A stretch of DNA of 32,000 bases, taken from positions 780,001-812,000 of the forward strand of contig NZ_CP080507.1 of assembly GCF_019464535.1 (NCBI RefSeq), written 5' to 3'. Each line of letters starts with the position of its first letter. The first letter of the stretch is position 1. The translations under genes were made by a program, and so were the position numbers. The notes beneath the pieces were generated by a model. That model saw only the letters and a program-made list of their open reading frames with translations, did no database searches and was not told the DNA's origin. Shown one piece after another: positions 1 to 32,000 of the stretch. The stretch is from Horticoccus luteus (GTDB lineage: Bacteria > Verrucomicrobiota > Verrucomicrobiia > Opitutales > Opitutaceae).

Positions 1-369
1 AAACGCGGAGCCGGCGGAGGCGCAGTAGAGGCCGGTGGCGCCGTCGGTGAGCGCGTCGGCGGCGAGTTGCGCGTCGGTGAGGGCTTGTTCGACGGCGCAA
101 AACGCGTAGAGGCCGTGGGGCGCGAGGCTGCGGAGCGTTTCGCGCGGGACGTTGTAACAGGGCGGAAACGTCCAATCGCGCCAGCTCGGCGAGGCGACGT
201 CGAAGGCTTTGATGGTGCCGGCGACTTTGACGGGCAGCGCGGGGTTGCCGAGAAACTCGACGGGGGCGAGGCCGGGCGTGAGCGTGCGCAGGCTGCGGGT
301 GACGGCAGCGCGGTCGTTGCCGATGCTCGTGATGAAGCCGAGGCCGGTGATGACCGCGCGGCGACTCAT
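1..369 (-). CDS. beta-ketoacyl-ACP synthase (KAS I/II, FabB/FabF-like), N-terminal part, truncated by the window edge
   Basis: My reverse-strand translation from the ATG at 369-367 reads MSRRAVITGLGFITSIGNDRAAVTRSLRTLTPGLAPVEFLGNPALPVKVAGTIKAFDV...GLYCASAGSAF. This is a typical condensing-enzyme N-terminus. It is absent from the ORF track because no stop lies in the window. Its ATG overlaps the ACP stop (ATGA at 366-369). Confidence 0.75.
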   Translation of the reverse strand, partial: MSRRAVITGLGFITSIGNDRAAVTRSLRTLTPGLAPVEFLGNPALPVKVAGTIKAFDVASPSWRDWTFPPCYNVPRETLRSLAPHGLYAFCAVEQALTDAQLAADALTDGATGLYCASAGSAF

Positions 370-752
370 GCCACAGGCGGACGGTGGGCGGGGAGCTTGC
401 GACGGACGAAGGCGCGCAGTTCGCCCACGGTGCGGATGCTCAGGATTTCCTCGTTGCTGATGCTGACCTGAAACAGGTCCTCGATGAAGAAAACCATTTC
501 CGTGATCGCGACGGAGTCGAAGCCGAGGTCGGCGATGAGCGCCTGTTGATCTTCGAGCGGAGCGGCGACGGCGGGCTTCTGGGGTTGGTGGTCGCGCACG
601 ATGGCGAGCAGGACGGTGTCGGCCGCGGCGGGATTACCCGTTTCACGGAGGCAGGCAAAGGCCTCGCGAACCTCGGGCGAGAAATGCCGGAGCAGCGGGA
701 CGTCGCCCGCGGGCGAAAGCGCGGTGTCGGAGTTGGAAGTGGAGGAGTCCAT
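366..752 (-). CDS. acyl carrier protein (long form, about 128 aa)
   Basis: The ORF-track protein contains LIADLGFDSVAITEMVFFIEDLF, an ACP phosphopantetheine-attachment (D-S-x) motif followed by helix II. It carries roughly 45 extra N-terminal residues compared with an 80-aa ACP. Its stop overlaps the KAS start, and its start lies 9 nt after the upstream halogenase stop. Confidence 0.8.
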   Translation of the reverse strand: MDSSTSNSDTALSPAGDVPLLRHFSPEVREAFACLRETGNPAAADTVLLAIVRDHQPQKPAVAAPLEDQQALIADLGFDSVAITEMVFFIEDLFQVSISNEEILSIRTVGELRAFVRRKLPAHRPPVA

Positions 753-761
753 GCGCGAAAA

Positions 762-2318
762 TCAGGGATGCGCCGGCGCGGCGGCCAAGGGGGCCGCCGG
801 GGCGGGCTGGGGTGAGGAAAACCATGTGCGCCAGCCTTCGGCGAGCTCGAGTCGCAGCCAGAGAAACAGCAGGCCGAGCACGCGGACGGGCAGGCGGCCG
901 TTGAACTCGTAGCTGGTGAAGGCGAAGTAGCGGCGGTCGTTGCGGCGGCCCCAGACGCCGCGGCGGCGGCGGGACTGCGCGATCGCAGCGAAGCGGCGGT
1001 TGTAGAGCGCCATCAGGCGGAAGGGCCACTTCGAGCGCGGGTGCGCGAAGGGAGGCGTATCGAGGATGCGATGACCGTGCTTGAACGGCTGGGCGACGAT
1101 GCCGAGGTAGTAGAGCCCGAGGTCGAGCCGGAACGCCAAGGTCATGAGCTCGAAGTCGCCGACGTAGTAATATTTGTCGCGGTAGAGGGCGTTAAACCAG
1201 CGGTCGCAGCTCTGGCGGAAATCGGCGTTGTGTTTCGCGACGAGCGGGGCGACCGGGCGGCCGCGCAGGCCGGCGTCGATCAACGAGACGGCGGCGCTGA
1301 CGGAAAACGTGATCCAGTCCATGCCGGGCGAATAGAGCGGATCGATGAATGCGGCGGCGTCGCCCACGAGCACGGCGCCGTCGGTGGCGAACGTGGTGGC
1401 GGAGTAGGCGAGATTGCGGCGGAAGTGGGTGTCGCCCTCGTGCGGAGTCGCGTGGGCCAAGAGTTCGCGCGCGGCGGGATGCACGCTGAGCATGGCGCGC
1501 AGGCGTTCGGCGAGGTTGGGGCCGGGCGGAAGTTCGGCGAGGCGTTGGTCGTAAACGACGCCGATGCTGACATCGCCGCCTTTGAGCGGAATGAACCACG
1601 CCCACCAACCGTAGCCGGTGAGATGATTGGTGGCGGTGGAGCGGACGCCTTTGACGCGTTGCGACCACGAGGGATATTTGGCGGCGAAGGCGGGGTCGTC
1701 GAAGAGATGCACGCCGGACCAGCGGCCCCAGCACGTGGCGGTGAGGTGTTCGTGATTGGGGCGGAGCCAGTCTTCCTGGCGGGCGAGGAGCGCGGCGACC
1801 CCGGAGGCATCGACGACCCAGCGGGCGGAGGTGGTTTGGGCGGCGCCGGTGGCATCATCCCACTCGACGGATTGAGCGGCGCCGGGGGCGAGGTGGATTT
1901 TCTTCACGCGCACGCCGCGGTGGAGTTTGGCGCCGTCGGTCACGGCGTTGGCGAGCACGTGTTCATCGAGGACGGCGCGGTCGACCTGGTAACCGGGGAG
2001 GCGGACGTTGTAGCCGGGGCCGGTTTCGCTGCACTGGTCGAGGGCGCGGGCATGGTCGTTGGCGAACCAGAAACGCATGCCCTGTTTCGGCAGGTGATGC
2101 TCGAGGAGGTGGCTGGTGAGGCCGAGGACGCGGCCGAGGAAATAGGCGCTGATCTCGACGGTGGATTCGCCGACGCGGCGTTTGAACTGCCCCGAGCGTT
2201 CGAGAATCAAAAGACGGATGCCGGGATGGCGGCGCAACAACAAGCAGGCCGTGGCGGAGCCGGACAAGGCGCCACCGACAATGATCACATCGCAGTCCGT
2301 TGTGGAGGCATCAGCCAT
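762..2318 (-). CDS. flavin-dependent halogenase-like FAD oxidoreductase
   Basis: I trimmed the start to the ATG at 2318 (MADASTTDCDVIIVGGALSGSATA), which places the GxGxxG dinucleotide fold at the N-terminus. It contains a WxWxIP-type motif (GYGWWAWFIPLKGG), a GES motif (RRVGESTVE) and a Lys near residue 78 (HLPKQGMRF). The C-terminus is hydrophobic (LPVRVLGLLFLWLRL). The 114 codons upstream in the ORF track are Pro/Arg/Ser-rich and look noncoding. Confidence 0.75.
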   Translation of the reverse strand: MADASTTDCDVIIVGGALSGSATACLLLRRHPGIRLLILERSGQFKRRVGESTVEISAYFLGRVLGLTSHLLEHHLPKQGMRFWFANDHARALDQCSETGPGYNVRLPGYQVDRAVLDEHVLANAVTDGAKLHRGVRVKKIHLAPGAAQSVEWDDATGAAQTTSARWVVDASGVAALLARQEDWLRPNHEHLTATCWGRWSGVHLFDDPAFAAKYPSWSQRVKGVRSTATNHLTGYGWWAWFIPLKGGDVSIGVVYDQRLAELPPGPNLAERLRAMLSVHPAARELLAHATPHEGDTHFRRNLAYSATTFATDGAVLVGDAAAFIDPLYSPGMDWITFSVSAAVSLIDAGLRGRPVAPLVAKHNADFRQSCDRWFNALYRDKYYYVGDFELMTLAFRLDLGLYYLGIVAQPFKHGHRILDTPPFAHPRSKWPFRLMALYNRRFAAIAQSRRRRGVWGRRNDRRYFAFTSYEFNGRLPVRVLGLLFLWLRLELAEGWRTWFSSPQPAPAAPLAAAPAHP

Positions 2319-2566
2319 TACGAGGCGGCCAATGAAAGTTCGCGGGCGGGGGCTCGCAACCGCAAAGATTCCCGCAAAACGCCGTGGCTGCGGCGCGCAG
2401 GCGCGGGCGGCTGATGGCCGAGAGAACGGACCTCGCGCGCCACGTCCGAGCGGCGGCGACCGCCAAGGGAGGGATGGGCAGGGGCAAGCGGGCGTGCAGA
2501 AGGGACTTTCAGGAGGGCGACCAAGTGCGGAAACGGCGTCGGGGCAAAGAACAACGCGAGATGAAT

Positions 2567-3835
2567 CTACGCGGCGGGCGGGGCGAGATTGAGCGCCTTG
2601 ATGGGAAAACCGAAGCGGCGCTGGACCCAGCAGATCGCGAGAAAAACGTGGAAGCGCCACCAGAGCGGCCAGATGAGTTTCGCGTGGCCGGCGACGATGG
2701 AGGTGAGGCCGGGACTGAGATTCCAGGGGACCTGCGTCTCCATGAAAACGGCGAAGCTGGCGTTATCGTAGAACGCTTGGATGAGGCGCTCGAACGGGCG
2801 GACGTGGTGCTTCACGGCGCGGGTGTAGCGGCGGCGTTCGCGGAGGGAGAGCGGGCGGTTTTGCCGATCGGCGCGCGCGGCGAGGGCGACGGCGGTCTGC
2901 GCGGACCAGAGGGAAACGTAAACGCCGGAGGAGAAAATCGGGTCGGAGAAACCGGCGGCGTCGCCGATGAGGAGGGAGCGTTCGCCGGCGAGATCGCGGC
3001 GGAAATAGCTGTAATCGCTGGTGACGTGATAGGGCGTCGTGGCGACGGAGCCGGCGAGGAGTTCGCGGAGTTTGGGCGCTGCGTCGACGGTGGCGGCGAA
3101 GAGGGCGGCGGGGGCGAGGCCGCTGCGGCGCATGGTCTCGGTCGTGGTGACGAGGCCGACGGAGGTGATTTCGGCGTCGATCGGGATGACCCAGAACCAG
3201 CCGTCGACCAGGCGCACGACGATGGTGTGGCCGGCGGGGCGGCCGGGGGCGCGGGCGACGCCCCTGAAGTGGCTGTAAATGGCGAGGCGTTTCGGTTGAT
3301 GCGGCGGATCGAGGCGGCGTTTTTGCGCGGTGAGGAGCACGTTATCGCGGCCGGTGGCATCGAAGAGCCAGCGGGTGGAGACGAACGTGGTGGCGCCGGC
3401 GTGTTCGAGCGCGACGCGGTGTCCGCCGTCGATCGGTTCGACGGCGCGGGCGGTGGTTTGGAAGCGGACTTCGGCGCCGAGGGAGGCGGCGTGATCGAGG
3501 AGGAGGGTGTCGAATTTCGCGCGATCGACCTGATAGGTGTAATCGAGGCCGCGCACGAAGCCGGTGCTGAAATCGACGGTTTTGGTGGCGGCACCGTCGG
3601 CGGTGTGGAAGAGCGCGCCGTATTTCGGAATGAACCCGGCGGCTTCGACCCGCGGCCAGACGCCGATGTCGCGGAGGATGGCGTTGGCCATCGGCAGGAG
3701 TGATTCGCCGATGCGGAAGCGGGGAAACGTTTCTTTCTCAACCACCAAGGTGCGCCAGCCGTGACGTCGCGCGCAGGCCGCAGCGCAACTGCCGCCGGGA
3801 CCGCCGCCGATCACGAGGGCATCGTAATCAAACAT
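2567..3835 (-). CDS. flavin-dependent halogenase-like FAD oxidoreductase (PltA/CmlS/CndH-like subgroup)
   Basis: MFDYDALVIGGGPGGS (GxGxxG), FPRFRIGESLLP, Lys71 in FIPKYGALF, WxWxIP motif (DGWFWVIPID), GDAAGFSDPIFSSGV, and a hydrophobic C-terminus (IWPLWWRFHVFLAICWV). Confidence 0.8.
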   Translation of the reverse strand: MFDYDALVIGGGPGGSCAAACARRHGWRTLVVEKETFPRFRIGESLLPMANAILRDIGVWPRVEAAGFIPKYGALFHTADGAATKTVDFSTGFVRGLDYTYQVDRAKFDTLLLDHAASLGAEVRFQTTARAVEPIDGGHRVALEHAGATTFVSTRWLFDATGRDNVLLTAQKRRLDPPHQPKRLAIYSHFRGVARAPGRPAGHTIVVRLVDGWFWVIPIDAEITSVGLVTTTETMRRSGLAPAALFAATVDAAPKLRELLAGSVATTPYHVTSDYSYFRRDLAGERSLLIGDAAGFSDPIFSSGVYVSLWSAQTAVALAARADRQNRPLSLRERRRYTRAVKHHVRPFERLIQAFYDNASFAVFMETQVPWNLSPGLTSIVAGHAKLIWPLWWRFHVFLAICWVQRRFGFPIKALNLAPPAA

Positions 3836-3980
3836 GGGTCGGGAAAACGCGCGGAGTGGGAGCGGCCGCGGTCGTTGAAGGCGGCGAGAGAGGTGAAGGC
3901 GAACGGGAAGGGAAAGGCATCGGCGAGGGGGGTGCGATGTTGGCTAGCATTCGGGGCGGTTTTGCCGAAGCTTAATTTGC

Positions 3981-4850
3981 ATGCGCTGCTGGTTTCTCCG
4001 CCGCCTCCGCGGGTTGATGTTGCTGACGACGGTGGTCGGGGCGACAGCGGTGTGCCGGGCGGTCGCGCCCTCGTTCGCGGGCAATCTTAGTGGTGAACTG
4101 GCGTTGCCGGCGTGGCAGGGGGCGCCGCCGTTGACGTGGAAAATCGAATTCACGGAGGGGAAGCTTACCGTGGCGGTGCAGGGCGAGGGGACGGATTTGC
4201 ACGCAACGTTAACGCCGGGACGAGGCGACGATCCGATGAGCTGGGACCTCGCGCCGGGAAAAATGGCGGTGCCGCAGTGGACGCAGGGAAAGTTGTCGCG
4301 CGGGCACGCGACCGTGAGTGGGAAGGGCACGTGGAGCGGGGGGCGCGTGCGCGGGGTGTTGCGCTTTGAGTTGCGCGATCTGGCGTTGGGCGAGCTGGTG
4401 CGACTGGGCGATCCGGAGAGGAAACGCGTGCGTTCGGCGGAGGGGCGGGTGGAGGGGGAGATCACGTTGCGACTCAATGGGGACGGCACGATGAATCTCG
4501 CGGACAGCGATCTGCATCTCGCGCCGGGGACGAAGGCGCTGGTGGCGTTGGTGCCGACGCCGGGGTTGCTGACCGATATCGTGCCGGCGGCGGCGCGGAA
4601 GAATTATCCGGGACTGGGGGCGATGGAGCGCGGGGAGACGCCGCTGGAGGCGACGGTGTTGAGTTTGGTTTATTTCGCCGGTGGCGATGCGCAGGGGCGC
4701 GCGGCGAAGGTGCGGTTGGAAGGACATCCGCAGGATCCGGGGCAGATCGCGCCGCTGGAACTGGAGATCAACCTGACGGGGCCGGTGGAGCGGTTGGTGC
4801 GCGAGATGTCGGATTCGCGGCTGCATTTTCAGGCCGGTGGCGGGCGGTGA
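3981..4850 (+). CDS. membrane-anchored YdbH-like (AsmA-like family) protein, short form
   Basis: ATG at 3981. N-terminal hydrophobic anchor or signal (LRGLMLLTTVVGATAVCRAV), followed by beta-rich repetitive sequence. The assignment rests mainly on its position directly upstream of ynbE-like and ydbL-like genes, which matches the conserved ydbH-ynbE-ydbL order. Confidence 0.45.
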   Translation: MRCWFLRRLRGLMLLTTVVGATAVCRAVAPSFAGNLSGELALPAWQGAPPLTWKIEFTEGKLTVAVQGEGTDLHATLTPGRGDDPMSWDLAPGKMAVPQWTQGKLSRGHATVSGKGTWSGGRVRGVLRFELRDLALGELVRLGDPERKRVRSAEGRVEGEITLRLNGDGTMNLADSDLHLAPGTKALVALVPTPGLLTDIVPAAARKNYPGLGAMERGETPLEATVLSLVYFAGGDAQGRAAKVRLEGHPQDPGQIAPLELEINLTGPVERLVREMSDSRLHFQAGGGR

Positions 4851-4898
4851 GAAACATAAGTTGTGCTCCGCGTTCCAATCGATCACCCTCGCTTCCGC

Positions 4899-5096
4899 AT
4901 GAAACGCTTCCTTTTGCTGTCGTGCATTGCGGCTGGCCTGCTGGCGGGCGCCGGCTGTGTGCAAGTCGCCGTGAAGCCGATCCATATCACCGTCGATGTT
5001 AACGTGAAGGTGGACAAGGCGCTCGACGATTTCTTCGGCGAGTTGGACAGCAAGTCGGCCACCATCGAGCGTTCGTCCCACACTTCCCAGCCATGA
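4899..5096 (+). CDS. ynbE: YnbE-like small lipoprotein
   Basis: I trimmed the start to the ATG at 4899 (MKRFLLLSCIAAGLLAGAGCVQVAVKPIHITVDVNVKVDKALDDFF). It has a signal peptide with a lipobox-like AGC and a short beta-rich mature part resembling YnbE. Its stop overlaps the next start (ATGA at 5093-5096). Confidence 0.65.
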   Translation: MKRFLLLSCIAAGLLAGAGCVQVAVKPIHITVDVNVKVDKALDDFFGELDSKSATIERSSHTSQP

Positions 5097-5473
5097 AACT
5101 CTCATTTCTACGCCTTGGACTTTTTGCACTGGTGTTGAGCGGCACGACCGCGGTCGTGCTGCCCGCGCAAGACATGTCAGGGTTGCGCGCCCGCATGGAG
5201 GAACGCCTGCCGAAGATCGATGAAATGAAAGCGGATGGCGTGGTCGGCGAGGACAACCGCGGTTTTCTCGATGCGCGGACGACGTTATCGACGGGCCAGA
5301 ACCGAGCGATGGTGGACGAGAATCACGATCGCAGCACGGTTTACGGGATCATTGCGCGCAACTCCGGCACGTCGGCGGCGGACGTGGGGGCGGCGCGAGC
5401 GAAGAAGATCGCCGAGACGAGCAAACCGGGCGTGTGGCTGCAGAAAGAAAACGGCGAGTGGTATCGGAAGTAG
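5093..5473 (+). CDS. ydbL: YdbL-like periplasmic protein (DUF1318)
   Basis: Signal peptide, then GVVGEDNRGFLD...NHDRSTVYGIIARNSGTSAADVGAARAKKIAETSKPGVWLQKENGEWYRK. This matches the YdbL/DUF1318 pattern (G-E-x-x-x-G-[YF]-L ... PG-x-[YW]-x-Q...G-x-W-x-K). Confidence 0.72.
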   Translation: MKLSFLRLGLFALVLSGTTAVVLPAQDMSGLRARMEERLPKIDEMKADGVVGEDNRGFLDARTTLSTGQNRAMVDENHDRSTVYGIIARNSGTSAADVGAARAKKIAETSKPGVWLQKENGEWYRK

Positions 5474-5601
5474 GCGGCGGGGCCACAGAGGCAGCAGGAG
5501 GGCGCGAGGTGGGCGGGGGCGTTGACCCGGATTGAAGATGATCAGTGGGGCTCGGAACCGAGATATTTCTCGGTGTGAAATTTGCCTCCGGTCTTTGGGT
5601 G

Positions 5602-5623
5602 CGCTCCGCGGCTCGGCGGAGCG
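5602..5623. terminator. GC hairpin between convergent ydbL-like and SRAP genes
   Basis: cgctccgc-ggctcg-gcggagcg forms an 8-bp perfect stem with a 6-nt loop. A second, weaker hairpin lies at 5557-5574 (accgaga-tatt-tctcggt). Neither has a clear U-tract. Confidence 0.25.
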
Positions 5624-5637
5624 AGAAATATGCAGGC

Positions 5638-6354
5638 CTAGAAAAGTTCAGGCTGCGTTTGCTTTGGCGGGGGCGGGGCGACGGGGGTGAGGATTTCGGG
5701 GACGTCGTTGCGCGGGGAATTCACAAGGCTCGAAATCGGCGTCGCTTCCATGTCTTCGGCAGGATGCGGAGCGGTCAAACCGGCCACCGCTTCAGGCGTG
5801 AGTTCGCCGGGGCGCAGCCAGGCGCGGGCTTCCTCGTCGTCGAGAATCGCGGGCATGCGGTCGTGAATGCGTTGCATCACGGCATTGGGGCCGGTGGTTA
5901 GAATCGCGAAGGTCGCGGGGCGGGTCTCCGTGGCTTTTTCGTAAACGCCGGCCATCACGAAGGGACGGTTGCCGCGGAGGTGAATGTCGAAGGGGAACTT
6001 CGTTTTCTCGTCGTAGCGCAGCCACTCGTAAAAACCGTCGGCGGGCACGAGGCAGCGGCGTTGCTGCACGGCGCGGCGGAAGAGGGCGTTGGTGACGATG
6101 CCTTCCGATTTGGCGTTGATCGGGGCGAGTTTCGGGCGGTCGGATTTGTCCCAAAACGGGACGAAGCCCCAGCGCATGAAAGAGGGGACGATCACATCGC
6201 CTTCTTCGTCCATGGTGAGCACGGGGAGATCGTAGCTGGGCGCGATGTTGTAGTGCGGAAATGTTTGGTCGGGGACCCAGTCGGGGATGTGAAAGGTGTC
6301 GCGCAAGTGGCGCGTGAGCACGTCGGTGTCTTTGATTCGATAGCGTCCGCACAT
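5638..6354 (-). CDS. SOS response-associated peptidase (SRAP/YedK family, abasic-site DNA-protein crosslink)
   Basis: I trimmed the start to the ATG at 6354, which gives MCGRY with the catalytic Cys2. Also present: NIAPSYDLPVL, PADGFYEW and IHDRMPAIL, the hallmark SRAP motifs. Confidence 0.88.
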   Translation of the reverse strand: MCGRYRIKDTDVLTRHLRDTFHIPDWVPDQTFPHYNIAPSYDLPVLTMDEEGDVIVPSFMRWGFVPFWDKSDRPKLAPINAKSEGIVTNALFRRAVQQRRCLVPADGFYEWLRYDEKTKFPFDIHLRGNRPFVMAGVYEKATETRPATFAILTTGPNAVMQRIHDRMPAILDDEEARAWLRPGELTPEAVAGLTAPHPAEDMEATPISSLVNSPRNDVPEILTPVAPPPPKQTQPELF

Positions 6355-6494
6355 GGGTGTGAAATTAACCAAAGGCCGGGCGCGGGCAAATCGTGGCGTG
6401 AGTGCGGACGGCGTGGCGTGCGCGAGGCGGCGGGAGCCGGCGTGCGTTGCGCGATGCGGCGTGCGTTAGCGCGAGGCGAAGGGGAGTCGTGACC

Positions 6495-6519
6495 TCCGGC
6501 CGCGCGGGTCGCGCGGCCG
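6495..6519 (-). terminator. strong GC hairpin immediately 3' of the nupC-like gene
   Basis: ccggccgcgcg-ggt-cgcgcggccgg forms an 11-bp perfect stem with a 3-nt loop. It starts 2 nt past the stop codon (6522-6524 on the minus strand). No U-tract follows. Confidence 0.35.
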
Positions 6520-6521
6520 GA

Positions 6522-7859
6522 TCACATGGGCACGAGGATGCCGGCGACGCAGGCGGAGAGGTAGCAGGCGATCGTGCCGCCGCAGACGGCGCGCACGCCG
6601 AGCGAGGCGAGGTTGGCGCGTTGCGTGGGCGCGAGGGAGCCGATGCCGCCGATCTGGATGCCGATCGAAACGATGTTGGCGAATCCGCACATCGCGTAAG
6701 TGAGAATGACGATCGTGCGCTGGTCGGTGAGGGTGCCGTCGGCCTTCATCTGGCCGAGTTGGAAGAAGGAGATGAATTCGTTGAGGACGGTGCGGGTGCC
6801 GAGGAGCTGGCCGGCCTGCAGGAGGTGACCCCAGTCGATGCCGATCAGCCAGGCGAAGGGCGCGTAGATGATACCGAGAACGAATTCGAGGGAGAAGGAC
6901 TTGAAGGTGCCGTTGGTCACGTGGTCGATCCAGGCGTTGAAGCCCGGATAGGTGAACACCGAGTGTCCGCCGAACGTGAGCGTGTGGGTTGCGCCGACCC
7001 AGCCGAAGATCGCGTTGAAGAGGGCGATGAGGGCGGTGAACGTGATGAGCATCGCGCCGACGTTGACGGCGAGGCGGAGGCCGTCGGTGGTGCCGAGGCA
7101 GATGGCGTCGACGAGGTTGGTGCCGATCTGCTCCTTGGAGACTTCGAGGTGGGTGTTCACCGGCTCGGTCTGCGGGAGGATGATCTTTGAAATCATCAGG
7201 CCGGCGGGAGCGTTGATGACGGAGGCGGTGATGAGGTGAGTGGCGAAGAGGACGCGTTGGTGCGGGTCGTCGCCGCCGAGGATGGCGATGTAGGCGATCA
7301 TGACGGCGCCGGCGATCGTGGCCATGCCGCCGATCATGATGGTGAGGATTTCCGAGCGCGTCATCGTGGCCAGGTAGGGCTTGATGAGGAACGGCGCCTC
7401 GGTCTGGCCCAGAAAGATGTTGGCGGAGGCGCTGAGGGTTTCGGCGCCGGAGAGCGGCATCGCTTTTGAGATGACCCAGGCGAAGACGAAGACGATTTTT
7501 TGGAGGATGCCCAGGTAGTAGAGCATCGAGGTGAACGCGGAGAAAAAGATGATCGCGGGGAGGATGCCGATGGCGAAGATAAGCCCGTGCTTGGAAGTGT
7601 CGGCGAGGGAGCCGAAGACAAACTTCACGCCCTCGTTGGTGAAGCCCATCAAGCTGACAAAACAGGTGCCGACCCACTCGACGACGCTGCGGATCGGCGC
7701 GACGTAGAGCACGAGCACGGCGAAGAGAAATTGCAGGACCACGCCGGCGATCACGATGCGCCAGGGGATGCGGCGGCGGTTATAACTCAGGGCAATCGCG
7801 ATACCGATGAGCACGGCGTATCCAAACAGGCCGCGCCCAATATGGGTGAATGTTTCCAT
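6522..7859 (-). CDS. NupC/NupG-family concentrative nucleoside transporter
   Basis: I trimmed the start to the ATG at 7859 (METFTHIGRGLFGY...). Multi-pass membrane protein with GAETLSASANIFLGQTEAPFLIKPYL and MCGFANIVSIGIQIGGIG, which are characteristic CNT/NupC motifs. Confidence 0.85.
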   Translation of the reverse strand: METFTHIGRGLFGYAVLIGIAIALSYNRRRIPWRIVIAGVVLQFLFAVLVLYVAPIRSVVEWVGTCFVSLMGFTNEGVKFVFGSLADTSKHGLIFAIGILPAIIFFSAFTSMLYYLGILQKIVFVFAWVISKAMPLSGAETLSASANIFLGQTEAPFLIKPYLATMTRSEILTIMIGGMATIAGAVMIAYIAILGGDDPHQRVLFATHLITASVINAPAGLMISKIILPQTEPVNTHLEVSKEQIGTNLVDAICLGTTDGLRLAVNVGAMLITFTALIALFNAIFGWVGATHTLTFGGHSVFTYPGFNAWIDHVTNGTFKSFSLEFVLGIIYAPFAWLIGIDWGHLLQAGQLLGTRTVLNEFISFFQLGQMKADGTLTDQRTIVILTYAMCGFANIVSIGIQIGGIGSLAPTQRANLASLGVRAVCGGTIACYLSACVAGILVPM

Positions 7860-7932
7860 GGAGGGCTGGAGGGGAAAAGCGAGACGGCCGAGCTTGCGGA
7901 GGCGGACGGCGGCGGCGAGAACCAAGTTTGCC

Positions 7933-8469
7933 ATGCACCTGCAAGAACGACTCGCGCGCCATCTCGGCCGCACGCCGGAAACGGCGGCGGCGCTCTTCGT
8001 CGCGGCGAATGCGACGATCCATGGCGACGTGGTGCTGGGGCGGCAGAGCAGCGTGTTCTATGGCGCGGTGTTGCGGGGCGACATTCACGAGATCCGCGTG
8101 GGCGAGGGGACCAATATTCAGGACAACGCAGTCGTGCATCTGGCCGACGACTACGGCGCGTATATCGGCGCGTGGTCCACGATCGGACACGCGGCGATCA
8201 TCCATGCGTGCACGATCGGCGACGAATGTCTCATCGGCATGGGCGCGACGGTGCTCGATGGAGCGAGGATCGGCGCGCGCAGCATCGTGGGCGCGAACTC
8301 GCTCGTGCCGCAGCGTTTCGAGTGTCCGCCGGGCTCGATGGTTTATGGATCGCCGGCAAAAGTCGTGCGGGCGTTGAGCGAGGATGAGCAGCGCGGGTTG
8401 CGGAGGTGGGCCGAGAAATACATCGAGGTGGCGAAGGCGCACGCGGCGCTCGCGCATAAGACGCGTTGA
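7933..8469 (+). CDS. gamma-class carbonic anhydrase-like / left-handed beta-helix (YrdA/PaaY family) protein
   Basis: I trimmed the start to the ATG at 7933. Hexapeptide-repeat protein with VFYGAVLRGDIHEIRVGEGTNIQDNAVVH...IGHAAIIHACTIGDECLIGMGATVLDGARIG. Confidence 0.8.
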   Translation: MHLQERLARHLGRTPETAAALFVAANATIHGDVVLGRQSSVFYGAVLRGDIHEIRVGEGTNIQDNAVVHLADDYGAYIGAWSTIGHAAIIHACTIGDECLIGMGATVLDGARIGARSIVGANSLVPQRFECPPGSMVYGSPAKVVRALSEDEQRGLRRWAEKYIEVAKAHAALAHKTR

Positions 8470-8518
8470 ATGAGCCGGGGGAGAGTGCGCGGCGGAAGCG
8501 GGCGGCGGGGCGATGGCG

Positions 8519-9007
8519 TCAGCGTTCCAGTGTGACGAAGCTGTAGCGCCAGTGGGCATCGGCGCTGTCGTGGCGGGCGGTTTCGCGCCAGCGGGGATCA
8601 TCGCGCCATTCGGGGAAAAAGCGGTCGCCCGGCACTTCGGCGTGAATGAGCGTAAGGTGGAGGCGGGTGGCGAGAGGCAGCGTTTCCTCAAAAATGCGCT
8701 GGCCGCCGCAGACAAAGATTTCGCCGGGCAGCGTGCGCGCCGCCGCGAGCGCGGCGGGGACATCCGGAGCAATGCGCACGTTGCCGATGGCAAGGGCGGT
8801 ATCGTCGGTGATGACGATCGGGCGGCGCCCATCCTCGGCGGCGCGTGGCCAGGTGGCGAAGCTGATGCGGCCGAGGACGGCGGTGTGGCCGGCGGTGAGC
8901 GTGTGGAAGAAACGCATGTCTTCCGGAATGCTCCACGGGAGGTGACCGTCGCGGCCGATGACGCGGTTGGCGGCGACGGCGGCGACGAGGCTGAGCGGCG
9001 GCGGCAT
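8519..9007 (-). CDS. folA: dihydrofolate reductase
   Basis: I trimmed the start to the ATG at 9007 (162 aa). LVAAVAANRVIGRDGHLPWSIPEDMRFFHTLT and IFVCGGQRIFEE match DHFR signatures. The longer ORF-track N-terminus looks noncoding. Confidence 0.87.
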   Translation of the reverse strand: MPPPLSLVAAVAANRVIGRDGHLPWSIPEDMRFFHTLTAGHTAVLGRISFATWPRAAEDGRRPIVITDDTALAIGNVRIAPDVPAALAAARTLPGEIFVCGGQRIFEETLPLATRLHLTLIHAEVPGDRFFPEWRDDPRWRETARHDSADAHWRYSFVTLER

Positions 9008-9185
9008 GGCGCGAGGGAAGCACGAAACCGGGCGAACACACGAAAAGAATGCGGCTCCGGCGCGACACGGAGGTGGCGGGCGGGACAACGCATTCACGTG
9101 CGGCGAGTCAGGCCCGCGGGCGCCGGCAGGGATGCGTGGGCGTTTGCTGGTTTGCGTTGGAAGAGAAAATCGGTGTGCTCGCGCG

Positions 9186-10274
9186 ATGCTTATCGGAGTC
9201 CCCAAAGAAATTAAAATCGGTGAAACGCGCGTCTCGATGACGCCGAGTCTTTGCCGCCGTTGCGTTTCGCTCGGCGGCAATGTGGTGGTGCAAAAAGGCG
9301 CCGGCGAAAGTGCCGGCTTCACGGACGCGGAGTATCGGGCGGCAGGCGCGGCGATCGCGACCACCGCGCAGAAAGTCTGGCGCAGCGCCGACCTGATTCT
9401 GAAAGTGAAGGAGCCCCTCGAGGCGGAATACGGGCATCTGCGCGAAGGGCAGACGTTGTTCACATACCTGCATCTCGCAGCGGGAGCGGAGCTGGCGAAG
9501 GTGTTGTTGAAAAAGCGGGTTCTCGGGATCGCTTACGAGACGGTGGAGGGCGTCGATGGCCAATTCCCGCTGCTGAAACCGATGTCGCAAATCGCGGGGC
9601 GGCTCGCGATCCAGATCGGGGCGTATTTTCTGCAATCGCAGCACGGCGGCTCCGGGGTGTTGCTCGGCGGCATCCCCGGCACGATGCCCGGCCACGTGGT
9701 GGTCGTGGGCGCGGGGAATTCCGGGGCGCATGCGGTGCAGATGGCGGTCGGCATGGGCGCGCGGGTGACGGTGCTCGATCTCGACACCCGCAAACTCGAG
9801 GCGCTCGACATCGAATATCGCGGGCGCGTGGTGACGTTGATGTCGAATCCGGCGAACATCGAGCTGGCGGTGGCGAGTGCGGATTTGCTGGTGGGCGCGG
9901 TGCTGATTCCGGCGGCGAAGGCGCCGACGGTAGTGAAGAAAAAAACGGTGGCGAAGATGCGGCCCGGCAGCGTGATCGTGGACATCGCGATCGACCAGGG
10001 CGGTTGCATCGAGAGCATTCATCCGACGTCGCATGAATCGCCGACTTACCGGCAGCACGGGGTGATTCATTACGCGGTGCCGAACATGCCCGCGCTCGTG
10101 GGGCGCACGTCGACGATCGGGTTGACGCAGGCCACGGAGCCTTACGTGGCGATGCTGGTGCAGAAAGGCGTGGCGCGGGCGCTCGCGGAGCACAAGGGCC
10201 TCGCGCGCGGTGTGAACACGCAGGACGGCAAGATCACGTACGACGCGGTCGCGAAGGCGCTCGGCTATTCGTGA
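9186..10274 (+). CDS. ald: alanine dehydrogenase
   Basis: I trimmed the start to the ATG at 9186 (MLIGVPKEIKIGETRV). Also KVKEP, the NAD-binding VVVVGAGNSGAHA, VDIAIDQGGC and HYAVPNMPA. Confidence 0.9.
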   Translation: MLIGVPKEIKIGETRVSMTPSLCRRCVSLGGNVVVQKGAGESAGFTDAEYRAAGAAIATTAQKVWRSADLILKVKEPLEAEYGHLREGQTLFTYLHLAAGAELAKVLLKKRVLGIAYETVEGVDGQFPLLKPMSQIAGRLAIQIGAYFLQSQHGGSGVLLGGIPGTMPGHVVVVGAGNSGAHAVQMAVGMGARVTVLDLDTRKLEALDIEYRGRVVTLMSNPANIELAVASADLLVGAVLIPAAKAPTVVKKKTVAKMRPGSVIVDIAIDQGGCIESIHPTSHESPTYRQHGVIHYAVPNMPALVGRTSTIGLTQATEPYVAMLVQKGVARALAEHKGLARGVNTQDGKITYDAVAKALGYS

Positions 10275-12169
10275 AGCTTCGCGCGATCAGGCGCGGTGCG
10301 GCGGCGAACGCCAAGGCGGGCGGCGGATCGCTGGTGCGCGGGGCAAAGGCGTTCGTGCGCGTGGCGGTGACGGTCACGGCGGCGGTCGTCGCGGGTTTGC
10401 TCGCGGTCGCGGCGCGCACGGCGGAGGCGGGTGACGGCTGGCTGGCGGTGGAGACGGAGCATTTCACGGTGTTGACAACGGGCGCGGCGGGGCCGGCGGA
10501 AAATTGGGCGCGCGAGCTGGAGATGTTTCGCATCGGTCTCGGGAAGATCATGCCGGCCAACGCGGCGAAGTTGCAGCCGGTGGCGGTGGTGTTGTTTCCG
10601 AACGACGCGGCGTTTCAGCCGTTCAAGCCGGTGCAGAACGGGCGGTCGGCGCAGGTGGCGGGATTCTTCGCGCGGGCGGACGGCGTGAACGCGATCGGCC
10701 TCAGCGCGAGTCGCAAGGCGGAGGAGACGCGCCGCGTCATTTTTCACGAGGCGACGCACTGGTTTTCCAACGCGCTGGATGAGCCGCTGCCGGTGTGGCT
10801 CGACGAGGGAACGGCGGAAGTTTACTCGACGTTTCACGTGACGGGTGAGCGGGAGTTTGTGGTGGGCGAGCCGCCGCCGGACAGCGTGCGGTTGCTGCGC
10901 GCCCGGGGTCTGCCGCCGCTGGAGGCGTTGGTGAACCGGCCGCGCGACCGGCTCGATCTGAACGGCGGGGAGGAGACGGCGCGGTTTTACGCGGAGGCGT
11001 GGTTGTTCGTGCACTGGCTGATGTTTGGCGAAGCTTCGCCGGGCACGGGCGCGATCCTGCATTATCGCGAGGAGTTGCGCGCGACGGGGGATCCGGCGCG
11101 CGCGTTTGCGGCGGCGTTTGGCGGCAACTATGGCGACGTGCAGCAGCGGTTGGAGGACTACATGGCGTCGGGCCGTTACATCCGGCAGAAATTTACGCTG
11201 GCGGCGGGCGAGGTGGTGCGAGTGTCGGCGGCGCGGCCGGTGCGGCCCGGCGAGGTGGAGTTTGCCTTGGGGGCGTTGTTGCTCGGAGCGCAGGGGGCGC
11301 CCGCGGCGCTGCCGTATTTGCAACGGGCGGTGGCGTTGAACCCGAGCGAATCGCGGCGGTGGAGTTCTTTGGCGTTTGCGCAACTGCGCAACCATGACGA
11401 CGCGGGGGCGTTGCAATCGCTGGACCGGGCGACGGCGATGGGTTCGCCGGATGCGTTGGTGTGGACCAATCGCGCGGCGTTGCGGCTGGCATCGCACGGG
11501 AACGGCCAGGGCGTGTTGTTCAGCGCGGACGGAGCGGTGTTCGCAGCGGCGGCGGCGGACTATCGAAAAGCGCTCACGCTCGATCCGCTGTGTCGCGCAG
11601 CGTATGTGGGGCTTGCCGGGGTGGCGGCGGGCGCGGAGCCGGCGGACGCGCGGGACGTGGGGCGGTTGCGGCGCGGGCGGGAACTGTTTCCCCACGACCC
11701 GATGATCCGGGTGGGTTACGCGTGCGTGCGGCTGGCGACGGAGCCGATCGCGGCGGAGCGGGAATTGCAGGCGGTGTTGCGGCAGAAAACGTTGTCACCG
11801 GCGACGCGGTTGATCGCGGAAGGGGCGTTGCAGGGGCAGCGGTGGACGCGGCTGGCGGCGGAGATTGCGACGCAGAGTGCGGCGCGAAATTACGCGGCGG
11901 TGGTGCAGGCGATCGATGCGGGACTGGCGGCGGGTTTCAGCGAACCGAACCGGCGGGAGTTGGTGGCGTTGCGGCGGCAGGCAGACCAGATGCGGCGGAT
12001 TCAAGACGCGGTCGATGGGATGAACCGCGGGGAGATCGAGCGCGCGCGCGGGCTGTTGCAGGCCGTGGCCGCGGAGGGTCCGGCCACGACGGAGATCCGC
12101 GACGAGACGCAGCGGTTGTTGCGCGAGTGCGAGGCGCGGCGGCCGAAAGCGCGTCCGCGGCGGCGGTAG
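10271..12169 (+). CDS. secreted/anchored MA-clan zinc-peptidase-like protein (Peptidase_MA_2/DUF1570-like) with C-terminal TPR-like repeats
   Basis: Signal/anchor segment AFVRVAVTVTAAVVAGLLAVAARTAEA. HEATH is encoded at 10745-10759 and followed by PVWLDEGTAEVY, giving the HExxH...W-x-x-EG-x-A-x-Y pattern. The C-terminal half is Ala/Leu-rich and helical-repeat-like. The start is uncertain: the GTG at 10271 overlaps the ald stop, and in-frame alternatives exist up to about 10334. Confidence 0.6.
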   Translation: MKLRAIRRGAAANAKAGGGSLVRGAKAFVRVAVTVTAAVVAGLLAVAARTAEAGDGWLAVETEHFTVLTTGAAGPAENWARELEMFRIGLGKIMPANAAKLQPVAVVLFPNDAAFQPFKPVQNGRSAQVAGFFARADGVNAIGLSASRKAEETRRVIFHEATHWFSNALDEPLPVWLDEGTAEVYSTFHVTGEREFVVGEPPPDSVRLLRARGLPPLEALVNRPRDRLDLNGGEETARFYAEAWLFVHWLMFGEASPGTGAILHYREELRATGDPARAFAAAFGGNYGDVQQRLEDYMASGRYIRQKFTLAAGEVVRVSAARPVRPGEVEFALGALLLGAQGAPAALPYLQRAVALNPSESRRWSSLAFAQLRNHDDAGALQSLDRATAMGSPDALVWTNRAALRLASHGNGQGVLFSADGAVFAAAAADYRKALTLDPLCRAAYVGLAGVAAGAEPADARDVGRLRRGRELFPHDPMIRVGYACVRLATEPIAAERELQAVLRQKTLSPATRLIAEGALQGQRWTRLAAEIATQSAARNYAAVVQAIDAGLAAGFSEPNRRELVALRRQADQMRRIQDAVDGMNRGEIERARGLLQAVAAEGPATTEIRDETQRLLRECEARRPKARPRRR

Positions 12170-12290
12170 CGGAGTGAGGAAAGAAGGCGTCGTGAAACGG
12201 TGAACAGTCGTTAACGGCTTGTAACCGGGGAGGGGAAGTGATGCGTCTCACGTCGCGCTGACCGGCCGTCGGCATCGCGCTTTCCCCCTC

Positions 12291-13049
12291 ATGAAAAAAT
12301 CCCTGTTCTGGCGGTTGGGTGGCGGGCTTTTGCTGTTGAGCGCGGGCTGGCTTCCGGCGCAGGACACGCTGGACATCGGCGTGCGCTCGTCGATCGAGTT
12401 GCCGACATGGAAGCGGCCCAAGCCCGGGACGATGCCGGCAGCGGACGCGCAGGAGGGCCGGCTTTTCATTCTCGCTCCACCGGAGCGCATTCACTCGCTG
12501 GAGAAGCTGGTGCGGCCGGTGAATACGGAGCCACTGGTGGAAGAACTGTGGCGCCAGTTGGTGGCGCATGGCTTCCAGCCGGCGGCGCCGGGCCAGACGC
12601 CGGATATCGTGGTGACGTTGCACTACGGACGCGGCTATTTGCGCAATCCGTATATCGACTCCTACGCTTCAGCGGTGGACGAATCGACGTCGACGCCGAC
12701 GGTGATGATCACCGTGCCGACGATCGACGTGAAGAAGATCGGGATGGAAGAGAAAATCCAGCGGGCGCAATACGAGAAACTGTTGCTGGCGGTGACGGCT
12801 TGGAAGTATGTGAAGCCTGAAGCGGGGCGGAAGCAGAAGCCGGTGCGGTTGTGGCGGACGACGATCCTCGTGGATGACCCGGACCACCGTGATCTCAACG
12901 AACTGGCCGCGCGGATGCTCAATGCGGGCGCGGGTTACTTCAACAGCGACGTGGACAAAGAGGCGGAAATCCACGAGCCGATGCGCGAGGGGCGCGTCGA
13001 GATGGGCGAACCGGTGGAAGTGAAGCGACACGAGAATTCAACGAAATGA
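12291..13049 (+). CDS. secreted hypothetical protein, paralog 1 of a tandem pair
   Basis: ATG at 12291. Signal peptide MKKSLFWRLGGGLLLLSAGWLPAQD. It is full-length collinear with the next ORF (see findings). I recognise no family with confidence. Confidence 0.65.
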   Translation: MKKSLFWRLGGGLLLLSAGWLPAQDTLDIGVRSSIELPTWKRPKPGTMPAADAQEGRLFILAPPERIHSLEKLVRPVNTEPLVEELWRQLVAHGFQPAAPGQTPDIVVTLHYGRGYLRNPYIDSYASAVDESTSTPTVMITVPTIDVKKIGMEEKIQRAQYEKLLLAVTAWKYVKPEAGRKQKPVRLWRTTILVDDPDHRDLNELAARMLNAGAGYFNSDVDKEAEIHEPMREGRVEMGEPVEVKRHENSTK

Positions 13050-13864
13050 ACACAAATACGATGAAGGCGACTTGGTGGGTGAGAGCGGCACTGCTGGTCG
13101 GCGGCGGGCTGGCTGGTGGGTTGATCGGCGCGAGCGCGCAGGAAGGCACCGGCGACGTGGAGATCATTGTGCGCACGCAGGTGACGGAGGGGAAGAGGGC
13201 CGCCAAGCCGGGCGGCGACTCGCTGCAGCAAGCAGCAGCAGAGCACGGGAAAGCGTATGTGCTGCTGCTCGCGGAGCAGCCGAAGTCCATTTACAAACTC
13301 GTGAATCCGGTGGATCCGCAGGCGATCGCGGATGAGGTGTCGAAGCAACTCGACGCGCATGGTTTCCACCGCGTCGCGCCCGGGGCGAAGCCGGACATCG
13401 TGATCACCGTGAAATTCGGCCGCGGGATGATGCCCAATCCGTATTATGACGACACGTCGGCGATCGACGACACGATGCCCGACCCAGGCAACTGGATCGA
13501 TCCGGCCAGTGCGCCGCAGATCACCGTGACAAGTCCCAAACTGGCCCAACGGCTCGCGGTTGCGGGCGTGAGCGGCAAGGCGACGAAGGCGCAGTATGAA
13601 AAACTTTTCGTGACGGTGCGCGCGTGGAAATACCCGTCGTCGCCGCAGGAGAAACCGGAGGTGTTGTGGATCGCGGCGATGAACGTCGACGATCCCGATC
13701 ACCGCGATCTGAACACATTTTACAAGGCGATGATCGCCGCGGGAGCGCCGTATTTCGACCGCCGCTTGGACGAGGAGGAAGTGAGCGTGCGGCGGCCGTT
13801 GCGCAATGGACACGTGGAGATCGGCGAGCAGGTGGAAGTGGCACGCGAGCCGGAGAAGAAGTGA
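13046..13864 (+). CDS. secreted hypothetical protein, paralog 2 of a tandem pair
   Basis: The ATG at 13046 overlaps the previous stop (ATGA). An alternative ATG at 13061 gives MKATWWVRAALLVGGGLAGGLIGASAQE. It shares the motifs PDIV[VI]T, GRG..NPY, AQYEKL, AWKY, VDDPDHRDLN, AGA.YF and G.VE.GE.VEV with the preceding protein. Confidence 0.65.
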   Translation: MNTNTMKATWWVRAALLVGGGLAGGLIGASAQEGTGDVEIIVRTQVTEGKRAAKPGGDSLQQAAAEHGKAYVLLLAEQPKSIYKLVNPVDPQAIADEVSKQLDAHGFHRVAPGAKPDIVITVKFGRGMMPNPYYDDTSAIDDTMPDPGNWIDPASAPQITVTSPKLAQRLAVAGVSGKATKAQYEKLFVTVRAWKYPSSPQEKPEVLWIAAMNVDDPDHRDLNTFYKAMIAAGAPYFDRRLDEEEVSVRRPLRNGHVEIGEQVEVAREPEKK

Positions 13865-15897
13865 AATTTGCGCGGGGGGGGGTGAGCCGGATTGGAGCGC
13901 GATTTTTAACGTGGGCGGTGTTCGTCGCGGCCCTGGCGCTGGTGCGCGCGGTGGGCGCGCCGGAGGAGGAGGCGCGGCATCATTTCGACATTCCGGCCGG
14001 CGCGGCGGAAACGACGCTGCGGAAATTCAGCAAGCAGGCGGGCGAGGACGTGGTGTTTCCCAAGGATTTGGTGCGCGACGTGCGGACGGCGGCGGTGCGG
14101 GGCGATTTCGAGGCGCAGGAAGCGTTGGAACGCATGACGCAAGGCACGCCGCTGGTGGTGAGCCGCCGGTCGCCGAAGGCGGCCTTGGTGCTCGCGCGGC
14201 GCGCGGATTCGCCGGCGCAGATCATCGCGCTGCCGCCCTACCTGGTGGAAGACTCCGTCACGCCGCCGTGGCGTTATGCGCAGGCGCCGGGACTGGAGGT
14301 GATTTCGCGTTGTCCGGACGATTTTGTAAGCGAACTCGTGGCGACCAACGATCGTTTGCGGCAGTTGCTGGAGTTGATTCTGCCGGCGCGGTTGCAGTGG
14401 CATAGCGATGTGCCGACGGCGTATGTGTTGCTCAGTGACCAGACCTCGCCGGCGGCGACGCGGGAATTGCTGGCGAAGCTGCAGGAGCGGGCGACCAGCG
14501 GGGCGGAGGTCACGGTGCGGACGATCCCCAACTACCGGTTTGCCGACGCCGATGCGCTCGCGGTGTTTTTTATTTTCAACGAGAATCTCGGAACGCCGCA
14601 GCAACTGGTGCTGACGCCGGGCTACCTGCGCTATTTGATGGAGAACCGGGTGCCGGCGCTGCCGCGCTGGTTCGTCGAAGGGCTGCTGAAAATTTATGAG
14701 AACGCGCAGGTGACGACGACGCCGTTCGGGACTTCCCTCGCGCGCGCCGACACGGCGTTTTTCCGGCCGCGGACGGACTTTTCTCGCGGCGTGCCGCCGG
14801 CGGCGGAGGACCGGAATCGCATCGTGCTGCCGCCGGTGACGTGGAGCGCCCTGACGGCGTCGGGAAAAAAGGACGACGACGCAGAGAAGGCCGGCTGGAT
14901 GCCGCTGGCGGCGCTGCTGGCGGAGGGACCGGCTCAAGCGGAGGCGGATCCCACCGCGGTTTTGCGGGGCGAGGAAGCGGCGCTGCTGATTCGCTGGGCC
15001 TTGGACGATGCGAAGGGCGAACGGGCGGAGGCGTTGTGGAGGTTCGTCGACGCGTGCAGCCGGGCACCGGCGGCGGAGCGGGCGTTTACCGCGAGCTTTG
15101 GGCTGACTTACGCCGAGGCGGAAACGCAGCTCCGCAAGTATTTGCCGAGCGTGGGGAAGAAATCCGTTGTGCTGCGTCGGACGCAGATGGACGAAGCGCC
15201 GACGGTGGAGTTGCGCGATGCGACGGCGGAGGAAGTGGCGCGCCTCAAGGGCGATCTCAGCCGGCTGGAGGTGGGCTACATCCGGGAATTTCAGCCGGTG
15301 CTCACGGAAAAATATCTCGCGCAGGCGCAGCGGGTGCTCCGGCGCGCCTACGACCGTGGCGATCGCGATCCGCGATTGCTGGCGATCATGGGATTGTGCG
15401 CGTGTGACGCTGGTGACGACGCGGCGGCGCGGCCGTTGCTCGAGGCTGCGGCGGGCGCGGGCGTGGTGCGGCCGAGAGTATATTTCGAACTGGCCCGCAT
15501 CGTTTACGCCGAGGCGCGCGCGCACGCGGCCGGGGGCGAACTCGCGCGAGCGGAGCAGGAGCAGGTGCTGAGGTGGCTGGCCGCGGGTCGTCGGCAGGCG
15601 CCGGCGCTGCCGCAGGTTTACGATTTATACGCGGCGCTGTGGCTGCAGGCACGGACGCGACTTGAGCGGGGCGACCTCGCGGTGTTGGACGAAGGGCTGG
15701 CGCTCTTTCCGCGCCGGGTGCGGCTCATTTACGGCGCGGCGATGTTGAACGCCTTGAGTGGGGAGGCGGCGCGGGCGGTCGCGTTGACGCAGCAGGGTCT
15801 GGCGCTGGCACCGGAGGCGACGATGCGGGAGCATTTGGAAAAGCTCCAAGCAGTGCTGACGACGGCAGAGGCGGCGGAAACAAAAAAGGGCCGCTGA
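13861..15897 (+). CDS. secreted STN-domain protein fused to an HExxH-less peptidase_MA-like domain and TPR-like repeats
   Basis: The proposed GTG start at 13861 overlaps the previous stop (GTGA). An alternative GTG lies at 13882. Signal peptide ARFLTWAVFVAALALVRAVGA. The STN-like segment HHFDIPAGAAETTLRKFSKQAGEDVVFPKDLVRDVRTAAVRGDFEAQEALERMTQGTPLVV spans about 13978-14202. The middle domain is collinear with gene 10271-12169, but TPGYL replaces HEATH. The C-terminus is TPR-like. Confidence 0.6.
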   Translation: MKFARGGVSRIGARFLTWAVFVAALALVRAVGAPEEEARHHFDIPAGAAETTLRKFSKQAGEDVVFPKDLVRDVRTAAVRGDFEAQEALERMTQGTPLVVSRRSPKAALVLARRADSPAQIIALPPYLVEDSVTPPWRYAQAPGLEVISRCPDDFVSELVATNDRLRQLLELILPARLQWHSDVPTAYVLLSDQTSPAATRELLAKLQERATSGAEVTVRTIPNYRFADADALAVFFIFNENLGTPQQLVLTPGYLRYLMENRVPALPRWFVEGLLKIYENAQVTTTPFGTSLARADTAFFRPRTDFSRGVPPAAEDRNRIVLPPVTWSALTASGKKDDDAEKAGWMPLAALLAEGPAQAEADPTAVLRGEEAALLIRWALDDAKGERAEALWRFVDACSRAPAAERAFTASFGLTYAEAETQLRKYLPSVGKKSVVLRRTQMDEAPTVELRDATAEEVARLKGDLSRLEVGYIREFQPVLTEKYLAQAQRVLRRAYDRGDRDPRLLAIMGLCACDAGDDAAARPLLEAAAGAGVVRPRVYFELARIVYAEARAHAAGGELARAEQEQVLRWLAAGRRQAPALPQVYDLYAALWLQARTRLERGDLAVLDEGLALFPRRVRLIYGAAMLNALSGEAARAVALTQQGLALAPEATMREHLEKLQAVLTTAEAAETKKGR

Positions 15898-15907
15898 AAA
15901 GCGGCCC
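15888..15907 (-). terminator. hairpin between convergent genes, probably an intrinsic terminator for the cyclophilin gene
   Basis: gggccgc-tgaaaa-gcggccc forms a 7-bp perfect stem. On the minus strand it is followed by TTTTTTG (complement of caaaaaa at 15881-15887). The loop contains the TGA stop (15895-15897) of the plus-strand gene. Confidence 0.45.
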
Positions 15908-15936
15908 GGAGGAAGTGCGCGGATTGCGCAGGGGGT

Positions 15937-16455
15937 TTAGCTCGCGGGGACGAGCGTGACGCTTTCGATTTCGACGCGGTCGACGGGCGTGCTTTTCTCG
16001 CCGCCGCCGCCGGAGGAAGTGGGCATGGTGGCGATGCGTTCGAGGACGTCGTCGCCAGCGACGAGTTCGCCGAAGGCGGTGTATTGGCGGTCGAGGAATT
16101 TGGCGTCGCCGTGGCAGATGAAGAACTGGCTGCCGGCGGAATCGGGGCTGGCGGAGCGAGCCATCGAGATGACGCCGCGCACGTGCGATTTCGCGTTGAA
16201 CTCGGCCTTGATCTGGTAGCCGGGGCCGCCGGTGCCGGGCATGCCGCGCTCGCCCTTGCGGGTGTTGGGGCAGCCGCCCTGGATCATGAAACCCTTGATG
16301 ATGCGATGGAACGCGGTGCCGTTGTAAAAGCCTTCGCGCGCGAGCTTCTTGAAGTTCTCAACGGTCTTCGGCGCGACGTCGGGCCAGAAGGCAATGGTCA
16401 TGTCGCCGTAGCTGGTTTTGATGACGGCGTTTTCTTTGGATGCAGTGTTGCTCAT
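15937..16455 (-). CDS. peptidyl-prolyl cis-trans isomerase, cyclophilin type
   Basis: I trimmed the start to the ATG at 16455 (MSNTASKENAVIKTSYGDMTIAFWPDVAPKTVENF). FHRIIKGFMIQGG and SAGSQFFI are cyclophilin signatures. Confidence 0.9.
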   Translation of the reverse strand: MSNTASKENAVIKTSYGDMTIAFWPDVAPKTVENFKKLAREGFYNGTAFHRIIKGFMIQGGCPNTRKGERGMPGTGGPGYQIKAEFNAKSHVRGVISMARSASPDSAGSQFFICHGDAKFLDRQYTAFGELVAGDDVLERIATMPTSSGGGGEKSTPVDRVEIESVTLVPAS

Positions 16456-16547
16456 GAAAGGAAGGAGGAAGGTTGCGGGAAGGGAGACGGGCAAGCTAAT
16501 CCCGGGTGAGGGCGCTGCAAATCAACGGGTGAAAAAGCGGGCGCGAT

Positions 16548-17108
16548 TCAGGTGGCGTAGGCTGCGTCGATGCGTTCGCAGAGGTGGTGGATGAGGAAGA
16601 GGTGGGCTTCCTGGCAGGCGGCGCCGCTTTCGCTGGGCATGATGAGTTCGCAGGTGGCGAGGCCCTTGGCTTTGCCGCCGCCGCGGCCGAGAAACGCGAT
16701 CGTATCGAGGCCGAGTTTTTTTGCTTCAGCGAGTGCGGCAAGGATGTTGGCGGAGTTGCCGCTCGAGGTGAGCACGACGACGAGGTCGCCGGGGCGGGCG
16801 AGGCCGGCGATCTGGCGGGCGAAGACGTCGTCGTAGCCGTAATCGTTGCCGATGCAGGAGAGGAGCGAGCCGTCGCTATTGAGGGCGATGGCAGGGAGGG
16901 CGCGGCGGTTTTTCTGGTAACGGCCGACGAGTTCGGTGGAGAAGTGCTGGGCTTCGGCCGCGCTGCCGCCGTTGCCGCAGATGAGGAGTTTGCCGCCGCG
17001 GGCGAGGGTCGCGAGGACGAGGTCGCCAGCGCGGTCGATGGCGGGGCGGAGCGAGGAGAGGGCTTGAAACGTGCGGAGGGTTTCGGCGAGGGAGGCTTCG
17101 AAGGTCAT
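16548..17108 (-). CDS. gmhA: D-sedoheptulose-7-phosphate isomerase (SIS domain)
   Basis: I trimmed the start to the ATG at 17108 (186 aa). KLLICGNGGSAAEAQHFSTELVGRY and LVVVLTSSGNSANI match GmhA. Confidence 0.85.
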   Translation of the reverse strand: MTFEASLAETLRTFQALSSLRPAIDRAGDLVLATLARGGKLLICGNGGSAAEAQHFSTELVGRYQKNRRALPAIALNSDGSLLSCIGNDYGYDDVFARQIAGLARPGDLVVVLTSSGNSANILAALAEAKKLGLDTIAFLGRGGGKAKGLATCELIMPSESGAACQEAHLFLIHHLCERIDAAYAT

Positions 17109-17284
17109 GGGAGAGCGGAGAGTTGCGAGTGGAGAGTAGAGAGGAGCAAGGAGAGGTGGGTGGGTGACGTCGGAGAGTAGGTAGCGGGTGGCGAAGAATG
17201 AGTAAAGGGCGTGCGAGAGAAAGGGGGAGGGAAACGGGGCGATTCGGACTTTCCGCGGCGGAGGTTTTCGGCCTTGGTGGCGGG

Positions 17285-18373
17285 ATGCGTTTGCGCTCAC
17301 TGACGTTGCGGGATTTTCGCAACATCCCGCTGGCGCGGCTGGAATTCACCGGCCGCCAGCAGTTTTTTCTGGGCGCCAATGGACAGGGGAAGACGAATCT
17401 GCTCGAGGCGGCGGGTTTTCTGACGGCGTTGCGGTCGTTTCGCGCGGCGGACAACCGGGTGCTCATCCGGCACGGTCAGGCGGCGGCGGCGATCGTGTGC
17501 GAGCTGGAACACGAGCGGCGGGGCGACACGAAGATCACAGTGAAGATTGCGCCGACGGGGAAGGAGTTGTGGTGCGATCAGGAGCGCGTGGCGCGGCTCG
17601 CGGATTACGTGGGGCAGTTTCCAACGGTGGTGTTTTCGTCGCAGGATTTGCAACTGGTGCGCGGCACGCCGACGGGACGGCGGCGGTGGCTCGACCTGAC
17701 GCTCGCGGCGATGGACGGGGCGTATTTGCGGGCGTTGCAAAACTACACGCGGGCGGTGGCGGAGCGGAATGCGTTGCTCAAACGCGGGGGCAGCGAGGCG
17801 GAGTTGTCGGCCTTCGAGCAGACGATCGCGCCGGCGGCGGCAGATCTCGTGCAACGGCGCACGGAAGGCGTGGCGGCGCTGGCGGCGGAAGTGGCGGCGG
17901 CGTATTCGCGCGTGGCGGACGGCGCGGAGCCGGCGACGATCGGTTACGAGCCGAACAGTGCGGAGGCGACGGCGGCGGGTTGGTTGGAGCGGCTGGCGAA
18001 GGGGCGGGCGCGGGACCGGCAGTTTCGGTCGACGTTGAGCGGGCCGCATCGCGATGAGGTGGCGTTGAGCGTGCAGGGGCGCGCGGCGCGGGAATTTGCG
18101 TCGGAGGGGCAGCAGCGCTCGCTCGTGCTGGCGTTGCGACTGGCGCAGGCGGCGTGGTTTCACGCGCGCAGCGGGGTGCGGCCGGTGTTGCTGGCGGACG
18201 ATGTGTTGGGGGAATTGGATCCGGCGCGGCGGCGGCGATTCTGGTCGGCGGTGGATGGCGAGGCGCAGGTGCTCGCGACGGGCACGAGTTTGCCGGCGGC
18301 GGACTTGGGAGCGTGGGAAGTGTTTGCGGTGAAGGACGGGGAATTCGGTGAGGACCTGGGAGCGGGCGCATGA
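17285..18373 (+). CDS. recF: DNA replication and repair protein RecF
   Basis: I trimmed the start to the ATG at 17285 ([14 protein letters not shown]). Walker A is [13 protein letters not shown]. The signature [15 protein letters not shown] and Walker [12 protein letters not shown] are also present. Confidence 0.9.
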
Positions 18374-19122
18374 ACTTCGATGCGTGGCAGTGGGCGCTGG
18401 CGGTGTTCGGCGCGCTGTTGATCGGGCTGTCGAAAACGGGCATCGGCGGGCTGGGGATGTTGTTCGTGGCGATTTTCGCGGGGTTGATGCCGGCGAAGGA
18501 ATCGAGCGGGTTCGTGCTGCCGATGCTGGTGGCGGCGGACGTGGTCGCGGTGGCGGCTTATCGGCGTCACGCGCAGTGGCGTTTCCTGTGGCGGTTGTTT
18601 CCGTGGACGGCGCTGGGCGTGGTGGTGGGGTATTTGGCGATGGCGCGGATCGACGACCGCACGGCGAAACTGCTGGTGGGCGTGATCGTGTGCGCGATGG
18701 TGGCGTTGCATATTTTCCGGCGGTGGCGCGCGAAAGAGCAGACGGAGGCGGAGCATGGGTGGTGGTTCGCGCCGATGGTCGGCGTGCTGGCGGGTTTCAC
18801 GACGTTGATCGCGAATGCGGCGGGGCCGTTGATGGCGATTTACCTGCTGGCGATGCGGCTGCCGAAGATGGAATACATGGGCACGGGCGCGGTGTATTTT
18901 CTGCTGATGAACGCGTTCAAGGTGCCGTTTATGGTGAACCTGGGATTGATCAACGGCGCGAGCGTGGCGGGGAATTTATGGCTGCTGCCGGCGGTGATGG
19001 CGGGGGCCGTGGCGGGGCGGGCGGTGTTGCACCGCATCAATCAGAGGTGGTTCGAAAATCTCGCGCTCGCCCTCGCGGTGGCGGCGGGGCTAAACCTGTT
19101 GCGACAATCATGGCACGGATGA
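18370..19122 (+). CDS. TSUP (TauE/SafE) family anion permease
   Basis: Polytopic membrane protein beginning [22 protein letters not shown], with a repeated 4-TM half typical of TauE/SafE. Its ATG overlaps the recF stop (ATGA at 18370-18373). Confidence 0.8.
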
Positions 19123-19730
19123 ACGCGCGGCAAATGTGGGCGGCGAAACTGGCGGGCGGGGCGTTGCCGCCGCCGGTGGCGGTGCCGGTCGTGGGCGCAC
19201 GGGGCGGCGCGGGAGCGTGGGCCGAGGGAGGGAAACGCGTGGCGTTTACGGGGCTGGTGCTGGGCGTGGATCCGAGTCTGCGCGGGACGGGCGTGGCGGT
19301 GATCGAGTTTACGCCGGGGCGCACGCCGGTGATGTTGCGCTGCGCGACGGTGCGGGTGCCGCCGCGGGAATCGATGGCGTTTGCGCTGGGGCAGATCCAC
19401 CGCGCGATCGCGGAGATGTTAAACGATTTCGCGGTGCGGCACGTGGCGCTGGAGCAGACGATCTACGTGCAGAATTTCCAGACGGCGCAGATTCTGGGCG
19501 CGGCGCGGGGCGCGGCGATTTCGGCGGCGGCGATGCGGGAGAAGCCGGTGTTCGAGTATCCGCCGTTGCGGGTGAAGCAGGCGATCGTGGGCGCGGGGCG
19601 CGCGAGCAAGGAGCAGATGGCGCGCACGGTGATGGCGCTGCTCGGGCATGGTCGCGCGCTGGCTTACGACGAAGCGGACGCGGCGGGCGTGGCGCTGTGT
19701 CACGCGTTTACGTGGCGGGGAGAAGTTTGA
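19119..19730 (+). CDS. ruvC: crossover junction endodeoxyribonuclease RuvC
   Basis: [18 protein letters not shown] (catalytic Asp), [11 protein letters not shown] (Glu), and [14 protein letters not shown]. The ATG at 19119 overlaps the permease stop (ATGA). An alternative GTG at 19239 would give a canonical-length N-terminus. Confidence 0.85.
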
Positions 19731-19771
19731 CGCGTGGGCAACGGTCGCCTGATTTTTCGCGACGAAAGAAT

Positions 19772-19789
19772 CTTCCGCGTTAGCGGAAG
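19772..19789 (-). terminator. hairpin at the rlmF 3' end, between convergent genes
   Basis: cttccgc-gtta-gcggaag forms a 7-bp perfect stem. The rlmF stop codon (TAA, 19780-19782) lies in the loop. On the minus strand a moderately T-rich ATTCTTTCG follows. Confidence 0.3.
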
Positions 19790-20718
19790 CGCCAGGCGAC
19801 GAGGCGGCTTTTTTTCTGGCCTTGCGCCATGGGGATGACGCGGGCGTCGGCGGCCTTCACGTCGGCGAGGAGGCGTGCGATCGCGGGAAGATTCTCGGCC
19901 CGGGAGACGAGCGTGGTGAACCAGCCGCACAGGTGCGGATGAGCGGCGCTCTGCAGGATGAGGCGGCGGATGAACGCGGGCTCTCCACCGTCGCACCAGA
20001 GCTCATGGGGACGTCCGCCGAAGTTGAGGGCGGGAGCGGTGCGGCGCGCGGTGCCGTGCAGGTGGCGGAGTTTGCGTGTGGTGCCGGCGGCGGCTTCGGC
20101 GGCGGAGGCGTGAAAGGGCGGATTGCAGAGCGACACGGCGAACGTTTCGCCGGGCGCGACGACGCCCGCGAAAAGTTGTGCGGAAGAGCGTTGGAGGCGG
20201 AGCTCAATGGCGCCGTGGAGCGCGGGATTCGCGGCGACGATGCGGCGCGCGGAGGCGAGCGCGGCGGGATCGATCTCGGTGCCGACAAAGTGCCAGCCGT
20301 AGTCGCAGACGCCGAGGAGCGGATAGATGCAGTTGGCGCCGACGCCGAGATCGAGCACGCGGACGGAGGAGCCGCGGGGAATCGCGTTGGCATGATCGGT
20401 GGCGAGCAAGTCGGCGACGTGATGGAGATAATCGGCGCGGCCGGGCACGGGTGGGCACAGGTAGCCGGGCGGGATTTCCCAATGGGCGATGCCGTAGTGG
20501 TGGCGGAGCAAGGCGCGGTTGAGCGCGACGACGGCGGTGGGATCGGCGAAATCGATCGTGGCGGTGCCGACGGGACTGGGACGCACAAACGGCGCGAGGT
20601 CGGGGCAGGTGCGGAGGAGCGCGGCGAAATCGTAGCCGGCGGCGTGGCGGTTGCGCGGATGCAGACCGGGTTTGGCGGAGGAGAGAGAGGAGGACGAACT
20701 CACGCGGAGGGGAATCAA
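19780..20718 (-). CDS. rlmF: 23S rRNA (adenine1618-N6)-methyltransferase
   Basis: AKPGLHPRNRHAAGYDFAAL matches the RlmF/YbiN N-terminus. VLDLGVGANCIYPLLG is the SAM-binding segment, and LCNPPFH is the NPPF catalytic motif. Confidence 0.85.
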   Translation of the reverse strand: MIPLRVSSSSSLSSAKPGLHPRNRHAAGYDFAALLRTCPDLAPFVRPSPVGTATIDFADPTAVVALNRALLRHHYGIAHWEIPPGYLCPPVPGRADYLHHVADLLATDHANAIPRGSSVRVLDLGVGANCIYPLLGVCDYGWHFVGTEIDPAALASARRIVAANPALHGAIELRLQRSSAQLFAGVVAPGETFAVSLCNPPFHASAAEAAAGTTRKLRHLHGTARRTAPALNFGGRPHELWCDGGEPAFIRRLILQSAAHPHLCGWFTTLVSRAENLPAIARLLADVKAADARVIPMAQGQKKSRLVAWRFR

Positions 20719-20948
20719 AGCGCAGAGACGTAAGGTTGCACGTCAATGCGAACGAGGGGGCGGCGTCAGGAAACGAAAGACGCGAAGCACTCGGGTCGGT
20801 TCGTGAAGCGCGGGGCTCGAACGAAATGCGCGGGTGCGGCAGGAAAGGTGGGGTCGGACGCGATGCCGATGACGGAAGGAGTTGAAGGCGTCGGAAGAGA
20901 AATGGCCGGGGCTCTCGACGAGCGGCGTTTTTCAAGGGAGGGTCAGGC

Positions 20949-22478
20949 ATGGCTGAAACGGCGGACGAATCGAGGGGCGTTGAGCAGATGAATGCGCGGA
21001 CGAAGGCCACGCCCGTTGACGCGGGCGGATGGCGCTTGGAGCACAGTTATGCGCAGTTGCCGGCGTTGTTTCATCGGGCGGTGGCGCCGACGCCGGTGGA
21101 GGCACCGCGGCTAGTCGTCTTTAATCGGCGGCTGGCGGACGCACTGGGGCTGGGCGCGGGCGCGTTGGAGACGGAGGCGGGCGCAGCGATTTTTGCGGGC
21201 AACGTTTTGCCGCCGGGCGCGCGACCGCTCGCGCAGGCTTACGCGGGGCATCAATACGGGCATTTCACGACGCTGGGTGACGGGCGGGCGATTTTGCTCG
21301 GCGAACAGCTGACGCCGGAGGGGGCGCGGTTCGATGTGCAGTTGAAAGGCGCGGGGCCGACGCCGTTTTCACGGCGCGGCGACGGGCGCGCGGCGCTGGG
21401 CCCGATGTTGCGCGAATATATCATCAGCGAGGCGATGCAGGCACTGGGCATCCCGACGACGCGCAGTCTGGCGGTCGCGGCGACTGGAGAAACGGTGTGG
21501 CGCGAGACGGCGGAACCGGGGGCGGTGTTGACGCGCGTGGCGGCGAGTCACGTGCGCGTGGGGACGTTTCAGTGGGCGGCGGCGCAGGGCGGGGTGGAGG
21601 CGTTGCGCGTGCTCGTGGGCTACACGGTGCGGCGGCATTATCCGGAGCTCGGCGCGGCGGAAAACCCGGCGGGCGCTTTGCTGGAAGCGGTGATCGCGCG
21701 GCAGGCGGCGTTGATCGCGCAGTGGATGCAAGTGGGCTTCGTCCATGGCGTGATGAATACGGACAACATGGCGGTGTCGGGGGAGACGATCGACTACGGG
21801 CCGTGCGCGTTTCTCGAGCGTTACGATCCGGCGGCGGTGTTCAGTTCGATCGACCGGCACGGACGCTATGCCTACGGGAACCAGCCGGCGATTGCGCAAT
21901 GGAATCTGGCGCGGTTCGCCGAGGCGTTGCTGCCATTGCTCGATGCGAAGGAGGAGCTCGCGGTCGAGCGCGCGACGGCATCGCTGGCAGCGTTTGGGCC
22001 GCAGTTTCGCGCGCATTCACTGGCGGGGATGCGGCGGAAGCTGGGGCTGGGCAACGAGGAGACTGACGACGCGGCGCTGGTGGAGGACTTGCTCGCTTGG
22101 ATGCACGCGGCGAAGGCGGATTTTACGAATACGTTCGCGGGGCTGACGGTGGAACGAGCGAGCGCGGGCAACGACGAGGCAGGGGAAAGCGACGGGGCGT
22201 TCCGGACGTGGCACGAGCGCTGGGTGGCGCGGTTGGGGCGGCAGACGTTGACGCGCGAGGCCGCGGGCGCGTTGCGGCGGGCGAGCAATCCGGCCTTCAT
22301 CCCGCGCAATCATCTGGTGGAAGCGGCGCTTGGTGCGGCGGTGGCCGGCGATGTGGGTCCGATGGAAAGGCTGCTCGACGTGCTCGCCAGGCCGTATGAT
22401 CACGAGCGCGCGGCGCCGGAATTTCGGGCGCCGGCGGCGGATGGTGGGGTGGGTTATCGGACGTTTTGCGGGACGTGA
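20949..22478 (+). CDS. selO: protein adenylyltransferase SelO (YdiU)
   Basis: AQAYAGHQYGHFTTLGDGRAILLGE, LKGAGPTPFSRRGDGRAALGPMLREYIISEAM and FVHGVMNTDNMAVSGETIDYGPCAF are SelO pseudokinase-fold hallmarks. The start may instead be the ATG at 20988. Confidence 0.9.
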   Translation: MAETADESRGVEQMNARTKATPVDAGGWRLEHSYAQLPALFHRAVAPTPVEAPRLVVFNRRLADALGLGAGALETEAGAAIFAGNVLPPGARPLAQAYAGHQYGHFTTLGDGRAILLGEQLTPEGARFDVQLKGAGPTPFSRRGDGRAALGPMLREYIISEAMQALGIPTTRSLAVAATGETVWRETAEPGAVLTRVAASHVRVGTFQWAAAQGGVEALRVLVGYTVRRHYPELGAAENPAGALLEAVIARQAALIAQWMQVGFVHGVMNTDNMAVSGETIDYGPCAFLERYDPAAVFSSIDRHGRYAYGNQPAIAQWNLARFAEALLPLLDAKEELAVERATASLAAFGPQFRAHSLAGMRRKLGLGNEETDDAALVEDLLAWMHAAKADFTNTFAGLTVERASAGNDEAGESDGAFRTWHERWVARLGRQTLTREAAGALRRASNPAFIPRNHLVEAALGAAVAGDVGPMERLLDVLARPYDHERAAPEFRAPAADGGVGYRTFCGT

Positions 22479-22519
22479 GGATGAGGTGCGGGAGCGAAAG
22501 GGAGCGGCGAGGTGGGTTT

Positions 22520-22550
22520 GATGCGGGGTGAGGGCACCCCGCCCACAGCT
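22520..22550 (+). repeat. REP-like hairpin repeat, copy 1
   Basis: gatGCGGGGTGagggCACCCCGCccacagct has a perfect 8-bp stem (22523-22530 pairing with 22535-22542) and a 4-nt loop. Confidence 0.7.
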
Positions 22551-22576
22551 GCGAAAGTGGAGGCGGGTGCAAGCCG

Positions 22577-22600
22577 CCGGGTGAGGGCACGCCGCCCACA
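22577..22600 (+). repeat. REP-like repeat, copy 2 (degenerate)
   Basis: ccgggtgagggcacgccgcccaca differs from the copy 1 core at 2 positions, and both changes disrupt the stem. Confidence 0.55.
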
Positions 22601-22646
22601 AAGCGGATGGGGCGCCGTGGGGTTGGCAGCGGTGGCGGAAGGGGCT

Positions 22647-22677
22647 GATGCGGGGTGCGGGCACCCCGCCCACAGCT
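22647..22677 (+). repeat. REP-like hairpin repeat, copy 3
   Basis: gatGCGGGGTGcgggCACCCCGCccacagct is identical to copy 1 except for one loop base. Confidence 0.7.
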
Positions 22678-22691
22678 CGCCGAGGCGAGGC

Positions 22692-23138
22692 TCAGTTGGG
22701 GATGTCGGGCTCGACGAGGGCGGCAAGTTGGGTGAGCGATTCCTGCCAGCCGAGATAACACATCTCGACGGGAATCGCCGGGGGAATGCCGGCTTGCTCG
22801 ATGGAGAGTTCCGTGCCGCAGATGACTTTTTTGAGCGCGATCGTGACCGTCATCTCGCCGGGCAAATTCGGGTCGTCGAATTTGTCGGTGTAGCGGATGC
22901 GTTCATGCGGGACGAGTTCGCGGTAGGTGCCGCCAAAGGAGTGGCCATGACCGGTGCCGAAATTCTTAAACGACATGCGGAAGGTGCCGCTGACCTTTGG
23001 TTCGAAATGGTGAACCGTGCAGGTGAAACCGTGCGGCGGGAGCCACTTGGCCATGGCATCGGCCTCGATAAAGGCGCGGTAGAGTTTTTCGGGAGTGGTG
23101 CGCAGAACGCGATGGAGGCGGACGGTGTTCGTGGACAT
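22692..23138 (-). CDS. SRPBCC-superfamily protein (AHSA1/Aha1-like domain)
   Basis: 148 aa. HRVLRTTPEKLYRAFIEADAMAKWLPPHGFTCTVHHFEPKVSGTFRMSF...GTYRELVPHERIRYTDKF is the typical pattern of bacterial AHSA1-domain SRPBCC proteins. Confidence 0.78.
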   Translation of the reverse strand: MSTNTVRLHRVLRTTPEKLYRAFIEADAMAKWLPPHGFTCTVHHFEPKVSGTFRMSFKNFGTGHGHSFGGTYRELVPHERIRYTDKFDDPNLPGEMTVTIALKKVICGTELSIEQAGIPPAIPVEMCYLGWQESLTQLAALVEPDIPN

Positions 23139-23251
23139 GGGTGGGTTGGGTTGAGGGAAATGGATTGGAGTGGTGGGTGGTGACCAATCAACGAACGAGA
23201 AAGGGCGGAGCGGACAAGAAGATGGTTATTGCGGGCGGAGGTAACTCGGAA

Positions 23252-23276
23252 GCGGGGTGAGGGCACCCCGCCTACA
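23252..23276 (+). repeat. REP-like hairpin repeat, copy 4
   Basis: GCGGGGTGagggCACCCCGCctaca has the same perfect hairpin as copy 1. It lies just 3' of the stop of gene 23304-24014. Confidence 0.65.
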
Positions 23277-23303
23277 ATTGGAGAGAAGGGGCGGTGCGGT
23301 GGT

Positions 23304-24014
23304 TTAGCTGATCAGAAGCAGGCGCGGGGGATCGACGGGTGCGGTGGCGGGGGCGCGGTGGATGCAGGGCGGCACGGGGCTGCCGGGATACTCGACGGCG
23401 ATGCGCCAGAGCGCGCCGACGCCGAACGAATACGGCTGCGCGCCGGGAAGCGTGTCGTAGTGGAGATCGTAGCACTGGTCGGCAAGATAAGTGCGGAAGT
23501 CGGCGTCGTCGGCGCCGCCGAATTCGGCGAGAAGAGCGGCGCGCGTGGCGGGGACGTCGACGCAGCGGAGCGCGTCTTCGTTGCGCAGGCCTTCAGAAGG
23601 GGCGCCGAAATAGGTGCAGAGCCACGTGTCGGTCGGCACGGTGGCGCTGTCGGCGTGGAACGAGTAAACGTCGATCGGCACGGCGCTGCCGGAATCGTCG
23701 CGGGGATACGCGGCGATGCAATCGAGGTTGGGCGAGAGGCCGAGGGCGCGGAGGCGTTGTTGGTCGGCGAGGAGAAAGTCGGCCGCGGCGCGGGCGGAAA
23801 CGTCGAGGGAGAGTGAGGGGAGGCGCGCGGCGTCGAGGGGGATGATGTTCGCCACAGGGCCGAGAGCGGCGACGAGCGCGGCGAAATCGCCGGTGAGCGG
23901 GCGGCTCCAGCAGAGGGCGTTGACGCCGTCGGCAAACGGCGTGGCGGCGAGTTCGTCGAACGTGGAAACGATTTTCACGCGCGGATGCCCGGGCGGGAGT
24001 GGAGACCGAAACAT
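23304..24014 (-). CDS. conserved hypothetical protein (possibly DUF1826-like; unverified recollection)
   Basis: 236-aa ORF with normal amino-acid composition, unlike the Arg/Pro-rich overlapping frames. It starts 8 nt after the DTW gene stop on the same strand. I see no motif I can assign firmly. Confidence 0.6.
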   Translation of the reverse strand: MFRSPLPPGHPRVKIVSTFDELAATPFADGVNALCWSRPLTGDFAALVAALGPVANIIPLDAARLPSLSLDVSARAAADFLLADQQRLRALGLSPNLDCIAAYPRDDSGSAVPIDVYSFHADSATVPTDTWLCTYFGAPSEGLRNEDALRCVDVPATRAALLAEFGGADDADFRTYLADQCYDLHYDTLPGAQPYSFGVGALWRIAVEYPGSPVPPCIHRAPATAPVDPPRLLLIS

Positions 24015-24021
24015 GGACGGA

Positions 24022-24771
24022 TCAGGTGGGCGGATGGGCGGGCGGCGGCGTGGTGGTGGGCGGGCCGAAGATGCGGCGGCGTTTGGCGCCGGGCTTCGGC
24101 GGGGGCGGCGTGCAGCGGGGGGACTTTTTGCGTGGCGCGTGGCGCTGGCGGCCGAGGCGGGCGGACTCGGCGGCGAAGGCGAGTTGCACGTCTTGCATGC
24201 GTTGAAAGAGCCCGAGGAGTTGATCGGGCATCGCGTAGTGATCGAGGCCGGAGCGATCGAGGGCGAGGAGGAGTTCGTGCGTGGCTTCGAGGGTGGAGAG
24301 ACAGGCGGCCTCGGGTTGGTGTTTGATCACGTAGCGGCTGGGTGCGGCGGCGGAAAACATGATGCGCGGCAGGCGGCGCAGGCTGGGGCTGTCGCGCCAG
24401 ATGTGGCGGACGAGGTGCCAGGTGGCGTCGAGGAGGAAGACGACAAGGCGGCGTCCGCCGGTGTCGGCCGGGGTGAATTCGCCTTTGGAGAGATCGCGGG
24501 CGTCGCGGGTGGGATAGAGAAGAACGGGGAAGTTGGCGGGGTCGTTGATGAGCGCCTGCACGGCGGGGTGGTCGTCGAACGCGGTGCCGGAGTAGAGTTC
24601 GCTGTCGGCGAGGCAAAGGTGGGTGAGGCGGCCGGTGGCGGCTTTGGCGCGTTTGAATTCCTCGGGGTGGAGGAGAAAAACGAATTTGGTGCGCGAGGGC
24701 ATGGGCGTGATCGAGCCGCACCAGCAGAGCGGTTGCGGCCAGAAACAGCGGTAGCACATCGGGCGACTCAT
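24022..24771 (-). CDS. DTW-domain tRNA-uridine aminocarboxypropyltransferase (TapT/YfiP family)
   Basis: I trimmed the start to the ATG at 24771 (MSRPMCYRCFWPQPLCWC, a Cys cluster). The DTW motif is present as VVFLLDATWHL, followed by YVIKHQPEAACLSTLEA. The C-terminal tail is Pro/Lys/Arg-rich. The ORF-track N-terminal extension to 25212 looks noncoding. Confidence 0.8.
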   Translation of the reverse strand: MSRPMCYRCFWPQPLCWCGSITPMPSRTKFVFLLHPEEFKRAKAATGRLTHLCLADSELYSGTAFDDHPAVQALINDPANFPVLLYPTRDARDLSKGEFTPADTGGRRLVVFLLDATWHLVRHIWRDSPSLRRLPRIMFSAAAPSRYVIKHQPEAACLSTLEATHELLLALDRSGLDHYAMPDQLLGLFQRMQDVQLAFAAESARLGRQRHAPRKKSPRCTPPPPKPGAKRRRIFGPPTTTPPPAHPPT

Positions 24772-25021
24772 GAAGGCGGAGGACGATTGCGGGCGCGGGC
24801 CCAGAACGGAAGTTTTTCCTGCGCGGAGGGGAGAGACGAAGCGCGCGGCGACGGAGACGTTGGGGCAGGCGGACGGTGCGCGGGTGGCATCCGGCCGGAC
24901 GGGCATGAAAGAACGGATGACGGGGCGGAGGCTGGCGTGGGAATGGGGAAAGTTTTGCGGCTGAAACAAACCTATCGCCAAGCAGCAGGGGACTGCTTTT
25001 CGTGGCGGGCTCTCTCGTTCG

Positions 25022-27160
25022 ATGCCGAAGAAAAAAGCGCCCAAATCCGACCCACAATCCGAGTTACCGCTCAGCGCCGCGGAATCATCCGGGCCGTCGC
25101 CCGCCGAGGAGACTGAGACGCCGGGTGGCACAGCCGAGGCTACGCCGGAAGTCGGCGTCGTGCCTGACGACGCAACGCCGCCGAGCGGACGCGGCAACGC
25201 GGTGGCCGTCAACGAGTCCGATGCGCCGCTCGCGGCGAGTTATCGCAGTTGGTTTTTGGAGTATGCGAGCTACGTGATTCTCGATCGCGCGGTGCCGCAC
25301 ATCGACGACGGACTCAAGCCCGTGCAGCGCCGCATCCTGCACACGTTGTGGGAAATGGATGACGGGCGTTTTCACAAGGTGGCCAACGTGGTGGGCGCGG
25401 CGATGCGTTATCATCCGCATGGCGATGCGTCGATTGGCGCGGCGTTGGTGGGCATCGGTCAGCGCGGGTTCCTGATCGAGCCGCAGGGCAATTTCGGCAA
25501 CACGCTGACGGGTGACGACGCGGCGGCGCCGCGTTACATCGAGGCGCGCCTGACGCCGTTTGCGCGGGATGTGTTGTTCAATCCGAAAACGACGACGTGG
25601 CAGCTCAGCTACGATGGTCGCAACCAGGAGCCGGTGACGCTGCCGGCGAAGTTTCCTCTCGTGCTGCTCGATGGCGCGGAAGGCATTGCGGTCGGTCTCG
25701 CGACGAAGATTCTGCCGCACAATTTCAACGATCTTTGCCGCGCATCGATCAACCACCTGCAGGGAAAACGGTTTCGCATCGTGCCTGATTTCCCGACGGG
25801 CGGCATTGCGGATTTTTCGGAATACAATGACGGCGAGCGCGGCGGGAAAGTGAAGATCCGCGCGAAGATTGAAGTGCGCAGCAAATACCTGCTCGCGATC
25901 ACGGAGCTGCCCTTCGGCACGACGACGGAGTCGCTCATCGAGTCGATTCTCGCGGCGAATGCGAAGGGCAAGATCAAGATCAAGCACGTCGACGACAACA
26001 CGGCGGACCAGGTGGAGATCCTCGTGCACCTGCCGGCGGGGAGCGATCCGGAGAAGCTGATCCAGCAGCTTTACGTTTTCACCTCGTGCCAGATGGCGAT
26101 TTCGCCGGCGGCGTGCGTGATCGAAAACGACAAGCCGCATTTCCTCGGCGTGTCGGAGATCGTGCGCCGAAGCACGGACAAGACGGTGGCGTTGTTGAAG
26201 CGCGAACTGGAAATCAGGCTCGGCGAACTCGAGCAGCAGTGGCACTGGGATTCGCTGGAGCGGATCTTCATCGAGGAACGCATTTACCGGCGCATCGAGA
26301 AATCGACGACGTGGGAGAACGTGTTGAGCGAGATTCGCGAAGGCTTGAAGCCGTTCGTGAAAAACCTGCGGCGCGAGGTGACCGAGGAGGATATCGAGCG
26401 GCTGACGGAGATCCGCATCAAACGCATCTCGGCCTACAATCGGTTCCAGGCGGATGAGGCGATGAAGCGGATCGAAGCGGAGATGAAGGAGGTGAAGCAC
26501 CACCTCAAGAATCTCACGGCTTACGCGATCGACTGGTTCGAGCGTCTGCAGGAAAAATATGGCAAGGGCCTCAAGCGCCGCACGCAATACGACGAGATCG
26601 AGCAGATCAGCGCGGCGCAGGTCGTGTCGGCCAACCAGCGGCTCTACGTGAACCGCGAGGAAGGGTTCATCGGCCTCAACTGGCGGCAGCACGAATTCGT
26701 GCAGGAGTGCACGATTCTCGACAGCGTGTTGTGCATCATGCGCGACGGTTCCCTCAAGGTCGCGAAGGTGGCCGACAAGGTGTTCATGGGCCGCGATATC
26801 ATCCATCTGGCGATCTGGCCGGCGGAGGGGGATGCGAATTTCTACACGATGCTCTACCAGGACAAGGAGAGCGGGAAAGCGTTTGCGAAGCGTTTCCAGA
26901 TCGGCGGTCTGTCGCGCGACAAGCTCTACCTGCTGGTGAAATCGGAAGGCTCGAAGGTGCTTTATTTCGACGTCAGCAAGACGGAGAAGGAGATGCCGAA
27001 AAAGCTGCATGTGGCGTTGGATGGCCGCAGCGGTGCGCGCGTGCGCGAGTTGGACTTTGATCTCACGGCGGTGCCGGTCAGCACGCGCAACGCAAAAGGA
27101 CTGACGGTCACCAAGTGGCCGGTGAAGGACGTGAAGCGGATGGATCTCGCGTTGAAATAA
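25022..27160 (+). CDS. parC: DNA topoisomerase IV subunit A (type IIA topoisomerase A subunit)
   Basis: YASYVILDRAVPHIDDGLKPVQRRILH, MRYHPHGDASI, AAAPRYIEARL (catalytic Tyr) and LLDGAEGIAVGLATKILPHN. About 75 low-complexity acidic/Pro-rich residues precede the conserved core. Confidence 0.85.
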   Translation: MPKKKAPKSDPQSELPLSAAESSGPSPAEETETPGGTAEATPEVGVVPDDATPPSGRGNAVAVNESDAPLAASYRSWFLEYASYVILDRAVPHIDDGLKPVQRRILHTLWEMDDGRFHKVANVVGAAMRYHPHGDASIGAALVGIGQRGFLIEPQGNFGNTLTGDDAAAPRYIEARLTPFARDVLFNPKTTTWQLSYDGRNQEPVTLPAKFPLVLLDGAEGIAVGLATKILPHNFNDLCRASINHLQGKRFRIVPDFPTGGIADFSEYNDGERGGKVKIRAKIEVRSKYLLAITELPFGTTTESLIESILAANAKGKIKIKHVDDNTADQVEILVHLPAGSDPEKLIQQLYVFTSCQMAISPAACVIENDKPHFLGVSEIVRRSTDKTVALLKRELEIRLGELEQQWHWDSLERIFIEERIYRRIEKSTTWENVLSEIREGLKPFVKNLRREVTEEDIERLTEIRIKRISAYNRFQADEAMKRIEAEMKEVKHHLKNLTAYAIDWFERLQEKYGKGLKRRTQYDEIEQISAAQVVSANQRLYVNREEGFIGLNWRQHEFVQECTILDSVLCIMRDGSLKVAKVADKVFMGRDIIHLAIWPAEGDANFYTMLYQDKESGKAFAKRFQIGGLSRDKLYLLVKSEGSKVLYFDVSKTEKEMPKKLHVALDGRSGARVRELDFDLTAVPVSTRNAKGLTVTKWPVKDVKRMDLALK

Positions 27161-27353
27161 GCGCGGGAAGCGGAGCGCTGCGGCGGCGGGCCGGCGGCGC
27201 GCTGGCTGAGCCACGCTGCAGGAGGGGGCGTTCCCGCAAGCCGCGGCATGCGGGCGGCGGCCGGGAAAGGCGGGCCGCAAAATTGTCCGTCTTTATCTGG
27301 CGGCGGAATCGAAGGGCGTGCATCTTCGCTCCTATCGAACCCCGCTACTCCCC

Positions 27354-28535
27354 ATGGATAATTCTGCTGTCATCCTTTCCGCCACGCGGACGCCGATCGG
27401 CGCTTTTCAGGGATCGCTCGCCAGCCGGCCGGCCGCGCAACTCGGTGCGGCCGCGTTGAAGGGCGCGATCACGCAGGCGGGCATCTCGCCTGAGGACGTG
27501 ACGGATGTGCTGATGGGTAACGTGCTGCAAGCCGGGCAAGGTCAGGCGCCTGCGCGTCAGGCGGCGCTGGCGGCGGGGCTGCCATCGTCGGTGCGGTGTG
27601 TGACAGTCCACAAGGTCTGCGGCTCGGGTTTGCAGACGATCCTGCAAGCGGCCCACGGGTTGGCGGCGGGCGCCGGGAAAGTGTATCTGGCAGGAGGGAT
27701 GGAATCGATGTCGCAGGCACCCTACTTGTTACCGAAGGCGCGGGAGGGCTTCCGGCTCGGGCATCAGCAGGTGATCGATTCGATCGTGAGCGATGGGTTA
27801 TGGGATCCTTATAACAACCTGCATATGGGCGGCTGCGCGGAGCAGTGCGCGGCGAAATATCAATTTACCCGCGAGCAACAGGATGCATTTGCGAGCGAGA
27901 GTTTCCGGCGGGCGAACGCGGCGCAAAAGGAGGGGCTCTTCGCCGCCGAGATCACGCCGGTCGAATGGACGGACGCGCGCGGAGCGGCGGTGAAAGTGGA
28001 GACGGATGAAGGACCGGGAAAGGTGCGGTATGATAAAATCCCGACGTTGAAACCGGCGTTCCAAAAAGACGGCACGATCACCGCGGCCAATGCTTCCTCG
28101 CTCAACGACGGGGCGGCGGCGGTGGCGCTGACGACGGCCGCGTGGGCGAAGGAGCGGCAGGTGAAGCCGCTCGCGCGCATCGTCGCGTTTGGCGCTCACG
28201 CCCAAGATCCGGTGTGGTTCACGACGGCGCCGGTGCCCGCTGCGAAGCAAGTGCTGGCGGCCGCCGGGTGGAGCGTTGAGAGCGTCGATCTCTGGGAAGT
28301 GAACGAAGCGTTTGCCGTCGTGCCCATGGCGTTCAGCCGGGAACTGGGTGTGTCGGCGGAGCGTTTGAATGTGCGCGGAGGCGCGGTGGCGCTGGGTCAC
28401 CCGATCGGGGCGAGCGGGGCGCGGATCGTGGTGACGTTGCTGGCGAGCCTGCGTGCCCGCGGATTGAAGCGGGGCATCGCGGCGATTTGCATTGGCGGCG
28501 GCGAAGGTCTGGCCATCGGAGTGGAGCTCCTGTGA
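27354..28535 (+). CDS. acetyl-CoA C-acetyltransferase (thiolase II)
   Basis: I trimmed the start to the ATG at 27354 (MDNSAVILSATRTPIGAFQGSL). VHKVCGSGLQ holds the nucleophilic Cys. NEAFA, GGAVALGHPIGASGARI and CIGGGEGLA are also present. Confidence 0.9.
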   Translation: MDNSAVILSATRTPIGAFQGSLASRPAAQLGAAALKGAITQAGISPEDVTDVLMGNVLQAGQGQAPARQAALAAGLPSSVRCVTVHKVCGSGLQTILQAAHGLAAGAGKVYLAGGMESMSQAPYLLPKAREGFRLGHQQVIDSIVSDGLWDPYNNLHMGGCAEQCAAKYQFTREQQDAFASESFRRANAAQKEGLFAAEITPVEWTDARGAAVKVETDEGPGKVRYDKIPTLKPAFQKDGTITAANASSLNDGAAAVALTTAAWAKERQVKPLARIVAFGAHAQDPVWFTTAPVPAAKQVLAAAGWSVESVDLWEVNEAFAVVPMAFSRELGVSAERLNVRGGAVALGHPIGASGARIVVTLLASLRARGLKRGIAAICIGGGEGLAIGVELL

Positions 28536-28624
28536 GGCCGGCCGGAGCAGGGAGACAACGCAGCGCAAGGGCGGGCGGAGTGGTTTCGCGGGGCGGCACG
28601 GACGCGCAACGTATTTAATTTTTT

Positions 28625-29971
28625 ATGAGCAAACAATATTCCAGTGCGTCGGAGGCGTTGCACGGCTTGCTGCGCGACAACATCACGATCGCCGCCGGTG
28701 GATTTGGGCTCTGCGGCATCCCCGAAAACCTGATCGCGGCGGTGAAGGAGAGTGGCGTGAAGGGCCTGACGATCGTCGGTAACAATGCGGGCGTGGACGG
28801 TTTCGGGATGGGCATGCTGCTCAACCAGCGCCAAGTGCGGAAGGTGTTGGCGTCATACGTGGGCGAGAACAAGGAATTCGAGCGGCAGGTGCTGGCGGGC
28901 GAGCTGGAGCTGGAGCTCGTGCCGCAAGGAACACTCGCCGAACGACTGCGCGCGGGCGGGGCGGGGATTCCGGGATTCTACACGCGCACGGCAGTCGGGA
29001 CAAAACTCGCCGAGGGCCGGGAAACGAAAACGTTTGAGGGGCGGGACTACGTTCTCGAGCGCGGGATCCGGGCGGATGTGGCCTTGGTGAAGGCGTGGAA
29101 AGGCGACAAGGCCGGGAACTTGATTTATCGGAAAACGGCGCGGAATTTTAATCCGATGATTGCGACCTGCGGCGCGGTCTGTGTGGCCGAAGTTGAGGAG
29201 CTCGTTGAAGTGGGGGAGCTCAATCCGGATGAAATTCACACGCCGGGCATCTACGTGCACCGGATTGTGCAGGGAGTCGGCTACGAGAAGCGCATCGAGT
29301 TTCGCACGGTGCAGGGCAGTGCCGCGTCAAAGAAGGAGTCGCCTATCCGCGAGTTGATGGCTCGGCGCGCGGCGCAAGAATTGCGCGATGGATATTACGT
29401 TAACCTGGGGATCGGTATTCCCACGCTGGTCGCAAACTTCATTCCCGCCGGCATGAACGTCACGTTGCAGTCCGAAAACGGATTGCTGGGCATCGGACCG
29501 TTTCCCGCGGATGCGGCGGTGGACGCGGATTTGATCAACGCGGGCAAGCAGACGGTCACCACGATTGCGGGTTCGGCGTTTTTCTCGAGCGCCGATTCCT
29601 TTGCCATGATTCGCGGCGGACACATCAACCTCTCGATTTTGGGCGCGTTGGAAGTGGCGGAGAATGGAGACATCGCGAATTGGATGGTGCCGGGAAAAAT
29701 GGTGAAGGGGCCGGGTGGTGCGATGGATCTGGTGGCGGGGGTAAAACGGGTTGTGGCGGTGATGGAGCACTGCGCGAAAACGGGGGCCTCGAAAATTCTC
29801 CGGCAATGCACGTTGCCGATCACGGGCAAGGGAGTCGTCTCGCTGATCATCACCGATCTCTGTGTGTTCGAAGTAAAGCCGGGCGGTGGCCTGCGCCTGC
29901 TTGAGCTGCATCCCGGCGTGACATTGGACGAGGTGCGCACGAAAACCGAGGCGGCGTTCGACACGCCCTAA
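28625..29971 (+). CDS. 3-oxoacid CoA-transferase, fused A and B subunits
   Basis: The N-terminal half (ITIAAGGFGLCGIPENLI...VPQGTLAERLRAGGAGIPGFYT) is ScoA/AtoD-like. The C-terminal half (YVNLGIGIPTLVANF...LQSENGLLGIGP, with the catalytic Glu in SENG) is ScoB/AtoA-like. They are joined by a short linker (RTVQGSAASKKESP). Confidence 0.9.
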   Translation: MSKQYSSASEALHGLLRDNITIAAGGFGLCGIPENLIAAVKESGVKGLTIVGNNAGVDGFGMGMLLNQRQVRKVLASYVGENKEFERQVLAGELELELVPQGTLAERLRAGGAGIPGFYTRTAVGTKLAEGRETKTFEGRDYVLERGIRADVALVKAWKGDKAGNLIYRKTARNFNPMIATCGAVCVAEVEELVEVGELNPDEIHTPGIYVHRIVQGVGYEKRIEFRTVQGSAASKKESPIRELMARRAAQELRDGYYVNLGIGIPTLVANFIPAGMNVTLQSENGLLGIGPFPADAAVDADLINAGKQTVTTIAGSAFFSSADSFAMIRGGHINLSILGALEVAENGDIANWMVPGKMVKGPGGAMDLVAGVKRVVAVMEHCAKTGASKILRQCTLPITGKGVVSLIITDLCVFEVKPGGGLRLLELHPGVTLDEVRTKTEAAFDTP

Positions 29972-29989
29972 CCCCACGCATCGACGTCC

Positions 29990-30772
29990 ATGTTACGAGG
30001 AAAGACGGCGCTAGTCACAGGCTCCACGAGCGGCATTGGATGGGCCGTTGCGCAGGCCTTCGCGCAGCAGGGGATGAATGTGATGTTGCACGGTTTGGGC
30101 GATCCGGACGCGAACGAAGCACTGCGGGCGCGCTTGGAAAGAGAGGCGGAGGTGCGCGTGAAATTACACAGCGCCAATCTTGCGGAGCCGGCGGAGGCGG
30201 AGCGGTTGGTGATCGATACAGCGTCCCAGTTGGGTGGGATCGATATTTTGGTTAACAACGCTGGAATCCAGTTCGTCGCCGCGGTCGAGGAATTTCCGCC
30301 GGAGCGCTGGACCGAGATTCAAAATGTGGTGCTCAACGCGTCGTTTCGCGCGACGCGCGCCGCCGTGCCGGAGATGCGTCGTCGCGGGTGGGGGCGGATA
30401 TTGAACATTGCTTCAGCGCACGGCGTGGTGGCTTCACCGTTTAAGAGCGCTTACGTCGCGGCGAAGCATGCCCAGGTTGGCCTGACGAAGAGTGTGGCGT
30501 TGGAGCTCGCGGAAACGGGCATCACGTGTAACGCGATCTGTCCCGGCTACGTGAGGACACCGTTGGTCGAAAACCAAATCGATGCGCAAGCCAAGGTGCA
30601 CGGTCTGTCGCGCGAGCGGGTGGTGCGCGACGTGATTTTGGCGGCTCAGCCGACGAAGCGCTTCATCGAGGTCGAGGAAGTCGCGGCGCTGGCGGTCTTT
30701 CTTTGCGGCGATATGGCGCGGTCCATCACTGGTGCGGCGATCGCGATGGATGGCGGCTGGACCGCGCGATGA
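29990..30772 (+). CDS. bdhA: 3-hydroxybutyrate dehydrogenase (SDR family)
   Basis: KTALVTGSTSGIGWAVA (TGxxxGIG), NNAGI and SAYVAAKHA (YxxxK). Its position next to thiolase and CoA-transferase supports the BDH call. Confidence 0.8.
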   Translation: MLRGKTALVTGSTSGIGWAVAQAFAQQGMNVMLHGLGDPDANEALRARLEREAEVRVKLHSANLAEPAEAERLVIDTASQLGGIDILVNNAGIQFVAAVEEFPPERWTEIQNVVLNASFRATRAAVPEMRRRGWGRILNIASAHGVVASPFKSAYVAAKHAQVGLTKSVALELAETGITCNAICPGYVRTPLVENQIDAQAKVHGLSRERVVRDVILAAQPTKRFIEVEEVAALAVFLCGDMARSITGAAIAMDGGWTAR

Positions 30773-30995
30773 ATGCGACCAAGGCGACTGGCCGGCCCCG
30801 CCCGCGCCCACGCGGCCCACGTCAGCGCGGATGGTGAGCGGGCGGCAGGGGTGAATTGTGCGGCTGGCCGCGACGTGCGATGTGGCAAAAACGCTCGTGC
30901 CGCTGCCCGGCATCTGAAAGAAGCCAGCTCAGAAGCGGCCGGGGCCGTTGCAAGGAGAAGAGCAAGCGCCGCCGCACATCGATCAACTTTTGCGT

Positions 30996-31826
30996 ATGAA
31001 AGAAGCACGTCTCAATCGACTATTTAATCCCCAAACACGCCGCTGTTTCGACGTCGCGATCGATCACGGCTTCTTCAATGAAGCCACGTTCCTCGCCGGC
31101 ATTGAGGATATGCCCGCCACGATTGCGACATTGGTCGAAGCGGCGCCGGACGCCATCCAGCTCACGGTAGCGCAGGCACGGCATTTGCAAACCCTGCCTG
31201 TGCGGCCGAAGCCGGCGCTGGTTTTGCGCACAGATGTCGCCAATGTCTATGGACGAAAGTTGCCGCGCACGTTGTTCTCGCGAGTGCTGGAAGACGCCGT
31301 ACTGCAGGCGGTGCGGCTCGACGCGGCCTGCGTCGTGGTGAACTTGTTTCGGATTCCGGATGAGCCGGAAATTGGCGACCAGTGCGTGCGCAACATCCTG
31401 GCGCTCAAACCGGCGTGCGACCATTACGGGATGCCGCTGATGATTGAGCCGTTGGTGTTTCAACCCAACGAACGCGCCGGTGGTTACATGGTCGATGGCG
31501 ATCGTGAAAAGATCGTGCCGTTGGTGCGGCAGGCAGTCGAACTGGGCGCGGACATTATCAAGGCGGATCCGACGGATAATCCGGAAGACTATCATCAAGT
31601 GGTGCAGACGACCGGAGGGATTCCGGTCTTGGTGCGAGGTGGGAGCAAAGCACCGGAACGGGAGATCCTCACGCGCACGGCGGCGCTGTTGCAGCAGGGC
31701 GTCGCGGGCATCGTGTATGGCCGCAATATCATTCAGCACCGTTCGCCGGGCGCGATGACGAGGGCGTTGATGGCTATCTTGCACGAGCAGGCGACGGTGG
31801 CGCAAGCGATGGAGATCCTCGCATGA
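30996..31826 (+). CDS. class I aldolase-family protein (DhnA/LsrF/DeoC-LacD-like)
   Basis: I trimmed the start to the ATG at 30996 (MKEARLNRLFNPQTRRCFDVAIDHG). GADIIKAD holds the candidate Schiff-base Lys. VLVRGGSK and GIVYGRNI are also present. Confidence 0.7.
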   Translation: MKEARLNRLFNPQTRRCFDVAIDHGFFNEATFLAGIEDMPATIATLVEAAPDAIQLTVAQARHLQTLPVRPKPALVLRTDVANVYGRKLPRTLFSRVLEDAVLQAVRLDAACVVVNLFRIPDEPEIGDQCVRNILALKPACDHYGMPLMIEPLVFQPNERAGGYMVDGDREKIVPLVRQAVELGADIIKADPTDNPEDYHQVVQTTGGIPVLVRGGSKAPEREILTRTAALLQQGVAGIVYGRNIIQHRSPGAMTRALMAILHEQATVAQAMEILA

Positions 31827-32000
31827 GCGCCTCCGATAATCCTGTGGTGCGCGTGGGCGTGATTGGCGCCGGATTGATGGGACGCGAAGTCGCCAGCGCT
31901 TTTGGTCGCTGGTTCGCGTTGCTGGATTGTCCGGTGCGGCCTGAGTTGGTGGCCGTGTGCGACGTCAATCCAGCCGCGTTGGATTGGTTCCGGCAGGTGC
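31823..32000 (+). CDS. Gfo/Idh/MocA-family oxidoreductase, N-terminal part, truncated by the window edge
   Basis: My translation from the ATG at 31823 (ATGA overlap with the aldolase stop) reads MSASDNPVVRVGVIGAGLMGREVASAFGRW...VCDVNPAALDWFRQV. This is a Rossmann GxGxxG N-terminus typical of the family. Confidence 0.6.
   Translation, partial: MSASDNPVVRVGVIGAGLMGREVASAFGRWFALLDCPVRPELVAVCDVNPAALDWFRQV

Follow-up and report, generated by a model that had tools for sequence, protein, structure and literature searches.

Cell-surface signalling is commonly ascribed to TonB-dependent outer-membrane transporters. The classical transducers FecA, FpvA, FoxA and PupB carry an N-terminal STN domain, a flexible linker with a TonB-box strand, a Plug domain and a 22-strand barrel, and work with FecR/FecI-type partners (PMC11637429, PMC7186176). 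VreA of P. aeruginosa, from the PUMA3 system VreA-VreI-VreR, was the only barrel-less exception found in the papers searched. It is a soluble STN protein that works with VreI and VreR, its ECF sigma factor and FecR-type regulator. Its small second domain, which is TolA/TonB-C-terminal-like, has been proposed to make contacts with further partners in the envelope (PMC2729926). A literature search on FecR and ECF factors in Verrucomicrobia returned no papers. For the protein families discussed below, DUF1570 was mentioned once, incidentally and with no characterised member, and nothing functional on DUF4136 was found in titles and abstract openings.

The DNA analysed here (the window) is a 32-kb stretch from Horticoccus luteus (Opitutaceae), in which four ORFs on one strand, designated A, B, B' and A', are present (Table 1). 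The dense packing of these genes reported in a preliminary description was confirmed in full. Direct reading of the sequence gave an ATGA overlap of B and B' (13046-13049) and a GTGA overlap of B' and A' (13861-13864), and the single gap of 121 nt between A and B (12170-12290) is real. The overlapping stop and start codons argue for co-translation of B with B' and of B' with A'. Third-position GC values of 0.77-0.86 provided coding support for all four genes. An alternative GTG at 10355 may be the true start of A, and the NCBI annotation starts A' 19 codons after the in-frame GTG at 13861. Signal-peptide-like N-terminal segments were recognised by eye on the window proteins. The earlier view that these are envelope proteins is supported. 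No terminator was predicted within the A-B gap, and a promoter scan found no sigma-70 promoters. The end of the cluster is marked by the minus-strand hairpin of the cyclophilin gene, which was the only credible terminator found and also the site of the single, sub-threshold Rfam match. A repeat search returned only the B/B' paralogy and found no mobile-element boundaries. Genes for sigma factors, FecR, TonB, ExbBD, TonB-dependent receptors or S9 peptidases were absent from the window.

Table 1. Coordinates of the genes, domains and signals of the A-B-B'-A' locus in the window.
Feature	Position (nt)	Strand	Remarks
Gene A	10271-12169	+	632-aa ORF, GTG start
HEATH of A	10745-10759	+	aa 159-163
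Candidate ECF-type promoter, TAACCGGGGA-N9-GATGCGTCTCAC	12222..12251	+	~40 nt upstream of B
Gene B	12291-13049	+	252-aa ORF
Gene B'	13046-13864	+	272-aa ORF
Gene A'	13861-15897	+	ORF ending at 15897, in-frame GTG at 13861
STN domain of A'	13978..14202	+	aa 40-114
QIIALPPYLVED motif of A'	14218..14253	+	aa 120-131, family-invariant, in predicted-disordered linker
Pseudo-peptidase domain of A'	14266..15180	+	aa 136 to ~440
TPR-like helical repeats of A'	15226..15888	+	aa 456-676, pLDDT >90
Terminator-like hairpin and T-tail	15888..15907	-	serves convergent cyclophilin gene

The A' protein consists of a signal peptide, an STN domain, a linker, a catalytically dead gluzincin-like domain and TPR repeats. 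The STN domain matched PF07660 at 28.9 bits (cut-off 28.4), and a phmmer search of the PDB matched it to the signalling domains of FpvA, HasR, FemA and PupB (E 4e-5 to 2e-2). As suggested earlier, this domain does point to signalling. No match to PF07715 or PF00593 (Plug and 22-strand barrel) was obtained for A', and its AlphaFold model is alpha-rich, with an alpha/beta domain and TPR helices. A' cannot be an outer-membrane transporter. It resembles the classical transducers in having an N-terminal STN domain that leads into a flexible linker, where a strand motif may correspond to the TonB box, but the Plug and the barrel are missing. The likeness to VreA lies in the combination of a signal peptide and an STN domain in a largely soluble protein without plug or barrel. 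Unlike VreA, with its small second domain, A' continues into the TonB-box-like linker and 540 aa of dead gluzincin and TPR; the two proteins share no sequence kinship outside STN and belong to different phyla, and sigma and regulator genes are absent from the window.

The proposal that A and A' are paralogues, with an intact HExxH in A and its loss together with an STN domain in A', was found to hold, the paralogy at the profile level only. BLASTP aligned the two proteins over just 59 aa (25% identity, E 0.002). Profile-profile comparison by hhalign gave 99.2% probability and E 1.9e-19 over 445 columns. As this match spans the peptidase-like part as well as the TPR part, the likeness is not mere TPR low complexity. 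In A, residues H159, E160, H163, E179 and E183 (the HExxH, here HEATH, and the downstream Glu) are invariant across its family, and the residues aligned to them in A' are P, G, R, E and K, the HExxH equivalents being P253, G254 and R257. HExxH was found in none of 70 A'-family ORFs. This family comprises dead gluzincin and TPR proteins confined to Opitutales, and A' keeps every residue that is invariant within it. A Foldseek search with the A' model returned TPR proteins only and was thus uninformative on the peptidase-like domain. A and A' share one fold, of which A is an apparently active copy and A' an inactive one.

The A protein has a DUF1570 / Peptidase_MA_2-like secreted domain followed by TPR repeats. 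It matched no Pfam peptidase model at E <= 1; DUF1570 was matched by six of eight homologues and Peptidase_MA_2 by three of the eight. A PDB sequence search with full-length A returned TPR proteins only, a search with a profile of its N-terminal domain matched nothing, and no PDB relative by sequence was found for the DUF1570 / Peptidase_MA_2 and TPR proteins as a group. A shares with this group the HExxH and the downstream Glu, and is a secreted zinc metallopeptidase-like protein, probably an active one. A', homologous to A over its full length, differs from the group, as does its whole family, in having no metal-binding and catalytic residues.

In Opitutaceae, alanine dehydrogenase and cyclophilin flank a conserved slot in which A is the resident gene, and A is probably a separate neighbour of B-B'-A'. 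Orthologues of A in other Opitutaceae occupy this slot alone, without B or A' (L063 and a JGI contig). In the closest relative, where A is 94% identical, the order is A2-A-A3-B, with no B' or A'. Among close relatives the slot contains A only, a hydrolase and A, A2-A-A3-B, or A-B-B'-A'. Because A orthologues lack B and A', the closest relative lacks B' and A', and the kin of B' are single genes, homologues of the four genes are not syntenic as a whole quartet. These arrangements bear on the preliminary description, in which A-B and B'-A' were seen as the halves of one dedicated proteolytic or signalling machine, an active and an inactive peptidase each with a small partner. This reading draws on the shared strand, the two start/stop overlaps, the unterminated A-B gap and the true homology within both pairs, and on the recurrence of B-family genes beside genes of the A/A' superfamily. 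Co-occurrence was indeed seen for sub-units of the quartet, namely sigma-FecR-B-B-STN-A' (L014), A'-B (L018 and L114) and A...B (L007), but the quartet as a whole was repeated in no other locus among the ~120 fetched. With A also standing alone in its slot, three A paralogues beside one B in the nearest relative, B' grouping with stand-alone genes and not with B, and the B pair of L014 being an independent recent duplication (61% identity), a self-contained quartet is very improbable.

B and B' are 41% identical (E 1e-50), as expected for the paralogues they had been described to be. A recent tandem duplication as their origin was rejected, since B' groups with a different subfamily. B is the orthologue of the B gene of L007 and groups with the one that follows A' in L018; the genes nearest to B' in sequence (68% identity) stand alone, each in an unrelated context. 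Where the preliminary description recognised no family, B and B' were found to be divergent DUF4136 / LptE / PelC-fold proteins. B has a signal peptide and a divergent DUF4136-like domain, and gave no match to DUF4136 (PF13590). B', which NCBI names a DUF4136 protein, scored 19 bits, below the gathering cut-off of 32.8, and weak sub-threshold matches occurred in 17 of 32 family members (best E 7e-4). A PDB sequence search with B' gave nothing meaningful. By Foldseek, its AlphaFold model fell in the PelC / TraT / DUF4136 (BT2437, PDB 4F54) / LptE fold class (E 2e-5 to 5e-3), the match to 4F54 having E 1.3e-4 and a TM-score of 0.47 on the target and those to PelC, TraT and LptE being similar; TM-scores over these matches were modest (0.3-0.6). 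DUF4136 proteins characteristically carry a lipoprotein signal with a lipobox Cys. B and B' have no Cys near their predicted cleavage sites (LPA|QD and ASA|QE) and are ~100 aa longer; their family also differs from DUF4136 in its own motifs DDPDHRDL, AGAPYF and YGRGxLxNPY, and in the fusion of some members to STN.

These fusions, in which the B domain is followed by a C-terminal STN, adjoin FecR or sigma-FecR in nine non-redundant metagenome loci, with the fusion gene directly after sigma-FecR in L119 and L125. Arrays of B genes diverge from sigma-FecR in five further loci. Only about a quarter of the B loci are linked to sigma/FecR, most B genes being singletons or arrays without a nearby pair.

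An association with sigma/FecR pairs was also seen for the A' family, for which the genome scan used an alignment of eight sequences. Among the 16 STN-bearing genes with enough upstream sequence, FecR lay directly upstream of 11 and was absent from five; it lay directly upstream of none of the 36 STN-less genes (Fisher p = 7e-8, on loci that are not phylogenetically independent). Pfam assigned the neighbouring pairs to Sigma70_r2/r4 and to DUF4880 with FecR, and a weak FecR_C match was obtained on the L009 FecR only. As is the case for classical transducers, STN-bearing A' relatives (at most 47% identical to the window A') normally lie directly after an ECF sigma factor and a DUF4880-FecR anti-sigma factor, in L009 and L016 with ExbB-ExbD-TonB directly upstream of the pair. 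In L014, sigma-FecR-B-B-STN-A' lie on one strand with short gaps; the window shares this B-B-A' order. Of the 52 genome loci that the A' scan recovered, only L014 and L018 contain a B gene. Small lipoproteins of 174 and 193 aa encoded downstream of many A' genes, with a motif that may resemble that of BamE, were considered as equivalents of B and rejected, as they belong to a different family and match no Pfam model. The coupling to sigma/FecR is not obligatory, since five STN-A' genes, that of the window included, have no adjacent pair. The earlier statement that no sigma factor or FecR explains the cluster is correct within the window, but STN-bearing relatives of A' normally stand right after such a pair. 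The three genes B-B'-A' are probably a fragment of an envelope signalling module specific to Verrucomicrobia, of which the usual sigma and anti-sigma genes are absent at the locus.

The linker motif QIIALPPYLVED of A' resembles the motif found at the TonB-box position, ahead of the plug, in five TonB-dependent receptors of the same lineage. The pattern [IV][IV]xLxP[FY]xV was present in A' proteins, in small PDZ proteins and in four verified TonB-dependent receptors, where it precedes the Plug domain by ~20-25 aa; only two other ORFs among 4903 have it. The STN-bearing TonB-dependent receptor P0058 has it at the same STN-linker position, and it is also invariant in A' members without STN. From its position and its resemblance to local receptors, QIIALPPYLVED may be a TonB box. 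This constancy would also suit a different role, in which A' chiefly serves the processing or uptake of peptides or proteins, as a periplasmic adaptor that interacts with TonB, STN is an optional regulatory addition, and B and B' are outer-membrane-associated LptE/PelC-like partners. In 22 loci an STN-less A' gene shares an operon with a Peptidase_S9 gene (-4 to +31 nt), convergent TonB-dependent receptor genes without STN are neighbours in L027 and L032, and ExbB-ExbD-TonB lies near A' in six loci (within 10 kb in the four other than L009 and L016); the matches of B' to the outer-membrane-associated PelC, LptE and TraT agree with such a role. In the window, however, genes for an S9 peptidase, TonB or a receptor are missing, neither B nor B' has a lipobox, and the fold matches are modest. 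We give this adaptor role little credence as the main one, and it overlaps with a signalling role instead of excluding it.

The candidate promoter in the A-B gap (Table 1) resembles a motif found ahead of the B-gene arrays beside sigma/FecR pairs, and B genes, some of them without a nearby sigma gene, repeatedly have the ECF-type motif ahead of them. Matches of the promoter matrix in a conserved coding stretch inside sigma genes were treated as false positives. The match in the gap is the second best of the window, with ~0.003 expected per 121-nt gap. It is not significant window-wide (observed 14.3 vs resampled maxima of 14.3 +/- 1.4) and its -35 half is poor; its role as an ECF-type promoter of B is suggestive only.

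It might be that the locus holds no functional unit, and that expanding and shuffling lineage-specific envelope families have piled up in a permissive slot, A' being an orphan with an STN domain that has ceased to signal. The slot does vary between close relatives, most B genes have no nearby sigma/FecR pair and the window contains none. This is nevertheless unlikely, given the stop/start overlaps of B with B' and of B' with A', the B-B-STN-A' order behind sigma-FecR in L014, and an A' that keeps all family-invariant residues and an STN domain above the Pfam cut-off.

We consider it fairly probable that the locus consists of two separate things, the resident gene A and, in B-B'-A', an orphan barrel-less module of the cell-surface-signalling type, for which VreA is the nearest precedent. 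B-B'-A' would be a translationally coupled operon encoding what, in a lineage-specific form of cell-surface signalling without a barrel, corresponds to the periplasmic half. The STN domain of A' would contact a FecR protein; it is joined through the TonB-box-like linker, a possible contact for TonB, to a dead gluzincin and TPR body, whose role would be that of a sensor binding ligands or proteins and not that of an outer-membrane barrel. As the B family is elsewhere fused to STN, the soluble B and B' proteins might work with A', perhaps in direct contact, as co-sensors or as regulated cargo. The H. luteus genes would act in trans, signalling to, or being transcribed by, a sigma/FecR pair encoded elsewhere.

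A broader proposal is put forward tentatively. In Opitutaceae and their relatives, STN may have become a portable signalling unit carried by soluble sensors of the periplasm (dead gluzincin and TPR proteins with a genuine TonB box, and DUF4136-like proteins with a C-terminal STN), forming a barrel-less sigma/FecR class in which TonB may pull a soluble protein and not a plug; H. luteus B-B'-A' would then be a working member signalling in trans, with B and B' as ligand-presenting partners. Should the TonB-box-like motif prove real, one would have to ask how TonB acts on a soluble protein. Two unrelated soluble families of one lineage carry STN behind sigma/FecR pairs in many genomes, which would make barrel-less STN sensors a recurring design and not a curiosity. 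This offers a testable role for two uncharacterised families, the DUF1570-like pseudo-peptidases and the DUF4136-like proteins, and Opitutaceae proteins annotated as 'STN domain-containing' or 'DUF4136 domain-containing' are probably components of ECF signalling.

The four open reading frames of the preliminary description were found exactly so on direct reading, as were the overlaps (ATGA at 13046-13049, GTGA at 13861-13864) and the gap of 121 nt, and third-position GC backed the coding status of all four (4/4). At NCBI, Horticoccus luteus (Opitutaceae, Verrucomicrobiota) has proteins 100% identical to B' and A', annotated as 'DUF4136 domain-containing protein' and 'STN domain-containing protein', respectively. 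The neighbouring genes are housekeeping genes, both 5' (nucleoside transporter, hexapeptide transferase, DHFR, alanine dehydrogenase) and 3' (convergent cyclophilin, SIS-domain protein, RecF, TauE exporter). Across the 32-kb window, no gene for a sigma factor, FecR, TonB/ExbBD or a TonB-dependent receptor was found. The GTG that opens the longest A reading frame lies in a GTGA (10271-10274) shared with the stop codon of alanine dehydrogenase; the corresponding spacing in relatives is a 40-57 nt gap. Starting at an internal GTG (10355) would yield a signal peptide of more conventional form, and either codon may be the true start. GC skew was positive in all 1-kb bins of positions 1-32000 (0.06 to 0.36), unusually strong and uniform regardless of gene orientation. 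The left end of the window carries a possible fragment of a secondary-metabolite cluster (Table).

A and A' were barely related by BLASTP. Their family profiles aligned (99.2% probability, E 1.9e-19, 445 columns) over the N-terminal alpha/beta domain as well as the TPR region, which upholds the proposed paralogy at the profile level. A retains H159-E160-x-x-H163 as well as E179/E183, residues that do not vary within its family; its relatives matched DUF1570 (6/8) and Peptidase_MA_2 (3/8) in Pfam, and A itself matched neither. At these five positions the profile alignment places P, G, R, E and K in A', and HExxH was present in 0 of 70 A'-family ORFs. The loss of the motif from A' and the presence of an STN domain (aa 40-114, exceeding the Pfam cut-off) were borne out, and the whole A' family is, by its sequences, a pseudo-peptidase family. 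The STN domain resembles the signalling domains of FpvA, HasR, FemA and PupB, and the AlphaFold model of A' (pLDDT 78) shows this domain, a disordered linker, the alpha/beta domain and, modelled with confidence, a TPR solenoid. B and B' are paralogues, as claimed (41% identity, E 1e-50). The view that they fit no family did not hold, as the model of B' (pLDDT 79) matched PelC, TraT, LptE and the DUF4136 structure 4F54, and 17 of 32 B-family members gave weak DUF4136 matches. Their signal peptides look cleavable, with no lipobox Cys by inspection.

The four genes are not a conserved quartet, as their homologues are not syntenic as four. Orthologues of A lie between alanine dehydrogenase and cyclophilin without B, B' or A' (in a 7.2-Mb Opitutaceae genome and a JGI contig). 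In the closest available relative, where A, alanine dehydrogenase and cyclophilin are 94%, 88% and 93% identical to the window at the DNA level, the slot reads A2-A-A3(split)-B, and B' and A' are absent. The split third paralogue, in ORFs of 177 and 420 aa, is possibly a frameshift or pseudogene. The nearest B' homologues, at 68% identity or less, occur as lone genes in unrelated contexts, and in the B-family tree B clusters with the L007 (closest relative) and L018 copies and B' with a singleton clade. Because A occupies the slot without B, B' or A' in some relatives, B' relatives are single genes and B and B' fall in different clades, A is the resident gene of a variable slot and B, B' and A' are additions. 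A is probably a secreted zinc peptidase independent of B-B'-A'. GC is slightly lower (0.64) at 12001-14000, and third-position GC is 0.80-0.81 in B/B' and 0.77 in A', below A (0.86), a weak hint of a different history from that of A; a search for repeats flanking B-B'-A' found none.

The A' family was scanned with one genome per species, giving 52 loci, every one of them in Opitutaceae, Opitutales or near relatives within Verrucomicrobiota. The six-frame ORFs of these loci were searched with seed proteins; sigma and FecR assignments were verified by Pfam. Of 16 informative STN-bearing A' genes, 11 lay directly 3' of an ECF sigma factor and a DUF4880+FecR anti-sigma factor and 5 did not, as against 0 of 36 STN-less genes (Fisher p = 7e-8, the loci not being phylogenetically independent). 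Two loci (L009, L016) read ExbB-ExbD-TonB(-TonB)-sigma-FecR-STN-A', and L014 reads sigma-FecR-B-B-STN-A', the order of B-B'-A' in the window with regulators in the place of A; A' is followed by B in L018 and L114. TonB-dependent receptors without STN are convergent to, and immediately after, sigma-FecR-STN-A' in L027 and L032 (Plug domain verified in L027), a layout in which A' might provide a separate receptor with its signalling domain. In 22 loci an STN-less A' gene instead shares an operon with a Peptidase_S9 gene (spacing -4 to +31 nt), the two alternating as S9-A'-S9-A' in L035 and L047; such pairing of a dead metallopeptidase with a serine peptidase points to a subunit for substrate binding or regulation. 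Many A' genes are followed by genes for small lipoproteins (lipobox Cys; conserved G.T.EMVY.ALG.PD...ADG...W.Y), tandem arrays of which adjoin sigma-FecR. This family had no Pfam match and may be BamE-like.

Scanning metagenomes with the B alignment returned 59 loci after removal of redundancy, 21 of them with two or more B genes. Nine of the 59 encode, beside FecR or sigma-FecR, a protein in which STN follows B at the C-terminus, and in five more, arrays of 2-5 B genes were divergent from sigma-FecR. These fusions (DUF4136-like B domain, Pro/Ala linker, STN) are a second kind of barrel-less STN protein and, as Rosetta-stone-type evidence, argue that the domains of the B family act together with the STN/FecR pathway. 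No regulator was seen near about three quarters of the B loci, so the link is facultative or in trans.

The intergenic regions that separate sigma from the B arrays have a common ECF-type motif, (A/T)ACGG(G)AAA, a spacer of ~13 nt and (C/G)GTCT(T/C)A. A weight matrix from seven such sites found others 5' of B genes without a nearby sigma factor (L065, L103, L110), of two A' genes and of one small-lipoprotein array. The site ~40 nt before B was the second-best match among ~64,000 positions of the window, not significant window-wide (resampled maxima 14.3 +/- 1.4), with ~0.003 matches this good expected in the 121-nt gap; the L007 orthologue of B has GCGTCTCACG at equal distance from its start codon. 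This is suggestive of transcription by an ECF sigma factor encoded elsewhere. The matrix also scored highly inside sigma genes, in a conserved stretch ~200-250 nt before FecR (GCGGAAATCG..CCGTCTT.G), probably a coding-sequence coincidence or, less likely, an internal FecR promoter.

Every A' protein carries [IV][IV]xLPP[FY]xVE directly after the STN domain or signal peptide; the A' of the window has QIIALPPYLVED at aa 120-131, where the model is disordered and of low confidence. The pattern also occurs 20-25 residues N-terminal of the Plug domain in four TonB-dependent receptors of the fetched loci, after the STN domain in the STN-bearing receptor P0058, and the TonB box of such receptors sits at this same position (PMC11637429). 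Outside A', these receptors and small PDZ proteins (for example VVKLDPFEV), it was found in 2 of 4903 ORFs, and the A' motif may by this resemblance bind TonB. The small PDZ genes lie 3' of A' and a small lipoprotein gene, and A' itself ends in a fused PDZ module in some genomes (P0035, P0037, P0038).

Coordinates of the genes, sites and associated features
Feature	Locus and position (strand)
Gene A	window 10271-12169 (+)
Gene B	window 12291-13049 (+)
Gene B'	window 13046-13864 (+)
Gene A'	window 13861-15897 (+)
Candidate ECF promoter	window 12222-12251
PP-binding (carrier protein) ORF and two adjacent tryptophan-halogenase-like FAD enzymes	window 366-3835 (-)
Three tandem A paralogues	L007 / L008 1327-6769
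B-STN fusions, sigma-FecR directly 5'	L072 7750-9141 (-); L119 1611-2816; L125 6893-8035; L105 650-1801 (-); L088 5778-6980 (-); L075 113-1483
STN-less A' with Peptidase_S9 (730-900 aa)	L035 7506-15851; L047 3799-11641; L041 7632-11671; ~19 further loci
Receptors without STN	L027 12179-15031 (-); L032 12022-14952 (-)
Small lipoproteins	L009 10008-10532, 13186-13767; L125 325-4439 (7 copies); L044 12304-17166 (6 copies)
Small secreted PDZ proteins with TonB-box-like motif	L016 8441-9163; L055 12180-12998; L015 7641-8132; L017 5550-6284; L039 1659-2114
Matrix matches within sigma genes	L072 ~10062-10092 (-); L079 ~2778-2808 (-); L125 ~5543-5573; L098; L076; L080

From the architecture and genomic associations observed, we infer a scheme in which every contact is putative. 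The STN domain of A' would bind a FecR-type protein, and a ligand, either peptide or protein, would be recognised by the dead active-site cleft of A' together with its TPR groove; the linker motif would possibly contact TonB, and B and B' would serve as partners or as cargo. Lacking both plug and barrel, A' falls outside the TonB-dependent transducers. Its nearest precedent is VreA of P. aeruginosa, likewise a soluble STN protein, which works with VreI/VreR (PMC2729926) but is unrelated to the A' body and to the B-STN fusions. A literature search found no paper on these families or on FecR systems in Verrucomicrobia. The window itself holds an orphan copy, and the wider pattern spans the lineage.

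Follow-up and report, generated by a model that had tools for sequence, protein, structure and literature searches.

To our knowledge, every characterised FecR-type anti-sigma factor takes its input from the STN domain of a barrel, and the TonB clients characterised to date fall into two groups, 22-strand outer-membrane transporters and the toxins that parasitise them. What, then, does an STN domain do on an exported protein that has no barrel? The question is raised by a gene of Horticoccus luteus (Opitutaceae) at positions 13861-15897 of the window, the 32 kb stretch of DNA analysed here (all features with coordinates lie on its forward strand). The product is 100% identical to the NCBI entry "STN domain-containing protein [Horticoccus luteus]", which says nothing further about it. 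An initial annotation of the locus described an STN domain with no β-barrel behind it, a homologous peptidase-like domain without HExxH, and TPRs, and proposed that the protein acts as a periplasmic adaptor or signal relay. Every element of this architecture was confirmed: the STN match is significant, no HExxH emerges on alignment, and no frameshift or sequencing error hides a barrel.

Architecture of the STN protein

The gene encodes 678 residues. The ORF call, domain searches and an AF2 model give the order Sec signal peptide, STN domain, flexible linker with a TonB-box-like motif, ~310-aa peptidase-like domain and TPR-like solenoid. We place the start at GTG 13861, which shares the bases GTGA with the TGA of the preceding gene and has a GGAG 5 nt upstream. 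Translation from here produces a proper signal peptide with a K/R n-region, a hydrophobic core and VRA/VGA (aa 1 to about 30-33, 13861-13959), read from the sequence as MKFARGGVSRIGARFLTWAVFVAALALVRAVGA. AF2 models a helix within it, at aa 11-30. The start chosen by NCBI corresponds to residue 20 of the 678-aa version and cuts into the signal peptide.

The STN, or N-terminal signalling, domain covers aa about 39-115 (13975-14205), in agreement with its earlier placement at about 13978-14202. Pfam PF07660 matches aa 64-109 with 28.9 bits (E 9.9e-7), a small margin over the gathering score of 28.4, and the N-terminal stretch 10-97 of the NCBIfam FecA equivalog is matched with E 1.9e-6. A PDB search with aa 31-135 retrieved the signalling domains of four solved transducers: HasR (2m5j, E 4.4e-6) and FpvA (E 6.6e-6), both in the range of about 4e-6 to 1e-5, followed by FemA (E 3e-4) and PupB (E 1.7e-3). 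Each match spans about 77-81 residues of the STN region. The nearest STN outside the family belongs to an Opitutaceae-type TonB-dependent receptor, P0026 (46% identity). AF2 confidence is low in the STN region because only two sequences cover it.

No barrel follows the STN domain. The AF2 model (pLDDT 77.8, pTM 0.74) shows one domain that is alpha/beta plus helical and a solenoid of helices, but no barrel, and Pfam and NCBIfam searches of the product gave no match to a plug (PF07715) or a 22-strand barrel (PF00593). The ORF is intact, and a convergent cyclophilin gene begins 40 nt past its end, leaving no room for a barrel. A truncated or frameshifted transducer with a chance STN match was also considered. 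The Pfam score, just 0.5 bits over the gathering score, speaks for such an artefact, but the same architecture occurs in 23 independent cluster representatives and at 10 genomic loci. Together with the four solved signalling domains, the intact ORF and the barrel-free model, this leaves the artefact a negligible probability.

The C-terminal part, aa about 456-676 (15226-15888), forms a TPR-like helical solenoid, as had been suggested. It consists of paired helices with pLDDT of about 90-98 in the AF2 model, matches TPR proteins in Foldseek (E 6e-5, probability 1.0) and aligns in hhalign with the TPR region of the family of a paralogue-like neighbour, the product of gene 10271-12169. Pfam gave no TPR match in the product and weak ones in 5 of 25 relatives.

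A peptidase-like domain without a metal site

The domain between linker and solenoid, aa about 135-440 (14263-15180), resembles DUF1570/Peptidase_MA_2 proteins. The neighbour, 10271-12169, encodes an exported DUF1570/Peptidase_MA_2-like protein with TPRs, in which HEATH (10745-10759) and WLDEG are intact. The two proteins had been described as collinear. Both aligned blocks were reproduced by hhalign of the STN protein against an alignment of 10271-protein homologues (99.35% probability, E 6.2e-21), and the homology extends over 444 aligned columns that include the MA-like and TPR regions. Pairwise BLASTP of the two proteins returned nothing (E 3.2); phmmer with the 10271 protein as query matched divergent family members directly (E 5e-10). 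R-x-P-x-L-P-x-W-x-x-x-G scaffold residues are common to the family and the TPR-bearing DUF1570/Peptidase_MA_2 proteins. The DUF1570/Peptidase_MA_2 label is reached through the homologues of the 10271 protein: Pfam DUF1570 (PF07607) and Peptidase_MA_2 (PF13485) gave no direct match for the STN protein, the 10271 protein or 24 relatives, but five of seven 10271 homologues matched DUF1570 and three matched Peptidase_MA_2. A Foldseek search with a model of the domain alone gave no significant match; the list was headed by M1 aminopeptidases, TAF2 (7edx_B), M61 and lugdulysin (best E 0.09).

In the hhalign and family alignments, the place of H-E-x-x-H is taken by P-G-Y-L-R (P253-G254-Y255-L256-R257, 14617-14631). 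The loss had been recognised before and assigned to TPGYL (14614-14628); the HEATH of the paralogue aligns one residue to the right. HExxH is absent from all 169 family representatives, at neither ligand column does His rank in the top six residues, and Gly, Asp or Glu stands in place of the catalytic Glu, without conservation. The STN-bearing clade shares the loss, which is a property of the whole family and not of this subset. W-F-V-E-G (14668-14682) is the equivalent of the W-L-D-E-G "glutamate helix" of the paralogue. The initial annotation considered this element kept, which is true of the H. luteus protein, with E273 at the third metal ligand position, and of W270 (168/169) and G274 (164/169) family-wide, but not of the Glu itself (71/169).

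An active hydrolase with a non-canonical site, serving as a regulated periplasmic protease on FecR or envelope proteins, could draw on the retained E273 and on D229, D231, R263 and W270, which are conserved in 160 to 168 of 169 representatives. We consider it highly improbable, given that neither ligand position has a conserved His, that E273 varies and that HExxH is found in none of the 169. The domain is predicted to be catalytically dead.

The position of 10271-12169 next to a family gene is not conserved at any other locus, and the gene is therefore probably not part of the signalling system discussed below.

A TonB-box-like motif in the linker

Behind the STN domain, the motif IIALPPYLVED (aa 121-131, 14221-14253) lies in a flexible linker with pLDDT <50 over aa 115-130 in the AF2 model. 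The corresponding family motif, V-V-E-L-P-P-[FY]-x-V-E-E at the mature N-terminus, is conserved in about 99% of members, with L124, P125, P126 and V129 kept in 151-160 of 161 representatives. It is found at median residue 36, directly behind the signal peptide, in STN-less members and at residue 118 in STN-bearing ones.

TonB-dependent transporters of Verrucomicrobiota read VVELSPFxV-x4-DxGY right before the plug. L[SP]PF.V stands just ahead of the plug in 89 of 114 such N-termini. A scan of 588,417 aa from six-frame ORFs for L[SP]P[FY].V matched family members and one TonB-dependent transporter only. A profile derived from the transporters gives its highest score in the H. luteus product at aa 119-131, a similarity that is only moderately significant when this protein is taken alone (reached by 33/1000 shuffles, p about 0.03). 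In 151 of 161 relatives the profile ranks the same motif first; the score of the 10271 protein does not rise above background. Its position and its similarity to transporters of the same phylum make L-P-P-[FY]-x-V a putative TonB box; the literature searched contains no experimentally verified Verrucomicrobial TonB box.

STN-bearing relatives and ECF sigma/FecR pairs

The family is large: 2372 matches fall within E<=1e-3, and 821 clusters remain at E<=1e-30. All genome-placed relatives belong to Opitutaceae or other Verrucomicrobiota, and the remainder lie on taxonomically unassigned metagenome contigs. Two traits mark this family, which has so far been placed only in Opitutaceae and other Verrucomicrobiota: the TonB-box-like motif and the missing metal site. 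Genomes carry multiple paralogues, five in one MAG. A C-terminal PDZ domain is an optional addition, and family genes are often accompanied by genes for small exported proteins or lipoproteins, with up to six lipoprotein genes in tandem downstream.

An STN domain is present in about 14% of representatives (23 cluster representatives; 169 examined). Its presence correlates with an ECF sigma and FecR pair directly upstream, sometimes accompanied by exbB-exbD-tonB. FecR is encoded directly upstream of 6 of 10 informative STN-bearing genes versus 1 of 67 STN-less genes (Fisher p 6e-6); the single STN-less case is an artefact, and the count is otherwise 0/66. Six of the 10 informative STN-bearing genes are located directly downstream of an ECF sigma/FecR pair. 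exbBD/tonB genes accompany 3/10 STN loci versus 2/97 other loci (p 0.005), and in two loci of STN-bearing relatives exbB-exbD-tonB occur together with sigma/FecR. One of them, L001, has the order exbB-exbD-tonB-tonB-sigma-fecR-STNcore, followed by a second sigma-fecR-STNcore; L010 has the same arrangement. Other orders are sigma-fecR-lipA-lipA-STNcore (L009), fecR-STNcore (L023) and fecR-lipA-STNcore (L038). The FecR partner is canonical, with DUF4880, FecR and a weak FecR_C. Besides the H. luteus gene, the STN-bearing genes of L007 and L025 are orphans. Since about 86% of the family have neither an STN domain nor sigma/FecR neighbours, signalling is not the primary function of the family as a whole.

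The H. luteus operon and a candidate promoter

The STN gene is the last of a three-gene operon, and the 32 kb window contains no sigma, FecR, ExbBD or TonB genes. The first gene (12291-13049) encodes an exported 252-aa protein with a Sec signal, no lipobox Cys and no significant Pfam match. The second (13046-13864) encodes an exported 272-aa paralogue of the first (41% identity, E 1e-50) with a weak DUF4136 match under the cut-off (E 0.0021); its start and stop overlap the flanking genes, an arrangement of translational coupling. Homologues of the first gene are found in L009, where two copies separate fecR from the STN-core gene, in L038, in the same position, and in L012, after an STN-less member.

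A motif search of the window detected an ECF-sigma-type promoter-like element, TGTAAC-N18-CGTC, at 12220-12247. It sits 44 bp upstream of ATG 12291, inside a 121-bp intergenic gap. No other exact match exists in the 32 kb, and none of 100 shuffled versions produced one. Among the relatives, L001 and L010 have TGTAAC-N18-CGTC ahead of their sigma genes, L001 has it again between fecR2 and an STN-core gene, and in L005 and L018 it precedes family genes; the equivalent place in L009, between fecR and the lipA-like gene, has TGTAAC-N16-CGTA. The element is a candidate promoter of the three-gene operon.

Proposed role and alternatives

The sigma/FecR and exbB-exbD-tonB neighbours of the relatives, together with the TonB-box-like motif, strongly favour the adaptor or signal-relay role, which we infer for the H. 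luteus product. We judge it somewhat better than an even chance that the protein is the sensor/relay subunit of a FecI/FecR-type pathway, akin to cell-surface signalling, in which the barrel has been replaced by a soluble exported ligand-binding module. It would thus be a barrel-less partner of a FecR-type anti-sigma factor, resembling a TonB-dependent transducer.

A possible mechanism takes canonical signalling as its template (PMC12036975, PMC9249621). The product would leave the cytoplasm by Sec and remain periplasmic, perhaps held there by the small proteins of its operon. With its STN domain it would bind a FecR-type anti-sigma factor at the C-terminal, periplasmic domain; the gene for this factor would lie elsewhere in the H. 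luteus genome. Access to the putative TonB box may change when the dead peptidase cleft or the TPR groove takes up a peptide or protein ligand. Engagement of the putative box by TonB would displace or pull the STN domain, FecR would be proteolysed, and the freed ECF sigma factor would transcribe from TGTAAC-N18-CGTC promoters, including 12220-12247.

Several points weigh against this reading. A soluble protein gives TonB no obvious anchor to pull against, and the sigma, FecR, ExbBD and TonB genes are absent from the 32 kb window of the H. luteus copy, with L007 and L025 as further orphans. The TonB box is putative and the motif similarity moderate in this protein by itself, AF2 confidence is low for the STN region, the fold match of the core domain to MA-clan peptidases is non-significant, and about 86% of the family have neither STN nor sigma/FecR neighbours.

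The N-terminal order of signal peptide, STN domain, short flexible linker and TonB-box(-like) motif is the same as in the TonB-dependent transducers FecA, FpvA, PupB, HasR and FoxA. The relatives also share with FecI/FecR-coupled transducers the gene order sigma-fecR-transducer, at times with exbBD-tonB; as with fecA, a promoter-like element separates fecR from the genes after it. Major differences are that the plug and 22-strand barrel are replaced by a ~560-aa soluble pseudo-peptidase and TPR-like module, and that the window copy is not beside a sigma/FecR pair. Without plug and barrel, the product cannot transport or sense cell-surface ligands by the known route. Compared with TPR-bearing DUF1570/Peptidase_MA_2 proteins, the family lacks HExxH and a conserved third ligand and has gained the N-terminal TonB-box-like motif and an optional STN or PDZ domain. 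In M1/gluzincin pseudo-peptidases such as TAF2, a zincin-like fold serves as a binding module without catalytic residues, as may be the case here; the fold match is non-significant, there is no detectable sequence relationship, and the context is the bacterial periplasm and signalling.

The orphan position of the window copy, away from any sigma/FecR pair, would also suit a decoy or buffer: a soluble STN protein that senses nothing and either sequesters the periplasmic domain of FecR or occupies TonB, stabilising the anti-sigma factor or damping the signal from ordinary barrel transducers. When the signalling domain of FecA is expressed separately in the periplasm, it competes for FecR and fec induction is inhibited (PMC9249621), and PMC11637429 describes transducers that shield the anti-sigma factor from proteolysis as long as no signal is present. 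In L001, L010, L009, L023 and L038, though, an STN-core gene and not a barrel transducer follows the sigma-fecR pair, so that the cognate partner appears to be the STN-core protein. Nor would a decoy need a conserved 560-aa ligand-binding-like module and a TonB box, and we regard this explanation as unlikely. The prevalence of members with neither STN nor TonB-system neighbours, the frequency of small exported proteins and lipoproteins as partners and the inferential assignment of the TonB box would instead fit a scaffold or chaperone unrelated to TonB, such as a TPR/pseudo-peptidase protein-binding factor in envelope biogenesis. L-P-P-[FY]-x-V would then have another purpose, for example β-augmentation with a partner, sorting or tethering, and the STN domain of the subset would merely recruit the protein to FecR. 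Against this, 89 to 107 of 114 transporters from the phylum have the same motif where the TonB box lies, the six-frame ORFs show it in these two protein classes only, and exbBD-tonB is enriched beside STN-bearing members; such a scaffold seems improbable to us.

Colicins B, M and Ia, pyocins S2 and M, and pesticin have no barrel and carry their TonB box near the N-terminus, in a disordered stretch. The family resembles them in combining a TonB-box-like motif with the lack of a barrel, and a flexible N-terminal TonB box on a non-barrel protein is otherwise known from bacteriocins. A bacteriocin-like or nutrient-scavenging protein might be secreted and pulled back through a TonB-dependent transporter by its box; the small lipoproteins, whose genes come after many members in rows of up to six, would in that case provide immunity or act as partners. 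In contrast to these bacteriocins, the family has no cytotoxic domain, is linked to the producer's own sigma/anti-sigma genes and is a multi-paralogue family of Verrucomicrobiota. No linked toxin domain, lysis gene or secretion system was found, and the family shows no evidence of release from the cell. The several paralogues per genome weigh against secretion as well. An STN domain ahead of the TonB box and the link to FecR speak for residence in the producer's own periplasm, and re-import is very unlikely.

A role in FecI/FecR-type signalling, the reading we prefer for the H. luteus protein, suggests a wider one for the family. It is conceivable, at a little less than an even chance, that the Opitutaceae pseudo-peptidase/TPR proteins are soluble exported TonB clients with a TonB box at the mature N-terminus, neither outer-membrane barrels nor bacteriocins, and that the STN subset replaces FecA as cognate transducer of FecI/FecR-type pairs, reporting a periplasmic or partner-delivered peptide or protein ligand in place of one at the cell surface. 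The family points to an undescribed wiring of TonB-type signalling. If this is true, the STN/TonB-box "signalling head" would be a portable cassette, TonB-dependent signalling would reach non-transport sensors, and a tractable soluble system would be at hand to study the release of FecR on TonB engagement. The family would also be a clear case of a zincin peptidase fold reused as a binding domain, with the fold match itself non-significant. For hundreds of Verrucomicrobial proteins annotated as hypothetical, it would provide a testable role.

An STN domain without a barrel

The ORF at 13861-15897 (+) is intact and lies in a chromosomal segment with a GC content of ~66%. Its product is 100% identical to the NCBI entry 'STN domain-containing protein [Horticoccus luteus]' (Opitutaceae, Verrucomicrobiota), encoded on a 4.32 Mb contig. 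The database start corresponds to residue 20 (659 aa), which leaves out positions 13861-13918 and with them the charged n-region of the signal peptide. Starting at GTG 13861, the protein carries a classical Sec signal peptide, MKFARGGVSRIGARFLTWAVFVAALALVRAVGA. This codon and the stop codon of the gene before it overlap (GTGA), and a GGAG lies five bases upstream; given this Shine-Dalgarno sequence and the stop/start overlap, GTG 13861 is a better start than the annotated one. At the other end, 40 nt separate the ORF from a convergent cyclophilin gene. The terminator hairpin of that gene overlaps the stop codon, and no coding space is left downstream for a hidden barrel. The GC skew is positive in all 1-kb bins of the window (1-32000; 0.06 to 0.36, mostly 0.15-0.3). 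The + strand is consistently G-rich over these 32 kb, and the skew is unusually high for a bacterial chromosome.

The initial annotation proposed an STN domain that is not followed by a barrel, and both parts of this claim hold. Pfam PF07660 is passed narrowly (28.9 bits vs a gathering score of 28.4, E 1e-6), and only the N-terminal 10-97 of the NCBIfam FecA equivalog is matched. With residues 31-135 as query, signalling domains of known structure are matched along the whole length of each domain: HasR (E 4e-6), FpvA (7e-6), FemA (3e-4) and PupB (2e-3). Judged from its sequence, the STN domain is genuine and of the transducer type. The AlphaFold2 model (25-sequence alignment, pLDDT 77.8, pTM 0.74) contains no barrel and predicts an alpha/beta plus helical domain at about residues 135-440 and a helical solenoid at residues 456-676, the latter with pLDDT above 90. 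A Foldseek search with the full-length model matches TPR proteins only, corresponding to the solenoid. The protein resembles FecA-type transducers at its N-terminus, but does not have the plug and barrel that define FecA.

A TonB-box-like motif follows the STN domain

Upstream of the DUF1570-homologous region, the protein and its relatives share the motif V-V-[EA]-L-P-P-[FYLM]-[LIV]-V-E-[ED], followed by P-W-R-Y. Its L, P, P and V residues are conserved in 151-160 of 161 family sequences. The version found here is IIALPPYLVED (residues 121-131), in a segment with pLDDT below 50. The motif is located straight after the signal peptide in STN-less members (median residue 36) and straight after the STN domain in STN-bearing ones (residue 118).

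TonB boxes of FhuA, BtuB and FecA are established to lie just before the plug (PMC9249621). TonB-dependent transporters of the same phylum contain x-V-V-E-L-S-P-F-x-V-x4-D-x-G-Y immediately before the plug, and L[SP]PF.V is matched by 89 of 114 of their N-termini. In the six-frame ORFs of the window and the first 29 loci (588,417 residues), this pattern is confined to family members and the only transporter encoded there. When a profile built from transporters only was applied, the conserved motif scored higher than any other window along the whole protein in 151/161 relatives. A BLOSUM-based transporter profile ranks residues 119-131 of the H. luteus protein first, with a score reached by 33 of 1000 shuffles; a frequency-based PSSM from transporters does not rank its motif first, because Y127 and P125 stand where transporters have F and S. 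Based on the shared position and the similarity to the transporter motifs, we read residues 121-131 as a putative TonB box.

The core is related to DUF1570 proteins and has lost the metal site

The region downstream of the STN domain had been described as collinear with the product of the gene at 10271-12169 (the 10271 protein). Pairwise BLASTP does not detect this relationship (E 3.2), so that a profile-profile comparison was needed. With 25 homologues of the STN protein and 7 of the 10271 protein, it gave 99.35% probability (E 6e-21) over 444 columns and recovered the aligned blocks proposed earlier. With the 10271 protein as query, phmmer directly matches divergent members of the STN protein's family (E 5e-10). 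The expected Pfam/NCBIfam assignment to DUF1570 or Peptidase_MA_2 failed for both proteins; the DUF1570/Peptidase_MA_2 plus TPR label belongs to the 10271 family, through homologues of the 10271 protein.

The 10271 protein retains an intact HEATH (10745-10759) and WLDEG. The GTG start of its gene overlaps the stop codon of an alanine dehydrogenase gene. As its adjacency to the STN gene is conserved in no other locus, the 10271 gene was rejected as a component of the system.

The STN protein is homologous to DUF1570/Peptidase_MA_2 proteins but is missing their defining HExxH. Its replacement was correctly recognized in the initial annotation, but the residues aligned with HEATH are P253-G254-Y255-L256-R257 (14617-14631), shifted rightwards by one position relative to the proposed TPGYL. 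Searches of PDB sequences with both family profiles returned TPR matches only, or nothing, for the N-terminal domain. Foldseek with the domain-only AlphaFold2 model found nothing significant, the list being led by M1 aminopeptidases, TAF2, M61 and lugdulysin; the fold match of the core domain is weak.

With cut-offs of E<=1e-3 and E<=1e-30, a profile search for the family found 2372 and 821 cluster representatives, respectively. In a genome scan for relatives, with a 7-sequence alignment as query, 25/25 recovered genome loci were from Opitutaceae or Verrucomicrobiota MAGs. Conservation of the HExxH loss among STN-bearing proteins was borne out, as the motif is absent from all 169 representatives, but the loss is family-wide and not specific to these proteins. 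P/A/T and R/A predominate in the two His columns, D/E/G occupies that of the catalytic Glu, and the third-ligand Glu is retained in only 71/169. The absence of HExxH and the variability of the ligand columns argue that the metal site was lost in the ancestor of the whole family, and that its loss is not peculiar to STN-bearing proteins. Near-invariant scaffold residues include R263, P265, L267, P268, W270 and G274. Cys151 and Cys412 are each kept in 137-138 of the 169 representatives and may form a disulfide, as is typical of exported proteins; in the H. luteus protein, C151 (14311-14313) is kept and position 412 (15094-15096) is Ser.

The STN domain is carried by only 23/169 representatives, and a few members have a C-terminal PDZ domain. 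STN-bearing members are not monophyletic in a crude NJ tree (about 11 state changes), which is too rough to interpret. The MAG CAZGJZ01 (loci L001, L022, L025) encodes at least five paralogues, three with STN. Divergent STN-less members occur on the metagenome contigs L096, L099, L104, L106, L107 and L109, often as two adjacent tandem paralogues.

STN-bearing members are often linked to sigma-FecR loci

The closest STN-bearing homologue, P0002 (47% identity), is encoded in locus L001 in the order exbB-exbD-tonB-tonB-ECF sigma-FecR-P0002-lipoprotein-PDZ paralogue-lipoprotein. The FecR protein of this cluster contains DUF4880, FecR and weak FecR_C domains. A second sigma-FecR pair, followed by another STN-bearing paralogue, is found 3 kb further. 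The pattern recurs in L010 (with exbBD-tonB), L009, L023 and L038. A FecR gene lies <=2.5 kb upstream on the same strand of 6/10 informative STN-bearing genes vs 1/67 STN-less genes (p 6e-6), the single STN-less case being the latter half of an STN gene that carries a frameshift. Genes for exbBD/tonB are present in 3/10 STN loci vs 2/97 others (p 0.005), and STN-less members have unrelated gene contexts. No sigma, FecR, ExbB, ExbD or TonB gene was found in the 32 kb window by tblastn and HMM searches.

In locus L075, a canonical sigma-fecR-STN-bearing cluster (2573-6501, -) is convergent to an STN-less family member. Its third gene is an 849-aa ORF with STN and without the family core, presumed to encode a barrel transducer of the ordinary kind; in that case, these bacteria would have classical systems side by side with barrel-less ones.

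The STN gene is translationally coupled to two upstream tandem paralogues at 12291-13049 and 13046-13864 (252 and 272 aa; 41% identity, E 1e-50), which are exported, have no lipobox and match DUF4136 only weakly, below threshold. A role in tethering or as partner proteins is possible. Homologues follow an STN-less member in L012, and in L009 and L038 they occupy exactly the interval between fecR and the STN gene; the operon in the window therefore corresponds to the downstream half of the L009 cassette.

Upstream of the operon, 44 bp from its first gene, lies a promoter-like element, TGTAAC-N18-CGTC (12220-12247). It is the sole exact match in the window, and 0/100 shuffles contained any match. 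Relatives have the element in front of sigma genes (L001, L010), of family genes (L005, L018) and of the second STN gene of L001, where it lies between fecR and the STN gene, the same placement as for fecA. L009 has a variant inside the gap between fecR and the homologue of the upstream paralogues. In its sequence, 12220-12247 resembles an ECF-type promoter common to the sigma/FecR loci of the relatives. No such motif precedes the orphan STN genes of L007 and L025. Matches at L001 8697, L009 6739 and L010 5263 fall within sigma ORFs, are explained by the conserved coding sequence there (V-T-D-F), and were discarded. A looser match, TGTAAT-N19-CGTC, is located at 3010-3038, in an unrelated region of the window.

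Many family members, STN-bearing or not, are followed by small proteins of a second (g174-type) family (L001 12008-12532 and 15186-15767; L022 12241-17163; L018 12226-14449). Their genes can be arrayed in tandem, with up to six copies in L022 and three in L018. The L001 pair, whose sequences were read completely, are lipoproteins (lipobox e.g. LLTGC). No homologue of the g174-type lipoproteins is encoded in the window, and Pfam does not match them.

A possible barrel-less transducer

In the canonical pathway, ligand binding exposes the TonB box of the transducer, TonB binds and thereby displaces or pulls the STN domain, which holds the C-terminal fragment of FecR, and FecR is degraded, freeing the sigma factor (PMC12036975, PMC9249621). 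The architecture, conservation and gene linkage described here are direct observations: the H. luteus protein has a complete 'signalling head' (STN, linker and TonB-box-like motif), followed by a soluble pseudo-peptidase/TPR module in place of plug and barrel. Such a protein is most economically read as a barrel-less transducer. Its localisation, its binding to TonB and FecR, and its ligand are what we infer: the ligand would be a peptide or protein bound in the dead cleft or in the groove of the TPRs, and the cognate FecR and sigma factor would be encoded elsewhere in H. luteus. On this reading, TonB would have to apply force to a protein that is not anchored.

An artefact was excluded as the explanation. 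We consider it less probable that the protein is a decoy for FecR or TonB, or that it serves as a scaffold independent of TonB. Lower probability is likewise given to an imported bacteriocin-like protein and to a non-canonical hydrolase.

In the ECF classification, FecR-type groups are associated with TonB-dependent receptors, Spirochaetes providing exceptions (PMC7826278). In the literature searched, we found no account of a FecR partner with STN but without a barrel, nor of the function of DUF1570. A barrel-less transducer would be of much interest to research on TonB and ECF sigma factors, although the case for it is purely computational and the copy in the window is an orphan.
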